Origin: a virus
Taxonomy: Duplodnaviria; Heunggongvirae; Uroviricota; Caudoviricetes
DNA: 46,250 nucleotides
Strand: one strand, 5' to 3'
Virus record (IMG/VR): IMGVR_UViG_2718218453_000004
Shown here: piece after piece, positions 1 to 46,250 of the stretch
Layout: every line of letters starts with the position of its first letter
Numbering within the stretch: the first letter of the stretch is position 1
The notes under the pieces: model-generated
The model's database searches: none
Told to the model about the DNA's origin: nothing
The model's input: the letters and a program-made list of their open reading frames with translations, nothing else
Position numbers and translations under genes: made by a program

Positions 1-19
1 CTATTTGATAAATATTAAA

Positions 20-1315
20 TTAATTTTTCATTGCTTCGTTATGGGGCATGGTTGGGGCAAACTCGCTTAACTGTGTATTTAACAAAGCTACCTGTGCATT
101 ATTGTTTTCAGACATCCATTTTCCGTATACCTGAAATACCATTTGCGCATCTGCATGGCCCATCTGGTTTGCTATAAATGCCGGGTTAGCACCAGCTGTC
201 AGCGACCAGCAGGCATAAGTATGTCTCGACTGATATGATTTTCGATGGCGGAGTCCGGCACGTTTTATCGCTGCGTCCCACATCTGCCTTATTGAGTCAA
301 CGGTAAAATGGTCACCATAATTTTTTACTCTCGCTGACACTTCAGGTTGAAAAACAAAGGTGCATTTTTGTTTTTCTGTTCTGCCATACTCTCTGAGGTG
401 AACATCAATGATATGCTCTTTGCTCAGTCTCGTTAATGTCATCTGACTCCGGAGAGCGTCGATTGCTGGCTTAATAAGATGAATGACCCGATTGGTTCCC
501 GCCTGTGTTTTTGGTACCGTGAAACGGTCTTTTGCTAAATTTCTCCTGATCATCATTGTTCCATTTTTCAGATCTATGTCCTCCCATCCAAGTGCACACA
601 GCTCACCAGGGCGAACGCCAGTATAAACAGAAACACACCATAAATTTTTTGCTTGCTGATTTCTGCACGCATCGATAAGACGGATAAATTCTTCCCGCGA
701 AAGAGGATCCGGAATGGTTCTTGATTCCTTTAATGGCGAGATCCCCTTAAACGGATTATCTGCCAGGTAACCGTTATCAACACCAAACTGGAACACGGCG
801 TTAAGATTTGTCATGTAATTATTTACAGTTACAGCCGATCTCCCTGGTTGTGTAACAATATAGTTACTTTTGGGGATCTGGTATCCAGTCAGTAACTCTT
901 TACGAACCTCCAGTAATTTTTCTTTATTAATCGATGAGGCAAGATTTTTTTCACCGATTATGCTCAGGATATTTTTGATGACGGCACGGTATGTGTTGAG
1001 TGATGTTTTGGCGACTTCAGTTTCTTTCAGTGCCAGAAATTTTTCAGCCAGTTCTTTTATGGTTAAATCTTGTCGGGCCTCACCAAATTTTTCCAGATTG
1101 CGTGAGGAGGGAAACTGTTTTGCATAGTCGAAAACACCAGTTTTTATTGCGTAACAAACAGAGGAGCGTAGTTCACCTGCAACGCGCCTGTTTTTTGCTG
1201 TGTCAGGAACCCCCAGATTTTCCCTGACTCTTACGCCTTTATAAACAAACCAGATACGTAATTTCCCTCCATGGTTTTCCACGCCTGTCGGATATTTCAT
1301 TTCAACTTCTCTCAT
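20..1315 (-). CDS. int: Tyrosine site-specific integrase
   Basis: 431-aa ORF with a C-terminal catalytic region (HTYACW...GHADAQMVFQVYGKW) typical of lambda-family integrases, at the prophage end next to xis. Confidence 0.9.
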   Translation of the reverse strand: MREVEMKYPTGVENHGGKLRIWFVYKGVRVRENLGVPDTAKNRRVAGELRSSVCYAIKTGVFDYAKQFPSSRNLEKFGEARQDLTIKELAEKFLALKETEVAKTSLNTYRAVIKNILSIIGEKNLASSINKEKLLEVRKELLTGYQIPKSNYIVTQPGRSAVTVNNYMTNLNAVFQFGVDNGYLADNPFKGISPLKESRTIPDPLSREEFIRLIDACRNQQAKNLWCVSVYTGVRPGELCALGWEDIDLKNGTMMIRRNLAKDRFTVPKTQAGTNRVIHLIKPAIDALRSQMTLTRLSKEHIIDVHLREYGRTEKQKCTFVFQPEVSARVKNYGDHFTVDSIRQMWDAAIKRAGLRHRKSYQSRHTYACWSLTAGANPAFIANQMGHADAQMVFQVYGKWMSENNNAQVALLNTQLSEFAPTMPHNEAMKN

Positions 1316-1334
1316 TAGTTAGTGTGGCTTTTAG

Positions 1335-1586
1335 TCAAGTAAGATGACGTCTTGGTCTCGCTGATGCCTGGCGCTCAATCCAGCGATCAATTTCTTCCAG
1401 GTTGTAAAAGCATGGACTGTTATCCCATGGCATACCGTCATGAGCGACATGCTTATATTCCCTTCCTTCCATAAACGATTTTTCCCGGGCCTTTTTTAAC
1501 GTACCTTTTTTTATTCCTTTCAGCGCAATTAACTGCTCTTCGGATACCCATTTGCCGGGAGAGACAATCATGATTACTTCGCTCAT
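1335..1586 (-). CDS. xis: Excisionase-like protein
   Basis: 83-aa basic protein immediately upstream of int on the same strand, the classical xis position. Confidence 0.7.
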   Translation of the reverse strand: MSEVIMIVSPGKWVSEEQLIALKGIKKGTLKKAREKSFMEGREYKHVAHDGMPWDNSPCFYNLEEIDRWIERQASARPRRHLT

Positions 1587-1658
1587 CGATTTCTTTATCT
1601 CTTACATCAGACGAGCGCCGGTTGCAGAATACCAGTCACAACCGGCGACAGTTGAACA

Positions 1659-2492
1659 TTAAGAATCAGCCTGACTCGGGATCAGTTTTTGCCAGATAAC
1701 TGAAACGTATTTTGCCTGGTAACGGGCGTCATCAAGTGCATTATGGCGCTCACCTTCGAATGGAATAGCCGTTCTGGCATCGAAGTCTATGGCTTTCCCC
1801 AGCTCAACGATTGTGCGTACATCGCGATCGTTGTAGTAACGCCACGGGCAGGGGATCCCCTGCCGTTCGTATGAACGGCGCAAAATCGTGTTGTCGAAGT
1901 TGGCTCCATTTCCCCAAACCTGAACAAAAAATTCACCGGAGTTTTCGTCGATAAATTCCCGCAATTGTAACAGTGCATCATCTAACGGGATTTCATCGGT
2001 CATAATGGCAGATTGCGCTTCGCGTGATTGCTTAAGCCACCATTTAATGGTGTCCCGATCAATGACTCCGCCAGCAGTTTCCAGATCGATAGTCTTACTA
2101 AATTCCGGTCCCATATCTCCGGTTTGCGGATCGAAAAATATTGCACCTATTGAGATGATCGGGGCATCAGGATTTTTTCCCATGGTTTCAAGGTCGATCA
2201 TTAGATGGTCACACGCCCTGCTGGTGGATGTGATTTCGTGATGACCGTTCACCTTAATTGGGTGATCTGCCGTCTCGCCAGTTTCATTATCGCTATTGTG
2301 ATGCTGATTGCCGCCAGTGTTCTCCTTGTGTGGATGTTCAGCGCCTTGCATTTCCTCCGGATCATCTTCCTGAACTTCAACCTGATACTCTTCATCGAAT
2401 GTTTCCTGGTATGTTGCGTCGCCCATCACCGCGCCACAATCAGGGCAGTTGCCGCCGCCGGTCTGACCGCAGGCGGTGCAGACTTTTTCCAC
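1659..2492 (-). CDS. 3'-5' exonuclease (DEDDh/DnaQ-like) with N-terminal zinc ribbon
   Basis: N-terminal CxxC...CPDC, acidic linker, then exonuclease motifs DLETMG (Exo I) and HNALDDA (Exo III, DEDDh type). Confidence 0.75.
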
Positions 2493-2503
2493 TTCCTGTT
2501 GCG

Positions 2504-4093
2504 CTACTGGTTCAGGCTGTTTTGTTCCGCTTTTTGGTAGTTCCGTTCCGATTCATGCTGGTTCTGGTTCACAGAATCGCGGGTCTGGATCCCCTTAACC
2601 CATTTCGGATCATTCGGGTCACTAATCCCTTCAACAAATTCACCACGTGATGCAGCAAGCAACTTATCAGCGTCAGGCTGGCTGATATTGGCTGCCTGCA
2701 TAATTTTGTTTACTTCGTCAGCGGTAACTTTTATCGGCTCTGGTTGTTCTGAATCTTCAGCGGTATCTACATTTTGCGGTAAGCCCGTGTATGTGCCATT
2801 TTTTCGGGCAAAATATTCTTCTTTTGTGATTTCAGTGGCGCCAGCAGCCAGTGCCTTATCCAGACCAGAAAGTTTGTTTGCGCGACCGTATTTTTCTCCG
2901 TCCTTATCTGCGAAGAGGAAATAGAACGGCCCCTCACGCTCTACAGATGGTTCAGCTTCCGGCGCGGTTTCATTTTTTGGGATATCAGATACCTCAGTTT
3001 CCACTGCATCAGTTTGTGTTTCTGATGACTGGAGAACATCAACAGTGCCCAGGTCTGTTTCTTCATTCTCAAACACGCCCTTTGTCGTCAGGTATTCGCA
3101 GATATATTTGTTCAGTGCTACGGGATCTTTGTGAATGTCGATCGGACGCTCACGGACAAGGCCAAAAATAGTCTGGCGGTCGTAGCGAAGGGCATCAGGC
3201 TGTTTGCGCATTGATGCCGAGATACGCTTCCAGTCTTCGCGGTCGTTGTCGATAACTTCTTTTTTTGCCCAGCGATGGATGCTGCCGTCAATGTTTCCGG
3301 CATCCACATCACCAGGCCAGAGAGCGTAGGCCAGTTCGTCATCCAGTGTTTTCCATGTCTGCTTGTATTCGCGATGAATGGCAGCAATGACCGGGCTGAT
3401 TTTTCCTGTTGAATTTTCAGTGTACTGTTGATTGGCTCTGGCGCGTGCGAGATCAACAACAGACGTGTATTTTCCGGTTTCCTTGCGTTCACCTTCGCGA
3501 CGTTTTTTCCAGATGCGCATCTCTGCCTGAATTTCGGGCCATTTAGCACCAGGAATACATTTATGCTTAACCCACCCAATGGCGTGCAACTTAAGCTCCG
3601 GATACATGGCGTTAACTTCTGGCATTTTCATCAACGCTTCAACGATATGTCCGTCGAATGTTGCCATGTCTTCCTGCAACAATTCCTGTGCGCTAATAAC
3701 CATATCAACGGTGATGTTTTCACATGTGTCGAACTTAACCATGACAGCGTTCTGTACTTCAGGGGCCAGCTTGTCAAAAGTGACGTTCATCGGATCGGAT
3801 TCAGTCTCATTCGGGACAAAAGAAGCAGACTCCTCATCCCAGCGGTTTTCCTGCATATATTCAGCATCCCATGAATCGAGGGCAGGGCGGGGTATGCCAG
3901 GTTTATCCTCGCAGACAATAAATTTATAAGCGCAGTCCTGAGCAGCCGGATAATGTTCCAGGAATTGCCAGTGAAATTTTGCTCGAGCACGGCGTTCGTC
4001 GCCAGCTTCAATGGCTGTGGCTACAGCCACAGCGCCTTCTTCCCTTGTTGCCAGTTCGTCAGGAATAGCGGCGCAAATAAAGACTTTACTCAT
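2504..4093 (-). CDS. Hypothetical early-left protein, 529 aa, acidic
   Basis: Long ORF in the early-left operon between the exonuclease and ydfD. No catalytic motif recognised by eye. May be the intact counterpart of truncated K-12 ydfE (unverified). Confidence 0.6.
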
Positions 4094-4186
4094 TTTGTTT
4101 TAACCTCATGACAGATTTAAGGATGAACAAATCCCTGCCATTGCTGGCATATAAGAATGAAACCGGATATTTATTACGGAACTGTT

Positions 4187-4378
4187 TTAAAGACCTGCCG
4201 AGATTTCGATATTATCCTGGTTAATAACTTTATCGACCGGGTAACAGTTACCGGGAATTTTCTGTTCGGTTGCTGCAGTCATACACTCCTGCATTGTCCT
4301 GTGAACACTGACTGCAATATCAACTGGCACTCCGGAAACAAGAAAAACTGTCAGAACAAGCGCAAATGCTGAATTCAT
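4187..4378 (-). CDS. ydfD: YdfD-like small lysis/membrane protein (about 63 aa)
   Basis: MNSAFALVLTVFLVSGVPVDIAVSVH... has a hydrophobic N-terminus and sits directly downstream of dicB as in Qin. Start taken at the internal Met of the ORF-track entry. Confidence 0.7.
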   Translation of the reverse strand: MNSAFALVLTVFLVSGVPVDIAVSVHRTMQECMTAATEQKIPGNCYPVDKVINQDNIEISAGL

Positions 4379-4563
4379 TGTGCACATCCTTTTGGCATCA
4401 GACGTAAACGAGCCAGCATTGAAACAATGCATATTTTATTTAATAGCTCCCGTTCTTGTTTTCTCTTGTTAATGGCATCTTCAGTAAATACAGGGTTACT
4501 GATAGTGACACCAATTTCAAAACAACCTTCAGACGTATTAACGTTTGGTAATAACGTTTTCAT
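4375..4563 (-). CDS. dicB: Cell-division inhibitor DicB (62 aa)
   Basis: MKTLLPNVNTSEGCFEIGVTISNPVFTEDAINKRKQERELLNKICIVSMLARLRLMPKGCAQ matches DicB as recalled. Start is the internal Met of the 97-aa ORF-track entry. Confidence 0.85.
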   Translation of the reverse strand: MKTLLPNVNTSEGCFEIGVTISNPVFTEDAINKRKQERELLNKICIVSMLARLRLMPKGCAQ

Positions 4564-4735
4564 TATCGCGTCCTCAACAATAAATTTTGTGATGCAGAGC
4601 CTGGTGCCTCCAGGTGACGTTAACCAGTTAACAATTAACGTCGGATACAGAGAATCCACCCATAACACTGTTTTTGGTTTTAACTGTTCCGCGTGCGCTT
4701 AGCCGCATTCACCGCATAACAAAATTCACTTTAAA

Positions 4736-4790
4736 AACGGCGGCAGAGCAGTCACGGAGTAAAACTGATACCGCCAAACGTCACCAGAAA
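4736..4790 (-). ncRNA. dicF: DicF small regulatory RNA
   Basis: The reverse complement reads TTTCTGGTGACGTTTGGCGGTATCAGTTTTACTCCGTGACTGCTCTGCCGCC followed by GTTTTT, matching the DicF sequence as recalled, in the expected position upstream of dicB. Confidence 0.8.
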
Positions 4791-5049
4791 ATTGATAACA
4801 GAGGGCGTTGCAGCGGGGTTGTCACTTAAGCGTATGGTCAACCTGACAACCCGGTGTCCTCAACGGGGAAGGAATAACCCCGCCATACTTACCGCCGCGC
4901 CATTTTGCGGGTTGCCACAACCGGAAGCGCACGGTCGAATTAAATTTAACGACACCGTACAGTGAGACGAACTTCGCCGTGCGCTTTCGTGTTGTGTGCC
5001 TGCTTTTAACCACGTCAGGCGAGGTGGTATCCTTAAAATCACCACAGTT

Positions 5050-5625
5050 TTAAGGATTCATTAAGCAATGTCGCAACCACCAATAAATCCGCTTAAGAAC
5101 ATGAAAATTGATTACTGGTATAAAGCGCTTACAGTTGTTGGCGCTGCGTTGTTTGTCTTTAATGGAACGTCTTTTTTTGACAGATATCCCGTTGTTCCAT
5201 TGGGTTTTTTGTCCTCCGGCATCTTTTTTATTGGTTTGGGGGAGTGGATTAATCACCCTCTCAAAGTGAGATTTATTGGCCCTGGAGTTTGGACTCGTGG
5301 ATATAATCGTTCTTCGTGCGCACTCGGTATCATCTTCGACATACTTGGTTGTTTCCTGATTGTTACAGGAGTCGTCAAGTTCTTCTGATGTAAAACCGCA
5401 AATGGGGCACGTAACGGGAATTTTGAAAAGCGTTTCTCCGGGTTCCAGAACAAAATTTTCTGCGGTCTGATTTTGCTTCTCATATTTGTGCTCCGCGTCA
5501 TTGTGAGAGCACATTCTTATTCTGAGTGCCTGTTTAAACTCACTGAAGCTGAGAGCTTCTTCGCCTTCGGCAAGGCCTTCGAAGTATTCTTCGTAAGCCT
5601 TTTCCATGATTGTGTCGAAATCCAT
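5050..5625 (-). CDS. Early-left ORF (ydfB/ydfC-like region, CxxC zinc-ribbon motif); extent uncertain
   Basis: Open frame begins at a Met just after the ydfA stop (MDFDTIMEKAYEEYFEGLAEG...PVTCPICGF...). The C-terminal half is K/R/N-rich and overlaps a forward ORF, so the true end may be shorter or the locus frameshifted. Confidence 0.4.
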   Translation of the reverse strand: MDFDTIMEKAYEEYFEGLAEGEEALSFSEFKQALRIRMCSHNDAEHKYEKQNQTAENFVLEPGETLFKIPVTCPICGFTSEELDDSCNNQETTKYVEDDTECARRTIISTSPNSRANKSHFERVINPLPQTNKKDAGGQKTQWNNGISVKKRRSIKDKQRSANNCKRFIPVINFHVLKRIYWWLRHCLMNP

Positions 5626-5626
5626 A

Positions 5627-5782
5627 TCACTCACCTGAGTTTCTTTCCAGCCAGCGACGGGCACCATTTTCGGTTTTAAACGTTTTGCTTTTGGTATACG
5701 TCATCGCGGTGAACGTGCCGTCCTGGTTGGGGAACACGCCACATACCAGAGATTCGCTGTTGCCAAGATCGATAGTATCCAT
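5627..5782 (-). CDS. ydfA: YdfA-like small protein (51 aa)
   Basis: MDTIDLGNSESLVCGVFPNQDGTFTAMTYTKSKTFKTENGARRWLERNSGE, first gene after the repressor in the leftward operon, as ydfA in Qin. Confidence 0.6.
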   Translation of the reverse strand: MDTIDLGNSESLVCGVFPNQDGTFTAMTYTKSKTFKTENGARRWLERNSGE

Positions 5783-5896
5783 GCTGACCTCATTTCCCCT
5801 TAACGCCGGGGTAGCGGAACTGTTTGCTGAGAACACCGTGCGGTGTCTTGATGGAAAGTAATTTAGAATAACCTAACATGAGAGGCAAGTGTTTTT

Positions 5897-5914
5897 TGTT
5901 AGATTAGTCTAACA
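5897..5914. promoter_or_regulatory. Putative repressor operator, OL-like (TGTTAGA-N4-TCTAACA)
   Basis: 18-bp palindrome tgttagattagtctaaca downstream of the repressor gene and upstream of the leftward operon. The same arms recur between the repressor and cro-like genes. Confidence 0.5.
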
Positions 5915-5950
5915 AAAAGAGTGGGCGCAACTAATCACTTGAAAAGAATG

Positions 5951-6358
5951 TTATTTTATTGATTTATTTTTACGCGCTTTAAGCATTTCTTCGAAGAGTT
6001 TGTTGAAGTTTTCTACTCTTGCGCGCATTTCAGACAGCAAGGCTTCCTGCTCGGAAGATGGAAGAGCATCGAATAATTCGATCAATTCTTTGTGGTTGGG
6101 AGTTAGCTCTGTTTCCACATGAAGTTCTTGTGCAGGCACTGGTGCCTTGTCTTCGTCACCAAACATTAGCCATGTAGGTGAGCACTTCAGAGCATCCGCT
6201 AAAGCAAACAATCGTTTTCCGACTGGCTGGGTTTCGTCTCTTTCCCATTGTGAAATTGTGACGTGAGCAACTCCAGCGAGGCGCGCAGCTTCTCGTTGTG
6301 TTAAGCGTAATTCTTTTCGTCGCGCCAGAACTCGCTGGCCTAGGGTTCTTGTATCCAT
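5951..6358 (-). CDS. dicA: cI/DicA-like HTH (XRE family) repressor
   Basis: 135-aa protein with an N-terminal HTH (LRLTQREAARLAGVAHVTISQWE) and a C-terminus (MRARVENFNKLFEEMLKARK) resembling DicA. Divergent from the Cro-like gene. Confidence 0.85.
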   Translation of the reverse strand: MDTRTLGQRVLARRKELRLTQREAARLAGVAHVTISQWERDETQPVGKRLFALADALKCSPTWLMFGDEDKAPVPAQELHVETELTPNHKELIELFDALPSSEQEALLSEMRARVENFNKLFEEMLKARKNKSIK

Positions 6359-6380
6359 AGTTAGGTAATTCTAATTTTTC

Positions 6381-6425
6381 TTGACTTAGATATCCCGCGC
6401 ACAATAATGTTAGAAAAGTCTAACA
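6381..6425 (+). promoter_or_regulatory. PR-like promoter (TTGACT-18-TAATGT) overlapped by operator palindrome tgttagaaaagtctaaca
   Basis: -35 TTGACT at 6381-6386, -10 TAATGT at about 6405-6410, palindrome at 6408-6425, immediately upstream of the dicC-like start. Confidence 0.5.
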
Positions 6426-6435
6426 AGAGGGGGCT

Positions 6436-6666
6436 TTGATGCTTAAAGTTGACGCAATTACTTTTTTTGGCAGCAAAACAAAGCTTGCCAATGCCGCAGG
6501 AGTGAGACTGGCAAGTGTTGCTGCTTGGGGGATACTGGTTCCTGAAGGTCGCGCGATGCGTCTACAGGAGGCATCTGGCGGGGAGCTTCTGTATGATCCC
6601 AAGGTTTATGACGAATATCGTAAGACGAAGCGGGCGGGGCGGTTGAACAATGAAAATCACTCCTGA
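6436..6666 (+). CDS. dicC: Cro-like regulator DicC (76 aa)
   Basis: MMLKVDAITFFGSKTKLANAAGVRLAS...RAMRLQEASGGELLYDPKVYDEYRKTKRAGRLNNENHS matches DicC as recalled. Confidence 0.85.
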   Translation: MMLKVDAITFFGSKTKLANAAGVRLASVAAWGILVPEGRAMRLQEASGGELLYDPKVYDEYRKTKRAGRLNNENHS

Positions 6667-7171
6667 ACAGGCTCGTGAGGCTCTGGATGCCTGGATATGT
6701 CGACCAGGAATGACACAGGAGCAGGCGACGATATTAATCACTGAAGCATTCTGGGCTTTGAAAGAGCGCCCGAACATCGATGTTCAGCGTGTCACAGATG
6801 AAGGTGGCGCGGTTGATCAGCGAGCGCTTGGCGTTAATCGAGTGAAGATATTCGAACGCTGGAAGGCTATCGACACCAGGGATAAGCGTGAAAAGTTCAC
6901 GGCGCTAGTGCCTGCAATTATGGAGGCTATCCGGATTAATGATTTCAGGTTGTATCGTGAAATTAGTGACGGAAAAAGCATCACGTACATGATCGCCGGG
7001 TTAAACAAAGAATATGGCGATGTGGTGGAGTCCGGACTGCTTTTTGCTGATCCTGCCGTAGTGGATCGTGAAACTGACGAACTTATAGAAAAAGCAATTG
7101 CTTTCAAACTTGCGTATCGACAGCAATACCAACAAAAAGCTGGATGGAATTATGAGCCTTCTTTTTGCTGA
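6650..7171 (+). CDS. Hypothetical protein in the cII position (173 aa)
   Basis: ORF overlapping the dicC stop and preceding the replication initiator. Function not recognisable by eye. Confidence 0.6.
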   Translation: MKITPEQAREALDAWICRPGMTQEQATILITEAFWALKERPNIDVQRVTDEGGAVDQRALGVNRVKIFERWKAIDTRDKREKFTALVPAIMEAIRINDFRLYREISDGKSITYMIAGLNKEYGDVVESGLLFADPAVVDRETDELIEKAIAFKLAYRQQYQQKAGWNYEPSFC

Positions 7172-8129
7172 ACGCCCACTGGTTATAAACACACAGCTTG
7201 CGATGAAGATTGGCTTAAATGAAGCCATTGTGTTGCAGCAGTTGCATTACTGGTTGAGAGATACCAATTCCGGCATGGAATGTGATGGTGTTCGCTGGAT
7301 TTACAACACAACGGAACAATGGTTGGAACAGTTCCCATTCTGGTCAGAGTCAACGTTAAAGCGCGCGTTTGCAAGTCTGAAAACGCTGGGGCTTTTGCGT
7401 TGTGAAAAGCTCAATAAATCAAAGCGCGATATGACCAATTTCTACACGATTAACTATGGGAGCGAGCTTTTAGATGATGGCAAATTGAGCGAATCCATCG
7501 GTTCAAAATGCGCCGCTCCATCAGGTCAAAATGACACGATGGAAGAGGTCAAAATGAAACGCTCCATTGGTTCAAAACGACCCAATGTCATCGGGTCAAA
7601 ATGGCCCGATGATCCTACAGAGAATACAACAGAGAATACAACAGAGATTACTACAGAGAATAAAAACACTTTTCGTCCGGAAGCTTCGCAACCGGACCCG
7701 CAGACGGCTGAACAGGATTTTTTAATCCGGCACCCTGGCGCAGTTGTGTTTAGTGCGAAAAAACGCCAGTGGGGTAGCCAGGAGGATCTGGCGTGTGCGC
7801 AGTGGATATGGGGGCGGATCGTGGGTCTCTACGAACAGGCCGCCAGTGATGATGGCGAGATCATGCGACCAAAAGAGCCTAACTGGACTGTCTGGGCCAA
7901 TGATGTGCGCACAATGCGGATGCTGGATGGCAGAAGCCACAGACAAATTTGTGAAATGTTTGGTCGGGTACAGCGGGATCCATTCTGGGTAAAAAACATC
8001 ATGAGCCCGTCAAAGCTCCGCGAAAAATGGGACGAACTGGTCATCCGCCTGGGGCGTTCACCTGTACAGCGTTGTGTTAATCATATTTCTGAACCGGATA
8101 CAGAAATTCCGCCTGGTTTCAGAGGATAA
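7152..8129 (+). CDS. Phage replication initiator / replisome organiser (O-like), iterons embedded
   Basis: N-terminal winged-helix-like region (LQQLHYWLRDTNSG...LKRAFASLKTLGLL), internal direct DNA repeats, conserved C-terminal region. ATG at 7152 chosen; the ORF is open from 7098. Confidence 0.7.
   Translation: MSLLFAERPLVINTQLAMKIGLNEAIVLQQLHYWLRDTNSGMECDGVRWIYNTTEQWLEQFPFWSESTLKRAFASLKTLGLLRCEKLNKSKRDMTNFYTINYGSELLDDGKLSESIGSKCAAPSGQNDTMEEVKMKRSIGSKRPNVIGSKWPDDPTENTTENTTEITTENKNTFRPEASQPDPQTAEQDFLIRHPGAVVFSAKKRQWGSQEDLACAQWIWGRIVGLYEQAASDDGEIMRPKEPNWTVWANDVRTMRMLDGRSHRQICEMFGRVQRDPFWVKNIMSPSKLREKWDELVIRLGRSPVQRCVNHISEPDTEIPPGFRG
7500..7664 (+). repeat. Iteron-like direct repeats inside the initiator gene (putative ori)
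   Basis: Five GGT(T)CAAAA(T/C)G copies at about 23-bp spacing (7500-7603), then four tandem 12-bp ACAGAGAATACA-like units (7617-7664), then an A-rich stretch. Confidence 0.6.
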
Positions 8130-8169
8130 GTTTTGATTTCAGGTCATGAGGTAATTTTAAGGGGGACTT

Positions 8170-8571
8170 GTGGCAAAAGTTTTTACACAAGAAGAGCGGG
8201 AAAAAATTAAAGGGCAGGTGGTGGAACTCGTGCGCCAGAGCGGTCGTGAGACGTTACGGCAACTGGAAGCTAAAACAGGTGCGACTAGATATCTGATGAG
8301 CGTTCTTGCCAGAGAGCTGGTAGCCAGTGGCGATGTATACAACTCCGGCTACGGGTTATTCCCGTCTGAACAGGCGCGTAAGGACTGGCAAAACGCCCGC
8401 AAAAAACTCTCGAGGGCAAAGGTGAAGAAAACAGCTGTGGTTGATCCGGACGTTATCTGGTCGTTACCTGATGGAGAAATACGTCGCTACGACAGTCGCC
8501 TAAACATAATCTGTCGCGAGTGCCGGATGAGTGAAGTTATGCAGCGCATACTGGCATTTTATCAGGGATAA
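8170..8571 (+). CDS. Hypothetical protein (133 aa)
   Basis: ORF following the replication gene; basic, no motif recognised. Confidence 0.55.
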   Translation: MAKVFTQEEREKIKGQVVELVRQSGRETLRQLEAKTGATRYLMSVLARELVASGDVYNSGYGLFPSEQARKDWQNARKKLSRAKVKKTAVVDPDVIWSLPDGEIRRYDSRLNIICRECRMSEVMQRILAFYQG

Positions 8572-8668
8572 TGTTAGGTATTTTAGACGTTACTAGATTA
8601 AAAAGCATTAGTTCAGGAGTGAATTGACATTCTCATTTTTCATGGCACAGGGTAGATCTGGCGTGGTT

Positions 8669-8692
8669 GTCCGCTTTGTGCCAAAAGCGGAC
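8669..8692. terminator. Hairpin between convergent genes (gtccgcttt-N6-aaagcggac)
   Basis: Perfect 9-bp inverted repeat between the rightward 133-aa gene and the leftward 595-aa gene. No clear U-tract, so terminator function is uncertain. Confidence 0.3.
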
Positions 8693-8789
8693 ATCGAATA
8701 ATTTCAGCAGCACTCAACCTTATTAACCAAATCGCCTCAACTCATATGGACATGCATCCGGAAGTGCCAACTTCGTAAACTTATTCACT

Positions 8790-10577
8790 TTAAGTCTGAG
8801 CCTCACTCTCTTGGCCATAAGTGGCTTGCCAGTATCTCGCCGTAGGGTTCATTAGAATGTGCAATACAAGCCACCATGCAAAAATGCAGGGAGGTTGATT
8901 GTAGTAACCGGCAGGCACATATCCGTGAGCTAGTTGATTTCGTAAATCACCATAGATTTTATCTACCAGTAAGGCCTGAAGATTGCCAATTATGTCTACG
9001 CCGAAAGCTTCAATAATCAGTGGATTATCTAGTAATCCCTTGAGTCCATTTCGCTCTTGCGAACCGTCCCCGTGAAGCTGCGATGGTTCCTCACCTTTAA
9101 TTTTAGCCACATATCTCAGACTATTTTCGAGCTGGGGAATCAACACGTGGCATGCCGTCATAAAATCTCCATTGAAACCGCAAACCATACCCTTGATGAA
9201 AAACTCTTCATGCCCAAACGGGATGAAGGGATGATTGATGAACATATCGCGAAAAAACGCCTCCGAGATTGGATATTTCATTGTGATCTCATCTGTAGCA
9301 GGAATAATTTGCCCAGCTACTGCCAACTCATGGTCGATACGCATTCTCGTCATCATTATGGGCCAAATAACTGCCCCATTTGCATCATCAATCCCCAATC
9401 CTGCGGGTATGCGAGCAAGTGTCATTCCCTCATGATCAATATGTGTTGATCCAAACATCCAAGCTATGCTGTTGGCCTTTTGTTCTATTGCTTGAGCCTT
9501 AAGTCTCTCAATGCTGGTTGGCCGACAGACCAGCATCGCAAGTCTGAAAACCATATCAAACAAATCTCTTCCGACTACCCGACTCTTGGCTTGATGGACA
9601 ATCTCACTAATATCTTGAGGGGGAGACTGAAGGATAGACATCTGGTGACGGGATTCGATTTGGTAATCACGCATTTCTTCATACAGCGCAAGACGTTCTA
9701 TTCGGGTTCCTGGAATATTAGCCAGTGCTTCAATAGCATTCTGCATGCAGGCTGCCGAAATCATACCGCCATCTTGGAATTTTGACTCTTCCAGATGTGT
9801 ATCGGCAAGAAGCCGCCAGAATTCAAACTGTGTATCTCTGTCACAGCACCTATTCGCAATCGGGATTGCGGTTTTACAGGCATCGACGGCAAATGAAAAT
9901 AATTTTTGAGCCAGATAGTTTTTTGTCAGAAACAGGAGTTCCTGGGCAATAAAAGATGGCTCACTCACTTTACAGTCGATATCGAGTTGCAGGAGTCGCA
10001 GCGGATAAGGTGAATCGCCTTGTTCTCTGGTACGTTCATACTCTGCTAGTAGATGTGCCGAAAGCTGATCAAATTCATCCCTGAAATCAGTATGCTTTCG
10101 AAAAAAACAACACAGCCTAAGCGCACGCTCTAGGCGTTCTAAAGCACTAACCCACGTCCCTTGCGATGTCATAATAGCTATACTGGACGCATAATAAGCA
10201 CGGACTGCCAGCAAAGGAAAACGGATTCCACCAATTTTACGAACCCAAAGTGTATCAGCAATACGAGCTTGAAGTTCGGGTAGCTCTATCGTCGGGCAAA
10301 ATTGAGAAAGTACCTCCAGCGACAACCCGTTAATGTCATCCGGAATTGCAGATCTACCTTGGCTGCTTTGAAAGCACGGACCAAATGGTACCTGTGGATT
10401 TTCGGGACGAAAGTGAAAACCGCAAATATGGGTTAGCAGTCTTATCTCCGCTCTTCCATCACCTAGGCTAGAAAGATACTTTGTGATATCAAAGCAGGTA
10501 ACTGGCAGCTTACTCTGGATTAAGGGGGATAAATCAATAGTGTTAAGTTCGTCGAGGCTGATATTAATATCGTCCAT
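8790..10577 (-). CDS. Large accessory protein with C-terminal HEPN-like RNase motif (R-x4-H-x-Y); candidate abortive-infection/defence effector
   Basis: 595-aa ORF on the opposite strand to the surrounding rightward operon. RNQLAHGY near the C-terminus (encoded at 8925..8942) fits the HEPN/HepT-type Rx4-6H motif. Visibly AT-richer than flanking genes (by eye, not computed). Occupies the slot where K-12 Qin has relBE beside hok. Confidence 0.6.
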   Translation of the reverse strand: MDDINISLDELNTIDLSPLIQSKLPVTCFDITKYLSSLGDGRAEIRLLTHICGFHFRPENPQVPFGPCFQSSQGRSAIPDDINGLSLEVLSQFCPTIELPELQARIADTLWVRKIGGIRFPLLAVRAYYASSIAIMTSQGTWVSALERLERALRLCCFFRKHTDFRDEFDQLSAHLLAEYERTREQGDSPYPLRLLQLDIDCKVSEPSFIAQELLFLTKNYLAQKLFSFAVDACKTAIPIANRCCDRDTQFEFWRLLADTHLEESKFQDGGMISAACMQNAIEALANIPGTRIERLALYEEMRDYQIESRHQMSILQSPPQDISEIVHQAKSRVVGRDLFDMVFRLAMLVCRPTSIERLKAQAIEQKANSIAWMFGSTHIDHEGMTLARIPAGLGIDDANGAVIWPIMMTRMRIDHELAVAGQIIPATDEITMKYPISEAFFRDMFINHPFIPFGHEEFFIKGMVCGFNGDFMTACHVLIPQLENSLRYVAKIKGEEPSQLHGDGSQERNGLKGLLDNPLIIEAFGVDIIGNLQALLVDKIYGDLRNQLAHGYVPAGYYNQPPCIFAWWLVLHILMNPTARYWQATYGQESEAQT

Positions 10578-10950
10578 GTCGTCACCTTGATGATTTGTTA
10601 ATGCGGGGGCAACATTAATAAATGTACTTGAGACCGCAATTTGTCGATGGAGCCAACATTTATAACTATGTGCTTCTACCCTCTGAATTTTTACATGTGA
10701 ATTGCTAGCTTGAATAGCTCTATCATTATATACGTGGCACTAAATTATGGCTGTTTTTCGCTCAAAGCGGACTAGAAGGTTAGCTTGTGTCGGACTTTGC
10801 GTATTAAAAGAAGTGCTGGTGGTGACTAGTGGTTGTGCCCCATTTCCACAGAAAAAATCAGAGAAACTATACCCAATAGTTGTATTGAATCACTGACGAG
10901 ACAGCCTCATATTCATCAGGACTGGTCTACGTCCAATACAGGAGGTTGTG

Positions 10951-11040
10951 GTGCTGGTTCTCAAATGTGCGCTGGCTATTACGGCTGTAATGGCGATTTA
11001 TTGTCTTGCTATTGTTCTTATGGATCGCCTTTCTGACTGA
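10951..11040 (+). CDS. Candidate 29-aa hydrophobic peptide (type I toxin-like or leader peptide)
   Basis: AGGAGG at 10940-10945, 5-nt spacer, GTG start. Translation (M)LVLKCALAITAVMAIYCLAIVLMDRLSD is one predicted transmembrane helix with a charged tail. +1 frame relative to the TTG-start 67-aa ORF-track entry. Confidence 0.3.
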   Translation: MLVLKCALAITAVMAIYCLAIVLMDRLSD

Positions 11041-11251
11041 TTTCACATTGGCGAGGTAACGGTAGTTAAGTAGAATGGCTGCGGGTGCTTGAGGCTATCT
11101 GCCTCGGGCATGAACACCAACGGCAGATAGAGAAAAGCCCCAGTTAACATTACGCGTCCTGCAAGACGCTTAACATTAATCTGAGGCCAATTTCATGCTA
11201 GACATATGTAGGTTAGCCTCTTACGTGCCGAAAGGCAAGGAGAAGCAGGCT

Positions 11252-11407
11252 ATGAAGCAGCAAAAGGCGATGTTAATCGCCCTGATCGTCATCTGTTTAA
11301 CCGTCATAGTGACGGCACTGGTAACGAGGAAAGACCTCTGCGAGGTACGAATCCGAACCGGCCAGACGGAGGTCGCTGTCTTCACAGCTTACGAACCTGA
11401 GGAGTAA
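11252..11407 (+). CDS. hokD: Hok/Gef-family type I toxin (51 aa)
   Basis: MKQQKAMLIALIVICLTVIVTALVTRKDLCEVRIRTGQTEVAVFTAYEPEE matches the Hok family and RelF/HokD as recalled. SD AAGGAG upstream. An in-frame upstream ATG (11195) gives the 70-aa ORF-track entry (mok-like). Confidence 0.9.
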   Translation: MKQQKAMLIALIVICLTVIVTALVTRKDLCEVRIRTGQTEVAVFTAYEPEE

Positions 11408-11475
11408 GAAACCCGGCGAGGGAGAAATCCCTCGCCACCTCTGATGTGGCAGGCATCCTCAACGCACCCGCACTT

Positions 11476-11497
11476 AACCCGCTTCGGCGGGTTTTTG
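11476..11497 (+). terminator. Rho-independent terminator downstream of hok
   Basis: aacccgc-ttcg-gcgggtt hairpin followed by a T-run. Confidence 0.7.
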
Positions 11498-11623
11498 TTT
11501 TTATTTTCAACGCGTTTGAAGTTCTGGACGGTGCCGGAATAGAATCAAAAATACTTAAGTAGCGCGCAGGGATAAGAGGGATGGTCCCTTAAAGGGGAGA
11601 GCTAATTATCCGGAAGGATTCTG

Positions 11624-11875
11624 ATGATGAACATCGAAGAATTGCGTAAAATTTTTTGTGAAGATGGCCTCTATGCTGTGTGCGTTGAAAATGGAAATCT
11701 TGTTAGTCATTACCGCATTATGTGTTTGCGAAAGAATGGGGCTGCGTTAATTAATTTTGTGGATGGTCGAGTGACAGACGGATTTATCTTGCGCGAAGGT
11801 GAGTTTGTCACTTCATTACAGGCACTGAAAGAGATCGGAATAAAAGCAGGCTTTTTAGCTTTTGCAGAAGAATAA
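11624..11875 (+). CDS. rem: Rem-like small protein (83 aa)
   Basis: 83-aa ORF directly after hok, the position and size of Qin rem. Confidence 0.6.
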   Translation: MMNIEELRKIFCEDGLYAVCVENGNLVSHYRIMCLRKNGAALINFVDGRVTDGFILREGEFVTSLQALKEIGIKAGFLAFAEE

Positions 11876-11941
11876 ACTCATCTACAATCTTGCGCGGGGC
11901 TGAACTCCCGCTGAGTAACACCGTGCCACCGGAGAAAACCG

Positions 11942-12220
11942 ATGGCACGCAACGTAAAATATTACAATTCTGATAATTCGCCCGTTCTTGTCTGCACGCA
12001 CGAGCGGTATTCTCACGCATTCAAGTCTGAATGGTTCCAACACCCTCCATGCACTGAAGAGCAGGCTGAATGGATAATTCAGTGTTACCGCAGGCGCGGA
12101 TACGAGGTTAAGAAAGCCCTTAGCCTCGACTACCGTCACTGGATAATCTCAGTCAGATTGCCTTACTCCGAACGCCCACCACGTGCGTCCCGCACTTTCC
12201 AGCAACGGATCTGGAGGTAA
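11942..12220 (+). CDS. Hypothetical protein (92 aa)
   Basis: ORF ending 1 nt before the ydfU-like GTG start; Cys/His-containing. Confidence 0.5.
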   Translation: MARNVKYYNSDNSPVLVCTHERYSHAFKSEWFQHPPCTEEQAEWIIQCYRRRGYEVKKALSLDYRHWIISVRLPYSERPPRASRTFQQRIWR

Positions 12221-12221
12221 C

Positions 12222-13271
12222 GTGCGGGTATTACTTAGACCTGTTCTGGTGCCTGAGCTTGGGCTGGTGGTCCTTAAGCCGGGCCGTGAATCCATACAGA
12301 TATTTCATAATCCTCGAGTGCTGGTGGAACCGGAACCAAAAAGCATGCGTAATCTGCCATCCGGAGTCGTTCCTGCCGTTCGCCAGTCGCTGGCGGAAGA
12401 CAAAACATTGCTGCCGTTTTTTAGTAACGAACGGGTGATTCGTGCTGCTGGCGGTGTTGGCGCATTGTCTGACTGGCTATTACGTCATGTTACATCCTGC
12501 CAGTGGCCTAATGGCGATTACCATCACTCTGAAACAGTCATTCACCGTTATGGTACCGGCGCAATGGTGTTGTGTTGGCACTGCGACAACCAACTGCGTG
12601 ACCAGACATCGGAATCACTGGAGCTGCTTGCTCAACAAAATCTGACAGCATGGGTGATTGACGTCATCCGTCACGCAATAAGCGGTACGCAGGAGCGGGA
12701 ATTATCTTTGGCTGAATTATCCTGGTGGGCGGTCTGCAATCAGGTGGTGGATGCACTACCTGAGGCTGTATCGCGTCGTTCGCTGGGATTACCAGCGGAA
12801 AAAATCTGCTCGGTGTACCGCGAAAGCGACATCGTACCGGGAGAGCAGACCGCCACCAGCATATTGAAACAACGCACAAAAAATCTTGCACCGTTGCCTT
12901 ACGCCCACCAGCAACAAAAAACACCACAGGAAAAGACGGTGGTAAGCATCACCGTTGATCCAGAGTCTCCGGAATCTTTCATGAAGCTGCCTAAACGTCG
13001 CCGCTGGGTTAAGGAGAAATACACACGTTGGGTTAAGACACAGCCGTGTGCTTGCTGCGGTATGCCAGCCGACGATCCGCATCATCTGATTGGTCACGGG
13101 CAGGGCGGAATGGGAACAAAAGCACATGATCTCTTTGTGTTGCCTTTGTGCAGAAAGCATCACAACGAGCTGCATACGGATACAGTGGCATTTGAAGAGA
13201 AGTATGGCTCCCAACTGGAGCTGATATTTCGTTTTATCGATCGCGCGCTGGCAATTGGCGTACTGGCGTAA
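12222..13271 (+). CDS. ydfU: YdfU-like DUF968 protein with C-terminal HNH-like motif (349 aa from GTG)
   Basis: C-terminus CACCGMPADDPHHLIGHGQGG...CRKHHNELH is HNH-like. GTG at 12222 with a GAGGT SD gives 349 aa; the ATG at 12183 is the alternative start. Confidence 0.75.
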   Translation: MRVLLRPVLVPELGLVVLKPGRESIQIFHNPRVLVEPEPKSMRNLPSGVVPAVRQSLAEDKTLLPFFSNERVIRAAGGVGALSDWLLRHVTSCQWPNGDYHHSETVIHRYGTGAMVLCWHCDNQLRDQTSESLELLAQQNLTAWVIDVIRHAISGTQERELSLAELSWWAVCNQVVDALPEAVSRRSLGLPAEKICSVYRESDIVPGEQTATSILKQRTKNLAPLPYAHQQQKTPQEKTVVSITVDPESPESFMKLPKRRRWVKEKYTRWVKTQPCACCGMPADDPHHLIGHGQGGMGTKAHDLFVLPLCRKHHNELHTDTVAFEEKYGSQLELIFRFIDRALAIGVLA

Positions 13272-13284
13272 GTGGAGAACGAGC

Positions 13285-14037
13285 ATGAACCTTGAAGCCT
13301 TACCAAAATATTACTCCCCAAAATCTCCAAAATTGAGCGATGACGCTCCAGCGACAGGCACCGGTTGTTTAACAATTACGGATGTAATGGCAGCGCAGGG
13401 GATGGTGCAGTCGAAAGCACCACTTGGGTTGGCCTTATTTCTGGCAAAAGTTGGTGTTCAGGACGCTCAGTTTGCGATTGAAGGCCTGCTAAATTACGCG
13501 ATGGCACTGGATAACCCGACATTGAACAAATTGAGTGAAGAAATCCGGTTACAGATTATTCCTTACCTCGTGAATTTTGCCTTTGCTGATTACTCCAGGT
13601 CTGCGGCAAGTAAGGCTCGCTGTGAGCATTGTTCAGGTACGGGATTTTATAATGTATTGCGCGAAGTGGTGAAACACTACAGACGCGGGGAATCTGTAAT
13701 CAAGGAAGAATGGGTGAAGGAACTATGTCAGCATTGCCATGGTAAGGGCGAAGTCAGCACAGCGTGCAGAGGGTGTAAGGGTAAAGGGATTGTTCTGGAT
13801 GAAAAAAGAACCCGGTTTCATGGCGTACCGGTATATAAGATTTGTGGGCGTTGTAATGGAAACCGGTTTAGTCGTTTACCGACCACGCTGGCACGACGTC
13901 ATGTCCAGAAGCTGGTACCAGACCTGACCGATTATCAGTGGTATAAGGGGTATGCGGACGTCATTGGTAAACTGGTAACAAAGTGCTGGCAGGAAGAAGC
14001 ATACGCGGAAGCGCAATTGAGGAAGGTGACGAGATAA
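13285..14037 (+). CDS. quuQ: Late-gene antiterminator Q (250 aa)
   Basis: Cys-rich zinc-binding region (CEHCSGTG...CQHCHGKG...CRGCKGKG...CGRCNG) typical of phage-82/Qin-type Q proteins, followed by a PR'/tR'-like unit. Confidence 0.85.
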
Positions 14038-14068
14038 ATGATTTTTGCTGAAGATGGCGACATGATGT

Positions 14069-14097
14069 TTGCATTTTTCAAAAAACATGGATAAGAT
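14069..14097 (+). promoter_or_regulatory. Late promoter PR'-like (TTGCAT-17-TAAGAT) with presumed qut site
   Basis: Near-consensus sigma70 hexamers with 17-bp spacing immediately downstream of Q. Confidence 0.6.
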
Positions 14098-14144
14098 TTT
14101 CTCAACGATGGGCTTTGTGTATCCGACGTTTAGAAAAAAGTAGA

Positions 14145-14168
14145 AAACCCGCTTATAAGCGGGTTTTT
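14145..14168 (+). terminator. tR'-like rho-independent terminator
   Basis: Perfect palindrome cccgcttataagcggg followed by TTTTT, about 60 nt downstream of the putative PR' start. Confidence 0.8.
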
Positions 14169-14712
14169 GTGCTTTAAATGGGGCAATAGAGATATTGAAT
14201 CTCATCCCGGGATAAACATTGGCAGTTGAAGGTCCACGCGAACCATTTATCCAGCAAAATTCCACGCGTAATCCTGTGGTAATTTCTTCTGCATCTCGAA
14301 GATTGAGAGCTGAAACGTGAAGCTGGGCATCGATACGCCATCGGATGGGAATATAAGACCTTTGCTGCTTTTGTAGTCAAAGTTTTTGACAATTCCTGTC
14401 ATTTTAGGGGACAGAAAAACTCCTTAATACTGATAACCTGGTGCACCATACACACGTTCCTGGAGAAAACTACTTTTTTGATAGGATTGAAGGTGGCTGG
14501 ATGTCTAAAATAAACATTGCTTCATATGTTCAACTATGAGTTAATGACTGCGTCGGTTTGAAGAACAGACGATATACGAAGTAGTTTACTAAAGCAGTTC
14601 TCATTTCAGGTGTTATTCACTTATTCCTTCTTTGAGTCTCTCCAATTAAGTACGAAGTCGTTTCTGTTATGCAAACCATTTATGCCGAAAGGCTCAAGTT
14701 AAGGAATGTAGA

Positions 14713-14928
14713 ATGTCAAATAAAATGACTGGTTTAGTAAAATGGTTTAACGCTGATAAAGGTTTCGGCTTTATTTCTCCTGTTGATGGTAGTAAAGATG
14801 TGTTTGTGCATTTTTCTGCGATTCAGAATGATAATTATCGAACCTTATTTGAAGGTCAAAAGGTTACCTTCTCTATAGAGAGTGGTGCTAAAGGTCCTGC
14901 AGCAGCAAATGTCATCATTACTGATTAA
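14713..14928 (+). CDS. cspB: Cold-shock protein CspB-like (71 aa)
   Basis: [23 protein letters not shown]...VFVHFSAI carries the cold-shock domain RNP1/RNP2 motifs. Confidence 0.9.
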
Positions 14929-15210
14929 AATTCATCGCTCGTCTGTATACGATAACGAAGAAGGCTGATGCCTGAGTAGAGATACGGACAGAGTAGTGAA
15001 TATTGGATCTCTTTAATAAAAAGTAAGGAGGTCCAATACATGAAACAATGGCTAGCATATTTGGCAAAATCTTAATCAGGAAAAGTATGCTAACCATTGT
15101 GGTGAAGTGCAGGTTTGCTGCATGAATAGTTTCACAGCAGAAGCTAACTGCTGGCATCGCAAAACAAAGTGCGTAAGTGGATGACTCCCACAAAAAGCAC
15201 CACAATCTCA

Positions 15211-15232
15211 AACCCGCTCAGGCGGGTTTTTT
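15211..15232 (+). terminator. Rho-independent terminator
   Basis: aacccgc-tcag-gcgggtt hairpin followed by TTTTTATT. Confidence 0.7.
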
Positions 15233-15291
15233 ATTATCTGCTTTAAATATATTATTAAAATATAAAAAATACTTGTTACTAATAAAATCAA

Positions 15292-15462
15292 TCAGGCTAC
15301 AGCTTTAAGATTTGTCTGGAATACTTTGTTGCAATGAGGGCAGATCAAAAGGGCACCTTTTTGTACTCTTGAAAAACTGTGTTCTGACTCTTGGGTGCAG
15401 TTTGGGCAGGAACATTTAACGAGATAATTACGGCGTGATTTTGAGTCTTTACGTTCTGACAT
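15292..15462 (-). CDS. Small zinc-ribbon protein (about 56 aa)
   Basis: MSERKDSKSRRNYLVKCSCPNCTQESEHSFSRVQKGALLICPHCNK has two CxxC pairs. Confidence 0.5.
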   Translation of the reverse strand: MSERKDSKSRRNYLVKCSCPNCTQESEHSFSRVQKGALLICPHCNKVFQTNLKAVA

Positions 15463-15682
15463 AGGCTTTTCCTGTATAAATGGCCGTATACAGTACACTA
15501 AATATGAAAACATTTCTCGTATTATTATTTTATATATGACTTTCTTTCAAAATAATTACTCACATTTTTAATGTGTATGTTTCTTTAGCGCCGTTGAGAA
15601 CAACGTGTGCTGTCAAAACTACCCCGTAGACTCCGATCTTTTTCAAACATATTGCACCATCCGTGTACATCGGGGTGAGGAT

Positions 15683-15898
15683 ATGAAATCAATGGATAAG
15701 TTAACAACAGGTGTTGCCTATGGCACATCGGCGGGTAATGCTGGTTTCTGGGCATTACAGTTACTCGATAAAGTAACTCCGTCACAGTGGGCTGCAATCG
15801 GTGTGCTGGGTAGCCTGGTTTTTGGCCTGCTGACGTATCTGACAAATCTTTATTTCAAGATTAAAGAAGACAGGCGTAAGGCTGCGAGAGGAGAGTAA
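15683..15898 (+). CDS. essQ: Class II holin / pinholin (S21-like, 71 aa) with dual start
   Basis: [26 protein letters not shown]...[13 protein letters not shown] has two transmembrane segments and Met1/Met4 starts, as in phage 21 S. Confidence 0.85.
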
Positions 15899-15902
15899 TC
15901 CA

Positions 15903-16210
15903 ATGACTCAAGACTATGAACTGGTTGTGAAAGGAGTCCGTAATTTTGAGAATAAAGTTACGGTAACTGTAGCCTTACAGGACAAGGAACGCTTTGACGG
16001 TGAAATTTTTGACCTGGATGTCGCCATGGACCGTGTTGAAGGAGCTGCGCTGGAGTTTTATGAGGCAGCAGCCAGAAGGAGCGTCCGGCAAGTCTTCCTG
16101 GAAGTAGCAGAAAAATTGTCAGAAAAAGTTGAGTCTTATCTGCAGCATCAGTACTCCTTTAAGATTGAAAATCCTGCCAATAAGCACGAGCGTCCTCATC
16201 ATAAATATAT

Positions 16211-16214
<4 letters not shown>
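15903..16214 (+). CDS. ydfR: YdfR-like protein (103 aa)
   Basis: 103-aa ORF between the holin and the endolysin, as ydfR in Qin. Confidence 0.7.
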
Positions 16215-17238
<1,024 letters not shown>

Positions 17239-17600
17239 GGTAATATTAAATCGGAACATTTACATCGCGGAATGTAAAATTTAAATAAAAAGGACTCTTC
17301 CATGAGCCAAAATTCCTGAAATCTTAAGGGTAAGATAAAAGGTCTTAATCAGAATGACACGTTTTATTAATAAATAAAGCTATTCTTTCATTGCTGTGTT
17401 TTTCTTTACAAAAGTAATCCTTGCTATGGGTGGTTAATCATGCGTTAATGGTGTTCTGGTTTGTTACAAATTTATCTGAAGCAGTCATTGTTATAATTTT
17501 ATTATTTGTACCTCTTGAGATTTCCTTGTTGGTTTTTCTCTCTGATATTTTTTTTCGGACCATTCTGCCCAAGGGCTAATTTCTTCAAAAGGTAATAATT

Positions 17601-17813
17601 ATGTCTAACAAAATGACTGGTTTAGTGAAATGGTTTAACCCTGAAAAAGGTTTTGGTTTCATCACGCCGAAAGATGGCAGCAAAGATGTGTTTGTCCATT
17701 TCTCAGCAATTCAGAGCAACGATTTCAAAACATTAACTGAGAATCAGGAAGTTGAATTTGGTATTGAGAACGGACCTAAAGGTCCTGCCGCTGTTCATGT
17801 AGTGGCGCTTTGA
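17601..17813 (+). CDS. cspI: Cold-shock protein CspI-like (70 aa)
   Basis: [45 protein letters not shown]... matches CspI as recalled. Confidence 0.9.
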
Positions 17814-18084
17814 GGTAGACAATATTACAAACCATATTCACTTTAGATGCCCGTGTTGTCATGGTTCCCAGTATAGAACATCATCTTTTGATGTTTCTGA
17901 CATGAATCCTTTCGGGGCAAAATGTATCTTTTGTAAATCAATGATGATTACATTTGATAATATTTCACAATACTTAAATGCCAGCCGTCTGTCGTTGGAT
18001 TTAAAAAAGTGAAAATGAAGGCTCCTTCGGGAGCTTTTTTGCTTGGTATCTATTCGATGGATACTCACATACTACGGTAACATC

Positions 18085-18315
18085 ATGAAAAAAATCATAG
18101 TTTTTTTTAACTCTGAACCAGCAGTGGTAGTGCCAGCGATGACTGGAGTTAACACCATCATGCGTGAATATCCAAATGGCGAAAAAACACACCTTACTGT
18201 AATGGCCGCAGGGTTTCCATCTCTGACCGGAGATCATAAAGTCATTTATGTAGCCGCGGATCGACATGTTACTTCAGAAGAAATTCTGGAAGCAGCAATA
18301 AGGCTCTTGAGTTGA
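18085..18315 (+). CDS. Hypothetical small protein (76 aa)
   Basis: ATG at 18085 inside the ORF-track entry (MKKIIVFFNSEPAVV...). Confidence 0.4.
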   Translation: MKKIIVFFNSEPAVVVPAMTGVNTIMREYPNGEKTHLTVMAAGFPSLTGDHKVIYVAADRHVTSEEILEAAIRLLS

Positions 18316-18483
18316 TTTGATGCTATTGTATTGATAATTCAGGAAAATTCTCTTTGTCTGTTTGTGTAAAATTTAGACTATCGTATGTTGATTATTGCGA
18401 TGTTTCATCTTATCTTTTACACGTTTGCACCATATAATCGACTTACTGTGTAACTGGAAAGTCATAACAGACTAAAAGAGGAA

Positions 18484-18660
18484 ATGATGAATATTGAAAA
18501 CTTAAAAACAAAAGCAGAAGCAGATATTTCTGAATATATAACAAAAAAAATTATTGAACTTAAGAAAAAGACCGGGAAAGAAGTTACCAGTATTCAGTTT
18601 ACCGCACGGGAAAAAATGACGGGTCTTGAAAGCTATGATGTCAAGATTAATTTAATCTGA
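18484..18660 (+). CDS. gnsB: GnsA/GnsB-family small protein (58 aa)
   Basis: Hand-translated MMNIENLKTKAEADISEYITKKIIELKKKTGKEVTSIQFTAREKMTGLESYDVKINLI. Below the ORF-track size cut-off. Resembles GnsB as recalled. Confidence 0.75.
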   Translation: MMNIENLKTKAEADISEYITKKIIELKKKTGKEVTSIQFTAREKMTGLESYDVKINLI

Positions 18661-18811
18661 TGTATTCAATAATAAAATTTATCCATAAACCTCGTTTTTA
18701 CGGGGTTTTGTTATATTTGAATGGTTCCGAATATCTAAATCACAATTGTTGATGGTTTTTATTAAACCAATGCAGTCCGGCTCAGGAGTGAGAGAAGCCG
18801 GACGTTATGGT

Positions 18812-19222
18812 TTAGCGTGGTAAGATCTGTGTAGTTTTCTGGATGCTTTCAGTAAATAGTAATGAGTTATCAAAGGCATAGTAATATCTTTGGTGTTCCT
18901 GGATATTTGTAACCCATCGGAAAACTCCTGCTTTAGCAAGATTTTCCCTGTATTGTTGAAATGTGATTTCTTTTGATTTCAACTTATTATAGGAGGTCTC
19001 TATAAGATGTTTGTTTCTGGAGAATTTAACATTTACAACCTTTTTGAGTCCTTTTACTAACACTATGTTGTCGTTTTCTAACACAATGTGAATATTATCT
19101 GTGGCTAAATAGTAAATATAAAGTGAGACATTGTGACGTTTTAGCTCAGAATAAAATAATTCACAGTTTAAATCTTTACGCACTTGATCGAATATTTCTT
19201 TAAAAATGGCAGCCTGAGCCAT
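18812..19222 (-). CDS. ydfO: YdfO-like protein (DUF1398-type)
   Basis: About 136 aa from the internal Met, in the Qin-equivalent position. Confidence 0.6.
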
Positions 19223-19522
19223 TGGTAAACCTTCCATGTGATACGATGGCGCGTAGTTAGCATTATCGTGTTTATTGTTTCAATCTGGTCTGACCTCTTT
19301 GTGTTTTGTTGATGATTTATGTCAAATATTAAGCCTGTTTTTGATGAATAGTGTTGATTGCGTAACAAAATTGAGCCTTGCTGGCATCCAGGAGGGATAT
19401 GCAACCGACAGATGTATGTAAGGTCGATGTACTCAAACTTTCATACTTTTCCTCTTTTATGCAGTAAGATTTGAAGTAATATTTTAACCGCTAGATGACG
19501 AGCAAACGCATGGAGCGACAAA

Positions 19523-19729
19523 ATGAATAAAGAACAATCTGCTGATGAACTCTCGTTGGATCTGATTCGTGTAAAAAATATGCTTAATAGCACCATTTCT
19601 ATGAGTTACCCGGATGTTGTAATTGCATGTATAGAACATCAGGTGTCTCTGGAAGCATTCAGGGCAATTGAGGCAGCGTTGGTGAAGCACGATAAGAATT
19701 CGAAGGATTATTCCCTGGTGGTTGACTGA
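19523..19729 (+). CDS. Hypothetical small protein (68 aa), YnfO-like position
   Basis: ORF divergent from the ydfO-like gene, upstream of cos. Confidence 0.5.
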
Positions 19730-20053
19730 GCACCATAACTGCTAATCATTCAAACTATTTCACCTGTGACAGAGTCAATATCGCATTCTGTCACTGTCAG
19801 GCTAATACAGAGCTGCAATTCAACTACTGCAATGTCCTCGTAATTAGGTGAATTTACAATATCGTCCTGTTCGGATGCCGGTTGCATTGCTGAAGATGAG
19901 GCATTTATGGTTCGCATATTTTCCCCTCATGCTCGTCAGTCCTGTGCGTAGGAAGAAACAGGACACTCACACTAATTTGTGTGGGCATGCTGTGATGTCC
20001 TTCTGAATTATTCCTATGCCATTATGTAAAGCGCTGTATCAGATGCTCATCAC

Positions 20054-20120
20054 GGCTGTCAGGCTGTCAGGCTGTCGGGTCCTCCCGGTGGGGGCCCCTG
20101 CCACGGGGCGGGAGCGTCGC
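20054..20120. other. cos region: three 8-bp tandem repeats plus a cosN-like sequence
   Basis: GGCTGTCA x3 (20054-20077), then ACGGGGCGGGAGCGTCGCGG, which resembles lambda cosN ACGGGGCGGCGACCTCGCGG (as recalled). About 180 bp upstream of the small terminase gene. Confidence 0.6.
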
Positions 20121-20301
20121 GGAAAAAGGCTAGTTTTTGCATTTCCATGGCGGCGGCAGCATGTTTGGTAATTTATTGATAATTAAAAGTTATTTCTCTT
20201 TTCACCTGTACAATATTTTTTTCTCCCTGTCATTAGACCAGTTTGCAATTAATTGAAATATATAAATAAACATGATTTTCACCTGCCAGATGGAGTTGCT
20301 T

Positions 20302-20829
20302 ATGTCAAATGTGAGCGGGATCGGTGATGCTTATTACTGGAGTGTTTTTAAAATCGCTGAGGCCTTTGGGCTTCACCGGGACACAGTAAAAAAACGGCTC
20401 CTCGCGGCCAACACTCCTGTGGCTGCGACTATCAGGGGGAACCCCGTTTACGCCCTGCAGCATGTCGGGCCAGCCCTGTTTAGTGTGAAGCATGAGGCAG
20501 CAGACTCTGTTCATGATCCATCCCGTATGGAGCCGAAAGAGAGAAAGGACTGGTACCAATCTGAAAATGAAAGGATCAAGCTGGAAAAGGAGCAGCGAAA
20601 ACTCATCCCCGTTGATGAAGTAGTCATCGTCTATTCGTCCATGAGAAAGGCTGTCGTCCAGGTTCTGGAGACAATTCCGGATGTTCTTGAACGCGATTGC
20701 GCCCTGACTCCTCAGGCCGTCGGCGTTGTACAGCAGGCCATTGATGACCTGCGATACACTCTTCAGGAAAAATCCTACGAGGCTTGTGCTGCTGAATTAA
20801 TTCCTGATGAGGAAGGAGAGAGTCTCTAG
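20302..20829 (+). CDS. nohA: Terminase small subunit (Nu1-like)
   Basis: Directly precedes the large terminase. Start at 20302 (GGAG SD); alternative ATGs at 20272 and 20290. Confidence 0.75.
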   Translation: MSNVSGIGDAYYWSVFKIAEAFGLHRDTVKKRLLAANTPVAATIRGNPVYALQHVGPALFSVKHEAADSVHDPSRMEPKERKDWYQSENERIKLEKEQRKLIPVDEVVIVYSSMRKAVVQVLETIPDVLERDCALTPQAVGVVQQAIDDLRYTLQEKSYEACAAELIPDEEGESL

Positions 20830-20837
20830 GAGGAATA

Positions 20838-22937
20838 ATGGGTTTTTCATCAGCCCGAAATTTGGGAAGGGACATATCGGCAGGATTTTCCCCACCACGT
20901 CGCATGCCGATTTCGGAGGCTGTTAAAAAATTCATGCGTGTTCCCAAGGGGGCTGGTAACTCGGTGCCATGGGATCCTGAACTGACACCCTACATCATTG
21001 AGCCCATGAACTGCCTGGCATCGCGTGAATACGATGCGGTGATTTTTGTTGGTCCTGCGCGAACAGGGAAGACCATTGGTCTGATCGATGGATGGATTGT
21101 CTATACCATCGTTTGCGATCCTTCGGACATGCTCGTTGTGCAGATGACCGAAGATAAGGCCCGCGAGCATTCTAAAAAGCGCCTCGACAGAACGTTCAGA
21201 AGCAGTGCGGCGGTAAAGAAAAGAATGAGTCCACGTCGTAACGACAATAATGTCCATGATAAGACGTTCAGGGATGGCTCGTTCCTTAAAATTGGTTGGC
21301 CCTCGGTCAACATTATGTCGTCGTCGGATTACCGGTTTGTCGCCTTAACCGATTACGACCGTTTTCCGGAGAATATCGACAGCGAGGGTGATGGTTTCTC
21401 CCTGGCCTCAAAACGTACCACCACATTTATGTCCGCCGGGATGACTCTGGTGGAGAGCTCGCCGGGACGTGACATCTGCGACAGCAAATGGCGACGTAAG
21501 TCGCCTCATGAAGCGCCACCGACGACTGGTATTCTTTCCCTTTACAATCGTGGTGACCGCCGCCGCTGGTACTGGTCATGTCCGCACTGCGGTGAATATT
21601 TTCAGCCAGCCATGGATGCCATGACCGGCTACCGTAATGAACCGGATCCCTTTAAAGCCAGTGAGGCGGCGTATCTACTTTGCCCGCACTGCAGCGGCAT
21701 TATCACTGCGGAGAAAAAGCGTGAGCTCAATAGTGCAGGAGTCTGGTTGCGTGAAGGTCAGGTCATTGATCGTAACGGCAACGTTTCCGGTGAACCGCGC
21801 CGCTCCCGTATCGCCAGTTTCTGGATGGAAGGGCCAGCTGCTGCGTATCAGACCTGGGCGCAACTGGTTTACAAATTACTGACTGCAGAACAGGAGTATG
21901 AAGCGACAGGAAGCGAAGAAACACTCAGGGCGGTTATCAACACCGACTGGGGATTGCCTTATCTTCCTCGTGCCAGCATGGAGCAACGAAAAAGTGAACT
22001 GCTTGAGCAGCGGGCAGAGCCAGTTCCTTCCCGCAGTGTGCCGGATGGCGTTAATTTCCTTGTGGCGACAGTGGATGTGCAGGCGGGACGTCATCGCCGT
22101 TTTGTGGTTCAGGTAACGGGCTATGGCAGTCGTGGCGAACGCTGGATTATTGATCGTTACAACATCACGCAGTCATTGCGCAGTGACTGCGACGGGGAGA
22201 GCCAGCGAATTGATCCGGCCAGCTATCCGGAAGACTGGGATGTCCTGCTGACGGATGTTTTTCATAAAAGCTGGCCGCTGGCCTCCGATCCTTCTCAACA
22301 AATGCGACTGATGGCAATGGCGGTGGACTCCGGCGGTGAAGACGGGGTCACTGATAATGCCTATAAATTCTGGCGTCGTTGCCGTCGTGATGGCCTTGGT
22401 AAACGTATTTACCTGTTTAAGGGTGACAGCATCCGGCGCGCAAAACTGATCAGCCGTACATTCCCTGATAACACCGGACGAACGGGCCGCCGGGCGCAGG
22501 CCGCAGGTGATGTGCCGCTCTGGCTTCTTCAGACGGATGCCCTGAAAGACCGGGTGAATAACGCGTTATGGCGTGACTCGCCAGGTCCAGGCTATGTGCA
22601 TTTCCCTGACTGGCTGGGGAGCTGGTTTTACGACGAACTGACGTATGAAGAGCGGAGCAGTGACGGGAAATGGAGTAAGCCGGGTCGCGGTGCCAACGAA
22701 GCTTTTGACCTGATGGTGTATGCCGAGGCTCTGGTCATTCTGCATGGATACGAAAAGATCCGCTGGCCGGATGCACCGGAGTGGGCGAGCCGGGAGACCT
22801 GGCTGGAGTGTGTCCAGGACAGTACCGAACCGTCATCCTCACCGGAACCGGTATCCACGCCTGTTAAAAAACAAAAACGGAAGAAAACAGTAACTGACGA
22901 TGTTAACCCCTGGCTGACTTCCGGAGGATGGTTATGA
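20838..22937 (+). CDS. A: Terminase large subunit (GpA family)
   Basis: 699 aa. Walker-A-like GPARTGKT and the overall lambda gpA architecture. AGGAGG SD. Confidence 0.9.
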   Translation: MGFSSARNLGRDISAGFSPPRRMPISEAVKKFMRVPKGAGNSVPWDPELTPYIIEPMNCLASREYDAVIFVGPARTGKTIGLIDGWIVYTIVCDPSDMLVVQMTEDKAREHSKKRLDRTFRSSAAVKKRMSPRRNDNNVHDKTFRDGSFLKIGWPSVNIMSSSDYRFVALTDYDRFPENIDSEGDGFSLASKRTTTFMSAGMTLVESSPGRDICDSKWRRKSPHEAPPTTGILSLYNRGDRRRWYWSCPHCGEYFQPAMDAMTGYRNEPDPFKASEAAYLLCPHCSGIITAEKKRELNSAGVWLREGQVIDRNGNVSGEPRRSRIASFWMEGPAAAYQTWAQLVYKLLTAEQEYEATGSEETLRAVINTDWGLPYLPRASMEQRKSELLEQRAEPVPSRSVPDGVNFLVATVDVQAGRHRRFVVQVTGYGSRGERWIIDRYNITQSLRSDCDGESQRIDPASYPEDWDVLLTDVFHKSWPLASDPSQQMRLMAMAVDSGGEDGVTDNAYKFWRRCRRDGLGKRIYLFKGDSIRRAKLISRTFPDNTGRTGRRAQAAGDVPLWLLQTDALKDRVNNALWRDSPGPGYVHFPDWLGSWFYDELTYEERSSDGKWSKPGRGANEAFDLMVYAEALVILHGYEKIRWPDAPEWASRETWLECVQDSTEPSSSPEPVSTPVKKQKRKKTVTDDVNPWLTSGGWL

Positions 22938-23146
22938 ACCAGAATGATATCGAAGCCATGATTCAGCGTTATACGGAAGCTGAAATGGCGGTGCTGGACG
23001 GAAAATCCGTCACCTTTAATGGTCAGCAGATGACCATGGAAAACTTATCTGAGATCCGGCAGGGACGGCAGGAGTGGGAGCGCCGCCTTGCGGCTCTGAT
23101 TACACGACGACGGGGGCATCCCGGGTACCGGCTGGCGAGGTTCTGA
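22934..23146 (+). CDS. W: Head-tail joining protein W
   Basis: About 70-aa gene between terminase and portal, overlapping both stops. Confidence 0.75.
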   Translation: MNQNDIEAMIQRYTEAEMAVLDGKSVTFNGQQMTMENLSEIRQGRQEWERRLAALITRRRGHPGYRLARF

Positions 23147-24654
23147 TGGCAATTCTTGATGATGTGATTGGCGTTTTTTCACCAGGATGGAAAGCGGCAA
23201 GGCTGCGTTCCCGTGCGGTGATCCAGGCTTATGAGGCCGTAAAAACGACGCGGACACACAAAGCCCGACGGGAGAACCGAACTGCCGACCAGTTAAGCCA
23301 GTACGGGGCCGTGTCGTTACGTGAGCAGGCCCGTTACCTTGATAACAACCACGATCTGGTTATTGGTGTATTTGACAAGCTGGAAGAACGGGTGGTGGGG
23401 AAAAACGGGATTATTGTCGAGCCACATCCGGTATTACGCAATGGGGCCATTGCCCGTGACCTGGCTGCGGAGATTCGCACCCGATGGAGTGAATGGTCTG
23501 TCAGCCCGGAAGTCACCGGGCAGTTTACCCGTCCGATGCTGGAACGTCTGATGCTTCGTACCTGGCTGCGCGATGGTGAGGTGTTTGCCCAGATGGTTTC
23601 CGGGCGCATAAACAGCCTGGCGCCTTCTGCCGGTGTTCATTTCTGGCTGGAGGCGCTCGAGCCGGACTTTATTCCCATGACCAGTGATGAGAGCAACAGG
23701 CTGAATCAGGGCGTGTTTGTTGATGACTGGGGGCGTCCCGAAAAATATCTGGTGTATAAAAGCCGTCCCGTATCCGGACGGCAGATGGAAACCAAAGAAG
23801 TGGATGCAGAGCGAATGCTGCATCTTAAATTTGTTCGCCGTCTGCACCAGATGCGCGGGACGTCTTTGTTGTCCGGTGTGCTGATCCGCCTCAGTGCCCT
23901 GAAAGAATATGAAGATTCTGAGCTGACTGCAGCAAGGATCGCCGCTGCTCTGGGGATGTACATCCGGAAAGGCGACGGGCAGAGCTATGAACCGGATGGT
24001 AATGGCAGAAAGGAGAATGAACGTGAGCTTACCATTCAGCCGGGCATTATTTACGACGATCTGAAACCCGGCGAAGAAATCGGAATGGTGAAGTCGGATC
24101 GCCCCAATCCTAACCTTGAAACTTTTCGTAATGGTCAGTTGCGTGCCGTGGCGGCGGGCAGTCGTCTGAGTTTTTCCAGTACAGCGCGCAACTATAACGG
24201 CACTTACAGCGCCCAGCGTCAGGAGCTGGTTGAATCCACTGATGGCTACCTGATCCTGCAGGACTGGTTTATTGGTGCCGTCACCCGCCCGATGTATCGT
24301 GCATGGCTGAAACAGGCTGTGGCATCCGGTGTTATCAGGCTACCCCGCGATCTTGACCGTTCTTCACTGTATACCGCGGTGTATTCCGGACCAGTGATGC
24401 CGTGGATTGACCCTGTTAAGGAGGCTGAGGCCTGGAAAATCCAGATTCGTGGTGGAGCGGCGACAGAATCAGACTGGGTACGTGCTGGTGGTCGTAATCC
24501 GGATGATGTCAAACGTCGGCGCAAGGCCGAAATTGATGAAAACCGCAATCTGGATCTGGTATTTGATACCGATCCGGCCAGTGATAAAGGAGGCAGTAGT
24601 GCCGCAACGAAACGACAGGAGCCGCAGCACACCGACGACCAGTCCGAAGAATAA
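23146..24654 (+). CDS. B: Portal protein (lambda B family)
   Basis: About 503 aa from MAILDDVIGVF; the ATG overlaps the W stop (TGATG). Confidence 0.85.
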   Translation: MAILDDVIGVFSPGWKAARLRSRAVIQAYEAVKTTRTHKARRENRTADQLSQYGAVSLREQARYLDNNHDLVIGVFDKLEERVVGKNGIIVEPHPVLRNGAIARDLAAEIRTRWSEWSVSPEVTGQFTRPMLERLMLRTWLRDGEVFAQMVSGRINSLAPSAGVHFWLEALEPDFIPMTSDESNRLNQGVFVDDWGRPEKYLVYKSRPVSGRQMETKEVDAERMLHLKFVRRLHQMRGTSLLSGVLIRLSALKEYEDSELTAARIAAALGMYIRKGDGQSYEPDGNGRKENERELTIQPGIIYDDLKPGEEIGMVKSDRPNPNLETFRNGQLRAVAAGSRLSFSSTARNYNGTYSAQRQELVESTDGYLILQDWFIGAVTRPMYRAWLKQAVASGVIRLPRDLDRSSLYTAVYSGPVMPWIDPVKEAEAWKIQIRGGAATESDWVRAGGRNPDDVKRRRKAEIDENRNLDLVFDTDPASDKGGSSAATKRQEPQHTDDQSEE

Positions 24655-24667
24655 TTCCTGGTTCAGG

Positions 24668-26626
24668 ATGCAGGCTGGTCACCAGAGTGACGCGGATATT
24701 TATATTTATGACGAGATTGGTTTCTGGGGTGTTACAGCGAAGCAGTTTATCAGTGATCTGAATGCACTGGGCGATATCACCCACATTAATCTCCATATTA
24801 ATTCACCGGGTGGCGATGTCTTTGAAGGCATCGCCATTTTTAATGCGCTGAAAACACATGGTGCGTCCATTACCGTTTATGTCGACGGTGTGGCGGCGTC
24901 AATGGCGTCGGTCATTGCGATGGTAGGAAACCCGGTCATTATGCCGGAAAACACCTTCATGATGATTCATAAACCATTTGGCTTTACGGGCGGTGATGCG
25001 GAGGACATGCGCACCTATGCCGACCTGCTCGATAGAGTTGAGGCGGTTCTGTTACCCGCTTATGCACAGAAAACCGGGAAAACCACCGATGAAATTGCTG
25101 CCATGCTGGCGGATGAGACCTGGATGTCCGGTGCCGAATGTCTGGCACAGGGATTTGCTGATCAGGTGACACCAGCCGTTAAGGCAATGGCATGTATTCA
25201 GTCAAAACGTACAGAGGAATTTAAAAAGATGCCGGAATCCATTCGAAATATGATTACTCCGCCACGCAACAGTGCTCCACGCGTACAGGATGATGGACCT
25301 GCAGCCTCCCGGACGCCAGTGCAGGCAGCAGCACCCGTGGTGGATGAAAACAGCATCCGTGCGCAGGTCCTGGCAGAGCAAAAAGCGCGTGTAAACGGTA
25401 TTAATGATCTGTTTGCCATGTTTGGCGGGCGTTATCAGTCGTTGCAGGCTCAGTGTCTTGCCGATCCTGAATGTTCGCTGGAGCAGGCCCGCGAAAAGCT
25501 GTTGAACGAGATGGGGCGCGAGTCCACGCCATCCAATAAAAATACCCCGGCTCATATTTATGCCGGTAACGGTAATTTTGTGGGGGACGGGATCCGCCAG
25601 GCGCTGATGGCGCGCGCCGGGTTTGAAAAAACTGAACGTGATAATGTCTACAACGGGATGACCCTGCGTGAATATGCCCGTATGTCACTGACTGAACGTG
25701 GTATTGGTGTTTCCAGTTATAACCCGATGCAGATGGTCGGTGCGGCGTTCATACACAGTACGTCTGACTTCGGTAATATTCTGCTGGATGTTGCGAACAA
25801 AGCCATTCTGCAGGGCTGGGAAGATGCCCCTGAAACCTATGAACAGTGGACGCGGAAAGGTCAGTTGTCTGATTTTAAAATTGCCCATCGTGTGGGTATG
25901 GGGGGCTTCAGTGCTCTGCGTCAGGTGCGTGAAGGGGCAGAATATAAATACGTCACCACCGGAGATAAACAGGCCACTATTGCACTGGCGACCTATGGCG
26001 AGCTGTTCAGTATCACCCGTCAGGCCATTATCAATGATGATCTGAATATGCTGACCGATGTCCCGATGAAGCTGGGCCGTGCGGCGAAATCCACTATTGC
26101 CGATCTGGTTTATGCCATTCTGACGTCTAACCCGAAAATCTCCACAGATAATGTAAGTCTGTTCGATAAAGCGAAACATGCAAACGTACTGGAGAGCGCG
26201 GCAATGGACGTGGCATCGCTGGATAAAGCCCGCCAGTTGATGCGCGTTCAGAAAGAGGGTGAGCGTCATCTGAATATTCGTCCTGCGTTCGTACTGGTAC
26301 CGACGGCGATGGAGTCTGTTGCTAACCAGGTCATTCGCTCCTCAAGTGTCAAGGGGGCTGACATTAACGCCGGTATTATTAACCCGGTGAAAGATTTTGC
26401 GACCGTTATTGCAGAGCCTCGTCTTGATGATAACAGCCAGACCACCTTCTACCTGGCTGCGTCCAAAGGCTCCGATACGATTGAAGTGGCTTATCTCAAC
26501 GGTGTGGATACGCCATATATTGATCAGATGGAGGGCTTCAGTGTGGATGGCGTGACAACGAAAGTGCGTATTGACGCTGGTGTTGCGCCAGTTGATCACC
26601 GCGGCCTGGTGAAATGTACGGCGTAA
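24668..26626 (+). CDS. Fused prohead protease (ClpP-like) and major capsid protein
   Basis: ClpP-like serine-peptidase N-terminal region (GFWGVTAKQF...INSPGGDVFEG...MASVIAMVGNP) continuous with a capsid-like C-terminal domain. Start is the ATG just after the portal stop. Confidence 0.8.
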   Translation: MQAGHQSDADIYIYDEIGFWGVTAKQFISDLNALGDITHINLHINSPGGDVFEGIAIFNALKTHGASITVYVDGVAASMASVIAMVGNPVIMPENTFMMIHKPFGFTGGDAEDMRTYADLLDRVEAVLLPAYAQKTGKTTDEIAAMLADETWMSGAECLAQGFADQVTPAVKAMACIQSKRTEEFKKMPESIRNMITPPRNSAPRVQDDGPAASRTPVQAAAPVVDENSIRAQVLAEQKARVNGINDLFAMFGGRYQSLQAQCLADPECSLEQAREKLLNEMGRESTPSNKNTPAHIYAGNGNFVGDGIRQALMARAGFEKTERDNVYNGMTLREYARMSLTERGIGVSSYNPMQMVGAAFIHSTSDFGNILLDVANKAILQGWEDAPETYEQWTRKGQLSDFKIAHRVGMGGFSALRQVREGAEYKYVTTGDKQATIALATYGELFSITRQAIINDDLNMLTDVPMKLGRAAKSTIADLVYAILTSNPKISTDNVSLFDKAKHANVLESAAMDVASLDKARQLMRVQKEGERHLNIRPAFVLVPTAMESVANQVIRSSSVKGADINAGIINPVKDFATVIAEPRLDDNSQTTFYLAASKGSDTIEVAYLNGVDTPYIDQMEGFSVDGVTTKVRIDAGVAPVDHRGLVKCTA

Positions 26627-26648
26627 ACGTCGCAGACAACAACTCTGA

Positions 26649-26668
26649 TGGCCCGTAAGGGCTTTTTT
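26649..26668 (+). terminator. Hairpin plus T-run after the capsid gene
   Basis: gcccgtaagggc followed by TTTTTTT. Confidence 0.6.
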
Positions 26669-26712
26669 TGTACCTGAAATCAGCCCCTGAACGGGGCTGT
26701 GCGGAGACAGTT

Positions 26713-27036
26713 ATGGCAAAGAATTTTGTAGAAGAAGGAAAAACGGTGGCGATTGTTGCAAGTGCAGCCATCAGCAGCGGAGATCTGGTGCAGGTGGGTG
26801 ATGTTTTTGCGGTGGCGCTGACCGATATTCCACAGGGAGAAACAGGCGACGGCATAACCGAAGGTGTGTTTATGCTGCCTAAGCTGAAAACGGATGACAT
26901 GAAAACGGGTAAGAAGGTTTATCTGAAGTCAGGAAAAGTTCAGCTGACTAACAGCGGCTCTGATCCGCTGGTCGGGGTTGTCTGGGCAGATGCCGGAACC
27001 AGTGCAGAAGAAGTGCCGGTAAAACTCAATGTCTGA
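26713..27036 (+). CDS. Head-associated small protein (decoration/DUF2190-like)
   Basis: 107 aa from MAKNFVEEG with a GGAGA SD; position after the capsid gene. Confidence 0.6.
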   Translation: MAKNFVEEGKTVAIVASAAISSGDLVQVGDVFAVALTDIPQGETGDGITEGVFMLPKLKTDDMKTGKKVYLKSGKVQLTNSGSDPLVGVVWADAGTSAEEVPVKLNV

Positions 27037-27304
27037 TCCCTTTTCCCGGCTGGCAGCGCGTATGGATGCGATCACGGTCAGAAAGATGGGAAAGACAGCC
27101 TCGATTAATGATGTCGATATGACTGTGATCCCGGGAGAAACACTGGCAGAGCTGAATGCTCTGTCCGGACCTGCGGTCTCTCTGGTGGTGTTTTCTTCGG
27201 GATACCGCCCACGGCGCGGGGATCGCGTTGTTTATGACGGACAACAATGGACGGTCACACGGCATGAACGTTTTAACGGTAAGCCAATGATCTTTATTGA
27301 GTAA
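27029..27304 (+). CDS. Head-tail connector protein
   Basis: 91-aa ORF between head and tail modules. Confidence 0.6.
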   Translation: MSDPFSRLAARMDAITVRKMGKTASINDVDMTVIPGETLAELNALSGPAVSLVVFSSGYRPRRGDRVVYDGQQWTVTRHERFNGKPMIFIE

Positions 27305-27894
27305 TGAGGTGTGGGATGAAGGGGCTTGAGAATGCCATCCGCAATCTGAACAGCCTTGATACCCGTATGGTGCCACAGGCCAGCGCATGGGCGATAAACC
27401 GTGTGGCACAGAAAGCGGTCTCGGTTGCCACCCGGCAGGTTGCCGGGAATACCGTTGCGGGAGATAACCAGGTGAAAGGGATCCCCCTGAAACTGGTACG
27501 TCAGCGTGTCCGGGTGTTTAAAGCCAGTCCGTCAGGAAAAATGACGGCCAGGATCCGCGTTAACCGGGGCAATCTGCCCGCCATTAAGCTGGGGACAGCC
27601 CGGGTCAGACTGGCCCGGCGTGGTGGAAAACTGCAGTACCGTGGCAGTGTGCTGAAGGTGGGTAAATATCTTTTCCGGGATGCGTTTATTCAGCAACTGG
27701 CGAATGGTCGCTGGCATGTGATGCGACGTATTGATGGCAAAAATCGTTACCCCATTGATGTGGTGAAAATCCCGCTGTCCGGACCGCTGACACAGGCATT
27801 TGAAGATGCCCGCGACCACATCATTGCTGCGGAAATGCCGAAACAGCTGGGGTATGCACTGAAACAACAACTGAGGTTATGGCTGACCCGATGA
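27304..27894 (+). CDS. Z: Minor tail protein Z (tail completion)
   Basis: About 196 aa immediately upstream of U, lambda order. Confidence 0.75.
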   Translation: MRCGMKGLENAIRNLNSLDTRMVPQASAWAINRVAQKAVSVATRQVAGNTVAGDNQVKGIPLKLVRQRVRVFKASPSGKMTARIRVNRGNLPAIKLGTARVRLARRGGKLQYRGSVLKVGKYLFRDAFIQQLANGRWHVMRRIDGKNRYPIDVVKIPLSGPLTQAFEDARDHIIAAEMPKQLGYALKQQLRLWLTR

Positions 27895-28292
27895 ACCGAC
27901 ATACACAAATCCGCCAGGTAGAACTGGCACGCCTTCGGGAACAGTGTGGAGACAGCGCCACGTTTTTTGACGGGCTTCCGGCATTTGTTGATGCGCAGGA
28001 ACTGCCTGCCGTGGCGGTGTGGCTGAGTGATGCTCAGTACACCGGAAAAATGACGGATGAAGATGACTGGCAGGCTGTTCTGCATATTGCTGTCTTCATC
28101 CGGGCACAGGCACCGGATTCAGAGCTGGATATGTGGATGGAGAGCACCATTTTCCCGGCCCTGAATGATGTACCAGCACTTTCCGGACTCATCGACACCC
28201 TGATCCCACTCGGTTTTAACTATCAACGTGATAATGAGATGGCCACCTGGGCGATGGCGGAAATCACGTACCAGATCACGTACACGAATTAA
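27879..28292 (+). CDS. U: Tail terminator protein U
   Basis: ...ATFFDGLPAFVDAQELPAVAVWLSDAQYTG...ELDMWMES... aligns with lambda gpU as recalled. Confidence 0.9.
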   Translation: MADPMNRHTQIRQVELARLREQCGDSATFFDGLPAFVDAQELPAVAVWLSDAQYTGKMTDEDDWQAVLHIAVFIRAQAPDSELDMWMESTIFPALNDVPALSGLIDTLIPLGFNYQRDNEMATWAMAEITYQITYTN

Positions 28293-28302
28293 GGAGGTGG
28301 TA

Positions 28303-29046
28303 ATGACCACACCAAATCCACTGGCAAAAACGAAAGGTGCGGGAACGACGTTCTGGATGTATACCGGCAAGGGCGATGCGTTTGTGAACCCTTTATCGGA
28401 CACTGACTGGCTGCGTCTTGCGATGGTGAAGGATCTGCAACCTGGCGAAATGACCGCTGATGCAGAAGATGACACTTATCTCGATGATGAAGATGCAGAC
28501 TGGAAAACGACAACCCAGGGGCAGAAATCAGTCGGTGATACTTCGGCGACGCTGGCCTGGCGTCCGGGGGACAGCGGGCAGAAAAAACTGGTTCAGTTGT
28601 TCGACTCCGGTGAAGTCTGCGCGTTTCGTATCAAATATCCCAACGGTACTGTTGATGTTTTCCGTGGCTGGCTGAGTTCACTGGGTAAAACCATTGCTTC
28701 AAAAGACGTGATGACCCGCACAGTGAAAATCAGCGGTGTGGGGCGTCCGTATCTGGCAGAGGAAGGCACTGAAACCGTGGGCGTTACCGGGCTGACGGTG
28801 GCACCGGCATCTGCCAGTGTAAAAGTGGGAGCAACCACCACGCTGACCTTTACAGTAAAACCTGACGGAGCCAGTGACAAAGCGATCAGTGTGCATTCGA
28901 CAGATCCACAGACTGCCACGGTGACCCTGAACGGGCTTGTGGCCACGGTGAAAGGCGTGAAGCAGGGCAGTGTCAGCATTGTGGGCATGACTTCTGACGG
29001 CGATTTTGTGGCAGTGGCTACGGTGGCTGTCAGCGCCGCAGGTTAA
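28303..29046 (+). CDS. V: Major tail protein V with C-terminal Ig-like domain
   Basis: MTTPNPLAKTKGAGTTFWMYTGKGDAFVNPLSDTDW... is close to lambda gpV. AAGGAGG SD. Confidence 0.95.
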   Translation: MTTPNPLAKTKGAGTTFWMYTGKGDAFVNPLSDTDWLRLAMVKDLQPGEMTADAEDDTYLDDEDADWKTTTQGQKSVGDTSATLAWRPGDSGQKKLVQLFDSGEVCAFRIKYPNGTVDVFRGWLSSLGKTIASKDVMTRTVKISGVGRPYLAEEGTETVGVTGLTVAPASASVKVGATTTLTFTVKPDGASDKAISVHSTDPQTATVTLNGLVATVKGVKQGSVSIVGMTSDGDFVAVATVAVSAAG

Positions 29047-29066
29047 CAGGACGATACTCATCATTT

Positions 29067-29090
29067 GCCCCGGTTATCCGGGGCTTTTTT
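29067..29090 (+). terminator. Hairpin plus T-run between V and G
   Basis: gccccgg-ttat-ccggggc followed by TTTTTT. Confidence 0.65.
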
Positions 29091-29103
29091 GCAGGTGGAG
29101 AAC

Positions 29104-29493
29104 ATGATGTTTCTGAAACAGGGCACGTTTAATTATGAAAAGCAGTCCGTGGTGCTCAGTGAGCTGTCCGGGCTGCAGAGAATTGAATATCTGGCGTTTG
29201 TTCAGCAGCGAACGGCAAAGTTTGATGCCGAAGAGGGAGAACTGCCGGAGGCTGAACGACAGATTGCTTTTCTGCGGATGGGGATGGATATCAATGCCTG
29301 GCTGGTTTCCCGCTCACTGTGGAATGCGGAACAGTCTCAGGATGTTGAGACGCTTTGCGCATCCGTTATTACAACATGGTCGTATGATGCCCTGGGAACG
29401 GGGGCGGAGATGGTTCTGTCGCTGAGCGGTATGGGAGCCATTGAGAATGCCGGGGATTTGGAGCATGAGGTGCTGACGCCGGAAAAGTCCTGA
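29104..29493 (+). CDS. G: Tail assembly chaperone G
   Basis: MMFLKQGTF...VVLSELSGLQRIEYLA resembles lambda gpG. Confidence 0.85.
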   Translation: MMFLKQGTFNYEKQSVVLSELSGLQRIEYLAFVQQRTAKFDAEEGELPEAERQIAFLRMGMDINAWLVSRSLWNAEQSQDVETLCASVITTWSYDALGTGAEMVLSLSGMGAIENAGDLEHEVLTPEKS

Positions 29494-29831
29494 CGCGGGA
29501 AATGCAGTTTGTCATGCGGCTTGCCCGGGAGTTCAGGCGGGCAGACTGGCGGCGGATGCTGTCGGAAATGTCGGCCACTGAGCTTGGTGAGTGGGGCGAT
29601 TATTTCCGGATGCAGAGCTTCAGTGATGTGTGGATGGATGCGCAGTTTGCCTCGCTGAAGGCATTGATCGTGAGAATGGTGTCCGGCAGCAGTGATGCTG
29701 CGGTGGCTGATTTCAGCCTTTTACCGGAAGAGAACGGGATACCGGAGCGAACGGACGAAGAACTGATGCATCTTGGGGAAGGTATTTCCGGAGGTGTGCG
29801 TTATGGACCAGATAGCCAACCTGGTCATTGA
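29469..29831 (+). CDS. T: T segment of the G-T tail assembly chaperone (-1 frameshift product)
   Basis: The -1 frame is open from 29469 and overlaps the last 25 nt of G. It encodes ...MRLAREFRRADWRRMLSEMS...GISGGVRYGPD, resembling lambda gpT. Confidence 0.8.
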   Translation, partial: GADAGKVLTREMQFVMRLAREFRRADWRRMLSEMSATELGEWGDYFRMQSFSDVWMDAQFASLKALIVRMVSGSSDAAVADFSLLPEENGIPERTDEELMHLGEGISGGVRYGPDSQPGH

Positions 29832-32800
29832 TTTGGGGATTGATGCGGCAGAGTTTAAAAATGAAATTCCCCGTATCAAAAACCTTCTGAATGGTGCAGC
29901 CAGCGATGCAGAACGGTCTTCTGCCCGTATGCAGCGTTTTATGGAGCGTCAGACTCAGGCCGCCCGGCAGACAACGCAGGCGGCTTCTTCGGCTGCAACA
30001 GCCGCATCCGTCCATGCGCAGACGGTGGAGAAGAACGCACAGGCTCATGAACGCATGGCCCGCGAGGTGGAGAAAACCCGCCAGCGCATGGAGGCGCTGA
30101 GCCAGAAAATGCGCGAGGAACAGGCGCAGGCCATGGCTCTGGCGGAGGCTCAGGATAAAGCGGCTGCTGCGTTTTATCGTCAGATTGACAGTGTGAAACA
30201 GGCCAGTGCGGGGCTGCAGGAATTACAGCGTATTCAGCAGCAGATCCGACAGGCCAGAAACAGTGGCGGGATTGGTCAGCAGGATTATCTGGCGCTGATT
30301 TCTGAGGTTACTGCGAAAACCCGTGTTCTTACACAGGCTGAGGAAGAGGCTACCCGACAGAAAGTGGCGTTTATCCGTCAGCTTAAAGAGCAGGCAACCC
30401 GCCAGAATCTTTCATCTTCTGAGTTGCTTCGTGCCAAGGCAGCCCAGCTGGGGGTAAGCAGTGCTGCAGAAGTGTATATCCGCAAAATGGAGCAGGCAGG
30501 AAAAGCCACGCATTCGCTGGGTCTGAAAAGTGCAGCAGCCCGCCAGGAGATAGGCGTTCTGATAGGTGAACTGGCCCGCGGCAATTTAGGGGCGCTGAGG
30601 GGATCCGGGATAACGCTGGCTAACCGTGCCGGATGGATAGACACACTGATGTCACCGAAAGGCATGATGCTTGGCGGGGTTATTGGCGGTATTGCCGCGG
30701 CCGTCTATGGTCTGGGTAAAGCCTGGTATGACGGTCAGAAGGAGGGGGAAGAATTTAACCGCCAGTTGTCGCTGACGGGGCATTATGCCGGAGTCACTGC
30801 CGGGCAGCTGTGGACGCTCAGTCGTGCTATTTCCGGGAATGGTATCACGCAACATGCTGCAGCCGGTGCGCTGGCTCAGGTGGTGGGGAGTGGTGCATTT
30901 CGTGGAAACGATATCGGTATGGTGGCGAGAGCTGCCGCACAGATGGAGCGATCGGTTGGCCAGTCGGTCAGCGATACCATAAATCAGTTTAAGCGGCTGA
31001 AGGATGATCCTGTAAATGCCGCGAAGGCTCTGGACAATGAGCTGCATTTTCTTACTGCCACTCAGCTTGAGCAGATACGCGTCCTTGGGGAGCAGGGGCG
31101 GTCCAGTGATGCTGCACGGATAGCCATGTCTGCACTGGCAGAGGAAACCGGTCGGCGTACTGCGGATATTGATAATAACCTCAATGCGCTTGGCAGTACG
31201 CTGAAGTATCTGTCTGATTTGTGGAGTCGTTTCTGGGATGCGGCCATGAATATTGGTCGTGAAGACTCGCTGGATGAACAGATTGCCGCTTTACAGGAGA
31301 AAGTGTCGCGGGCGAAAAGACTCCCCTGGACGGCATCATCTTCTCAGGTTGAATACGATCAGCAGCGTCTTAACGATCTTCAGGAGAAAAAACGCCAGAA
31401 GGATTTGCAGGATGCAAAAGAGCAGGCAGAGCGGAATTATCAGGAGCAACAGAAACGACGTAATGCTGAAAATGCTGCTCTGAACCGGATGAATGAAACG
31501 GAAGCAGCACGACATCAGCGTGAAATTGCGCGTATTAATTCCATGCAGTACGCCGATCAGGCTGTCAGGGATGCAGCGATACAACGTGAAAATGAACGTT
31601 ACGAGAAAGCCCTGGCATCCGGTAAGAAAAAAACACGCGAAACCCGTAATGATGAGGCCACCCGGTTATTGCTGCAGTACAGTCAGCAACAGGCACAGGT
31701 GGAAGGACAGATTGCTGCTGCAAGACAGTCAGCAGGCATTGCCACTGAAAAGATGACAGAAGCGCATAAACAGCTTCTGGCTCTGCAGCAGCGCATCAGC
31801 GATCTGGACGGGAAAAAACTGACGGCAGATGAAAAGAGTGTGCTGGCCCGTAAAGATGAACTGATTCAGGCACTGACGCTGCTGGATGTAAAACAGCAGG
31901 AGCTTCAGAAACAGACGGCACTCAACGATCTGAAGAAAAAAACAATTCAGCTGACCAGTCAACTGGCTGAAGAAGAGCGCGCTCAGCGCCAGCAACATGA
32001 CCTGGATATCGCCACGGTGGGTATGGGTGATCAGCAGCGGCAGCGATATCAGGTACAACTGAGTCTTCGCCAGAAATACCAGCAACAGCTGGAGCAGTTG
32101 AGGCGGGATAGTGAGCAGAAAGGGACATATAACACGGATGACTACAGAAAGGCCGAGCAGGCGCTGACGGAGAGCCTGAACCGACAACTGAATGAGAATC
32201 GCCGTTACTGGCAACAGCTTGAAGTTGTGCAGGGTAACTGGAAAAACGGAGTCCTGCGTGCATTTCAGGATTTTACCGTGGATGCAGATAATACGGCAGG
32301 AACAGCAGAACAGGTGTTCTCGTCAGCCTTCAGCAACATGGGAAATGGCCTGGCAACTTTTGTCACTACCGGCAAACTCAACTTCAAATCCTTCACCTCT
32401 TCGGTGCTGTCAGATATGGCGAAAATCCTGGCGCAGGCAACCATGATGAAATCGATAAAAGGGATTGGCAGTGTACTGGGATTTGATCTCAGCAGCCTTT
32501 CCCTGAATGCCAATGGGGGGATTTATCAGTCTGCTGATTTGAGTCGTTACAGTGGCACGGTGGTTAACCGTCCGACGTTTTTTGCTTTTGCAAAAGGCGC
32601 GGGTGTGATGGGGGAAGCTGGACCTGAAGCCATTCTGCCACTGCGTCGTGGTGCTGACGGTAAGCTGGGGGTTGTGGCGGATATTGGTGGTTCAGGTATG
32701 GCGATGTTTGCCCCGCAGTACAACATCGAGATCAATAACGATGGCACGAACGGGCAGATAGGTCCGGCTGCCCTGAAGGTGGTTTATGACCTTGGGAAAA

Positions 32801-32868
32801 AAGCGGCAGCGGACTTTATGCAACAGCAGGCCCGTGATGGTGGTCGGTTAAGTGGAGCATATCGGTAA
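29803..32868 (+). CDS. H: Tail tape measure protein H
   Basis: About 1021 aa from MDQIANLVIDLGIDAAEF; C-terminus ...NNDGTNGQIGPAALKVVYDLGKKAAADFMQQQARDGG matches the lambda gpH end. Confidence 0.95.
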   Translation: MDQIANLVIDLGIDAAEFKNEIPRIKNLLNGAASDAERSSARMQRFMERQTQAARQTTQAASSAATAASVHAQTVEKNAQAHERMAREVEKTRQRMEALSQKMREEQAQAMALAEAQDKAAAAFYRQIDSVKQASAGLQELQRIQQQIRQARNSGGIGQQDYLALISEVTAKTRVLTQAEEEATRQKVAFIRQLKEQATRQNLSSSELLRAKAAQLGVSSAAEVYIRKMEQAGKATHSLGLKSAAARQEIGVLIGELARGNLGALRGSGITLANRAGWIDTLMSPKGMMLGGVIGGIAAAVYGLGKAWYDGQKEGEEFNRQLSLTGHYAGVTAGQLWTLSRAISGNGITQHAAAGALAQVVGSGAFRGNDIGMVARAAAQMERSVGQSVSDTINQFKRLKDDPVNAAKALDNELHFLTATQLEQIRVLGEQGRSSDAARIAMSALAEETGRRTADIDNNLNALGSTLKYLSDLWSRFWDAAMNIGREDSLDEQIAALQEKVSRAKRLPWTASSSQVEYDQQRLNDLQEKKRQKDLQDAKEQAERNYQEQQKRRNAENAALNRMNETEAARHQREIARINSMQYADQAVRDAAIQRENERYEKALASGKKKTRETRNDEATRLLLQYSQQQAQVEGQIAAARQSAGIATEKMTEAHKQLLALQQRISDLDGKKLTADEKSVLARKDELIQALTLLDVKQQELQKQTALNDLKKKTIQLTSQLAEEERAQRQQHDLDIATVGMGDQQRQRYQVQLSLRQKYQQQLEQLRRDSEQKGTYNTDDYRKAEQALTESLNRQLNENRRYWQQLEVVQGNWKNGVLRAFQDFTVDADNTAGTAEQVFSSAFSNMGNGLATFVTTGKLNFKSFTSSVLSDMAKILAQATMMKSIKGIGSVLGFDLSSLSLNANGGIYQSADLSRYSGTVVNRPTFFAFAKGAGVMGEAGPEAILPLRRGADGKLGVVADIGGSGMAMFAPQYNIEINNDGTNGQIGPAALKVVYDLGKKAAADFMQQQARDGGRLSGAYR

Positions 32869-33197
32869 TGGAGACGTTTCACTGGAAAGTGCGCCCGGAT
32901 ATGAATGTGGTATCAGAGCCGAAAGTGGTGACAGTGAAGCTGGGCGATGGTTATGAACAGCGTCGTGCGGCGGGACTGAATAACCAGTTGTCGATTTACA
33001 GCGTGACGATACGTGTTCGTAAATGTGAACACCCATCTTTAAAAGCCTTTCTGGAACGGCACGGTGGCGTCCGCGCATTTCAGTGGACGCCACCTTATGA
33101 CTGGAAGCCGATCAGGGTGGTTTGTCGTAAATGGTCGGCAAGCGTGGGGGCGTTGTGGGTAACCATAACGGCAGATTTTGAACAGGTCGTGGCATAG
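32868..33197 (+). CDS. M: Minor tail protein M
   Basis: 109 aa; the ATG overlaps the H stop. Confidence 0.9.
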   Translation: METFHWKVRPDMNVVSEPKVVTVKLGDGYEQRRAAGLNNQLSIYSVTIRVRKCEHPSLKAFLERHGGVRAFQWTPPYDWKPIRVVCRKWSASVGALWVTITADFEQVVA

Positions 33198-33206
33198 GAG
33201 TCTCTG

Positions 33207-33905
33207 ATGCAGGATATTCCACAGGAAACACATCATGAGACGACATGCCTCACTCAGTCAGCCCAGGTGGTGCTCTGGGAAATCGATCTGACAGTGGTCG
33301 GTGGAGAACGTTATTTTTTCTGTAATGAGCAGAACGATAAAGGTGAGCCGGTCACCTGGCAGGGGCGACAGTATCAGGCGTATCCCATTCAGGGGACGGG
33401 ATTTGAACTGAACGGCAAAGGCAGTGCTGCCCGTCCGACACTGACGGTTTCTAACCTGCACGGCATGGTCACCGGGATGGCGGAAGACCTGCAGAGTCTG
33501 GTCGGAGGAACGGTGGTCCGGCGTAAGGTTTACGCCCGTTTTCTGGATGCGGTGAACTTCGTCAACGGAAACAGTGACGCCGATCCGGAGCAGGAGGTGA
33601 TCAGCCGCTGGCGCATTGAGCAGTGCAGCGAACTGAGCGCGGTGAGTGCCTCTTTTGTACTGTCCACGCCGACGGAAACGGACGGCGCTGTTTTTCCGGG
33701 ACGTATCATGCTGGCCAACACCTGCACCTGGACCTATCGCGGCGATGAGTGCGGTTATCACGGTCCGGCGGTCGCGGATGAATATGACCAGCCAACGTCC
33801 GATATCACGAAGGATAAATGCAGCAAATGCCTGAGCGGTTGTAAGTTCCGCAATAACGTCGGCAACTTTGGCGGCTTCCTTTCCATTAACAAACTTTCGC
33901 AGTGA
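33207..33905 (+). CDS. L: Minor tail protein L
   Basis: 232 aa, same length as lambda gpL, with a Cys-rich C-terminus. Confidence 0.9.
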   Translation: MQDIPQETHHETTCLTQSAQVVLWEIDLTVVGGERYFFCNEQNDKGEPVTWQGRQYQAYPIQGTGFELNGKGSAARPTLTVSNLHGMVTGMAEDLQSLVGGTVVRRKVYARFLDAVNFVNGNSDADPEQEVISRWRIEQCSELSAVSASFVLSTPTETDGAVFPGRIMLANTCTWTYRGDECGYHGPAVADEYDQPTSDITKDKCSKCLSGCKFRNNVGNFGGFLSINKLSQ

Positions 33906-33910
33906 ATCCC

Positions 33911-34654
33911 ATGACAGAGACAGAATCAGCGATTCTGGCGCACGCCCGGCGATGTGCGTCAGCAGAGTCGTGCGGCTTCGTGGTGAGAACACCGGAGGGG
34001 GAAAGATATTTTCCCTGCGTGAATATCTCCGGTGAGCCGGAGGCGTATTTCCGGATGTCGCCGGAGGACTGGCTGCGGGCAGAGATGCAGGGTGAGATTG
34101 TGGCGCTGGTCCACAGCCACCCCGGTGGTCTGCCCTGGCTGAGTGAGACCGACCGGCGGCTGCAGGTGCAGAGTGATTTGCCGTGGTGGCTGGTTTGCCG
34201 GGGGGCGATTCACAAGTTCCGCTGTGTGCCACATCTTTCCGGGCGGCGCTTTGAGCACGGGGTGACGGACTGTTACACGCTGTTCCGGGATGCTTACCAT
34301 CTGGCGGGGATTGAGATGCCGGATTTTCATCGCGAGGATGACTGGTGGCGTCACGGTCAGAATCTCTATCTGGATAATCTGGAGGCCACAGGGTTGTATC
34401 AGGTGCCGTTGTCAGCGGCGCAGCCGGGCGATGTGCTGCTGTGCTGTTTTGGTTCATCGGTGCCGAATCATGCCGCCATTTACTGTGGTGACAGCGAGCT
34501 GCTGCACCATATTCCTGAACAACTGAGCAAACGAGAGAGGTACACCGACAAATGGCAGCGACGCACACACTCCCTCTGGCGTCACCGGGCATGGCACGCA
34601 TCTGCCTTTACGGGGATTTACAACGATTTGGCCGCCGCATCGACCTTCGAGTGA
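33911..34654 (+). CDS. K: Tail assembly protein K (JAB/MPN plus NlpC/P60-like)
   Basis: MTETESAILAHARRC...HSHP... carries the JAMM motif. Confidence 0.9.
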   Translation: MTETESAILAHARRCASAESCGFVVRTPEGERYFPCVNISGEPEAYFRMSPEDWLRAEMQGEIVALVHSHPGGLPWLSETDRRLQVQSDLPWWLVCRGAIHKFRCVPHLSGRRFEHGVTDCYTLFRDAYHLAGIEMPDFHREDDWWRHGQNLYLDNLEATGLYQVPLSAAQPGDVLLCCFGSSVPNHAAIYCGDSELLHHIPEQLSKRERYTDKWQRRTHSLWRHRAWHASAFTGIYNDLAAASTFE

Positions 34655-35199
34655 AAACGGGGTCCGAAGCCATCCGGGCGCTGGCCATGCAGATCCCGGC
34701 GTTTCGTCAGAAACTGAGCGACGGCTGGTACCAGGTACGCATTGCCGGGCGTGATGCAGGTGAAACCGAATTGTCTGCCCGTCTGAATGAGCCGCTGGCA
34801 AATGGTGCCGTGATCCACATCGTGCCGCGTCTGGCGGGAGCTAAAAGTGGCGGTGTGTTTCAGGTGGTGCTGGGGGCGGCGCTGATTGCGGTGTCATGGT
34901 GGAACCCTGTGGGCTGGCTGGGTGCCGCGGCTGTATCGGGCATGTATGCGGCAGGGGCCAGTATGATCCTGGGCGGAGTGGCGCAGATGCTGGCACCGAA
35001 AGCCAGGACGCCCACGGCAGCAAGTACAGATAACGGCAAACAGAACACCTATTTCTCCTCACTGGATAACATGGTTGCCCAGGGCAATGTTCTGCCCGTT
35101 CTGTACGGTGAAATGCGCGTGGGGTCGCGGGTGGTCTCTCAGGAGATCAGCACGGCAGACGAAGGGGACGGTGGTCAGGTTGTGGTGATTGGTCGTTGA
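34552..35199 (+). CDS. I: Tail assembly protein I
   Basis: MAATHTLPLASPGMARICLYGDLQRFGRRIDL...GDGGQVVVIGR matches lambda gpI ends; overlaps K. Confidence 0.9.
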   Translation: MAATHTLPLASPGMARICLYGDLQRFGRRIDLRVKTGSEAIRALAMQIPAFRQKLSDGWYQVRIAGRDAGETELSARLNEPLANGAVIHIVPRLAGAKSGGVFQVVLGAALIAVSWWNPVGWLGAAAVSGMYAAGASMILGGVAQMLAPKARTPTAASTDNGKQNTYFSSLDNMVAQGNVLPVLYGEMRVGSRVVSQEISTADEGDGGQVVVIGR

Positions 35200-35259
35200 T
35201 GAAAAACGTTTTATGTGAAACCGCTTCCGGGCGGTTTTGTCGTTTATGGAGCGTGAGGA

Positions 35260-38200
35260 ATGGGTAAAGGCAGCAGTAAGGGGCATACTCCGCGCGAAAC
35301 GAAGGACAACCTGAAGTCCACGCAGTTGCTGAGTGTGATCGATGCCATCAGCGAAGGGCCGATTGAAGGTCCGGTGGATGGATTAAAAAGCGTGCTGCTG
35401 AACAGTACGCCGGTGCTGGACAGTGAGGGGAATACCAACATCTCCGGCGTCACGGTGGTGTTCCGGGCCGGTGAGCAGGAGCAGACACCGCCGGAGGGAT
35501 TTGAATCCTCCGGCTCCGAGACGGTGCTGGGTACGGAAGTGAAATACGACACGCCGATCACCCGGACCATCACGTCGGCAAACATTGACCGACTGCGCTT
35601 TACCTTCGGTGTGCAGGCACTGGTGGAAACCACCTCAAAGGGGGACCGGAATCCGTCGGAAGTTCGCCTGCTGGTTCAGATACAGCGTAATGGTGGCTGG
35701 GTGACGGAAAAAGACATCACCATTAAGGGCAAAACCACCTCGCAGTATCTGGCCTCGGTGGTGGTGGATAACCTGCCGCCGCGCCCGTTCAGTATCCGGA
35801 TGCGCAGGATGACGCCGGACAGCACCACAGACCAGCTGCAGAACAAAACGCTCTGGTCGTCATACACCGAAATCATCGATGTGAAACAGTGCTACCCGAA
35901 TACGGCACTGGTCGGCGTACAGGTGGATTCGGAGCAGTTCGGCAGCCAGCAGGTGAGCCGTAATTATCATCTTCGCGGGCGCATTCTGCAGGTGCCGTCG
36001 AACTATAACCCGCAGACGCGGCAATACAGCGGTATCTGGGACGGAACGTTAAAACCGGCATACAGCAATAACATGGCCTGGTGTCTGTGGGATATGCTGA
36101 CCCATCCACGCTACGGCATGGGGAAACGTCTTGGTGCGGCGGATGTGGACAAATGGGCGCTGTATGTCATCGGCCAGTACTGCGACCAGTCAGTGCCGGA
36201 CGGCTTTGGCGGCACGGAGCCGCGCATCACCTGTAATGCGTACCTGACCACACAGCGCAAGGCGTGGGATGTGCTCAGTGATTTCTGCTCGGCGATGCGC
36301 TGTATGCCGGTATGGAACGGGCAGACGCTGACGTTCGTGCAGGACCGACCGTCGGATAAGGTGTGGACCTATAACCGCAGTAATGTGGTGATGCCGGATG
36401 ATGGCGCGCCGTTCCGCTACAGCTTCAGCGCCCTGAAGGACCGCCATAATGCCGTTGAGGTGAACTGGATTGACCCGGACAACGGCTGGGAGACGGCAAC
36501 AGAGCTTGTGGAGGACACGCAGGCCATTGCCCGTTACGGTCGTAATGTCACGAAGATGGATGCCTTTGGCTGTACCAGCCGGGGGCAGGCACACCGCGCC
36601 GGGCTGTGGCTGATTAAAACGGAACTGCTGGAGACGCAGACCGTGGATTTCAGCGTGGGTGCTGAAGGGCTTCGCCATGTACCGGGCGATGTCATTGAAA
36701 TCTGCGATGATGACTATGCCGGTATCAGCACCGGTGGTCGCGTGCTGGCGGTGAACAGCCAGACCCGGACGCTGACGCTCGACCGTGAAATCACGCTGCC
36801 ATCCTCCGGTACCACGCTGATAAGCCTGGTTGACGGAAGTGGTAATCCGGTCAGCGTGGAGGTCCAGTCCGTCACCGACGGACTTAAGGTGAAAGTGAAC
36901 CGGGTTCCTGACGGCGTTGCAGAATACAGTGTGTGGGGGCTGAAGTTGCCGACGCTGCGCCAGCGCCTGTTCCGCTGCGTGAGTATCCGTGAGAACGACG
37001 ACGGCACGTATGCCATCACCGCCGTGCAGCATGTACCGGAAAAAGAAGCCATCGTGGATAACGGGGCGCACTTTGACGGCGACCAGAGCGGCACGGTGAA
37101 TGGTGTCACGCCGCCAGCAGTGCAGCACCTGACTGCCGAAGTTACCGCAGACAGCGGGGAGTATCAGGTACTGGCCCGCTGGGATACGCCGAAGGTGGTG
37201 AAGGGCGTGAGTTTCATGCTTCGCCTGACCGTGGCAGCGGATGACGGCAGTGAGCGGCTGGTCAGCACAGCCCGGACGGCGGAAACCACATACCGCTTCA
37301 CACAACTGGCGCTGGGGAACTACAGGCTGACAGTCCGGGCGGTAAATGCCCGGGGGCAGCAGGGCGATCCGGCATCGGTATCGTTCCGGATTGCCGCACC
37401 TGCAGTGCCGTCGCGGATTGAGCTGACGCCGGGCTATTTTCAGATAACCGCCACGCCACATCTTGCCGTTTATGACCCGACGGTACAGTTTGAGTTCTGG
37501 TTCTCGGAAACGCGGATTACCGATATCAGGCAGGTAGAAACCACAGCCCGCTATCTTGGTACGGCGCTGTACTGGATAGCCGCCAGTATCAATATCAAAC
37601 CGGGCCATGATTATTACTTTTATATCCGCAGTGTGAACACCGTTGGCAAATCGGCATTCGTGGAGGCCGTCGGTCGGGCGAGCGATGATGCGGAAGGTTA
37701 CCTGGATTTTTTCAAAGGCCAGATAACCGAATCCCATCTCGGCAAGGAGCTGCTGGAAAAAGTTGATCTGACGGAGGATAACGCCAGCAGACTGGATGAG
37801 TTTTCGAAAGAGTGGCAGGACGCTAACGATAAATGGAATGCCATGTGGGGCGTCAAAATTGAGCAGACCAAAGACGGCAAACATTATGTCGCGGGTATTG
37901 GCCTCAGCATGGAGGACACGGAGGAAGGCAAACTGAGCCAGTTTCTGGTTGCCGCTAACCGTATCGCGTTTATTGACCCGGCAAACGGGAATGAAACGCC
38001 GATGTTTGTGGCGCAGGGCAACCAGATATTCATGAACGACGTGTTCCTGAAGCGCCTGACAGCCCCCGCCATTACCAGCGGTGGCAGTCCTCCGGTATTT
38101 TCCCTGACATCAGACGGAAAGCTGACCGCTAAAAATGCGGATATCAGTGGTAGTGTGAATGCGAACTCAGGAACGCTCAACAATGTCACGATTAACCAGA

Positions 38201-38673
38201 ACTGTACGATTAAGGGCATGCTGGAGGCGACCCAGGTCAGAGGGGATTTCGTTAAAGCTGTATCAAAAGCCTTCCCGAAAAAAGTCGGTACGTGGGGTAA
38301 CACGGAAACACCAAACGGTACGGTTACAGTCACCATCAGCGATGATCATAACTTTGACCGCCAGATTATTATTCCGCCCATTATTTTTAACGGTATAGCG
38401 TATGACGATCCGGGGAGCGGAAATAACCCGGGAGGCACGCGATACACGGGTTATGGTTTTGAAGTTCGCAAAAACGGCGTATTAATCGCATCCAGAGAAA
38501 CTAAAGGGGCCATTCCCGGTAGTTACAGTGCAGTTATTGATATGCCTAGTGGTGGTGGTAGCGTCACTCTGGAGTTTAAGATTTTCCAGAAAGGCAATCA
38601 GGGGGCAGGCAATATCACCGACTGTACGGTGATTGTGACCAAAAAAGCGGCTTCCGGCATCAGTATTCGTTGA
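35260..38673 (+). CDS. J: Central tail fibre / host specificity protein J
   Basis: 1137 aa; [37 protein letters not shown] matches the lambda gpJ N-terminus. Confidence 0.95.
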
Positions 38674-38695
38674 AATATTTATAACCCCAATAAAT

Positions 38696-38719
38696 GGCGT
38701 CAGGAATGACGCCTTTTTT
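38696..38719 (+). terminator. Rho-independent terminator after J
   Basis: ggcgtca-ggaa-tgacgcc followed by TTTTTTATT. Confidence 0.75.
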
Positions 38720-38743
38720 ATTGCAGAAAAGCGAGAGGTAATT

Positions 38744-39343
38744 ATGCGTAAAGTTTGTGCCGCCATTTTGTCCGCAGCCATTTGTCTGGCCGTATCCGGT
38801 GCGCCTGCATGGGCGTCTGAACATCAGTCCACGCTGAGCGCGGGGTATCTTCATGCCCGGACCAACGTTCCCGGCAGTGATGATCTGAACGGGATTAACG
38901 TGAAATACCGTTATGAGTTTACGGATACGCTGGGGCTGGTGACGTCATTCAGCTATGCAGGAGACAAGAATCGCCAGCTGACCCGTTACAGCGATACCCG
39001 CTGGCATGAAGATTCCGTTCGTAACCGCTGGTTCAGCGTGATGGCGGGGCCGTCTGTGCGCGTGAATGAATGGTTCAGCGCGTATGCGATGGCGGGTGTG
39101 GCTTACAGCCGTGTGTCGACTTTCTCCGGGGATTATCTCCGCGTAACTGACAACAAGGGGAAAACGCACGACGTGCTGACCGGAAGTGATGACGGTCGCC
39201 ACAGCAACACGTCTCTGGCGTGGGGGGCTGGCGTGCAGTTTAACCCGACCGAATCCGTGGCCATTGATATTGCTTATGAAGGCTCCGGCAGTGGCGACTG
39301 GCGCACTGACGGTTTCATCGTGGGTGTTGGTTATAAGTTCTGA
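38744..39343 (+). CDS. lom: Lom outer-membrane protein (Ail/Lom family)
   Basis: Signal peptide then beta-barrel signature ending ...GFIVGVGYKF; lambda lom position. Confidence 0.9.
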   Translation: MRKVCAAILSAAICLAVSGAPAWASEHQSTLSAGYLHARTNVPGSDDLNGINVKYRYEFTDTLGLVTSFSYAGDKNRQLTRYSDTRWHEDSVRNRWFSVMAGPSVRVNEWFSAYAMAGVAYSRVSTFSGDYLRVTDNKGKTHDVLTGSDDGRHSNTSLAWGAGVQFNPTESVAIDIAYEGSGSGDWRTDGFIVGVGYKF

Positions 39344-39370
39344 TTAGCCAGGTAACACAGTGTTATGACA

Positions 39371-39396
39371 GCCCGCCGGTTCAGGCGGGCTTTTTT
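39371..39396 (+). terminator. Rho-independent terminator after lom
   Basis: gcccgcc-ggttca-ggcgggc followed by TTTTTT. Confidence 0.75.
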
Positions 39397-39407
39397 GTGG
39401 GGTGAAT

Positions 39408-42368
39408 ATGGCAGTAAAGATTTCAGGTGTACTGAAAGACGGTGCAGGTAAACCGGTACAGAACTGTACAATCCAGCTGAAAGCAAAACGTAACAGCACC
39501 ACGGTGGTGGCGAACACGGTGGCCTCAGAAAATCCGGATGAAGCCGGGCGTTACAGCATGGACGTTGAGTACGGTCAGTACAGCGTTATTCTGTTGGTGG
39601 AAGGCTTCCCGCCATCGCATGCCGGGACCATCACCGTGTATGAAGACTCACAACCGGGTACGCTGAATGATTTTCTCGGTGCCATGACGGAGGATGATGC
39701 CCGTCCGGAGGCTCTGCGCCGTTTTGAACTGATGGTGGAAGAGGTGGCGCGTAACGCGTCCGCGGTGGCACAGAACACGGCAGCCGCGAAGAAGTCAGCC
39801 GGCGATGCCGGCACATCTGCCCGTGAGGCGGCAACCCATGCGACTGATGCTGCAGGCTCAGCGCGTGCAGCCAGCACGTCAGCCGGACAGGCCGCGACTT
39901 CGGCTCAGGAGGCGTCTTCCAGCGCAGGAACGGCATCAACAAAGGCCACTGAAGCATCAAAAAGTGCTGCCGCTGCAGAGTCCTCAAAAAGCGCGGCGGC
40001 CACCAGTGCCGGTGCGGCGAAAACGTCAGAAACGAATGCTGCAGCGTCACAAAAATCAGCAGCCACTTCTGCATCCACTGCGACGACGAAAGCGTCAGAA
40101 GCCGCCACTTCAGCCAGAGATGCGGCGGCCTCCAAAGAGGCGGCAAAATCATCAGAAACGAACGCCTCCACAAGCGCCAGCAGTGCAGCCTCCTCGGCAA
40201 CGGCGGCAGGAAATTCCGTGAAGGCGGCAAAAACGTCCGAGACGAATGCCAGGTCTTCTGAAACGGCAGCGGAACAGAGCGCCTCAGCTGCGGCAGACTC
40301 TGAGACAGCAGCTGCATCATCGGCCCGTGAGGCGTCCATTAAGGCAGAGGAGGCAGCAGTCAGTGCCACCGCCGCCGGAAAATCGGCAGAAAGCGCCGCA
40401 TCATCCGCTTCAACAGCCACAACGAAGGCTGGCGAAGCCACTGAACAGGCCAGCGCAGCAGCGAGGTCTGCTTCCGCAGCGAAGACATCCGAAACGAACG
40501 CGAAAGCGTCGGAAACCAGCGCAGAATCCTCAAAAACGGCTGCCGCATCGTCCGCCAGTTCGGCGGCGTCATCGGCATCATCTGCGTCTGCTTCAAAAGA
40601 TGAGGCGACCAGACAGGCGTCAGCAGCGAGGGGCAGCGCCACGACGGCATCCACGAAGGCGACAGAGGCTGCTGGCAGTGCGGCAGCGGCAGCACAGAGC
40701 AAAAGTACGGCGGAATCCGCGGCAACGCGCGCCGAGACAGCAGCAAAACGGGCAGAGGATATTGCATCCGCCGTGGCGCTTGAGGATGCGAGCACGACGA
40801 AAAAGGGGATAGTACAGCTCAGCAGTGCGACCAACAGCACTTCCGAGTCACAGGCGGCAACGCCAAAAGCCGTTAAGGCCGCGTATGACCTGGCTAACGG
40901 GAAATACACCGCACAGGATGCAACGACAGCACAGAAAGGGATAGTTCAGCTCAGCAGTGCGACTAACAGCACTTCCGAGTCACAGGCGGCAACGCCAAAA
41001 GCCGTTAAGGCCGCGTATGACCTGGCTAACGGGAAATACACCGCACAGGACGCTACGACAGCACAAAAAGGAATTGTCCAGCTCAGTAGTGCAACCAACA
41101 GCACATCTGAAACGCTTGCTGCGACACCGAAAGCAGTGAAAGCAGCTAATGACAATGCGAATGGTCGGGTACCTTCTGCCCGTAAGGTGAATGGTAAGGC
41201 GCTTTCAGCGGATATAACACTGACGCCGAAAGATATTGGTACGCTTAACTCAACAACAATGTCATTCAGCGGTGGTGCTGGTTGGTTCAAATTAGCAACG
41301 GTAACCATGCCACAGGCGAGTTCTGTTGTTTCAATTACGTTGATTGGTGGCGCTGGATTTAACGTGGGGTCACCTCAACAGGCAGGTATATCTGAACTTG
41401 TTTTACGTGCAGGTAATGGTAATCCGAAGGGGATTACTGGTGCTTTATGGCAGCGCACATCGACAGGGTTTACAAATTTTGCCTGGGTCAATACATCTGG
41501 TGATACTTACGATATTTACGTTGCAATCGGAAATTATGCGACTGGTGTAAATATTCAATGGGATTATACCAGTAATGCCAGCGTGACGATTCATACGTCA
41601 CCAGCATATTCTGCTAATAAGCCGGAAGGGTTAACGGACGGTACAGTTTATTCACTCTATACGCCATCAGAGCAGTTTTATCCGCCTGGCGCACCAATCC
41701 CGTGGCCATCAGATACCGTTCCGTCTGGCTATGCCCTGATGCAGGGGCAGACTTTTGACAAATCTGCATACCCGAAACTTGCAGCCGCTTATCCGTCAGG
41801 CGTGATCCCTGATATGCGTGGCTGGACGATTAAGGGCAAACCTGCCAGTGGTCGGGCCGTATTGTCTCAGGAACAGGACGGCATTAAATCGCATACCCAC
41901 AGCGCCAGCGCATCCAGTACGGATTTGGGGACGAAAACCACATCGTCGTTTGATTACGGCACTAAATCCACGAATAACACTGGTGCGCATACCCATAGTT
42001 TAAGTGGCAGCACGAATGCAGCTGGTAATCACAGCCATAGAGATGGCCGTCGATTTAACCCCAGTGTTTTTAAAGATACTTATCAATATGGTTATACAAG
42101 CTCAGGTCAAAATACCTGGGGTGTACAAGGCTCAGTAGGTATGTCTACGGGGTGGTTAGCGAATACCAGTACAGATGGTAATCATAGCCATTCACTGTCC
42201 GGCACAGCAGCATCTGCAGGTGCACACGCGCATACTGTCGGTATTGGTGCTCATACGCACTCCGTTGCGATTGGTTCACATGGACACACCATCACCGTTA
42301 ACGCTGCTGGTAACGCGGAAAACACCGTCAAAAACATCGCATTTAACTATATTGTGAGGCTTGCATAA
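39408..42368 (+). CDS. stf: Side tail fibre protein Stf
   Basis: [34 protein letters not shown]... N-terminus, Ala/Ser/Thr-rich repeats, His-rich C-terminus (...HSHSLSG...[19 protein letters not shown]...), all lambda Stf-like. Confidence 0.9.
40806..41201 (+). repeat. Three tandem copies of a 132-bp (44-aa) unit inside stf
   Basis: Units begin near 40806, 40938 and 41070 and encode [44 protein letters not shown]. The third copy is diverged. Confidence 0.8.
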
Positions 42369-42943
42369 TGGCATTCAGAATGAGTGAACAACCACGGACC
42401 ATAAAAATTTATAATCTGCTGGCCGGAACTAATGAATTTATTGGTGAAGGTGACGCATATATTCCGCCTCATACAGGTCTGCCAGCAAACAGTACCGATA
42501 TTGCACCACCAGATATTCCTGCTGGCTTTGTGGCTGTTTTCAACAGTGATAAGGCATCGTGGCATCTCGTTGAAGACCATCGGGGTAAAACGGTTTATGA
42601 CGTAGCGTCAGGGGACGCGTTATTTATTTCTGAACTCGGTCCGTTACCGGAAAATGTTACCTGGTTATCGCCGGAAGGGGAGTTTCAGAAGTGGAACGGC
42701 ACAGCCTGGGTGAAAGATGCAGAAGCAGAAAAACTGTTCCGGATCCGAGAGGCGGAAGAAACAAAAAACAGCCTGATGCAGGTAGCCAGTGAGCATATTG
42801 CGCCACTTCAGGATGCTGTAGATCTGGAAATCGCAACGGAGGAAGAAACCTCATTGCTGGAAGCCTGGAAAAAGTATCGGGTGTTGCTGAACCGTGTTGA
42901 TACGTCAACTGCACAGGATATTGAATGGCCAGCACTGCCGTAG
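42368..42943 (+). CDS. tfa: Tail fibre assembly protein Tfa
   Basis: 191 aa; the ATG overlaps the stf stop; lambda Tfa-like. Confidence 0.85.
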
Positions 42944-43040
42944 GGTAAAACATATAAATTCTATAATTAGATGTATCTTTCCATTTACGGCAAGGAAGGG
43001 GGCTTGGAAGACGTAAAGCATCTCACACCGAGATTATTTT

Positions 43041-43631
43041 TTATATGTCAGGTGTCTGAAGTTTTGCTTTGGCTCTTAAAATGGTTTGCCGCGAGGTTTT
43101 GAATTCCCGGGCAATGGCACTTATACTTACACCTGACTTAATTCGTTCGAATACCACCTGTTTCTGTTCTTCATTTAACACAGGTGGTCGACCAAAACGT
43201 TTCCCTGCGCCGCGGGCTCTTACTATCCCGGAATGAGTGCGTTCAAGTAAAAGGTCTCGTTCAAATTCAGCGACTGCTGAAATTACGTGCATCATCATTT
43301 TTCCTGTTGGACTGGTCAGGTCAATGCCCCCCAATGCTAAGCAATGCACTCTGATACCTGTTTCGGTCAGTTGTTCCACTGTTTTCCTGATATCCATTGC
43401 ATTACAACCAAGGCGATCCAGTTTTGTCACAATCAATTGATCACCACATTTCAGGCGAGCAAGCAACCGGTTAAAACCAGGACGCTCACTGGTTGCTGCT
43501 GAGCCGCTAATGTGTTCTTCGATTATTTGCTGAGGTTTGATTTTAAAACCTGCACTTTCGATTTCCCGGCGTTGATTTTCGATGGTCTGATCCAGCGTTG
43601 ATATCCGACAGTAAGCAAAAATTCGAGACAT
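43041..43631 (-). CDS. pin: Serine DNA invertase (Pin/Hin/Gin family)
   Basis: [15 protein letters not shown]... carries the catalytic Ser motif and a C-terminal HTH ([18 protein letters not shown]). Confidence 0.9.
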
Positions 43632-43947
43632 AGTGAGACTCTATACGAAATTGGTGTTCATATCATAATGCATCTCAGAAAATAATTTTGATTATTTTTG
43701 TGCATATTTGTATGTACACGTTCGAAAATAAACGAATGCGTATGCAACCCCGTAATTTTGGTGAGACCCAAAATCGATTTTGTGAAAAATGGCTTTAACT
43801 CGGTTTGTTTTTCGAGTTCCGGGCGGACTCAAGGAAGAAGAATAGTGTTGCGTGTTATTTTAACCAGATTTCAAGTTGTTTGATCGTGGAAAAGTGGAGC
43901 AAAATGTTGTTAAAGTGGAAAAATGATAAAAAAGTAAGTTTATTATA

Positions 43948-44181
43948 TTACATTTTACCATTTAAATTTTGGTTGTCTTTAAGAACTGATATCGCTGTTT
44001 GTAATAATTCTTTGTTATCCAGCCATGATTTTTTCTTTATGTTTCCTTCAATGTAATCAAGCAATGTTCTGGTATTGATAGGTCTTCCCTGTTTTGCTAC
44101 TTCCACTACAGCATCCCCTAGGATAATTCTTACTTCAGGAAGCTGCGCAGGGAACCACTTTAGGGTGTCTTTTGATTTCAT
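43948..44181 (-). CDS. ydfK: YdfK/YnaE-family small protein (77 aa)
   Basis: 77 aa from the internal Met MKSKDTLKWF..., located between pin and ydfJ as in K-12. Confidence 0.55.
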   Translation of the reverse strand: MKSKDTLKWFPAQLPEVRIILGDAVVEVAKQGRPINTRTLLDYIEGNIKKKSWLDNKELLQTAISVLKDNQNLNGKM

Positions 44182-44966
44182 GAAGATATTCCTTAAAATA
44201 TTATTGATTTTCATTGCGATATTGTATGTCTGATTCAGGATATGTTGACTTATACATCGGTTTTGTCTGGGTTATTGGATATGCCAATCCCTAATTTTAT
44301 TAGGGCATGACTAAAAATGCTGAATATGATAAGGAGAGAAGTGATTATCAGTATGCTGTTCATATAGCCTCGAATTAGTAATGTGTTATATATGATATAG
44401 TTGACAATTTTTATCTTGGGTGTTCTTAAAGTTCGTAGATAAACATTGTCGTTTCAGGTATACAGGAATGCTAACAGGTGGCAGCAAAAATCAGGCGGTT
44501 TATGGCGCAAGCTGAAGCGGCAACTGCAAACTATCTTATGCAGAGACTCTACACGGATTGGGTTTAAAAGTATACATAGATAACAGTTTTTATCTGAAAA
44601 AGAAAAATATCAAGGTGATATAGCCTATATGCCTTTGATGCGGAGGAATGAATGTGATGGGAGTGATGTATCTGAATAGTTGAAAAACCGCAGACACGCC
44701 TTATGCAAGAACGTGCTGCGGTTGGCTGGTAAATTTTTCGATAGTGTGAGTATTGAATGATTTCCAGCCGTTCTTGATTTTACGCATAAATCCATGAAAA
44801 AACTACTTATCTGTTGGGGAGTTTTTTTGGGGCATATATGGGACAGAAATAGGCCCCAGATAGACACTGAGATCGAACTTAGGATGCTTTTTAAAAAATG
44901 CAACTATCTGAAAAAACCTAGAAAACGCCAAGGAAACCACAGGATGGGAAAAAACACCTGTGAATT

Positions 44967-46250
44967 ATGGATTTCCAGTTATATTCGCTCGGCGCAGCGT
45001 TGGTGTTTCATGAAATATTTTTTCCTGAATCATCAACGGCAATGGCGTTAATTTTGGCAATGGGAACCTACGGTGCAGGTTATGTGGCGCGTATTGTCGG
45101 AGCATTTATTTTCGGCAAAATGGGCGACAGAATAGGGCGTAAAAAAGTGCTCTTTATTACCATCACCATGATGGGGATCTGTACCACCTTAATTGGTGTG
45201 TTACCGACCTATGCACAGATTGGTGTTTTTGCCCCCATCTTGCTGGTGACGCTGCGTATTATTCAGGGGTTGGGTGCAGGTGCGGAAATTTCCGGTGCCG
45301 GTACGATGCTGGCGGAATATGCACCAAAAGGTAAGCGCGGAATTATCTCCTCATTTGTAGCTATGGGAACTAACTGCGGAACCTTGAGCGCAACGGCAAT
45401 CTGGGCCTTTATGTTCTTCATTCTCAGTAAAGAGGAACTGCTGGCGTGGGGATGGCGTATACCGTTCCTGGCGAGCGTTGTCGTGATGGTCTTTGCTATC
45501 TGGTTACGTATGAATCTGAAAGAAAGCCCGGTCTTTGAGAAGGTTAATGACAGCAACCAACCCACAGCAAAACCTGCACCTGCTGGTAGCATGTTCCAGA
45601 GCAAATCCTTCTGGCTGGCAACAGGGCTGCGTTTTGGTCAGGCGGGTAACTCCGGGTTAATTCAGACTTTCCTTGCAGGCTATTTAGTGCAGACGTTATT
45701 GTTTAACAAAGCAATTCCAACAGATGCATTGATGATTAGTTCGATTCTCGGCTTTATGACCATTCCGTTCCTTGGTTGGTTATCCGATAAAATTGGTCGC
45801 CGGATCCCGTATATTATTATGAATACCTCCGCGATTGTGCTGGCATGGCCAATGCTTTCTATCATTGTAGATAAAAGCTATGCCCCGAGCACCATTATGG
45901 TTGCACTGATTGTGATTCATAACTGTGCGGTGCTGGGATTATTTGCTCTGGAAAACATTACCATGGCAGAAATGTTCGGCTGTAAAAACCGCTTTACCCG
46001 GATGGCTATTTCTAAAGAAATTGGTGGTCTTATCGCTTCCGGTTTTGGTCCTATCCTGGCGGGTATTTTCTGCACCATGACGGAATCCTGGTATCCGATC
46101 GCCATTATGATCATGGCATATTCAGTAATTGGTTTAATCTCTGCGCTGAAAATGCCAGAGGTGAAAGACCGTGATTTAAGTGCGCTGGAAGACGCTGCGG
46201 AAGATCAACCGCGTGTTGTAAGAGCTGCGCAACCTTCCAGAAGTCTGTAA
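44967..46250 (+). CDS. ydfJ: MFS transporter (metabolite:H+ symporter family), host gene at the prophage junction
   Basis: 427 aa with multiple transmembrane segments. N-terminus MDFQLYSLG resembles the conserved (E)WYDF motif region without the usual leading segment. The stop is the last codon of the window. Confidence 0.85.
   Translation: MDFQLYSLGAALVFHEIFFPESSTAMALILAMGTYGAGYVARIVGAFIFGKMGDRIGRKKVLFITITMMGICTTLIGVLPTYAQIGVFAPILLVTLRIIQGLGAGAEISGAGTMLAEYAPKGKRGIISSFVAMGTNCGTLSATAIWAFMFFILSKEELLAWGWRIPFLASVVVMVFAIWLRMNLKESPVFEKVNDSNQPTAKPAPAGSMFQSKSFWLATGLRFGQAGNSGLIQTFLAGYLVQTLLFNKAIPTDALMISSILGFMTIPFLGWLSDKIGRRIPYIIMNTSAIVLAWPMLSIIVDKSYAPSTIMVALIVIHNCAVLGLFALENITMAEMFGCKNRFTRMAISKEIGGLIASGFGPILAGIFCTMTESWYPIAIMIMAYSVIGLISALKMPEVKDRDLSALEDAAEDQPRVVRAAQPSRSL

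Follow-up and report, generated by a model that had tools for sequence, protein, structure and literature searches.

A probable frameshifted allele of a prophage gene family that couples a RecE-type scaffold to a predicted DEDDh 3'-5' exonuclease domain

The PF16473 (Rv2179c-like) nuclease family includes a DNase, T4 DexA, as well as an RNase, RNase AS. DexA, RNase AS (M. tuberculosis Rv2179c) and E. coli EcD ('HREX') share one nuclease fold with a catalytic D-E-D-H-D set, and all three are stand-alone proteins of 160-230 aa. For EcD, activity and protection against T4 have been reported (PMC12153337). RecE of the Rac prophage carries a C-terminal nuclease of a different type, a PD-(D/E)XK 5'-3' enzyme (PF06630/PF12684), is partnered by recT and is encoded in the early-left slot, while its N-terminal region has long been unexplained. 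The locus described here occupies the same early-left slot as recE but belongs to a family in which a PF16473-type domain forms the C-terminus of an 823-aa RecE-like scaffold. Our literature search found no paper combining Rv2179c with prophages, only incidental mentions of ydfE and nothing on a DEDDh/RecE prophage variant; nor did it find an experimentally shown role of the intact family.

We analyzed a 46,250-nt stretch of caudoviral DNA (IMG/VR record IMGVR_UViG_2718218453_000004; hereafter the window), in which the gene order ydfA...DicF-dicB-ydfD-[exonuclease gene]-xis-int is that of the early-left operon of a Qin-site lambdoid prophage. The exonuclease-gene slot between ydfD/dicB and xis-int is the same in HannyBb, PhiR42_1, mEp460, ATCC 25922 and K-12 Qin. 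In the window, this slot contains two minus-strand ORFs in different reading frames, an upstream one of 529 aa (2504-4093) with an acidic product (pI 4.8; 97 Asp and Glu vs 65 Lys and Arg) and a downstream one of 277 aa (1659-2492). The phages HannyBb, PhiR42_1 and mEp460_ev081 instead have a single 2472-bp CDS of 823 aa at the locus, with DNA identities to the window of 99.5% for the former two and 92% for the last. The 529-aa ORF corresponds to residues 1-526 of the intact protein, with one substitution (N95 for V) in a residue-by-residue comparison with HannyBb, after which three out-of-frame residues (L-N-Q) lead to a premature TAG at 2504-2506. The 277-aa ORF corresponds to residues 547-823 in the original reading frame, and the GTG with which it opens (2490-2492) is an internal Val codon. 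Both ORFs are collinear along a single 823-position profile, phrog_2082, matching positions 1-528 (1253 bits) and 548-822 (515 bits), respectively.

RefSeq annotates the identical span in strains 190 and 4012 as a 2435-bp pseudogene ('3'-5' exonuclease, frameshifted'), and strain 4012 matches window positions 1-5090 at 100% identity. The intact CDS of the three phages, the RefSeq annotation and phrog_2082 thereby assign the whole span 1659-4093 (minus strand) to one gene, that of the 823-aa prophage 'exonuclease' and full-length counterpart of K-12 Qin ydfE, here in a frameshifted allele. Members of this 811-826-aa family (phrog_2082; Pfam YdfE_N, YdfE_C and Rv2179c-like), which is named 'exonuclease' or '3'-5' exoribonuclease domain-containing protein' in E. 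coli lambdoid prophages, include HannyBb XNS40216.1, PhiR42_1 XSB42569.1, the CP-933P 'exodeoxyribonuclease' and ECO26_1771. They have the same gene, position, domains and catalytic residues; the window allele differs from them by the 37-bp frameshifting deletion in the linker before the zinc ribbon. K-12 Qin ydfE (b1577) is an IS2-truncated remnant. We are highly confident that the window carries here one recently inactivated gene rather than a gene pair, and that the intact protein is a modular RecE relative with a DEDDh nuclease. A preliminary description made from the raw sequence had presented the two ORFs as independent cargo genes; their coordinates, acidity, CxxC motif and exonuclease domain all held, but their independence did not, given the single CDS in relatives, the 37-bp deletion and the RefSeq pseudogene. 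The locus is an ordinary, already annotated pseudogene member of a common E. coli prophage exonuclease family, and it illustrates how a raw-sequence reading of a frameshifted pseudogene mimics a pair of new genes that includes an 'orphan'.

Compared with HannyBb, the window shows a 37-bp gap and 11 substitutions across 2551 nt. MAFFT alignment placed the 37 missing bases between imperfect 10-nt direct repeats, AAC[A/G]AAACAG, of which a sole copy remains at 2517-2526 (minus strand), with the exact microhomology AAACAG at 2517-2522; the BLAST pieces on either side of the junction likewise overlap by 10 nt. The loss shifts the frame and creates the premature TAG; from the internal GTG onwards, the final 277 codons remain open. 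The two halves thus lie in different frames, which makes the locus a pseudogene or a split gene. The pattern fits replication slippage between the direct repeats, which could have produced the deletion inside an indel-prone disordered linker (residues 500-547 by AF2). A natural allele with an in-frame 14-aa deletion (812 aa) exists at the same linker position, and therefore only the frameshift does damage. Translation of the window allele would now stop after the first 526 codons at the premature TAG, probably yielding the scaffold alone as a 58-kDa truncated product. The last 277 codons, encoding zinc ribbon, acidic linker and nuclease, would lack a natural translation start, and the nuclease part is likely made poorly or not at all. 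With the scaffold alone and little or no nuclease, the locus would be null or strongly hypomorphic.

The frequency of the deletion allele was determined among complete E. coli genomes. A 47-mer specific for the junction was found in 8 of 5426, and the exonuclease domain in 4047 (about 75%), so the novelty implied at first is not supported. An earlier count of 3861 out of 5426 was not variant-specific, the query segment being common to recE-type genes, and was replaced by these domain- and junction-specific searches. An identical 171-bp junction segment is present in seven genomes, mostly at similar chromosome positions. The junction occurs under at least five strain names from differing sources (Boston urine, Houston blood, soil, a pig farm and human), and APEC E14033 carries a junction variant of 97.9% identity. 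The deletion allele is rare and probably largely clonal.

Several other explanations of the two-ORF arrangement were weighed. That an acidic 529-aa protein and an unrelated DEDDh exonuclease form a novel anti-defence or recombination pair of separate functional genes is suggested by the length and openness of both ORFs, each with well-folded domains. Every close relative, however, has one CDS collinear with both and differing by the 37 bp only, the GTG 'start' of the 277-aa ORF encodes an internal Val and lacks a usable SD spacing, and the two-ORF state is confined to the 8 junction-bearing genomes while thousands carry the domain; together with the RefSeq pseudogene label and the merely generic DEDDh match in PADLOC, this makes such a pair very improbable. 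The real genome could also have kept the 37 bp, their loss being an error of sequencing or assembly: frameshifts in assemblies are common, and in strain 190 xis too is frameshifted, while the window and strain 4012 have an intact copy. This is hardly credible given that the junction recurs in complete genomes of different strain names and sources and in the APEC E14033 variant, and that losing 37 bp between direct repeats is characteristic of biological slippage, not of homopolymer error. The adjacency of the ORFs in different frames could also invite the idea that programmed ribosomal frameshifting or stop-codon bypass fuses them. In relatives the protein is read from a single frame without any shift, the frame change is wholly explained by the deletion and the junction has no slippery heptamer; we give this idea practically no weight.

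A split but functional gene was also considered. In this view the truncated scaffold is produced alongside a nuclease fragment that is initiated or re-initiated internally, and the free DEDDh domain would retain a useful activity in the manner of stand-alone homologues such as EcD. The native start of the 529-aa ORF has an AGG-type SD 9-10 nt upstream. Two candidates were considered for the fragment. GTG 2492 is only 11 nt away from the TAG, a distance at which re-initiation could happen, but its SD-like AGGAA abuts the start codon; the ATG of M48 (2349-2351) has a GGAGG upstream, but only 2 nt away. The start contexts of the 277-aa ORF thus read as weak, with poor SD spacing at every candidate start. 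Stand-alone 189-aa homologues exist, one being reported active against T4 (PMC12153337), and the split allele has no secondary disabling mutation; the lack of such mutations fits a recent event equally well, and the split allele is rare and probably largely clonal. We consider it quite unlikely that both pieces function, and prefer the reading of a single, recently inactivated gene.

We then compared the intact protein with RecE. Intact residues 262-627, including the zinc ribbon, are homologous to RecE 278-592 (BLASTP E = 1e-61), and window positions 2265-3310 encode a homologue of RecE residues 278-600 (tblastn 4.9e-53), contrary to the initial impression that no RecE homologue was recognizable. 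The 529-aa protein, first described as having no recognizable motif, contains Pfam YdfE_N and YdfE_C; intact residues 1-257 are 99% identical to K-12 Qin YdfE, and residues 262-526 begin the RecE-homologous stretch. The middle region, the zinc ribbon and the acidic linker are all homologous to RecE of Rac, whereas YdfE_N, which makes up the first ~260 residues, shows no alignment to K-12 RecE 1-277. The four-cysteine motif, C-x2-C-x8-C-x2-C, opens the 277-aa ORF and had accordingly been called an N-terminal zinc ribbon, but it is internal (residues ~551-565 of 823; window 2436-2480, minus strand). This ribbon is common to RecE, with ~80% identity to RecE 518-532 and flanks, and the four Cys are conserved in 10/10 aligned alleles, DEDDh-type and PD-(D/E)XK-type alike.

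RecE homology ends at the boundary of the RecE nuclease. Where RecE has its PD-(D/E)XK 5'-3' nuclease, the window family has a DEDDh domain predicted to be a 3'-5' nuclease, and alignment places the swap exactly at the point where RecE's nuclease begins. A near-identical N-terminus (99-100% identity) is also found fused to a DUF3799 PD-(D/E)XK domain in 900-aa proteins, one of which, in a related prophage, sits in the order dicB-ydfD-[gene]-recT-lar-DUF1187-xis-int. Among 49 diverse long homologues, Exonuc_VIII is present in 23, DUF3799 in 12 and Rv2179c-like in 6. Unlike RecE, the window locus has no recT partner: RecT had no match in the 46-kb window (tblastn, E = 8.2), and xis directly follows the exonuclease gene. 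No RecE-type nuclease was detected either, with no PF06630 or PF12684 match and E ≥ 0.26 for RecE 588-866 in tblastn against the whole window, and the RecE equivalog NCBIfam PRK09709 reached 139 and 107 bits vs a cut-off of 1269. Neither RecT nor a RecE-type nuclease domain was thus found anywhere in the window (tblastn, E > 0.2). The early proposal that an exonuclease, here of DEDDh type, replaces a RecET module fits, since the slot holds the DEDDh gene here and a RecE-type gene with recT in the related prophage.

The intact protein consists of a YdfE_N/YdfE_C scaffold, homologous from about residue 262 to the N-terminal region of RecE, then the zinc ribbon with its four Cys, a disordered acidic linker and the DEDDh domain. 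The RecE-type scaffold would deliver a 3'-5' nuclease to DNA ends once the prophage is derepressed, and the protein would not act as a two-component recombinase. What emerges is an N-terminal scaffold of RecE type whose attached nuclease has the opposite predicted polarity, with no RecT, in a DicA-controlled early-left operon of prophages in about three quarters of complete E. coli genomes. Its exchangeable nuclease heads, PD-(D/E)XK with RecT or DEDDh alone, amount to a natural experiment on the RecE N-terminal region.

The nuclease domain (window 1692-2207, minus strand) was identified by PF16473, DexA alignment and Foldseek. PF16473 matched the 277-aa ORF over profile positions 2-177 of 177 (2.9e-68; 229.5 bits vs a gathering cut-off of 27), PF00929 matched at 4.2e-05, and Foldseek matches included RNase T, ERI1, Cap18, Orn and RNase AS. 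In the numbering of the 277-aa ORF, the predicted catalytic residues D100, E102, D200, H250 and D255 align with DexA D7, E9, D119, H186 and D191. The DexA residue list was taken from PMC12153337, in which E12 is printed; the invariant aligned residue here is E9. The best PDB sequence match was 8KEL, a chain of 227 aa under the deposited name 'Exodeoxyribonuclease'; its aligned residues agree with those of T4 DexA, and it has the S87/D90 positions that are mutated in 8KEN. Judged from these alignments, the 277-aa ORF bears a DEDDh domain of predicted 3'-5' exonuclease activity with conserved catalytic residues, and the conservation of the motifs, on which the first reading had made the exonuclease assignment depend, stood up.

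The window nuclease domain is 33% identical to DexA. It shares 38% identity with an EcD-like protein of 189 aa, the sequence of which was recovered from IMG/VR by means of a published primer 17-mer. M98 of the 277-aa ORF is the counterpart of the first residue of EcD-like proteins. DexA W152, needed for cutting 5hmC DNA, is kept as Trp in the EcD-like protein but is Tyr220 in the window protein. At DexA D90 (tetramer-forming; Ala in EcD), HMMER aligns Ala173 and MAFFT aligns Asp172, and the DexA D169 loop is shortened or absent in the window protein, in a region where the alignment is unreliable. Membership in HREX/EcD was rejected on the 38% identity and the non-conserved key Trp. PADLOC returned only a generic CRISPR-associated DEDDh model, at 2.4e-06 for the 277-aa ORF and 1.8e-05 for the intact protein; this match was rejected as evidence for a defence or anti-defence assignment, and the anti-defence role proposed at first finds no support in it. 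The intact family may nevertheless serve a purpose other than recombination, as a prophage-encoded nuclease that attacks incoming phage DNA, as in HREX-like superinfection defence, or one that removes host defence nucleic acid, and a free fragment may still act like EcD. We regard this reading as unlikely; the 5hmC-recognition Trp is changed, and no defence-system model fits.

The scaffold, finally, resolves into discrete domains, all on the minus strand of the window. The N-terminal alpha/beta and helical domain (residues 1-215, the Pfam YdfE_N region; window 3449-4093) is the surviving part of the K-12 ydfE pseudogene and has an AF2 pLDDT of about 95 and a dN/dS of 0.09. The helical domain of residues 245-344 (3062-3361), in which RecE homology starts (from RecE residue 278), has a dN/dS of 0.12. 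A small beta-rich domain (residues 386-436; 2786-2938) with a pLDDT of 92-96 and a dN/dS of 0.04 lies between disordered, fast-evolving linkers (0.64-0.67). It is followed by a helical hairpin (residues 456-499; 2597-2728; pLDDT 63-78) with a RecE-conserved motif near-identical to RecE 456-485; the pLDDT of the zinc ribbon is about 75. Across the intact alleles, the folded domains have dN/dS values of 0.04-0.19 and are under purifying selection, and the linkers have values of 0.64-0.86.

The region at 1659-4093 is read in the window as two minus-strand ORFs, an upstream one of 529 aa with an ATG start (2504-4093) and a downstream one of 277 aa with a GTG start (1659-2492); the TAG of the former lies 11 nt from the GTG of the latter, in a different frame. 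The preliminary description took them for two separate cargo genes. Its account of the products holds: the 529-aa ORF encodes an acidic protein (pI 4.8), and the 277-aa ORF is headed by a zinc-ribbon cysteine pattern (C-x2-C-x8-C-x2-C) and contains a DEDDh domain (PF16473, Rv2179c-like, 2.9e-68; PF00929, 4.2e-05). The division into two genes fails. On the 823-position phrog_2082 profile the halves are collinear, the 529-aa ORF covering 1-528 and the 277-aa ORF 548-822. In a Megablast search of phage genomes, the region matched HannyBb and PhiR42_1 (both 99.5% identity), Tritos (98.9%) and mEp460_ev081 (92%), each match being about 37 bases longer than the query. HannyBb, PhiR42_1 and mEp460_ev081 carry a single annotated CDS (2472 bp, 823 aa), and the phage CDS labels read "exonuclease", "exodeoxyribonuclease VIII" and "Exodeoxyribonuclease encoded by cryptic prophage CP-933P". 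Against HannyBb, the window lacks 37 bp in a single gap and differs by 11 substitutions. The gap is flanked by imperfect direct repeat copies AAC[A/G]AAACAG (exact microhomology AAACAG), an arrangement that bears the signature of replication slippage. The 529-aa ORF corresponds to residues 1-526 of the intact protein and then ends in L-N-Q-stop, and the 277-aa ORF corresponds to residues 547-823, its GTG being an internal Val codon. The two ORFs are one gene.

Over window positions 1-5090, identity is 100% with E. coli strain 4012 (NZ_CP103626.1) and 99.99% with strain 190. In both strains RefSeq annotates one pseudogene spanning 2435 bp, equal in length to window 1659-4093, with the product "3'-5' exonuclease, frameshifted" in strain 4012; the window allele itself already carries this frameshift flag. 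A 47-nt query that seeds only across the deletion junction found it in 8 of 5426 complete genomes, 7 of them perfectly. Exonuclease-domain DNA (at least 80% coverage) is present in 4047 of the 5426, at 8096 places in total and with up to seven copies per genome. The junction recurs in several assemblies made independently from different sources, so an assembly artefact is unlikely to explain it. The avian O78:H4 strain APEC E14033 (NZ_CP126948.1, 1999453-1999499) has the junction with one mismatch at another chromosomal position, which suggests an independent slippage event or allele transfer via prophage recombination. The neighbouring xis is intact (83 aa) in the window and strain 4012; in strain 190 it too is annotated as frameshifted, owing to one 1-nt gap against the window sequence (L004, the strain 190 locus, 5505-5755 versus window 1335-1586). 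Either decay has gone a second step in strain 190, or its assembly is wrong at this point.

An AF2 model was built on the intact homologue P0042 (91% identical; 49-sequence alignment), and a second model, of the window 529-aa product, agrees with it. Residues 1-215, 245-344 and 386-436 form confident folded units; a helical hairpin (456-499), the zinc ribbon (~550-570) and the exonuclease domain (641-820) are less confident, and 218-237, 345-384, 439-455, 500-547 and 571-636 are disordered. Between the HannyBb and mEp460 alleles, dN/dS is 0.04-0.19 in folded units versus 0.64-0.86 in three linkers, so purifying selection acts on intact alleles. The deletion takes about 12 codons from the 500-547 linker, and a natural allele of 812 aa lacks 14 aa in frame at this very place; the harm comes from the frameshift only. 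The linker before the zinc ribbon (intact ~527-546; window junction ~2517-2526) is an indel hotspot in the intact homologues P0012 and P0042; alleles of 811 aa show other in-frame deletions, located in the acidic linker.

Residues 1-257 share 99% identity with ydfE, a pseudogene of K-12 Qin truncated by IS2. The claim of no RecE homology was mistaken: residues 262-627 align with K-12 RecE 278-592 (E 1e-61), with about 80% identity from LLAASRGEF across the zinc ribbon and acidic linker. Past the shared ...ETGE(T/V)ADP, RecE-type proteins run on as VEDIEPGIYYGISNENYH, the start of their nuclease domain, whereas the intact 823-aa family has the DEDDh domain instead. Neither RecT nor the RecE nuclease domain was found anywhere in the window, in keeping with the description of a slot without RecET. 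A search of 5.8 billion proteins found the N-terminal 529 aa joined to PF12684 (PD-(D/E)XK) in 900-aa proteins at 99-100% identity and to PF16473 in 811-826-aa proteins at 90-98%; precomputed annotation assigns the Pfam families PF27430 (YdfE_N) and PF27432 (YdfE_C). One 900-aa member lies in the order dicB-ydfD-[gene]-recT-lar-DUF1187-xis-int at the Rac/ttcA site. Clustered at 50%, the scaffold family comprises only 223 clusters (E <= 0.001); domains seen among 49 long representatives are Exonuc_VIII (23), DUF3799 (12), Rv2179c-like (6) and RecT (1). On the shared scaffold, the DEDDh head has replaced the RecE nuclease and recT. The N-terminal domain, according to a quoted source on RecE, enhances linear-linear recombination. 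The gene family itself is abundant, database-named and covered by Pfam and PHROG families.

The best PDB sequence match of the nuclease is 8KEL, a chain of 227 aa that was deposited under the name "Exodeoxyribonuclease" and agrees with T4 DexA at the aligned residues. In the 277-aa ORF, D100, E102, D200, H250 and D255 align to DexA D7, E9, D119, H186 and D191. Foldseek with the intact model returned RNase T, ERI1, Cap18, Orn/REXO2 and RNase AS (Rv2179c). EcD, a homologue of DexA from E. coli, is reported to cut 5hmC DNA and to give protection against T4 (PMC12153337, 2025). An EcD-like 189-aa protein, retrieved from IMG/VR via the published primer and with an Ala78 consistent with that paper, shares 38% identity with the window domain, its first residue being equivalent to M98 of the 277-aa ORF. 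DexA W152, required for 5hmC cutting (PMC12153337), is Trp in EcD but Tyr in the window domain, which is not alignable at the DexA D169 loop; the domain therefore belongs to the DEDDh superfamily and is not assigned to HREX. Stand-alone 189-aa EcD-like exonucleases (MIDTETLGNG...) occur on IMG/VR viral contigs L013, L018, L028, L029, L031 and L034, so EcD, the "bacterial defence" protein of a paper in which the word prophage is absent (PMC12153337), may itself be phage- or prophage-borne.

Within the early-left operon, DicF, dicB and ydfD precede the gene. The K-12 dicBF operon is repressed by DicA. After derepression, the RecE-type scaffold of the intact protein would take the 3'-5' exonuclease to DNA ends; because it is without an annealing partner, it would not be a Red/RecET-type recombinase. 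In the window the truncated scaffold keeps its native start. Start contexts for the nuclease part are all weak (AGGAA abutting the GTG; GGAGG 2 nt before ATG M48), which argues against a free nuclease fragment that is still produced and useful, an improbable outcome. The window locus is very probably a recent null or hypomorph.

DicF small RNA (4738-4789, minus; Rfam RF00039, 72.5 bits) lies upstream of dicB. The mechanically listed 97-aa dicB ORF is over-extended: DicB proper is its last 62 aa (~4375-4563), and its coding region overlaps ydfD (4187-4378). A 205-aa ORF (5050-5667, minus; phrog_35040), also in HannyBb, occupies the place of K-12 Qin ydfB/ydfC; only its first 48 aa match the short 54-position family phrog_2061, and the remainder has no Pfam or PADLOC match. 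A reverse-oriented gene of 595 aa (8790-10577, minus), situated between the nin region and the replication genes, encodes DUF7380 and DUF4209 domains. It matches PDC-S39, a candidate defence system in PADLOC (2.9e-102), and as defence cargo it is more plausible than the 1659-4093 locus. A hok/sok-type antitoxin RNA lies at 11083-11257 (plus; Rfam sok, 112.7 bits). Two cspA-like 5'-UTR thermoregulators (14552-14944 and 17455-17840, both plus; 158.8 and 112.8 bits) suggest that the prophage carries cold-shock-protein genes, as K-12 Qin does. At the tail-fibre end of the prophage, an IS009 RNA (42711-42909, plus; 226.7 bits) adjoins a serine DNA invertase (43041-43631, minus; Resolvase and HTH_7); next comes a host gene for an MFS transporter (44967-46250, plus), probably ydfJ, at the Qin attachment site.

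Follow-up and report, generated by a model that had tools for sequence, protein, structure and literature searches.

The stretch of DNA analysed here (the window, 46,250 bp) contains a 1-kb immunity region that is 100% identical to many Escherichia coli chromosomes, ATCC 25922 among them. The ATCC 25922 counterpart is a prophage inserted beside rspB, in which the annotated gene order is integrase, excisionase, exonuclease, ydfD, dicB, ydfB, ydfA, HTH protein, Cro/CI regulator, YdaT-family protein, hokD, rem, ydfU and ydfT. Both the gene order and the chromosomal position are the same as those of the cryptic prophage Qin of E. coli K-12, and by its sequence the window is identified as a Qin-like lambdoid prophage beside rspB. 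A link to the small RNA svsR of the NC-SV prophage (PMC12803456) was considered and ruled out, as that prophage is located at icd and has a different repressor.

The gene at 5951-6358 (minus strand) encodes a DicA-family repressor of 135 aa, with an N-terminal HTH_3 domain and a helical C-terminal part. The protein matches the NCBIfam DicA model NF007257 with 224.7 bits (cutoff 101) over residues 1-134 of 135, and is 57% identical to K-12 DicA. HTH_3 was the only domain found in a Pfam search of the repressor, with no match to Peptidase_S24 or any other peptidase domain; K-12 DicA is reported to lack the Ala-Gly cleavage bond (PMC10448788). The N-terminal domain (residues 1-71) matches the P22 c2 repressor structures 1adr and 2r1j (E = 1e-18), and the alignment showed that the equivalents of V33 and Q37 of P22 c2 are conserved.

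Divergent from the repressor gene, a Cro-like regulator of 75 aa is encoded at 6439-6666 (plus strand). This protein belongs to the DicC family (NCBIfam NF007282, 163.5 bits, cutoff 130; Pfam P22_Cro) and is 84% identical to K-12 DicC. The DicA/DicC scaffold proposed in the first-pass annotation is thus borne out, with both NCBIfam models passed over the full length. The second gene of the rightward operon (6650-7171, plus strand) encodes a YdaT-family protein, as shown by a match to Pfam YdaT_toxin (26.1 bits, cutoff 21) and by the RefSeq annotation of an identical sequence. YdaT-family proteins are the CII analogue in related prophages.

Downstream of the repressor gene and co-directional with it is a dicBF-type operon, whose first gene is ydfA (5627-5782, minus strand; Pfam DUF1391, E = 9e-28), also annotated as ydfA in ATCC 25922. 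The DicF small RNA is encoded inside this leftward operon (4738-4789, minus strand; Rfam RF00039, 72.5 bits against a gathering score of 48). The cell-division inhibitor gene dicB (4375-4563, minus strand), the repressed cargo of the operon, was assigned by its 62-aa translation and the annotation of dicB in ATCC 25922, and ydfD is annotated at the matching ATCC 25922 position.

The gene rem (11624-11875, plus strand) encodes a protein of 83 aa that is 95% identical to K-12 Rem. In K-12, Rem is encoded by Qin and derepresses dicBp 165-fold (Ragunathan and Vanderpool, PMC10448788), and by analogy the product of rem in the window is likely an antirepressor that relieves DicA-type repression. The whole window contains no LexA box, either with up to three mismatches to the full consensus or as CTGT-N8-ACAG, so that there is no sign of the antirepressor being under SOS control.

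Probable operators and predicted promoters of the immunity region

The first-pass annotation had reported two copies of the palindrome TGTTAGA-N4-TCTAACA, at 5897-5914 and 6408-6425. An exact-match search confirmed these as the only copies in the whole 46,250-bp window. They bracket the 135-aa HTH open reading frame, and the 75-aa Cro-like open reading frame begins at 6439 on the plus strand. None of 100 dinucleotide-preserving shuffles of the window contained a copy, which rules out a chance origin of both palindromes. The bare heptamer is present six times in the window versus 4.1 expected, and since four of the six are arms of the two palindromes, it is not enriched elsewhere. The motif search for further half-sites, which had been suggested together with the palindromes, revealed an imperfect third site at 5861-5878, with two mismatches to TGTTAG-N6-CTAACA. 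Outside the immunity sites, a scan of the window at up to two mismatches gave a single match to this pattern, at 19066-19083; with 1.3 such matches expected, it is consistent with chance and was rejected as a further regulon site.

The right-hand site, OR1 (TGTTAGAAAAGTCTAACA, 6408-6425), is an exact palindrome and the homologue of the K-12 operator Oc, with which it aligns column for column. Oc was defined in K-12 as TTGTTAGTCATAACTAACAA (Yun et al., PMC3441716), and is the only DicA site with evidence of binding in vivo, this binding being dicA-dependent (PMC3441716). DicA binding is lost when one A in the CTAACA arm of Oc is changed to C, and Oc was clonable on multicopy plasmids only when mutated, which the authors explained by titration of DicA (PMC3441716). 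Bound at Oc, DicA represses dicC and activates dicA (PMC3441716).

A sigma-70-like promoter for the rightward dicC-like/ydaT-like operon is predicted at 6381-6408 (plus strand), with the –35 element TTGACT (6381-6386), a 16-bp spacer and the –10 element AATAAT (6403-6408). This promoter agrees with the consensus at 10 of 12 positions and is the sole sigma-70-like match in a promoter scan of 5600-6700. OR1 begins on the last base of the –10 element and covers the predicted start site. K-12 dicCp has the same geometry (TTGACT-17-TATCTT, with Oc beginning within its –10). The site had earlier been placed over the –10 of a promoter read as TTGACT-18-TAATGT; the overlap with the –10 stands, but TTGACT-16-AATAAT is the better reading of the promoter itself.

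A degenerate site resembling K-12 Oa (AGTTAGGTAATTCTAATT, 6360-6377) is located directly upstream of the repressor start codon, and its position at –18 is kept in loci with window-type and K-12-type repressors. The Oa-like site is possibly an OR3-like autoregulatory site or one preferred by DicC. The weaker sites Om and Oa predicted in K-12 showed no DicA binding in vivo according to the authors, whose data are not shown (PMC3441716), and the weak sites in the window may likewise be non-functional.

The left-hand site, OL1 (TGTTAGATTAGTCTAACA, 5897-5914), is also an exact palindrome, and follows the repressor stop codon, ahead of the –35 element of the putative leftward promoter. In an alignment of the spacers between repressor gene and ydfA it corresponds to the weaker K-12 site TGTTAGCTATAGCATACA. 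The imperfect third site, OL2 (ATTTAGAATAACCTAACA, or TGTTAGGTTATTCTAAAT on the repressor strand; 5861-5878), aligns with K-12 TGTTAGTCATGGCTAATC, and it fills the spacer between the –35 and –10 elements of a dicBp-like promoter and overlaps the –10. This putative promoter (5860-5888, minus strand) consists of the –35 element TTGCCT (5888-5883), a 17-bp spacer and the –10 element TAAATT (5865-5860); with 8 of 12 consensus positions it falls below the threshold of the promoter scan, and it was placed by alignment with K-12 alone (TTGACC-17-TAATCT).

OL1 sits 8 bp upstream of the predicted –35 element, outside the core promoter, and so would not occlude RNA polymerase by itself. The spacing of 36 bp between OL1 and OL2 corresponds to ~3.4 helical turns, which would put the two sites on different faces of the DNA and makes simple side-by-side cooperativity uncertain. 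The description of OL1 as an OL-like site holds for its location downstream of the repressor gene and at the leftward early promoter, but needs refining in that OL1 itself is upstream of the –35 while a second, weaker site lies over the core. In K-12, the promoter dicBp lies upstream of ydfA and is under strong repression by DicA (PMC10448788), and a Reg-Seq compilation lists the place where DicA binds at K-12 dicB as unknown or of low evidence (PMC7567609).

Conservation of the probable operators in related loci

Related loci were collected from genomes of Escherichia ruysiae, E. albertii, Citrobacter, Buttiauxella, Enterobacter, Pantoea and Erwinia and from 320 IMG/VR viral contigs, and after removal of duplicates comprised 61 distinct window-type, 48 K-12-type and 51 C-type loci. 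All 61 window-type and 48 K-12-type loci, and 49 distinct loci of the C type, have OR1 at –67/–68 relative to the ATG of the repressor gene. OL1 follows the stop codon of the repressor gene at about +36 in both the window and the K-12 type; in the 50 distinct window-type loci that have it there, its hexamers are constant and its centre varies. OL2 is kept in every class at +72, 35-36 bp from OL1. The positions of the sites and the OL1-OL2 spacing are conserved over three repressor classes and six genera.

The outer hexamers TGTTAG/CTAACA are constant across the 61 distinct loci of the window type, with no variation at positions 2-6 and 13-17 of OR1 and OL1, and positions 8-11 each take two to three states, the OL1 centre occurring as CTAA, TCAA, CCAA, TTGA, TAAA and CAAA. 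Invariant arms around a free centre indicate contact with a protein, the signature of an operator, and not RNA pairing. From the sequence matches and this pattern of conservation, we consider it highly probable that the two palindromes serve the immunity switch of this Qin-like lambdoid prophage as its high-affinity operators.

The C type occurs in Enterobacter, Pantoea and Erwinia and in 751 E. coli genomes. Its OR1 is CCTTAG-N6-CTAAGG, and its OL1 and OL2 are shifted jointly towards a CTTAG half-site. These operators accompany a P22 c2-like repressor helix 2, SQAALGKLVK, so that protein and site covary. Judged by this pattern, a clearly different specificity exists on the same scaffold in other prophages.

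Immunity specificity and alternative roles of the sites

The first-pass annotation had noted that the HTH of the repressor differs from that of K-12 DicA, and had suggested a distinct immunity specificity. The difference is real: the 57% identity of the whole protein falls to 48% for the DNA-binding domain and 40% for helix 2, while helix 3 is 64% identical. The suggestion that it builds a distinct specificity is only partly supported, as the HTH and the inner positions 7-9 of the half-site differ from K-12, but the outer hexamer is that of Oc and there is little change in the recognition helix (AHVTISQWER in the window, SHVSVSQWER in K-12 DicA). The prophage would be heteroimmune to the K-12 type if its repressor and DicC discriminate via positions 7-9 and the centre despite the common TGTTAG, a tentative reading to which we give somewhat less than an even chance.

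Several patterns argue for such discrimination. At half-site position 7, 37 of 38 half-sites of the window type have a purine, whereas all 32 of the K-12 type have a pyrimidine; at positions 8-9, every K-12-type site reads Y-A and the window type varies. The low identities of the DNA-binding domain and of helix 2 to K-12 DicA point the same way, as does the recognition helix of DicC (VRLASVAAW in the window versus IRLASLYSW in K-12). Aligned with E44 of P22 c2, which is near the central minor groove (PMC5175364), is an E in K-12 DicA, as against a Q in the window and C types. However, the outer hexamer TGTTAG/CTAACA is identical to that of Oc, including the base whose mutation abolishes DicA binding, and the differences in helix 3 are only conservative. 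Within a class, position 7 changes nearly always by transition, with one T among the 38 window-type half-sites, and the purine/pyrimidine split may therefore reflect shared ancestry and not selection. A T at this position is also tolerated in Citrobacter relatives with the same helix 3. The inner-position patterns are thus compatible with a subtle but real difference in specificity, and equally well with shared ancestry.

The co-residence of repressor types bears on the same point. It was counted by inclusion-exclusion over 5426 complete E. coli genomes, in which the window type is carried by 565, the K-12 type by 851 and the C type by 751. The presence of both window and K-12 types in 23 genomes would favour distinct immunity, but this number is four-fold below the 89 expected under independence (Fisher p = 9e-20), a depletion that homoimmunity would give and that would also follow from the attachment site common to both types and from the abundance of K-12 laboratory strains among these genomes. 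The window and C types occur together in 94 genomes versus 78 expected if independent, and the K-12 and C types in 86 versus 118.

On a wider reading, the window, K-12 and C types would form a natural series in which one P22 c2-like scaffold carries three immunity specificities, and in which the outer dinucleotide (TG versus CC) is read by the repressor, tracking helix 2, while positions 7-9 and the centre are read by DicC, or indirectly via the residue aligned with E44 (Q versus E). We regard this as possible but rather doubtful; if true, the window prophage is heteroimmune to K-12 Qin despite the common TGTTAG hexamer.

Another reading is that the sites are bound mainly by the Cro-like DicC, or by YdaT, and not by the DicA-like repressor. 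Cro shares the operators of the repressor in lambdoid switches, and the DicC proteins of the window and C types have the same HTH, with a T-rich centre and a purine at position 7 in the operators of both types. DicC binding is, however, compatible with repressor binding and does not exclude it, Oc has been assigned to DicA by genetics in K-12 (PMC3441716), and the outer dinucleotide (TG versus CC) tracks helix 2 of the repressor and not DicC. The YdaT box TTGATT-N6-AATCAA is absent from the immunity region. A primary role for DicC or YdaT is therefore very improbable on this evidence; by analogy with lambdoid switches, DicC very probably shares these sites, complementing binding by the repressor.

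It is more improbable still that the palindromes are chiefly RNA hairpins, such as a terminator of the repressor transcript (5893-5918) or a structure in the dicC 5′ leader (6408-6425): although the arms of the left palindrome, just 3′ of the repressor stop codon, extend to 11 bp (TTTTTGTTAGA-N4-TCTAACAAAAA, 5893-5918) and form a hairpin in either transcript direction (z-scores –2.8 and –2.2), its stem is AU-rich with no U-tract after it on either strand, the terminator scan is negative there, the hairpin at the right-hand site lacks significance (z = –1.5), K-12-type OL1 sites at the same position are imperfect palindromes, and variation is confined to the centre without even compensatory double changes in the arms, as expected of protein contact and not base pairing, so that a terminator or hairpin role of the left palindrome was rejected as unlikely.

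Discussion

The operator set is what a DicA/DicC immunity module predicts, and represents an ordinary allelic variant of the switch known from E. coli K-12. With the palindromes read as operators, we propose that a dimer of the DicA-family repressor binds each 18-bp site, with one monomer per TGTTAG hexamer and the central 4-6 bp not read base by base. At OR1, the repressor would cover the edge of the –10 element and the start site, turning off the rightward dicC-like/ydaT-like operon, and by analogy with K-12 it may also stimulate its own transcription. At the left side, the strong OL1 probably helps to load a second dimer on the weaker OL2 within the –35/–10 spacer, and occupancy of OL1 and OL2 together would keep ydfA-DicF-dicB-ydfD silent. 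In addition, OL1 may act as a barrier to transcription running on from the repressor gene. Since the repressor has no autocleavage domain, derepression and induction would, as in K-12, be expected via Rem and via feedback by the DicC-like protein acting on the same sites.

The switch controls DicB and DicF. With a perfect OL1 and a previously overlooked OL2 inside the promoter, the window offers a cleaner model of dicBp repression by DicA than K-12, whose left sites are degenerate. The three operator classes on one scaffold also provide a compact natural system for the co-evolution of specificity between repressor, Cro and operator. The known picture of lambdoid immunity is unchanged by these operators.

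As in lambda CI/Cro, the repressor and cro genes are divergent, and the operators overlap the rightward promoter and control the leftward early promoter; in K-12, DicA/DicC is described as a bistable switch (PMC10448788). Unlike lambda, the protein family and the sequence, number and spacing of the operators differ, the repressor is non-cleavable, and the leftward operon is co-directional with the repressor gene and immediately downstream of it.

The operators of P22 c2 (ATTTAAG-N4-CTTAAAT) share the length of 18 bp, the 7-4-7 geometry and the T-T-A core, and the N-terminal domains of the two repressors are homologous. The central 4 bp of the P22 operator are uncontacted (PMC5175364), and the variable central 4 bp in the window-type sites are consistent with an uncontacted centre. 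The window repressor differs from P22 c2 in having no C-terminal LexA-like autocleavage domain and in the replacement of N32 by H, and the half-site is TGTTAG rather than ATTTAAG. In contrast to P22 c2 and 434-type switches, the window does not have three adjacent similar operators at OR or OL: the right side has one perfect site and a degenerate site 49 bp away, and the left side a perfect and an imperfect site 36 bp apart.

The short repressor without a peptidase domain and the small antirepressor encoded elsewhere on the prophage (here Rem) resemble the Gifsy/Fels-type GfoR/GfoA systems, which differ from the window in that it has no LexA box CTGT-N8-ACAG. The cI-cro-ydaT module, with a YdaT-family protein encoded downstream of the Cro-like gene, is shared with RacR/YdaS/YdaT of Rac and with CI/Cro/CII of CP-933P, but the repressor and Cro families and the operators differ, and the YdaT box is not part of the immunity region here.

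Compared to DicA/DicC of K-12 Qin, position 7 is A/G with a free centre in the window, versus Y-Y-A and a CAT-type centre in K-12, and OL1 is a perfect palindrome, while the K-12 counterpart is degenerate. The two prophages share the rspB side, the order dicC-like, dicA-like, ydfA, DicF, dicB and ydfD, a 135-aa repressor, the operator positions, the outer hexamers TGTTAG-N6-CTAACA and a Rem protein that is 95% identical. The window prophage looks far more complete than K-12 Qin, with an integrase, an excisionase, an exonuclease and a YdaT-like gene.

Operator-like sites and repressor classes

In the leftward dicBp-like promoter, a putative third DicA-type site, ATTTAGAATAACCTAACA (5861-5878), sits between the two inferred core elements, -35 and -10, at a distance of 36 bp from the perfect left palindrome (5897-5914). 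This spacing is kept in all three repressor classes compared, namely the window type, the K-12 type and the C type. The sole further match to TGTTAG-N6-CTAACA in the whole window at up to two mismatches, TGTTGTCGTTTTCTAACA (19066-19083), is probably due to chance. In K-12-type loci (L002 at ~2840-2860, and L106-L185), a perfect 18-bp palindrome, GTTTTAAGCATTTAAAAC, is centred on the dicC start codon; this palindrome is not present in the window type.

The DicA scaffold also carries a third immunity class, the C type, found in the related loci L008-L010 and L186-L265 (for example, positions 601-1008 of L197), with E. coli strain 7/2 (NZ_CP023820.1) as an example genome. Its predicted operators are CCTTAG-N6-CTAAGG, and helix 2 of its repressor, SQAALGKLVK, is P22 c2-like; the helix-turn-helix of its DicC is identical to that of the window type. 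The class occurs in 751 of the 5426 complete E. coli genomes, and C type and window type share a single genome in 94 cases.

Leftward operon and accessory genes

The ydfA 5' untranslated region (5783-5850, minus strand) holds a 14-bp palindrome, ACACCGCACGGTGT (5833-5846), and a CCCC-N8-GGGG hairpin (5796-5811) that adjoins the ydfA ribosome-binding site. Both are unchanged in K-12 despite the diverged sequence directly upstream, and they may act as a nut-like element or form an RNA structure with a regulatory role. Between ydfA and the DicF small RNA (4738-4789, minus strand; Rfam, 72.5 bits) lies an ORF of 191-205 aa (5050-5667, minus strand), for which no Pfam match was found; in K-12 Qin its place is occupied by ydfB and ydfC, and in the ATCC 25922 annotation ydfB is a truncated pseudogene.

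A gene for a 595-aa DUF4209-domain protein (8790-10577, minus strand), situated between the replication-region genes and hokD on the opposite strand, looks like an inserted accessory gene (moron). Besides DicF, the prophage has a sok antitoxin RNA of a hok/sok module at 11083-11257 (plus strand, 112.7 bits).

Induction and repressor expression

The antirepressor gene rem (11624-11875, plus strand) encodes a protein 95% identical to K-12 Rem, whereas its expected target repressor is only 57% identical to K-12 DicA. This suggests either recognition by Rem of the C-terminal half of DicA, which is the better conserved one, or a shuffling of the modules by recombination. Unlike the SOS-controlled Gifsy-type antirepressors, rem shows no sign of SOS control: neither a CTGT-N8-ACAG LexA box nor any near-consensus SOS box was found in the whole window.

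No Shine-Dalgarno sequence is recognisable in the stretch ahead of the repressor gene, at 6359-6377, and a -10-like hexamer, TAGAAT, inside the Oa-like site (6360-6377) ends 9 nt before the repressor ATG. The repressor mRNA may be leaderless, a proposed likeness to the leaderless mRNA of lambda cI transcribed from PRM.

Follow-up and report, generated by a model that had tools for sequence, protein, structure and literature searches.

The locus studied here raises the question of whether the two sets of short repeats lying inside a phage replication initiator gene form the origin on which that initiator acts. The window, by which we mean the whole stretch of 46,250 nucleotides that was analysed, represents a lambdoid, Rac/mEp460-like prophage with the gene order cI-cro-cII/YdaT-O around the initiator (Table 1). 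In our reading, positions 7473-7697 probably constitute the replication origin of this prophage, placed within the linker-coding part of its own initiator gene. By analogy, it is most likely a lambda-type in-gene origin, that is, a new member of a known layout in a common E. coli replicon. An origin embedded in an initiator gene is textbook lambda biology and unsurprising. Defining the origin and its initiator would help to annotate prophages and to predict which of them are replication-competent.

Among 5426 complete E. coli genomes, 2943 match the replicon, 1860 of these over at least 80% of the query, and near-identical replication modules are found in the phage records mEp460_ev081, PhiR42_1 and HannyBb. 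The prophage in the window may be partly decayed, because its recE-like gene is split. In databases the initiator is mostly called 'hypothetical protein' or 'primosomal protein I', and no Pfam or NCBIfam family covers it. Its assignment as a replication initiator, made in a first-pass annotation of the sequence, is supported by the match of the protein to PHROG 391 ('replication initiation O-like', E 2.6e-92). The same annotation had placed both repeat sets within the initiator coding sequence, and all of them indeed fall into this open reading frame. Downstream, the DUF977/Ren-like gene is followed by a DUF7380/DUF4209 gene. No helicase loader or helicase gene (P, DnaC-like or DnaB-like) is present between the initiator gene and Q, and a loader gene is likewise absent downstream of the initiator in mEp460_ev081, 4F5 and ST147-VIM1phi7.2. 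A literature search on mEp460 and on iteron or ori descriptions returned no experiment on this replicon or on the N-domain family of its initiator, and searches with the repeat sequences and peptides (CAGAGATTAC, TEITTE) gave only noise. The replication modules of Eru-type Stx phages were set aside as consisting of different genes, with repeats left undiscussed (PMC8044961).

Table 1. Features of the putative origin and its surroundings (positions in the window)
Feature	Position	Strand	Basis
cI-like gene	5951-6358	-	
Candidate pR-like sigma-70 promoter	6381-6408	+	consensus scan 10/12, between cI-like and cro-like genes
cro-like gene	6436-6666	+	
Initiator gene, O-like, 325 aa	7152-8129	+	PHROG 391 match, C-half vs lambda O, synteny
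N-terminal winged-helix domain (coding part), presumed iteron-binding	7152-7469	+	
Iteron 0, degenerate, centre GGCAAATTG	7473-7495	+	in register, 23 bp 5' of iteron 1
Iteron 1, CATCGGTTCAAAATGCGCCGCTC	7496-7518	+	repeat finding, core count
Iteron 2, CATCAGGTCAAAATGACACGATG	7519-7541	+	repeat finding, core count
Iteron 3, GAAGAGGTCAAAATGAAACGCTC	7542-7564	+	repeat finding, core count
Iteron 4, CATTGGTTCAAAACGACCCAATG	7565-7587	+	repeat finding, core count
Iteron 5, CATCGGGTCAAAATGGCCCGATG, best palindrome	7589-7611	+	inverted repeat, 11-nt arms, 91% complementary
Four 12-bp units, ACAGAGAATACA / ACAGAGAATACA / ACAGAGATTACT / ACAGAGAATAAA; presumed unwinding region	7617-7664	+	TRF, family conservation
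Least stable 40-bp duplex of the initiator gene	7633-7673	.	nearest-neighbour dG, low GC
Short palindrome GTCCGGAAGCTTCGCAACCGGAC	7675-7697	.	read directly; position of lambda palindrome GTCAGAGAATTCTGGCGAATCCTCTGAC
Lambda-O-like C-terminal helical domain (coding part)	7707-8051	+	BLASTP vs lambda O
C-terminal tail VNHISEPDTEIPPGFRG, near-identical to last 20 residues of E. coli DnaT	8067-8126	+	
DUF977/Ren-like gene, next after the initiator	8170-8571		

The first repeat set is built of a 23-nt unit, with five clear copies at 7496, 7519, 7542, 7565 and 7589, spaced by 23, 23, 23 and 24 bp. The earlier count of five copies about 23 bp apart holds for these and rises to six if the degenerate copy at 7473 is included, in which case the array spans 7473-7611. 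Where the window reads GGCAAATTG in the degenerate copy, relatives read GGTCAAAGTG, and the equivalent in mEp460_4F5 and Klebsiella phages is GAGGTCAAAGTGA. The core G(G/T)TCAAAA(T/C)G occurs five times in 7501-7603, whereas the expectation for the complete 46 kb is 0.71; in 100 shuffled sequences, six copies were never reached. Partial dyad symmetry is present in each iteron (e.g. CATCGGGTCAAAATGGCCCGATG), iterons 1 and 3 being poor palindromes. Within the window the motif is read in three frames, yielding the IGSK peptide noted previously as well as GQND and VKMK. Since the 23-bp period is not a multiple of three and the motif falls in all three frames, selection acts on the DNA.

The same picture emerges for the initiator family, sampled as 88 non-identical loci from Proteobacteria, Campylobacterota, Firmicutes and others. 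The array begins about 14 nt 3' of the part coding for the N-domain, the most frequent spacing is 23 bp (n=90; 22 bp, n=15; 24 bp, n=21; 46 bp, n=33), and the iteron centres are distributed over the three codon phases as 99/83/77. Position and spacing are kept in relatives from E. coli to Firmicutes; in other words, the comparison with related prophages that had been suggested finds the 23-bp repeats conserved as DNA among homologues. The centre, CAAA(A/T)TG, is invariant across the family and the palindromic arms vary by lineage, the window having the type GGTCAAAATGACC and Pantoea or Erwinia the type GGGCAAATTGCCC. The arm pairs change together on both sides (GGT..ACC, GGG..CCC, GGA..TCC, GAT..ATC, TAT..ATA, ACC..GGT). 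Covarying arms around a constant centre are the pattern to be expected of sites for a dimeric protein encoded next to them, and lineage-specific arms fit the distinct initiator specificity that the first-pass annotation had proposed. Its statement that the repeats differ from those of lambda applies to the arms, whereas the A-tract centre TCAAAAYG is common to both.

Covarying arms in imperfect inverted repeats would also be compatible with the 23-mers forming mRNA hairpins that regulate, for example, how the initiator message is translated or how stable it is. We find this hardly credible. Iterons 1 and 3 are palindromes of a quality that a cooperative DNA-binding protein would tolerate but hairpins would not, and neither the strict 23-bp phasing nor the A-tract centre has an obvious RNA rationale. 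In addition, no Rfam family matches region 6900-8300 at E<=1, and in the precedents, lambda and RepA_N, the sites are in the DNA.

The second repeat set follows the iterons directly. The four tandem 12-bp units reported before are present, TRF giving a period of 12, 3.8 copies and 91% matches at 7617-7662 with the consensus ACAGAGAATACA, and the peptide read from them is TENTTENTTEITTEN, as described. Four copies are not the norm, however: 81 of 85 close relatives have three, and the fourth copy here is, judging by these relatives, a rare recent duplication. Throughout the family, the strict motif CAGAGAnT[AT] is found within 300 bp past the N-domain in 68 of the 88 loci, at 6.6/kb versus 0.031/kb elsewhere, and 97 of 107 unit intervals equal 12 bp. 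The codon choice within peptide-defined units is extreme. Thr is encoded by ACA in 126 of 129 cases (98%) versus 200 of 923 (22%) elsewhere (p 2e-68), and Glu by GAG in 152 of 173 cases versus 519 of 1137 elsewhere (p 1.6e-27), where these and all other family p-values overstate independence, because shared ancestry is uncorrected and repeat units arise by duplication. At codon 3 of the unit the non-synonymous middle base is free, and the synonymous sites are frozen. The CAGAGA unit stands in one codon phase in 165 of 175 cases, and therefore a contribution of the peptide T-E-x-T is possible. Some units of Firmicutes are 10-11 bp apart and hence are read in two frames.

These data bear on the view that the repeats have no DNA function at all, being either by-products of slippage in a disordered linker or selected as peptide. 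The region does encode such a linker, the 12-mer copy number varies (three or four), and in-frame deletions between iterons are found in nature. Nevertheless, we give this view very little weight, because a 23-bp period that is not a multiple of three with a motif in all three frames, frozen synonymous sites beside a free non-synonymous one and covarying palindromic arms are at odds with it; the codon and arm data already contradict it.

The two repeat sets are linked to each other and to the N-domain. Both occur in 63 loci, neither in 13 and only one in 12 (p 3.5e-7), and in 42 of 64 loci the first 12-mer unit lies 18-21 nt past the last iteron centre. The presence of GATC at the iteron/unit junction was also considered as a general feature and rejected, as it is found in just 23 of 68 loci. 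The iteron array shares 83% identity with mEp460_4F5 and Kp4882-3 and the N-domain coding part 74-76%, so that the array is the more alike of the two despite coding for a disordered linker. Directly 3' of the 12-mer tract, similarity to the Klebsiella phage falls to 51-56%. The high identity of the array and the drop past the 12-mers suggest, therefore, that the N-domain and the origin move as one module.

The tract of 12-mers coincides with unusually weak DNA. The nearest-neighbour dG of the 40-bp duplex at 7633-7673 is -45.9, where the mean over the window is -56.4 (sd 4.7), and only 1.6% of the 40-bp segments across the 46 kb fall below it in stability. The A-rich tract said to follow the repeats was confirmed, with a GC content of 30% and an AT skew of +0.43 at 7625-7674, and with a strong A/purine skew on one strand. 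Since the family-wide unit coincides with the least stable duplex, the 12-mer tract is presumed to correspond to the AT-rich unwinding region of lambda. The lambda family itself has a conserved short unit directly past the last iteron, AAAGACAnTA, in place of the tandem ACAGAGAnTAC of the window. We derived it from seven divergent phages of the lambda-O family, as the lambda O N-domain, used as query against viral contigs, retrieved only 100%-identical copies and hence no diversity. Two lambda deletions, r99 and r95, and a point mutation, ti12, have a cis-acting ori- effect, all with mutant O proteins that still complement in trans (PMC6022878), and map to the first post-iteron unit of lambda. 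Furthermore, lambda O has affinity for the AT-rich region in single-stranded form (PMC7466680), and the Rep proteins of plasmids bind their unwinding element on one strand (PMC4081077).

The first-pass annotation had treated the 12-bp units as a second family of iterons. We did not retain this: ACAGAGAnTAC follows the iterons unchanged in relatives with differing arms, from Enterobacterales to Bacillus and Staphylococcus, and occupies the least stable duplex. A related proposal is that both repeat sets are duplex binding sites, the 12-mers being bound by the initiator or a host factor and having no role in unwinding. The units are indeed tandem and regular (12 bp in nearly all intervals), are under DNA-level selection and in register with the last iteron, and their conserved sequence argues for specific recognition by something. 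However, a 12-mer that stays constant while the arms differ does not track initiator specificity, and hosts ranging from E. coli to Staphylococcus make a common host duplex-binding factor improbable. With a 12-bp period there is also too little space for winged-helix dimers to bind as they would on the 23-bp iterons, and the tract is the least stable in the gene and strongly A/purine-skewed on one strand, like the lambda unwinding region. Taken together, we consider the proposal unlikely and prefer to see the 12-mers as the presumed unwinding region.

The overall arrangement mirrors ori-lambda, as had been noted at first: repeats, A-rich tract and short palindrome come in the same order, and the palindrome GTCCGGAAGCTTCGCAACCGGAC is kept in mEp460 relatives. 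Like the window, ori-lambda (and similarly ori/O of 933W, P22/HK97 and phi80-type phages) lies in the initiator gene at the junction of the N-domain and the C-domain. In origins of this type the iterons also number 4-6, are imperfect palindromes around an A-tract and recur about every 20-24 bp (compare ATCCCTCAAAACGAGGGA of lambda with CATCGGGTCAAAATGGCCCGATG of the window), and they are followed by an A-rich, easily melted tract and then the short palindrome. The homologous C-terminal domain, the cI-cro-cII-O context and the Ren-like gene downstream are shared as well. Lambda differs in its iteron arms and in the Phage_rep_O N-domain, which the window initiator lacks, and the window phage differs from lambda in missing a P/DnaC/DnaB gene and in the added DnaT-like tail. 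As for host factors, no IHF site was found in 6900-8300, in or beside the repeats, and no DnaA box except for one DnaA-box-like site at 8181.

Not all members of the family have this arrangement. By the detection rule used, iterons are missing in 15 of the 88, and about 11 of these 15, mostly Bacillus/Neobacillus, are also without 12-mers. Having this N-domain therefore does not require an in-gene origin. Such members would be in line with the repeats being initiator-binding sites with a purely regulatory role (autoregulation, copy control or exclusion of related phages), replication starting elsewhere in the prophage. Plasmid iterons also serve control, and related phages are reported to be inhibited by cloned fragments of lambda ori (PMC3349717, PMC4488673). 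The complete lambda-type succession of iterons, easily melted tract and palindrome in a conserved fixed geometry speaks against it, as does the fact that the equivalent elements of lambda are the origin, and we regard a purely regulatory role as rather improbable.

The initiator combines parts of different affinity. Its C-terminal half is lambda-O-like, residues 166-298 aligning with residues 150-270 of lambda O at 36% identity over 133 aa (BLASTP, E 3e-26), and AF2 predicts helices at residues 186-300. The preceding segment, residues 109-179, is disordered in the AF2 model and covers exactly the repeats. The N-domain is not that of lambda O. It has no match to Phage_rep_O / TIGR01610, on which lambda O itself scores 5.4e-39, and hhalign of an 84-sequence profile against lambda O gives a probability of 0.3%. 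For fold comparison, no solved structure of lambda O was found. Against Pfam and NCBIfam the initiator yields no family, only sub-threshold winged-helix matches; DnaD_N hits stay below threshold and concern 5 of the 84 members, with 0.017 as the best E, and RepA_N (PF06970) is not among the matches. The best fold matches of the N-domain are N-terminal domains of RepA_N proteins, the closest being staphylococcal RepA_N, but generic winged helices score little worse. In RepA_N systems the iterons have been characterised as direct repeats of semi-palindromic form that run towards a poly-A tract (PMC7145576), and arms with a CAAAATG centre have this form in the window and family-wide. In contrast to the RepA_N plasmid initiators of Gram-positive bacteria (pSK41/pTZ2162 RepA) and to the V. 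cholerae PLE RepA, the window N-domain has no Pfam RepA_N match, and here a phage rather than a plasmid couples the N-domain to a lambda-O-type C-domain.

At the very C-terminus, the tail alone matches the PDB entries 2ru8, 6aep and 9zbt_D (phmmer, E 1e-4 to 3e-4) and aligns to positions 160-179 of the NCBIfam DnaT model. The protein is not a full-length DnaT (NF002770, cut-off 201 bits), as the match is confined to the final 20 residues and scores 16.3 bits. Judged by sequence, the RAST label 'Primosomal protein I' in LR597641 and LR595868 is thus an over-annotation.

These observations suggest how the origin might work. Dimers of the N-terminal winged-helix domain would bind the six 23-bp iterons, whose palindromic arms converge on the A-tract centre and which lie about two helical turns apart, and the bound array could form a bent nucleoprotein complex resembling the lambda O-some. 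Stress from this complex, together with transcription from the candidate pR-like promoter, which would pass through the putative origin, may open the adjoining ACAGAGAnTAC tract. An invariant part of the initiator would probably recognise the sequence of the tract in single-stranded form, as DnaA and plasmid Rep proteins do with their own unwinding elements. As the phage has no P/DnaC/DnaB gene, we propose that the lambda-O-like C-domain and the DnaT-like tail directly recruit the host helicase-loading machinery; with no helicase loader encoded, the step after opening is speculative. The loader-less layout and the tail suggest how phage initiators may capture that machinery.

A broader and quite tentative idea, which we hold to be possible though doubtful, is that the ACAGAGAnTAC and the lambda-type AAAGACAnTA units are a sequence-specific 'opening code' read as single-stranded DNA by an invariant winged-helix face, the equivalent in phages of DnaA-trios and the DUE 13-mers of plasmids. 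Enterobacterial initiators would then replace the loader by DnaT-tail mimicry, plugging into the host primosome or DnaB-DnaC, and would belong to a large, cross-phylum, uncurated RepA_N-like family of 'solo' initiators. If true, roughly one third to one half of complete E. coli genomes would carry a member of this family. The frozen ACAGAGAnTAC offers a testable handle on whether a lambda-type AT-rich region acts by low stability or by sequence-specific recognition.

Short tandem units beside initiator duplex sites are known from oriC 13-mers, DnaA-trios, the DUE 13-mers of iteron plasmids, to which the Rep proteins (RK2 TrfA, F RepE) bind in single-stranded form, and the DnaD recognition element of B. 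subtilis oriC. As in the window, such unwinding elements are the least stable DNA and are conserved in sequence beyond their AT content (PMC4081077, PMC10602881, PMC10201434). The window 12-mers differ from them in sequence, in the 12-bp period and in lying inside a coding region, and single-strand binding is here inferred. Among phages, TP901-1 Rep/ori (and likewise SPP1 G38P/oriL) is a further case of an initiator with repeats in its own gene. TP901-1 Rep was considered as a studied member of the present family and dismissed, its N-domain being unrelated (BLASTP E 0.73). Its GenBank record marks rep as 'replication protein, experimental', and repeats followed by an A-rich tract lie mid rep gene, as here, with differing repeats and no CAGAGAnTAC.

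Comparison with related loci gives good support to reading the repeats in the O-like initiator gene as a lambda-like origin embedded in that gene. The presence of repeats, proposed in the first-pass annotation, was borne out: a repeat search identified five 23-nt direct repeats (iterons) at 7496, 7519, 7542, 7565 and 7589, spaced 23, 23, 23 and 24 bp, with a degenerate sixth copy in register at 7473, and Tandem Repeats Finder located 3.8 copies of the 12-bp unit ACAGAGAATACA at 7617-7662. A stretch of ~100 bp contains five occurrences of the iteron core G(G/T)TCAAAA(T/C)G, compared with 0.71 expected over the whole 46 kb. The 23-bp period shifts the frame at every copy, and TCAAAA(T/C)G yields SK(C/R/W) in three copies, QND in one and KMK in one. 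The lambda-like layout that had been suggested was also recovered. In ori-lambda, four iterons ATCCCTCAAAACGAGGGA, spaced 20, 24 and 23 bp, precede CACAAAAGACACTATTACAAAAGAAAAAAGAAAAGATTATTC, after which comes the palindrome GTCAGAGAATTCTGGCGAATCCTCTGAC. The window keeps this order: iterons centred on TCAAAAYG lead to an A-rich tract, the palindrome GTCCGGAAGCTTCGCAACCGGAC (7675-7697) and the coding part of an O-like C-domain. In-gene origins of the lambda type are already known, and the window replicon would join them. ORF lists and PHROG/Pfam scans identify the window as a lambdoid prophage.

Annotated features of the window and predicted parts of the initiator protein
Feature	Position	Strand	Source
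Integrase	20-1315	minus	ORF + PHROG/Pfam
recE-like exonuclease, two ORFs	1659-4093	minus	ORF + PHROG/Pfam
cI-like repressor	5951-6358	minus	ORF + PHROG/Pfam
pR-like promoter	6381-6408		
Cro	6436-6666		ORF + PHROG/Pfam
YdaT/cII-like gene	6650-7171		ORF + PHROG/Pfam
O-like initiator gene	7152-8129		ORF + PHROG/Pfam
DUF977/Ren-like gene	8170-8571		ORF + PHROG/Pfam
DUF7380/DUF4209 gene, 595 aa	8790-10577	opposite (minus)	ORF + PHROG/Pfam
HNH nuclease, Q antiterminator, lysis, structural genes	downstream of DUF7380/DUF4209 gene		
Initiator: winged-helix N-domain	residues 10-105		AlphaFold2
Initiator: disordered segment, exactly over the repeats	residues 109-179		AlphaFold2
Initiator: helical C-domain	residues 186-300		AlphaFold2
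Initiator: disordered tail	residues 301-325		AlphaFold2

With the N-terminal 106 residues as query, homologues were collected from phage records (L002-L012) and from genomes, one for each species (L013-L092), giving 88 non-identical loci that span Enterobacterales, Pseudomonas, Campylobacterales, Bacillus, Staphylococcus, Lactobacillaceae, Thermomicrobiales and others. In most of these, 2-6 repeats form an array that begins ~14 nt past the N-domain coding part, at spacings of 23 bp (n=90), 22 bp (n=15), 24 bp (n=21) or 46 bp (n=33). The iteron centre is evenly spread over the codon phases (99/83/77) and constant as CAAA(A/T)TG, while the arms vary by lineage, both sides jointly (GGTCAAAATGACC, GGGCAAATTGCCC, GGACAAAATGxCC, GATCAAAATGATC, GTATCAAAATGATAC, GACCCAAAATGGGTC), as would be expected for sites of a dimeric protein encoded alongside. 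On this comparison the 23-bp repeats are DNA elements, conserved as such among homologues. When the window is compared with mEp460_4F5 and with a Klebsiella phage, identity is 83% over the iteron array and 74-76% over the segment encoding the N-domain. Right past the 12-mer tract, where a different C-terminal domain starts in the Klebsiella phage, similarity to that phage falls to 51-56%, which argues that N-domain, iterons and 12-mers move as a single module. Natural 290-aa initiator variants (P0018-P0023) have an in-frame 93-bp deletion, equivalent to window 7496-7588; its length exactly equals the spacing of iterons 1 and 5, so that the two are joined and four repeat periods lost. Their carriers are probably origin-crippled prophages, comparable with lambda r-type deletions. 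In a Bacillus/Neobacillus clade (L056, L058, L060, L061, L064-L066, L076, L084, L090), the same N-domain belongs to shorter proteins whose genes lack both iterons and CAGAGAnTAC units; the origin of this clade may be located outside the gene, or its proteins may serve a different function.

The 12-bp units had been taken for a second iteron family. They are not a second, lineage-specific iteron, since ACAGAGAnTAC follows the iterons also in relatives with different iteron arms, from E. coli to Bacillus and Staphylococcus. The distinct initiator specificity claimed at the same time stands for the iteron arms alone. The strict form CAGAGAnT[AT] is found at most 300 bp past the N-domain in 68 of the 88 loci, at 6.6/kb compared with 0.031/kb in the flanks. 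Because the unit is nearly always read T-E-x-T (165/175 cases), units were defined by peptide for codon analysis. Their Thr codon is ACA in 126/129 cases vs 200/923 for Thr in the remainder of these genes (Fisher p 2e-68, kinship ignored), and their Glu codon is GAG in 152/173 vs 519/1137 (p 1.6e-27, kinship likewise ignored). In the third codon, the middle base, where changes are non-synonymous, varies freely (A52, C49, G9, T63) ahead of a fixed T. Synonymous sites frozen beside a free replacement site indicate selection at the DNA level. Moreover, the first two units lie 10-11 bp apart in some Firmicutes and Campylobacterales members and are thus read in two frames. Iterons and units occur together in 63 loci, both are missing from 13 and one only is present in 12 (p 3.5e-7, kinship ignored); the first unit lies 18-21 nt past the last iteron centre in 42/64 loci. 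GC content dips to 30% at 7625-7674, and among the 40-bp duplexes of the initiator gene 7633-7673 is the least stable (dG -45.9 vs a window mean of -56.4); across the window, a mere 1.6% of 40-bp stretches have lower stability. The tract is therefore better read as a conserved unwinding element than as a second iteron family. Its fourth copy is a recent slippage duplication, since 81 of 85 close relatives have three units and only two, the window and L013 (identical origin region), have four. A GATC at 7611-7614 (GATGATCCTACAGAGA) separates the last iteron from the first 12-mer. The junction is kept as TCTTACAGAGA in Proteobacteria and CCAATACCAGAGA in Firmicutes, with GATC in only 23/68 loci; a Dam methylase gene adjoins the initiator gene in several relatives.

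A similar unit is present in lambda-type origins. Iteron arms differ too among eight divergent lambda-O-type origins (L173 1119-1165; L255-L261), and in seven of them one or two copies of AAAGACAnTA directly follow the last iteron; it resembles the window unit, with AGA[CG]AnTA common to both. BTP1 and HK97 have two copies 14 bp apart, and hence in different frames. When mapped here, the classical cis-acting ori- mutations of lambda (PMC6022878) fall exactly on the lambda unit: r99 and r95 delete CACAAAAGACAC and AAAAGACACTAT, respectively, and ti12 is a C-to-A change at 39122. O proteins of r95, r96 or ti12 retained complementation in trans (PMC6022878). These mutations are a direct precedent for a short conserved post-iteron unit working as DNA.

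The initiator matches PHROG 391 'replication initiation O-like' (E 2.6e-92) and no Pfam or NCBIfam family; 84 N-domains gave only sub-threshold winged-helix matches to profile families. The AlphaFold2 model (mean pLDDT 56) has four parts. Residues 166-298 share 36% identity with lambda O 150-270 (E 3e-26). The N-domain was rejected as a sequence relative of the lambda O N-domain (hhalign probability 0.3%). The last 20 residues (window 8067-8126), VNHISEPDTEIPPGFRG, are near-identical to those of E. coli DnaT, VNTVSEPDSQIPPGFRG (PDB 2ru8, 6aep, 9zbt_D), a likeness that accounts for the erroneous RAST label 'Primosomal protein I'. The motif IPxGF(R/K)G is shared among E. coli, Klebsiella and Pantoea members, and the tail form (D/N)Y.IP.GF(R/K)G is found in relatives from these genera, including those with a different C-domain. 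The tail may represent host-primosome mimicry. The interval from the initiator gene to Q in the window (8130-14037) contains no helicase or loader gene of the P, DnaC or DnaB type, and in mEp460_ev081, mEp460_4F5 and ST147-VIM1phi7.2 none directly follows the initiator gene. Judged by gene content, the window module is initiator-only in the sense of having no P/DnaC/DnaB-type gene up to Q. In the genome set, a Walker-A ORF follows the initiator gene in none of the loci with a DnaT-like tail and in 16 of the others.

In the favoured mechanism, N-domain dimers would occupy the iterons to form a bent complex, and the ACAGAGAnTAC tract would then open, aided by transcription from the pR-like promoter. 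Lambda O binds the AT-rich region as single-stranded DNA (PMC7466680), and of the two strands of a plasmid unwinding element, Rep proteins bind one (PMC4081077, PMC10602881). Since the unit is invariant across hosts and iteron specificities, its most plausible reader would be the invariant part of the initiator itself, probably acting on one strand. Finally, C-domain and tail might bring in the host helicase; the role of the tail is speculative, because a recent preprimosome paper (PMC13377028) states none for that of DnaT.

Near-identical modules occur in phages mEp460_ev081, PhiR42_1 and HannyBb, and the initiator module has a match in 2943 of 5426 complete E. coli genomes; in 1860 of these the match covers 80% or more of the query. 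E. coli genome annotation calls the gene 'hypothetical protein' or 'phage replication protein O', mostly the former. A large protein database holds 4246 relatives at E<=1e-5; among the matches listed, named relatives are all 'hypothetical protein' except one fusion call, 'toxin YdaT family protein', and precomputed Pfam assignments are confined to a single further entry and to YdaT_toxin, the latter in upstream-fusion calls. The lack of a Pfam/NCBIfam model for so common a prophage replication protein is a curation gap. We found no description of this origin in the searchable literature; an earlier one may exist outside it. The points of note are the 12-mer frozen across phyla, the common uncurated initiator family and the loader-less DnaT-tailed arrangement.

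The N-domain translation is 100% identical to that of the window in L013, L014 and L059, MAGs labelled Veillonella parvula, Bacillota and Collinsella; such identity to an E. coli prophage most likely reflects binning contamination. The recE-like exonuclease (PHROG 2082, 823 positions) is split into adjacent minus-strand ORFs, 1659-2492 and 2504-4093; a frameshift or stop could be the cause and would point to partial decay of this prophage copy. The slot that separates the Ren-like gene from the late regulators holds the DUF7380 + DUF4209 gene in the window and a different 449-aa gene in mEp460_ev081 (L001 5897-7246); it looks like a variable cargo position, possibly for defence.

Follow-up and report, generated by a model that had tools for sequence, protein, structure and literature searches.

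In a Qin-type Escherichia coli prophage within the window (the whole stretch of DNA that was analyzed, 46,250 nucleotides), an intact open reading frame with an ATG start encodes a 595-aa protein whose exact sequence carries the accession WP_021514655.1 (Table 1). The gene had been predicted to oppose a rightward operon, and it does run antisense to the early-right operon (the cro-ydaT-O-DUF977 ... hokD-rem-ydfU-Q series), converging with the DUF977 gene on one side. On the other side, the sok antisense RNA/hok regulatory region was recognized by Rfam RF01794 with 112.7 bits (gathering score, 59). The exact protein was present in at least 1000 contigs, and the whole 3.5-kb region was recovered in 145 of 5,426 complete E. 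coli genomes. ATCC 25922 and ECOR29 are among the native carriers, whereas MG1655 and E. coli C do not have the gene.

Table 1. Coordinates of the 595-aa gene, its encoded domains and motifs, and the flanking features.
Feature	Position	Strand	Remarks and basis
DUF977 gene	8170..8571	+	End of replication module; conserved left neighbor of the variable slot
Perfect 10-bp inverted repeat, TGTCCGCTTT/AAAGCGGACA, 6-nt loop	8668..8693	.	Left junction; conserved backbone, between convergent genes
Cargo cassette, ~2.06 kb	8695..10752	.	Specific to DUF4209-carrying prophages; junction mapping
CDS, 595 aa, PDC-S39 member	8790..10577	-	Order: DUF7380, TPR-like solenoid, helical/beta-hairpin linker, HEPN (DUF4209); ORF list, Pfam, PADLOC, accession, model
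HEPN domain, ~aa 400-594	8796..9380	-	Pfam DUF4209 core aa 484-573
HEPN catalytic motif R546-N-Q-L-A-H551-G552 (R-x4-H)	8922..8942	-	Alignment of 37 homologs
Conserved helix motif LIPQLENSLR, aa 479-488	9114..9143	-	Alignment of 37 homologs
TPR-like alpha-solenoid, ~aa 100-312	9642..10280	-	Paired helices
DUF7380, N-terminal, aa 4-166	10080..10568	-	Pfam PF24098, E 3.4e-34
Putative Shine-Dalgarno AAGGTGA	10582-10588	-	4 nt ahead of the ATG
Perfect -10 hexamer TATAAT	10725..10730	-	Candidate promoter of the gene, within the cassette, 147 nt upstream of the ATG; found by eye
sok antisense RNA/hok regulatory region	11083..11257	+	Conserved right neighbor of the slot; Rfam RF01794
hokD	11252-11407		Follows the sok region

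Homology to prophages with other cargo stops at position 8694 and restarts at 10753-10760. The cassette so delimited consists of the 595-aa gene with 95 bp on its 3' side and approximately 175 bp on its 5' side, and it holds no other gene. A 30-aa hydrophobic open reading frame (10948-11040) was considered as a partner gene and rejected, as it lies in the backbone common to the prophages with other cargo. The TATAAT hexamer is paired with a poor putative -35 element (CAGCCA, matching at 3 of 6 positions), so that the -10 box is the one element suggesting a candidate promoter for the 595-aa gene at this site. A consensus scan (9 of 12 positions) returned no promoter on the minus strand ahead of the gene, and the numbers of promoter and terminator sites returned by consensus scanning equaled those in shuffled sequences. 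The inverted repeat at the left junction is a possible terminator hairpin, although it lacks a U-tract. With respect to base composition, the gene (GC 0.449, GC3 0.403) is AT-richer than DUF977 (0.502), the O-like gene (0.477), and hokD (0.519), as had been claimed; the effect is weak, with rem lower still (0.393) and the gene at the 24th percentile of equal-sized windows of this 49.1%-GC sequence. Because of that unexceptional rank within the window, we rejected a compositional anomaly as a sign of recent foreign origin.

The full-length predicted model of the protein (pLDDT 90.7, pTM 0.75) comprises an all-helical DUF7380 and TPR-like solenoid followed by the HEPN domain, with the solenoid overlapping the C-terminal part of DUF7380. 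Near-invariant residues of DUF7380 in the homolog alignment were R105, D108, W111, A124, Y128, R151, and A152. The earlier suggestion that the N-terminal region could be a sensor domain is plausible given this DUF7380 and solenoid arrangement, and we propose the solenoid as a sensor or interaction module. A STAND/Avs NLR-like sensor was rejected; no NTPase family occurred among the Pfam, NCBIfam, and PADLOC matches (the NCBIfam profile search of the protein gave no match), and the model shows an all-helical solenoid plus HEPN. The C-terminal region adopts the all-alpha helical bundle of HEPN proteins, and Pfam PF13910 (DUF4209) matched aa 484-573 with 33.9 bits (cutoff, 22.3; E 3.2e-8), a domain that is also found in the precomputed annotation of most full-length homologs. 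The closest structural matches of the HEPN core were HepT chains, such as 7ae2_A and 5yep_B. The original prediction had singled out the last 150 residues for comparison with HEPN families; the fold and the family match bear out a HEPN domain, and its extent is instead about 195 residues. We conclude that the HEPN fold assignment is secure, with a defense function unproven.

The RNQLAHGY motif on which that prediction was founded is real, and its numbering of R546 and H551 is right. The positions given for it (8925..8942) span RNQLAH only, since the complete motif (aa 546-553) is encoded at 8942..8919. Among 37 homologs, with identities down to 23%, R546, H551, and G552 were invariant, and residue 547 was most often N (28 homologs) and otherwise H (8) or D (1), the same choice of polar residues as in active HEPNs. 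The LIPQLENSLR helix was similarly conserved, with Q482, E484, and R488 present in all 37 homologs and N485 and S486 in 36; this Q-x-E-N-S-x-R segment (residues 482-488) is the probable second half of the active site, and the motif by itself retrieved 175 relatives from species-representative genomes. A bare R-x4-H occurs about once per sequence in shuffles of the protein, and a second copy is present at aa 411, so the copy at 546-551 is meaningful only because it is invariant in the homologs and placed in the HEPN fold. HEPN enzymes typically form a composite, metal-independent RNase site from two HEPN domains, and we infer that the 595-aa protein may likewise have metal-independent RNase activity at a paired-HEPN site.

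The extended R-x4-H-x-Y form, found in only 2.4% of the shuffles, had been taken as a HEPN/HepT signature. The HEPN part of that reading held, and the HepT part did not. HepT-like toxins of type VII (HEPN-MNT) toxin-antitoxin systems share R-x4-H and the HEPN core with this protein, and RNQLAHGY does fit the extended pattern. In HepT, however, MNT AMPylates a conserved Tyr, whereas position 553 is Tyr in only 18 of the 37 homologs and L, F, K, or A elsewhere; HepT chains measure ~130-140 aa, whereas the 595-aa protein has a large N-terminal region of ~400 extra residues; and Pfam places it in DUF4209, not in a HepT family. No MNT or nucleotidyltransferase gene was found beside it in the cassette or the flanks, and none was conserved across the 75 related loci. 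With the partner missing and the Tyr non-conserved, HepT/MNT membership is effectively refuted and we consider it very improbable.

The PADLOC check that had been recommended gave a full-length match to PDC-S39 (PDLC05012, E 2.9e-102, aa 43-581 versus profile positions 54-602 of 615; PDLC05011, E 2e-101). PDC-S39 is a single-gene phage defense candidate, of candidate status by its authors' account, and the PDCs were derived from their embedding in BREX, DISARM, and type I R-M loci (Payne et al. 2024, bioRxiv 10.1101/2024.01.29.577857). The 595-aa protein is a plain member with no distinguishing feature; its gene stands alone, and the family occurs near type I R-M and further defense genes. WP_021514655.1 is itself listed by DefensePredictor as a 'predicted novel defense gene', outside the cloned set, with a mean log-odds of 4.34 (PMC13092281), which is lower than the 7.7-9.7 of the cloned examples compared. 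The candidate-defense status of both the family and the exact protein is thus already known, and our finding mainly repeats published computational predictions, the gene being a sound, unsurprising candidate.

The DUF4209/C6orf70 (ERMARD) family has been placed in the HEPN superfamily, with a prediction of catalytic activity; its members are described as 'fused to TPR' and the family as one that 'occurs in R-M related operons' (Anantharaman et al. 2013, PMC3710099). The above-cutoff PF13910 match, the intact R-x4-H, and TPR-like repeats are shared by the 595-aa protein. Its eukaryotic relatives differ in being described as anchored to the ER membrane by a TM segment, with a proposed role in RNA degradation at the ER (PMC3710099), whereas the protein studied here is modeled as helical and is carried on a prophage. 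Literature searches for DUF7380, and for ERMARD together with HEPN, returned nothing, and DUF4209 was found in the main text of a single open paper only.

The family comprises 8,063 representatives at 50% identity, in which the full-length architecture is conserved, and it is scattered across phyla from Proteobacteria to Cyanobacteria. All-versus-all clustering of 391 neighbors from 75 loci (353 clusters) revealed no partner or antitoxin gene in the gammaproteobacterial clade. The sole conserved neighbor in the 75 loci was a PIN gene at 11 cyanobacterial loci, where the family members have an antitoxin-like tail fused on and the PIN toxin adjacent. A scan of 142 flanking proteins yielded matches to type I R-M S and M subunits, MADS, SoFic, and PDC-S04. 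R-M neighborhoods occur in the family, whereas the copy in the window lies in a prophage and not in an R-M operon. Of 50,697 phage records, only 2 contained a relative, and in each it occupied the accessory hotspot of a P2-like phage.

These data bear on whether the gene might simply have a routine phage function (in structure, replication, or lysis) or be a pseudogene in decay whose motif arose by chance. Its position inside a prophage, the expectation of a bare R-x4-H by chance, and its matches to PHROG families 5183 and 31613 could be read this way, although both of these families are of unknown function. The rarity of relatives in phage records and their confinement there to a hotspot argue otherwise, as do the intact reading frame with its recurrence in many contigs and complete genomes, the thousands of relatives with the same architecture, and the placement of the gene antisense to the operon in a variable slot. 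A BFVD viral fold search with the protein found no match at E <= 1e-3, and neither this search, the PHROGs, nor the phage records revealed structural or replication homology of the kind that the original prediction had named as counting against it; a HEPN fold, the absence of which it had also named, is present. The conservation and fold data refute the ordinary-gene or pseudogene reading, which we give almost no chance of being correct.

The recombination-prone slot that receives the cassette has the replication module (DUF977) on one side and hok/sok on the other. The equivalent place in K-12 Qin reads hokD-relE-relB-ydfV-flxA-ydfW-ydfX-dicC, a gene order that agrees with the flxA, ydfV, and relBE content earlier attributed to it. 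Strain S88 carries the validated system DS-33 in the same slot, and another strain carries a PD-T7-1 homolog. The P2 gpA-gpQ and P4 psu-int hotspots are marked by conserved flanks around many alternative cargos, with defense systems forming a substantial share. In a small sample of 8 loci of the present slot, the defense or toxin-antitoxin cargo was relBE/flxA, PDC-S39, DS-33, and the PD-T7-1 homolog, and the remainder was QueH, a Paa adhesin, ead/Ea22-type genes, and an IS1 deletion. DS-33 (a HEPN protein plus a GNAT protein; PMC13092281) resembles the 595-aa protein in having a HEPN domain, but it consists of two genes, is encoded on the same strand as the operon, and has no sequence relationship to that protein; the toxin of relBE, RelE, is ribosome dependent and is accompanied by a protein antitoxin. 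The mapped junctions and the relBE, DS-33, and PD-T7-1-homolog cassettes support the proposal of cargo exchange at a putative defense hotspot, which also takes up non-defense cargo. The location is suggestive but not decisive because the Paa adhesin, QueH, and ead/Ea22 genes are carried there as well.

A further PDC-S39 member has been studied with phages. The system in pFR103 ('Putative HEPN'), from a P2 prophage of E. coli S88, was cloned under control of its native promoter, and 8 coliphages were tested against it (Rousset et al. 2022, PMC9122126); it is given in the table of 'additional tested systems' only and is absent from the validated systems (PMC9122126). Its protein matched PDC-S39 (E 8.5e-85) and shares 24% identity with the 595-aa protein over aa 271-591. 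The two are alike in combining DUF7380 with DUF4209 in a single gene at a prophage accessory hotspot; pFR103 differs in residing at P2 gpA-gpQ rather than the lambdoid DUF977-hokD slot. Distant family members from the P2 gpA-gpQ defense hotspot are entered as DUF4209 systems #13 (193) and #55 (76) (PMC9122126, supplement).

Another reading is a narrow target that escapes standard coliphage panels, such that the gene provides defense or inter-element competition against specific lambdoid or P2-like competitors, satellites, or plasmids, or needs a host or prophage co-factor encoded elsewhere. The prophage and P2-hotspot locations fit such a role, hotspot systems can be specific against related phages (PMC9122126), and the P2 relative does not figure among the systems validated with an 8-phage panel in K-12. 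However, no conserved co-factor lies nearby in the 75 loci, nothing points directly to any one target, and the proposal refines the preferred reading set out below rather than supplying a separate mechanism; taken by itself, we judge it quite improbable.

Of greater weight is a role outside defense, in which the gene would be a HEPN RNase or RNA-binding moron acting as a single-polypeptide addiction or stabilization module that penalizes prophage loss, or controlling host or prophage RNA to the benefit of the lysogen. Addiction-type modules are found both in the slot (relBE of K-12) and adjacent to it (hokD/sok), the slot also holds non-defense cargo, and the only phage-tested family member is the unvalidated pFR103. 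The cyanobacterial antitoxin-like tail beside a PIN toxin is a toxin-antitoxin type of arrangement, and the eukaryotic C6orf70/ERMARD members are predicted to function in housekeeping RNA degradation, not immunity (PMC3710099). Nothing, however, points to the two parts of differing stability that one-protein addiction needs, and the family is found within R-M, BREX, and DISARM loci, in defense neighborhoods across phyla, and in P2 defense hotspots. Toxin-antitoxin-like and abortive-infection roles are, moreover, not mutually exclusive. We regard a purely non-defense moron as unlikely, with a minor but real chance of being correct.

Validated single-protein systems provide a mechanistic parallel. 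HEC-08 (a DUF3644 HEPN plus Zn ribbons) and DS-11 (CBS plus HEPN) are each one polypeptide in which the HEPN effector is joined to an accessory or sensor domain that has no catalytic function, and mutation of R-x4-6-H abolishes their defense. They belong to other HEPN subfamilies with other partner domains, HEPN being N-terminal in HEC-08 and ligand gated by CBS in DS-11, and their relationship to the 595-aa protein is one of fold only; by analogy, the protein may work like them. In RNase L and Ire1 (a repeat or sensor region plus a KEN-type HEPN), the HEPN RNase is activated through sensor-driven dimerization. The likeness to these enzymes would be purely conceptual, as they have ankyrin repeats or a kinase in place of DUF7380/TPR and show no homology beyond the HEPN fold.

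The interpretation we favor, to which we give slightly better than an even chance, is that the locus is a prophage 'moron' cassette carrying a solo, autoinhibited sensor-HEPN RNase gene for abortive infection, of the DUF4209/C6orf70 (PDC-S39) family. The gene would be expressed in the lysogen, independent of lytic transcription, and the N-terminal region would keep its own HEPN domain inactive; autoinhibition of this kind is suggested by the lack of an antitoxin and the abundance of intact copies. Upon infection, the DUF7380/TPR module may sense a phage-derived cue, causing two HEPN domains to pair and complete the composite metal-independent RNase site. This site would then cut cellular and/or phage RNA (tRNA, rRNA, or mRNA), with the predicted outcome that translation halts and infection is aborted, or that a competing phage is kept out, thereby protecting the lysogen population and the resident prophage. 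The absence of the P2-borne relative pFR103 from the validated systems, after challenge with 8 coliphages, counts against this interpretation.

The mapped junctions show that the DUF977-hok/sok interval exchanges cassettes that include DS-33, the PD-T7-1 homolog, and relBE, which makes it a promising region in which to look for more candidates. The fuller proposition is that the gene functions as an abortive-infection system in which one protein joins a sensor to HEPN and responds to a specific trigger; in our estimation, it falls somewhat below an even chance. If it is true, the DUF7380-DUF4209 family, and with it the HEPN family that includes human ERMARD/C6orf70, would gain its first experimentally defined function, and this interval of Qin-type lambdoid prophages would rank as a defense hotspot beside the P2 and P4 loci. 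In the cyanobacterial variant, with its tail and PIN gene, the same sensor would on this view additionally control a second RNase. Should the gene defend, PDC-S39 would pass from a candidate to a characterized system and would offer a biochemical handle on the ERMARD HEPN family.

The ORF encoding the 595-aa DUF7380-DUF4209 protein opposes a rightward series of genes (cro-like, ydaT, O-like, DUF977 ... hokD, rem, ydfU, ydfT/Q). Its RNQLAHGY sequence occupies residues 546 to 553, so R546 and H551 had been numbered correctly; the interval first assigned to this motif (8925-8942) encodes only its first six residues, and the full eight are encoded at 8942-8919. The gene has a GC content of 0.449 (GC3 0.403), which ranks it at the 24th percentile among windows of its own length (whole window 49.1% GC, minima ~0.35). 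It is AT-richer than DUF977 (0.502), O-like (0.477), and hokD (0.519), as proposed, but not than rem (0.393), and the AT bias, although present, is not a strong signal. The stretch at ~14000-19500 is far lower in GC (0.32-0.41) and contains the cold-shock paralogs cspF'/cspB/cspI, ynfQ/R/N, the gnsB region, and the lysis cassette.

Pfam searches identified DUF7380 at residues 4-166 (E 3.4e-34) and DUF4209 at residues 484-573 (33.9 bits versus a cutoff of 22.3), and the protein matched PADLOC family PDC-S39 over its full length (E 2.9e-102). An NCBIfam search with the protein gave no match, and PHROGs returned only families without known function. DUF4209 is the C6orf70/ERMARD family, which was assigned to the HEPN superfamily with predicted catalytic activity and for which TPR-repeat fusions and presence in R-M-related operons were recorded (Anantharaman et al. 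2013, PMC3710099). We gathered 69 homologs and aligned 37 full-length sequences (identity down to 23%). Solely G384, Q482, E484, R488, R546, H551, and G552 were invariant, N485 and S486 were each found in 36 of 37, and residue 547 was N, H, or D. These positions therefore give the family two conserved elements that resemble an active site, LIPQxENSLR (residues 479-488) and LRNxxAHG (residues 545-552). The R-x4-H-x-Y signature of HepT-type RNases, invoked in the original prediction, did not hold, as Y553 was conserved in only 18 of the 37 homologs; a HepT/MNT-type toxin-antitoxin system is effectively excluded. A bare R-x4-H occurs at chance level (0.97 occurrences on average in shuffles of the protein, which itself has a second at residue 411), and its meaning must therefore rest on conservation and structure.

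AlphaFold2, supplied with the 37-homolog alignment, confidently modelled the protein as all-helical (mean pLDDT 90.7, pTM 0.75). Residues 395-595 were modelled on their own so that TPR matches would not swamp the result (pLDDT 91, pTM 0.86), and residues 146-287 weakly matched kinesin light chain TPRs in a profile search against PDB sequences. The architecture consists of a DUF7380/TPR-like solenoid (to about residue 312), a helical and beta-hairpin linker, and a HEPN domain (about residues 400-594). On these models the protein almost certainly has a HEPN fold, in line with the earlier reading of its C terminus. The viral structure library gave no match at E <= 1e-3 and relatives occurred in only 2 of 50,697 phage records, so homology to a phage structural or replication protein, the competing identity named at the outset, was not found. 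An ordinary phage gene is effectively excluded.

The host element is a nearly complete lambdoid prophage of the Qin family, located at the K-12 Qin site and much more complete than cryptic K-12 Qin, running from the integrase (21-1301) through excisionase, exonuclease, dicB/ydfD, immunity region, replication, Q, lysis, terminase, head and tail genes, tail fibre, pinQ, and ydfK to ydfJ' at ~45.7 kb. The sequence in E. coli strain 190, where the protein is WP_021514655.1, matches it at 99.98% identity or more, apart from an IS1 insertion in that strain (~766 bp, roughly at window position 18616); one 1-bp indel was the other difference. Of 5,426 complete E. coli genomes, 145 carried the 3.5-kb region that contains the cassette, ATCC 25922 and ECOR29 among them, and the exact protein was found on at least 1000 contigs. 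In strain FHI_NMBU_11 (NZ_CP045712.1, genome match H10), an IS3-family insertion splits the gene, and the annotation lists DUF7380 and DUF4209 as two proteins; assemblies also commonly contain N-terminal-only fragments (homologs P0012 and P0013), so loss of function seems to be tolerated.

Comparison with prophages bearing other cargo showed that the left shared backbone extends from the DUF977 gene to 8694 and the right backbone restarts at 10753-10760 in three sampled loci and further right elsewhere (11018, 11056-11063, and, in K-12, 11238). These boundaries therefore delimit the DUF4209 cassette, the 5' part of which also holds an AAGGTGA Shine-Dalgarno sequence. A short distance upstream of sok, in backbone common to prophages with other cargo, is a strongly hydrophobic 30-aa ORF, MVLVLKCALAITAVMAIYCLAIVLMDRLSD (10948-11040, plus strand), with AGGAGG ahead of its GTG start and an internal terminator-like hairpin (10975-10994). 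It is without annotation in the 100%-identical genome and may encode a small membrane peptide or be a type-I-toxin-like gene. Just 3' of hokD, positions 11416-11497 (plus strand) weakly matched the Rfam model of the Hfq-binding sRNA IsrK, below its threshold (25.7 bits versus a gathering threshold of 50, E 0.0095); a weak match to rsmX that overlaps it is probably due to chance.

Features of the DUF4209 cassette, cargo of the DUF977-hokD slot in Qin-type prophages, and related loci. Locations beginning with L refer to extracted loci.
Feature	Location	Strand	Remarks
DUF977 gene	8170-8571	+	Convergent with the 595-aa ORF
Perfect 10-bp hairpin	8668-8693		Just inside left backbone end (8694)
DUF4209 cassette	8695-10752		~2.06 kb; gene, 95 bp on 3' side, ~175 bp on 5' side
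595-aa ORF (PDC-S39/DUF4209 gene)	8790-10577	-	Intact, ATG start
Perfect TATAAT	10725-10730	-	Gene's strand, in 5' part of cassette
sok element	11083-11257
Slot cargo, K-12			relBE, ydfV, flxA
Slot cargo, window and ATCC 25922			PDC-S39 (DUF4209 gene)
Slot cargo, EC21Z-078	L004:375-1724	-	449-aa PD-T7-1 homolog, opposite strand, PADLOC match, E 7e-157
Slot cargo, S88	L007:2116-4095		Two 'hypothetical' genes, the DS-33 pair
Slot cargo, Ec55			QueH
Slot cargo, A1.S1.18			ead/Ea22-type genes
Slot interval, MB53			IS1-mediated deletion
PIN-linked DUF4209 loci	L042, L051, L052, L054, L060, L063, L067, L070, L076, L082, L088		PIN ORF, for example, at L082:4909-5337
PDC-S39 paralog (distant)	L089:4041-5972		Phage vB_EcoM-569R9, P2-like, gpA-gpQ hotspot

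The K-12 contents of the slot named in the original prediction were verified at the equivalent position, where the gene order is hokD-relE-relB-ydfV-flxA-ydfW-ydfX-dicC. The S88 pair comprises WP_014639476.1 and a protein 99% identical to WP_000354965.1, which together constitute DefensePredictor DS-33 (HEPN + GNAT), marked defensive in its cloning table; RefSeq still annotates both S88 genes as hypothetical. The EC21Z-078 PD-T7-1 homolog, which adjoins a short gene for a site-specific integrase and a further hypothetical gene, is a third defence-type cargo. Among the eight loci sampled, the slot swaps cassettes, several of which are defence or toxin-antitoxin modules, but it is not exclusively defensive. 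The proposed cargo exchange at a defence hotspot was thus borne out as to the exchange and the presence of relBE, DS-33, and the PD-T7-1 homolog, but non-defence cargo occurs in this small sample too.

When species-representative genomes were scanned by motif, 175 relatives emerged, in a scattered distribution across Gamma- and Alphaproteobacteria, Cyanobacteria, Chloroflexota, Verrucomicrobiota, and Armatimonadota. Searching 1.84 billion representatives with a profile yielded 8,063 family matches at E <= 1e-3, the best 150 of which were all ~600 aa and matched over their full length. Clustering of 391 flanking proteins from 75 loci revealed no conserved partner gene, except for a PIN-domain (VapC-like) ORF directly downstream of the DUF7380-DUF4209 gene in 11 cyanobacterial loci. 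The two genes overlap by 4 nt in 10 of these loci and are separated by 5 nt in L076, and in all 11 the DUF4209 protein carries an extra C-terminal tail of ~45 aa, DPWVKFAGMFKDDPLFDEFVEDM..RRELD; the window protein has neither this tail nor a PIN gene. The cyanobacterial version looks like a HEPN protein fused to an antitoxin-like tail gating a second RNase toxin. PADLOC matches among 142 immediate neighbours included type I R-M specificity and methylase subunits, MADS components, SoFic, and PDC-S04.

The gene thus forms an autonomous antisense cassette whose product joins a DUF7380/TPR-like N-terminal region to a HEPN fold in which the R-x4-H and Q-x-E-N-S-x-R elements are invariant, and its clade has no partner gene. 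HEPN enzymes form a composite active site from two HEPN domains and cleave RNA independently of metal, and HEC-08 and DS-11 are validated single-protein HEPN systems. Because of this established biology and these precedents, we somewhat favor a sensor-HEPN abortive-infection protein of the lysogen. The protein would be produced in the lysogen and held inactive by its own N-terminal region until the repeat module sensed a phage cue; two HEPN domains would then pair, and RNA cleavage would arrest growth and abort the infection. The observation and interpretation of the original prediction were essentially right.

PDC systems were described as '145 untested phage defence candidates', a set obtained through guilt-by-embedding within loci of BREX, DISARM, and type I R-M systems (Payne et al., bioRxiv 10.1101/2024.01.29.577857), and the retrieved papers that name PDC-S39 cite it as a prediction only. 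DefensePredictor assigns WP_021514655.1, the exact window protein, to the category 'Predicted novel defense gene' (mean log-odds 4.34) and also lists a 602-aa DUF4209 paralog (7.38); its cloned-unit table contains neither accession nor the term 'DUF4209' (PMC13092281). Rousset et al. 2022 identified the interval between gpA and gpQ in P2 as a defence hotspot, with DUF4209 systems #13 (193) and #55 (76) listed for it in the supplement, and challenged one of these, pFR103, a 'Putative HEPN' from S88 cloned with its native promoter, with eight coliphages (PMC9122126). The pFR103 protein belongs to PDC-S39 (E 8.5e-85) and shares 99% identity with the DUF4209 gene product encoded between gpA and gpQ in phage vB_EcoM-569R9; P2-EC46 (AM157366.1) also encodes a distant paralog. 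The pFR103 protein shares 24% identity with the window protein over residues 271-591, with the catalytic motifs conserved in both. This sole experimental test of a family member has no reported phenotype, and pFR103 appears only in the table of 'additional tested systems', validated systems being tabulated separately (PMC9122126). The main rival to the abortive-infection protein, an RNase or RNA-binding moron with a role outside defence or else an addiction-type module, appears unlikely, and a narrow-target competition gene, which would refine the favored explanation, is distinctly improbable.

The finding is not new, as the family was assigned to HEPN in 2013 and its status as a defence candidate comes from PADLOC and DefensePredictor. 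The additions made here are the definition of the cassette to the junction level, the placement of DS-33, the PD-T7-1 homolog, and relBE in one Qin slot, confident support from predicted structures for the HEPN fold, and the cyanobacterial PIN-linked variant.

What the first reader, a model, noticed from the sequence alone, without database searches (positions are those of the whole stretch)
10940..11040. Shine-Dalgarno-supported 29-aa hydrophobic peptide ORF next to the defence candidate
A consensus AGGAGG with 5-nt spacing precedes a GTG-initiated ORF encoding (M)LVLKCALAITAVMAIYCLAIVLMDRLSD. That is a single predicted transmembrane helix with a short charged tail, the architecture of type I toxins (TisB/Ldr/ZorO-like) or a regulatory leader peptide. 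It lies in the promoter-proximal region of the 595-aa gene and upstream of hok, so it could be a second membrane toxin or a partner of the HEPN protein.
Basis: seen in the sequence. Interest (0 to 1): 0.55.

Follow-up and report, generated by a model that had tools for sequence, protein, structure and literature searches.

The report
Conserved 29-aa prophage membrane peptide gene
The 29-codon reading frame is a real, evolutionarily constrained gene for a tiny single-helix membrane protein carried by many Escherichia prophages just upstream of the hok toxin gene, but nothing supports it being a toxin or a partner of the neighbouring 595-aa defence candidate, and its function is still unknown.

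Summary
AGGAGG (10940-10945), a 5-nt spacer, GTG (10951) and TGA (11038-11040) encode (M)LVLKCALAITAVMAIYCLAIVLMDRLSD.

In one sequence this is not beyond chance. Comparison with related loci shows it is coding:
- The ORF frame has 23 synonymous, 18 nonsynonymous and 0 stop substitution events. The permutation mean is 11.8 synonymous, and 0 of 20000 permutations reach 23.
- Pairwise dN/dS between diverged alleles is 0.09-0.43.
- The start codon switches between GTG and ATG, and the only indels are whole codons.

The segment occurs in about 1900 of 5426 complete E. coli genomes. The family has at least three clades, all in Escherichia/Shigella. All occupy one prophage slot: DUF977 gene, variable cargo, small ORF, hok.

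The O157:H7 Sakai homologue (XECs145, now ECs_5710) gave strong RIBOseq signal in a published study. A TTGAAT-17-CATATT promoter is conserved upstream of clade 1.

The peptide is not tied to the 595-aa gene: 129 loci show 51 different cargo types. hok does not need it, and it stays under purifying selection in a lineage without hok. I found no antisense promoter, no structured leader, no attenuator and no similarity to a known toxin.

Best reading: an autonomous small inner-membrane protein gene of unknown function. It is a new member of a known kind, of moderate interest.

The parts
10885..10913 (+). Predicted sigma-70 promoter of the small ORF: -35 TTGAAT (10885-10890), 17-nt spacer, -10 CATATT (10908-10913). 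Predicted transcription start near 10920.
   Evidence: My own scan scores it 8 of 12. Both hexamers and the 17-nt spacing are kept in four to five upstream sequence classes whose spacers and flanks are otherwise diverged. The 37-nt distance from the -10 to the GTG is constant. It is lost or mutated in some loci: BL21, L085 and L139. This is a prediction only; no TSS data exist for this allele.
10940..10945 (+). Shine-Dalgarno AGGAGG, 5 nt before the GTG.
   Evidence: It is kept as AGGAGG, GGGAGG or AGGAGA in nearly all relatives, with AGAAGA in one locus.
10951..11040 (+). Small ORF: GTG start, 29 codons plus TGA, encoding (M)LVLKCALAITAVMAIYCLAIVLMDRLSD. Predicted single-pass inner-membrane helix.
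   Evidence: Translation. Coding signature: 23 synonymous, 18 nonsynonymous and 0 stop events, against 6-10 synonymous in four of the other five frames. 24 of the 41 events fall at third codon positions, and 0 of 20000 permutations reach 23 synonymous. NG86 dN/dS is 0.09-0.43 between diverged alleles. The start switches GTG to ATG and there is a one-codon deletion in L192/L233; L356 has a one-codon insertion. Helix. The exact peptide is deposited as a hypothetical protein (OSK45992.1, EGI50483.1).
10758..10884 (.). Conserved non-coding block between the cargo junction and the small-ORF promoter, shared by clade-1 'class A' loci whatever the cargo. Role unknown.
   Evidence: Homology with mEp460, Evi, Tritos and many E. 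coli genomes begins at window 10755-10758. It contains 1-nt indels, so it is not coding. The 9-mer TCGCTCAAA marks its left edge in 109 of 159 loci.
11048..11076 (+). Context: hok promoter (TTGGCG-17-TAGAAT), starting 8 nt after the small-ORF stop. hok mRNA +1 is at 11083.
   Evidence: Promoter scan. Rfam RF01794 (sok/hok leader) matches 11083-11257 at 112.7 bits, E = 1.6e-26. hok +1 lies at position 43 after the stop in 136 of 149 clade-1 loci.

Best explanation
Window 10951-11040 is a bona fide protein-coding gene for a 29-residue single-helix inner-membrane peptide. It belongs to a small, Escherichia/Shigella-restricted prophage family with at least three clades.

In this allele it forms a compact unit of about 170 bp: a sigma-70-like promoter (10885-10913), a leader of about 30 nt, a consensus SD and a GTG start. 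No terminator separates it from the hok promoter. The unit sits at the right-hand edge of a hypervariable cargo slot (DUF977 gene, cargo, small ORF, hok/sok, rem, DUF968, Q) in Qin/mEp460-like lambdoid prophages.

What the data show: the ORF is under purifying selection at the protein level, it is independent of the cargo gene, and neither it nor hok requires the other.

What is inferred: the peptide is made in the lysogen, as its Sakai homologue is. It inserts as one transmembrane helix and acts within the membrane through its conserved C-terminal half (AIYCL..VLMDRL). The likeliest mode is as a small modulator or binding partner of another membrane component, not as a constitutively lethal toxin. 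The molecular target is unknown.
For: Coding:
- Across 51 unique clade-1 variants there are 41 substitution events: 23 synonymous, 18 nonsynonymous and 0 stop in this frame. Four of the other five frames have 6-10 synonymous. The antisense frame that shares wobble positions has 19, but it is not open across the ORF.
- The permutation mean is 11.8 +/- 2.4 synonymous, and 0 of 20000 permutations reach 23.
- dN/dS is 0.09-0.43 between diverged alleles and clades.
- The start codon interchanges GTG and ATG in both clades.
- Indels inside the ORF are whole codons, while the flanking leader has 1-nt indels.

Distribution:
- The segment has at least 80% coverage in 1895 of 5426 complete E. coli genomes.
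- Clade 2 is in 640 genomes.
- All database homologues are Escherichia, and the genome scan also finds Shigella.

Translation of a homologue:
- The clade-2 ORF is XECs145 of Hucker et al. 2017.
- In LB, RNA RPKM was 79.1, RIBOseq RPKM 346.1, ribosomal coverage value 4.35 and coverage 0.99.
- That study predicted it as inner membrane with one TM (PMC5597208 S2/S3/S8 tables).
- It is now annotated ECs_5710.

Membrane helix: Hessa sum -2.8 kcal/mol; AlphaFold2 helix over residues 2-29, pLDDT 93.

Promoter: the -35 and -10 hexamers and their spacing are conserved across diverged upstream classes.

Independence:
- 51 cargo clusters occur among 129 loci.
- hok is intact in essentially all of the 31 scored loci where cargo insertion truncated the small ORF.
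- 12 of 149 clade-1 loci lack hok. Two diverged no-hok lineages (L112 and L185/L234) differ at dS 0.57 but dN 0.05, giving dN/dS 0.09.
Against: - There is no expression or translation evidence for this allele. The RIBOseq data concern a homologue sharing about 57% identity over 23 residues, in a strain whose lambdoid prophages carry repeated sequence (4-5 matches to the query per O157:H7 chromosome), so reads may multi-map.
- The promoter scores only 8 of 12 and is unverified. Clade 2 and the P0036-type allele show no comparable promoter.
- The IMG/VR variant sets were retrieved with exact-match patterns lying inside or next to the ORF. This suppresses variation in those stretches and allowed two third-position wildcards. 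Removing those two events leaves 21 synonymous against 18 nonsynonymous.
- Related prophages are not independent samples.
- The gene is dispensable, since cargo insertions erode it in about a quarter of the junction-anchored sample. One sub-lineage has an Arg in the middle of the helix.
- The 'modulator, not toxin' part is inference from context only.
Confidence: 0.7

Rival explanations
1. It is linked to hok in function. Either it acts in cis, with transcription or translation of the small ORF running into the hok promoter 8 nt downstream and so setting hok mRNA levels or 5' ends. Or the peptide modulates Hok in the membrane.
For: The adjacency is striking and is kept across clades that are only about 50-60% identical in protein. 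hok +1 lies at position 43 after the stop in 136 of 149 clade-1 loci, and 75-82 nt after it in 107 of 113 clade-2 loci. The P0036-type allele has the same arrangement. No terminator lies between the ORF and the hok promoter.
Against: hok keeps its own promoter and a complete sok/mok leader. hok stays intact where cargo insertion has truncated the small ORF. Most hok copies have no such ORF, for example 933W and plasmid copies. The small ORF remains under strong purifying selection in lineages without hok (dN/dS 0.09). The spacing and spacer sequence between ORF and hok differ between clades. Because the cargo hot spot lies to the left of the ORF, simple linkage can explain the adjacency.
Confidence: 0.13
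2. It is a second membrane toxin of the type I kind (TisB/Ldr/ZorO-like), kept in check by an RNA not yet recognised.
For: The size, the single hydrophobic helix and the short charged tail fit the general look of such toxins. It lies in a prophage accessory region next to a known type I locus.
Against: No promoter-like site of at least 8 of 12 lies on the minus strand within or after the ORF. The module shared between hok-linked and hok-less loci ends about 15 nt after the stop, leaving no room for a conserved antitoxin gene. The ORF shares no repeat with the Sok target, and Rfam finds nothing besides sok. The predicted leader is short, and folding is not better than shuffles (z = -0.93 sense, -0.12 antisense). 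The SD is consensus, and the Sakai homologue is heavily translated in growing cells (RCV 4.35). This is the opposite of the silenced translation typical of type I toxins. No Pfam, NCBIfam, PHROG or PADLOC match was found, and there is no similarity to Hok. The tail is net acidic.
Confidence: 0.1
3. It is a partner or accessory of the divergently oriented 595-aa DUF7380/DUF4209 (HEPN-like) defence candidate.
For: Only proximity: the ORF lies 370 nt from the gene's start, on the opposite strand.
Against: The cargo to the left of the ORF falls into 51 unrelated clusters among 129 loci, and the DUF4209 type accounts for 7. The query including the cargo flank is in 151 genomes, against 1895 for the ORF segment. 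Homology with other phages starts at 10758, between the two genes. The 595-aa protein matches PADLOC PDC-S39, a single-gene candidate. BL21 has the ORF and no cargo at all.
Confidence: 0.02
4. It is a chance ORF or a decaying remnant with no present function, and the sequence is conserved for another reason, such as a recombination anchor or an RNA or DNA element.
For: ORFs of this size and SD-like motifs are common by chance. The homology break points are staggered through the ORF in about a quarter of junction-anchored loci. A hairpin at 10975-10994 scored as terminator-like.
Against: An RNA or DNA element does not predict three-base periodicity of substitutions, an excess of synonymous changes only in this frame, codon-sized indels, or start-codon interchange. 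Folding energies are unremarkable. A homologue is ribosome-covered.
Confidence: 0.04

Closest known systems
XECs145 / ECs_5710 of E. coli O157:H7 Sakai prophage Sp6 (RefSeq WP_001278450.1), a RIBOseq-detected 'novel small gene' (Hucker et al. 2017, PLoS One 12:e0184119)
   Same: It belongs to the same family: a profile search gave E about 1e-12. It shares the core ALA..AV..(V/I)YCL..(V)..LMDRL. It occupies the same syntenic slot, between the DUF977 gene plus cargo and hok, in the same prophage backbone. It is predicted to be a single-TM inner-membrane peptide.
   Different: It is 34 aa with an acidic N-terminal extension (MSDDISLAME). It shares about 57% identity over the 23 aligned residues and has Gly where this peptide has Cys6. 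It starts with ATG and lies directly after a DUF551 gene and another small hydrophobic ORF, with no evident promoter of its own. A palindrome-containing spacer puts hok +1 at 75-82 nt after the stop, compared with 43 here.
RefSeq WP_000960667.1 'MULTISPECIES: hypothetical protein [Enterobacteriaceae]' (29 aa); the exact-sequence GenBank entries are OSK45992.1 and EGI50483.1
   Same: It is the same clade with the same start codon, and differs at 2 of 29 residues (T11V, V22I). The exact window peptide is itself deposited as a hypothetical protein.
   Different: These are database placeholders with no family, name or function. PGAP leaves the ORF unannotated in most genomes, including the 100%-identical source-like genome NZ_CP042899.1.
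Hok/Gef family type I toxins (Pfam PF01848), the immediate downstream neighbour
   Same: Both are small prophage-encoded peptides with one transmembrane helix containing a Cys-Leu pair, and they are adjacent on the same strand.
   Different: There is no detectable sequence similarity and no PF01848 match. The small ORF lacks the periplasmic C-terminal domain, the mok-type overlapping frame, the long folded mRNA and the Sok-type antisense RNA.
TisB, ZorO and Ldr type I toxins (comparison from general knowledge)
   Same: Length of about 29-35 aa and a single hydrophobic helix.
   Different: No antisense or divergent small-RNA gene was found, the predicted leader is short and unstructured, the SD is strong, and a homologue is efficiently translated. 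The tail is net acidic, whereas those toxins have basic tails. No homology was found.
Small inner-membrane proteins of E. coli under 50 aa that bind and modulate larger membrane proteins, such as AcrZ, MgtS and MgrB (general knowledge; resemblance only)
   Same: It has the same size class and single TM helix, the residues of the helix are conserved, and a homologue is translated during normal growth.
   Different: No homology was found and no partner is known. It is prophage-borne and restricted to Escherichia and Shigella. Function was not tested.

Membership tests
Type I toxin-antitoxin toxin (TisB/Ldr/ZorO/Hok-like) | Small hydrophobic peptide with one transmembrane helix | tested here: met
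   GRAVY 1.74 and Hessa sum -2.8 kcal/mol; AlphaFold2 helix over residues 2-29 with pLDDT 93.
Type I toxin-antitoxin toxin (TisB/Ldr/ZorO/Hok-like) | Adjacent or overlapping antisense (or divergent) small-RNA antitoxin gene conserved with the toxin | tested here: not met
   No minus-strand promoter-like site of at least 8 of 12 lies within or after the ORF. The conserved module ends about 15 nt after the stop. There is no Rfam hit other than sok and no repeat shared with the Sok target. A trans-encoded RNA elsewhere in the genome cannot be excluded.
Type I toxin-antitoxin toxin (TisB/Ldr/ZorO/Hok-like) | Translation held off by a long structured 5' UTR or a sequestered SD | tested here: not met
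   The predicted leader is about 30 nt with a consensus SD, and the fold z-score is -0.93. The Sakai homologue has a ribosomal coverage value of 4.35 in LB.
Type I toxin-antitoxin toxin (TisB/Ldr/ZorO/Hok-like) | Sequence membership of a described toxin family | tested here: not met
   No Pfam, NCBIfam, PHROG or PADLOC match even at permissive E-values. BLASTP against the neighbouring Hok found no alignment.
Type I toxin-antitoxin toxin (TisB/Ldr/ZorO/Hok-like) | Growth arrest or membrane damage on expression | not testable with these tools
   This needs inducible expression with a start-codon-mutant control.
Regulatory leader peptide / attenuator uORF | ORF lies inside the 5' leader of the regulated mRNA and is followed by alternative terminator/antiterminator structures | tested here: not met
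   hok mRNA starts at 11083 from its own promoter, which begins 8 nt after the ORF stop. There is no terminator between them and no significant structure.
Regulatory leader peptide / attenuator uORF | Obligate linkage to the regulated downstream gene | tested here: not met
   12 of 149 clade-1 loci and 3 of 113 clade-2 loci have no hok within 1.5 kb. dN/dS is 0.09 between two no-hok lineages.
Two-gene defence system with the 595-aa DUF7380/DUF4209 (PDC-S39) protein | Consistent co-occurrence of the two genes | tested here: not met
   7 of 129 loci have this cargo, among 51 cargo clusters. The counts are 151 against 1895 genomes. PDC-S39 is catalogued as a single-gene candidate.
Bona fide bacterial small protein (50 aa or fewer) gene | Conserved start codon and ribosome-binding site | tested here: met
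   GTG 10951 is kept, or replaced by ATG. An SD of AGGAGG, GGGAGG or AGGAGA is kept across classes.
Bona fide bacterial small protein (50 aa or fewer) gene | Purifying selection on the encoded amino acids | tested here: met
   23 synonymous, 18 nonsynonymous and 0 stop events, with 0 of 20000 permutations reaching 23. dN/dS is 0.09-0.43 for diverged pairs.
Bona fide bacterial small protein (50 aa or fewer) gene | Direct evidence of translation | tested here: inconclusive
   Published RIBOseq covers the clade-2 homologue only (XECs145). There are no data for this allele.
Prophage 'moron' (autonomous accessory transcription unit) | Own promoter, active in the lysogen | tested here: inconclusive
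   TTGAAT-17-CATATT is conserved across diverged upstream classes but scores only 8 of 12 and is unverified. The homologue is transcribed in uninduced Sakai (RNA RPKM 79-121).
Prophage 'moron' (autonomous accessory transcription unit) | Own terminator | tested here: not met
   No intrinsic terminator lies between the stop (11040) and the hok promoter (11048).

The most novel reading that the evidence does not exclude
The peptide family could be a working part of the prophage's accessory region and not a bystander. One possibility is a membrane-embedded factor that acts with hok/sok, for example by tuning Hok-mediated abortive infection or by delivering read-through hok transcripts to the membrane. 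Another is a new, unusually small superinfection-exclusion or envelope-modifying protein. A function of that kind could be why the gene keeps its place beside hok while the cargo to its left changes.
Probability: 0.15. Interest if true: 0.6.

Novelty: new member of a known kind. Interest (0 to 1): 0.36.

Why it matters
About a third of complete E. coli genomes carry this gene, and a further 640 genomes carry its EHEC-type relative. Standard annotation usually skips it and no function is known. It is therefore a well-supported addition to the under-annotated small-membrane-protein set of a major pathogen and laboratory species; BL21(DE3) has an allele.

The gene also marks the fixed right-hand border of a highly variable cargo and defence slot in Qin/mEp460-like prophages. 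That makes it a useful landmark for mining defence genes.

Its conserved position immediately upstream of hok/sok raises a testable question about whether the two interact. The result also removes a tempting but wrong inference, that the peptide is a partner of the DUF4209/PDC-S39 candidate.

Tried and rejected
- RNA-element reading. Folding of 10920-11047 on either strand is no better than shuffles (z = -0.93 and -0.12). The terminator-like hairpin at 10975-10994 tolerates changes mostly as G-U wobbles but is weakened in L185, and it cannot explain codon periodicity.
- Antisense gene. The 39-aa minus-strand ORF 10927-11046, annotated in phage HannyBb as CDS0048/0049, has 8 synonymous, 31 nonsynonymous and 2 stop events, so I rejected it.
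- Longer upstream in-frame ORF. The ORF 10747-10896 is separated from the small ORF by a single TGA and is fused to it in a few database entries. The upstream block carries 1-nt indels, and the stop is present in nearly all loci, so I rejected it.
- Earlier start at GTG 10948. It is not conserved.
- Hok paralogy. BLASTP finds no alignment and there is no PF01848 hit.
- Lipoprotein. 'LVLKC' has Lys at -1 and only 5 preceding residues, so it is not a lipobox (read directly from the sequence).
- LexA or other operator in the promoter. Nothing convincing was found by eye.
- Anti-Hok immunity. hok is intact where the small ORF is truncated.
- Searches that found nothing: the peptide strings and WP accessions in the paper library; a hokD/prophage/hotspot/defense literature search; P0036/P0039-type alleles in IMG/VR and JGI metagenomes.
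- The GTDB-wide degenerate-pattern scan gave true hits only in Escherichia and Shigella, plus three short MAG contigs that look like E. coli phage DNA.
- The inverted repeat between the promoter spacer (10899-10909) and the hok 5' end is not conserved in other classes, so I judged it chance.
Full report
**Setting**

The window matches an E. coli chromosome at 100% identity over this region (NZ_CP042899.1). It is part of a Qin/mEp460-like lambdoid prophage. RefSeq annotation of the matching genome gives this gene order:
- dicC-like, ydaT-like, a hypothetical gene and a DUF977 gene on the plus strand;
- a 595-aa DUF4209 gene on the minus strand (window 8790-10577);
- hokD, rem, a hypothetical gene, ydfU (DUF968) and an antiterminator Q gene.

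Nothing is annotated in the 623-nt gap between the 595-aa gene and hok.

Rfam places the hok mRNA leader and sok region at 11083-11257 (RF01794, 112.7 bits). The hok promoter is TTGGCG-17-TAGAAT at 11048-11076.

**The observation**

AGGAGG lies at 10940-10945, followed by a 5-nt spacer, GTG at 10951 and TGA at 11038-11040. The product is (M)LVLKCALAITAVMAIYCLAIVLMDRLSD. The ORF ends 8 nt before the hok -35 element.

As a single-sequence pattern this is not unusual. The SD-plus-start motif occurs 8 times in the window against 5.0 expected, and short ORFs are everywhere. The case therefore rests on comparison with related loci.

**Comparative evidence for coding**

The 128-nt segment around the ORF is present at 80% coverage or more in 1895 of 5426 complete E. 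coli genomes. It is also in phages mEp460_ev081, Evi, Tritos and HannyBb.

I retrieved about 210 IMG/VR prophage loci with three exact-pattern scans anchored in different parts of the region and aligned them. Among 51 unique full-length variants I counted 41 distinct substitution events in codons 2-29.
- The ORF frame has 23 synonymous, 18 nonsynonymous and 0 stop events.
- The other two forward frames have 10/26/5 and 6/35/0.
- The reverse frames have 8/31/2 and 8/27/6. The frame that shares wobble positions has 19/21/1, but it is not open across the ORF.
- By codon position the 41 events split 24 third, 10 first and 7 second.
- I re-dealt the same base changes over sites with the same reference base. 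This gave 11.8 +/- 2.4 synonymous, and 0 of 20000 permutations reached 23.

Nei-Gojobori dN/dS between diverged alleles is 0.09-0.43.

Several features match what a start codon and a reading frame predict:
- GTG 10951 is kept everywhere, whereas the upstream GTG 10948 is not.
- One sub-lineage (L192, L233) has ATG at that position plus a one-codon deletion.
- Another allele (L356) has a one-codon insertion.
- A clade-2 variant switches ATG to GTG.
- The leader just upstream carries 1-nt indels.

Caveats: the retrieval patterns suppress variation where they lie and allowed two third-position wildcards. Dropping those two events leaves 21 synonymous against 18 nonsynonymous. The prophages are related, so I counted events once per site and allele.

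**The family**

A profile search of 1.84 billion representative proteins, and a second search of the 5.8-billion-protein set, found only Escherichia proteins. They are variously labelled 'hypothetical protein', 'membrane protein' or 'putative membrane protein'.

The exact window peptide is deposited as OSK45992.1 and EGI50483.1. RefSeq WP_000960667.1 is a 2-residue variant that uses the same start codon.

No Pfam, NCBIfam, PHROG or PADLOC model matches.

A degenerate-codon scan of one genome per GTDB species gave true hits only in E. albertii, E. ruysiae and Shigella flexneri, plus three short MAG contigs that resemble E. coli phage DNA.

The family has at least three clades:
- Clade 1 is the window type, 29 aa.
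- The P0036 type is 30 aa: MLAALKGFVAILAVVAIYCLVVVLMDRLSD.
- Clade 2 is 34 aa: MSDDISLAMEGALAVIAVVGVYCLVVFLMDRLGN. It is common in O157:H7 and O104:H4 and is present in 640 genomes.

The shared core is A..AV..(I/V)YCL..V.LMDRL. Many of the invariant residues are encoded by different codons in the different clades.

**Published translation evidence**

The clade-2 ORF is 'XECs145' in the RIBOseq study of E. coli O157:H7 Sakai (Hucker et al. 2017, PMC5597208).
- In LB: RNA RPKM 79.1, RIBOseq RPKM 346.1, ribosomal coverage value 4.35, coverage 0.99.
- In BHI: 121.3, 150.1, 1.14 and 0.84.
- Under cold/osmotic stress: RIBOseq RPKM 1.1.

That study predicted an inner-membrane protein with one TM, and its classifier called it 'real'. 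The study used an N-terminally extended ORF. The current Sakai RefSeq annotates the 34-aa version as ECs_5710 in prophage Sp6, between a DUF551 gene and the mok/hok locus.

This is evidence for a homologue, not for the window allele. Reads in repeated prophage DNA may also multi-map.

**Anatomy of the window allele**

Upstream of the SD, a -35 TTGAAT (10885-10890) and a -10 CATATT (10908-10913) are separated by 17 nt. They are kept in four to five upstream sequence classes whose spacers and flanks have otherwise diverged. The distance from the -10 to the GTG is a constant 37 nt. My scan scores the pair 8 of 12.

This predicts a transcription start near 10920 and a leader of about 30 nt.

There is no terminator before the hok promoter, so read-through into hok is possible.

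The unit shared between hok-linked and hok-less loci runs from the promoter to about 15 nt past the stop.

The peptide is predicted to be one helix (Hessa sum -2.8 kcal/mol; AlphaFold2 residues 2-29, pLDDT 93). Lys5 lies on one side and the net-acidic tail DRLSD on the other.

**Relation to the 595-aa gene**

Homology with other phages begins at window 10755-10758, between the 595-aa gene and the small ORF.

Among 129 loci with an intact small ORF and enough upstream sequence, the 1.7 kb to its left falls into 51 unrelated clusters. The window's DUF4209 type accounts for 7 loci, counting the window itself and the source-like genome. Other cargo includes:
- an ABC-three-component system;
- QueH;
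- a DUF4145 gene;
- Ead/Ea22 plus ORF6N;
- DUF551;
- nothing at all in BL21(DE3), where the DUF977 gene overlaps the small-ORF start and the promoter is gone.

The 595-aa protein is Pfam DUF7380 plus DUF4209 and matches PADLOC PDC-S39, a single-gene candidate. The 'partner' idea is therefore not supported.

**Relation to hok**

The adjacency is conserved. hok +1 lies at position 43 after the stop in 136 of 149 informative clade-1 loci, and 75-82 nt after it in 107 of 113 clade-2 loci. The P0036-type allele has the same arrangement.

Several facts argue against dependence in either direction:
- hok has its own promoter and a full regulatory leader.
- In about a quarter of junction-anchored loci, cargo insertion has removed the 5' part of the small ORF at staggered points. 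In essentially all 31 such loci that I scored, hok is still intact.
- Most hok copies in E. coli have no such ORF.
- 12 clade-1 loci have the ORF but no hok or sok.
- Two diverged no-hok lineages differ at dS 0.57 but dN 0.05. The peptide is therefore maintained without hok.

Because the variable slot lies to the left of the ORF, plain linkage explains most of the adjacency. A cis effect on hok transcription cannot be excluded.

**Toxin and leader-peptide readings**

No promoter-like site occurs on the minus strand within or after the ORF. The ORF shares no repeat with the Sok target, no RNA family other than sok is detected, and neither strand folds better than shuffles.

The leader is short and the SD is consensus. 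The homologue is among the better-translated small ORFs in growing Sakai cells. This is the opposite of the translational silencing typical of type I toxins.

There is no attenuator, and the amino-acid sequence itself is under constraint. This does not fit a simple leader peptide.

**Conclusion**

Its proposed links to the 595-aa protein and to the type I toxin class are not supported.

The best-supported account is an autonomous gene for a small inner-membrane protein, kept next to hok in Escherichia lambdoid prophages at the border of a cargo hot spot.

I infer, but have not shown, that it acts in the membrane through its conserved helix and the MDRL boundary motif as a modulator, not as a killer.

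It is already in databases as an unnamed hypothetical protein, and one clade has appeared in a RIBOseq catalogue. This makes it a new, better-defined member of a known kind, and of moderate interest.

Noticed in passing
window 8572-10757 (slot between the DUF977 gene 8170-8571 and the conserved block starting at 10758); also L230, L231, L233, L234, L355, L356: This slot is a hypervariable cargo hot spot. It holds 51 unrelated sequence clusters among 129 loci. Contents seen: PDC-S39 (DUF7380+DUF4209), an ABC-three-component system with DUF2326, QueH, DUF4145, Ead/Ea22+ORF6N and DUF551. BL21(DE3) has nothing there.
   Followed up: partly
window 10758-10766 (TCGCTCAAA): This 9-mer sits at the left edge of the conserved block, about 194 nt before the GTG. 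It is present in 109 of 159 loci and 31 of 51 cargo clusters. In L233 it is one arm of a 9-bp inverted repeat (TCGCTCAAA...TTTGAGCGA). It may be a junction or boundary motif of the cargo slot.
   Followed up: partly
L237, L236, L248 (clade-2 loci), about 110 nt upstream of the 34-aa ORF; the same sequence is in Sakai Sp6 (L357, about 2040-2125): There is a second, unannotated small hydrophobic ORF (27 aa, MIWPEAFAITGVAIAIDFLVYVICRWG). It has its own AGGAGG, and its ATG overlaps the DUF551 stop (ATGA). L248 has a 25-aa variant with an in-frame deletion, which suggests it is also coding.
   Followed up: no
L237/L236 (clade-2 loci), between the 34-aa ORF stop and the hok -35: A perfect palindrome, CGATATGGGAATTCCCATATCG, occupies the spacer and is absent from the window's clade. 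Its function is unknown; it could be a protein-binding site or a hairpin.
   Followed up: no
window 11416-11497: A sub-threshold Rfam match to isrK, a Salmonella Gifsy-prophage sRNA: 25.7 bits against a gathering score of 50. It covers the hok 3' hairpin and the terminator at 11476-11493. It is probably just generic hairpin-plus-terminator similarity.
   Followed up: no
L001 (phage HannyBb) 2454-2743, minus strand; equivalent to window 10927-11046 minus: The deposited annotation calls two minus-strand hypothetical CDSs over the small-ORF region. In the comparative data that frame has 8 synonymous, 31 nonsynonymous and 2 stop events, so these are probably miscalls of the plus-strand gene.
   Followed up: yes
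L230 (BL21-Gold(DE3)) 2193-2602: In BL21 the DUF977 gene runs straight into the small-ORF region and overlaps its first 40 nt. There is no cargo and no small-ORF promoter, so the BL21 allele could only be expressed from the early rightward operon.
   Followed up: partly
window 10753-10725 (minus strand): CAGCCA-17-TATAAT, a promoter-like site pointing toward the 595-aa gene, lies inside the cargo block. It is a candidate promoter for the PDC-S39 gene itself.
   Followed up: no
L106 6521-6707: A hok-less prophage that carries the small ORF has a full-length Rfam STnc100 sRNA match (86.6 bits) further downstream in its nin-like region.
   Followed up: no
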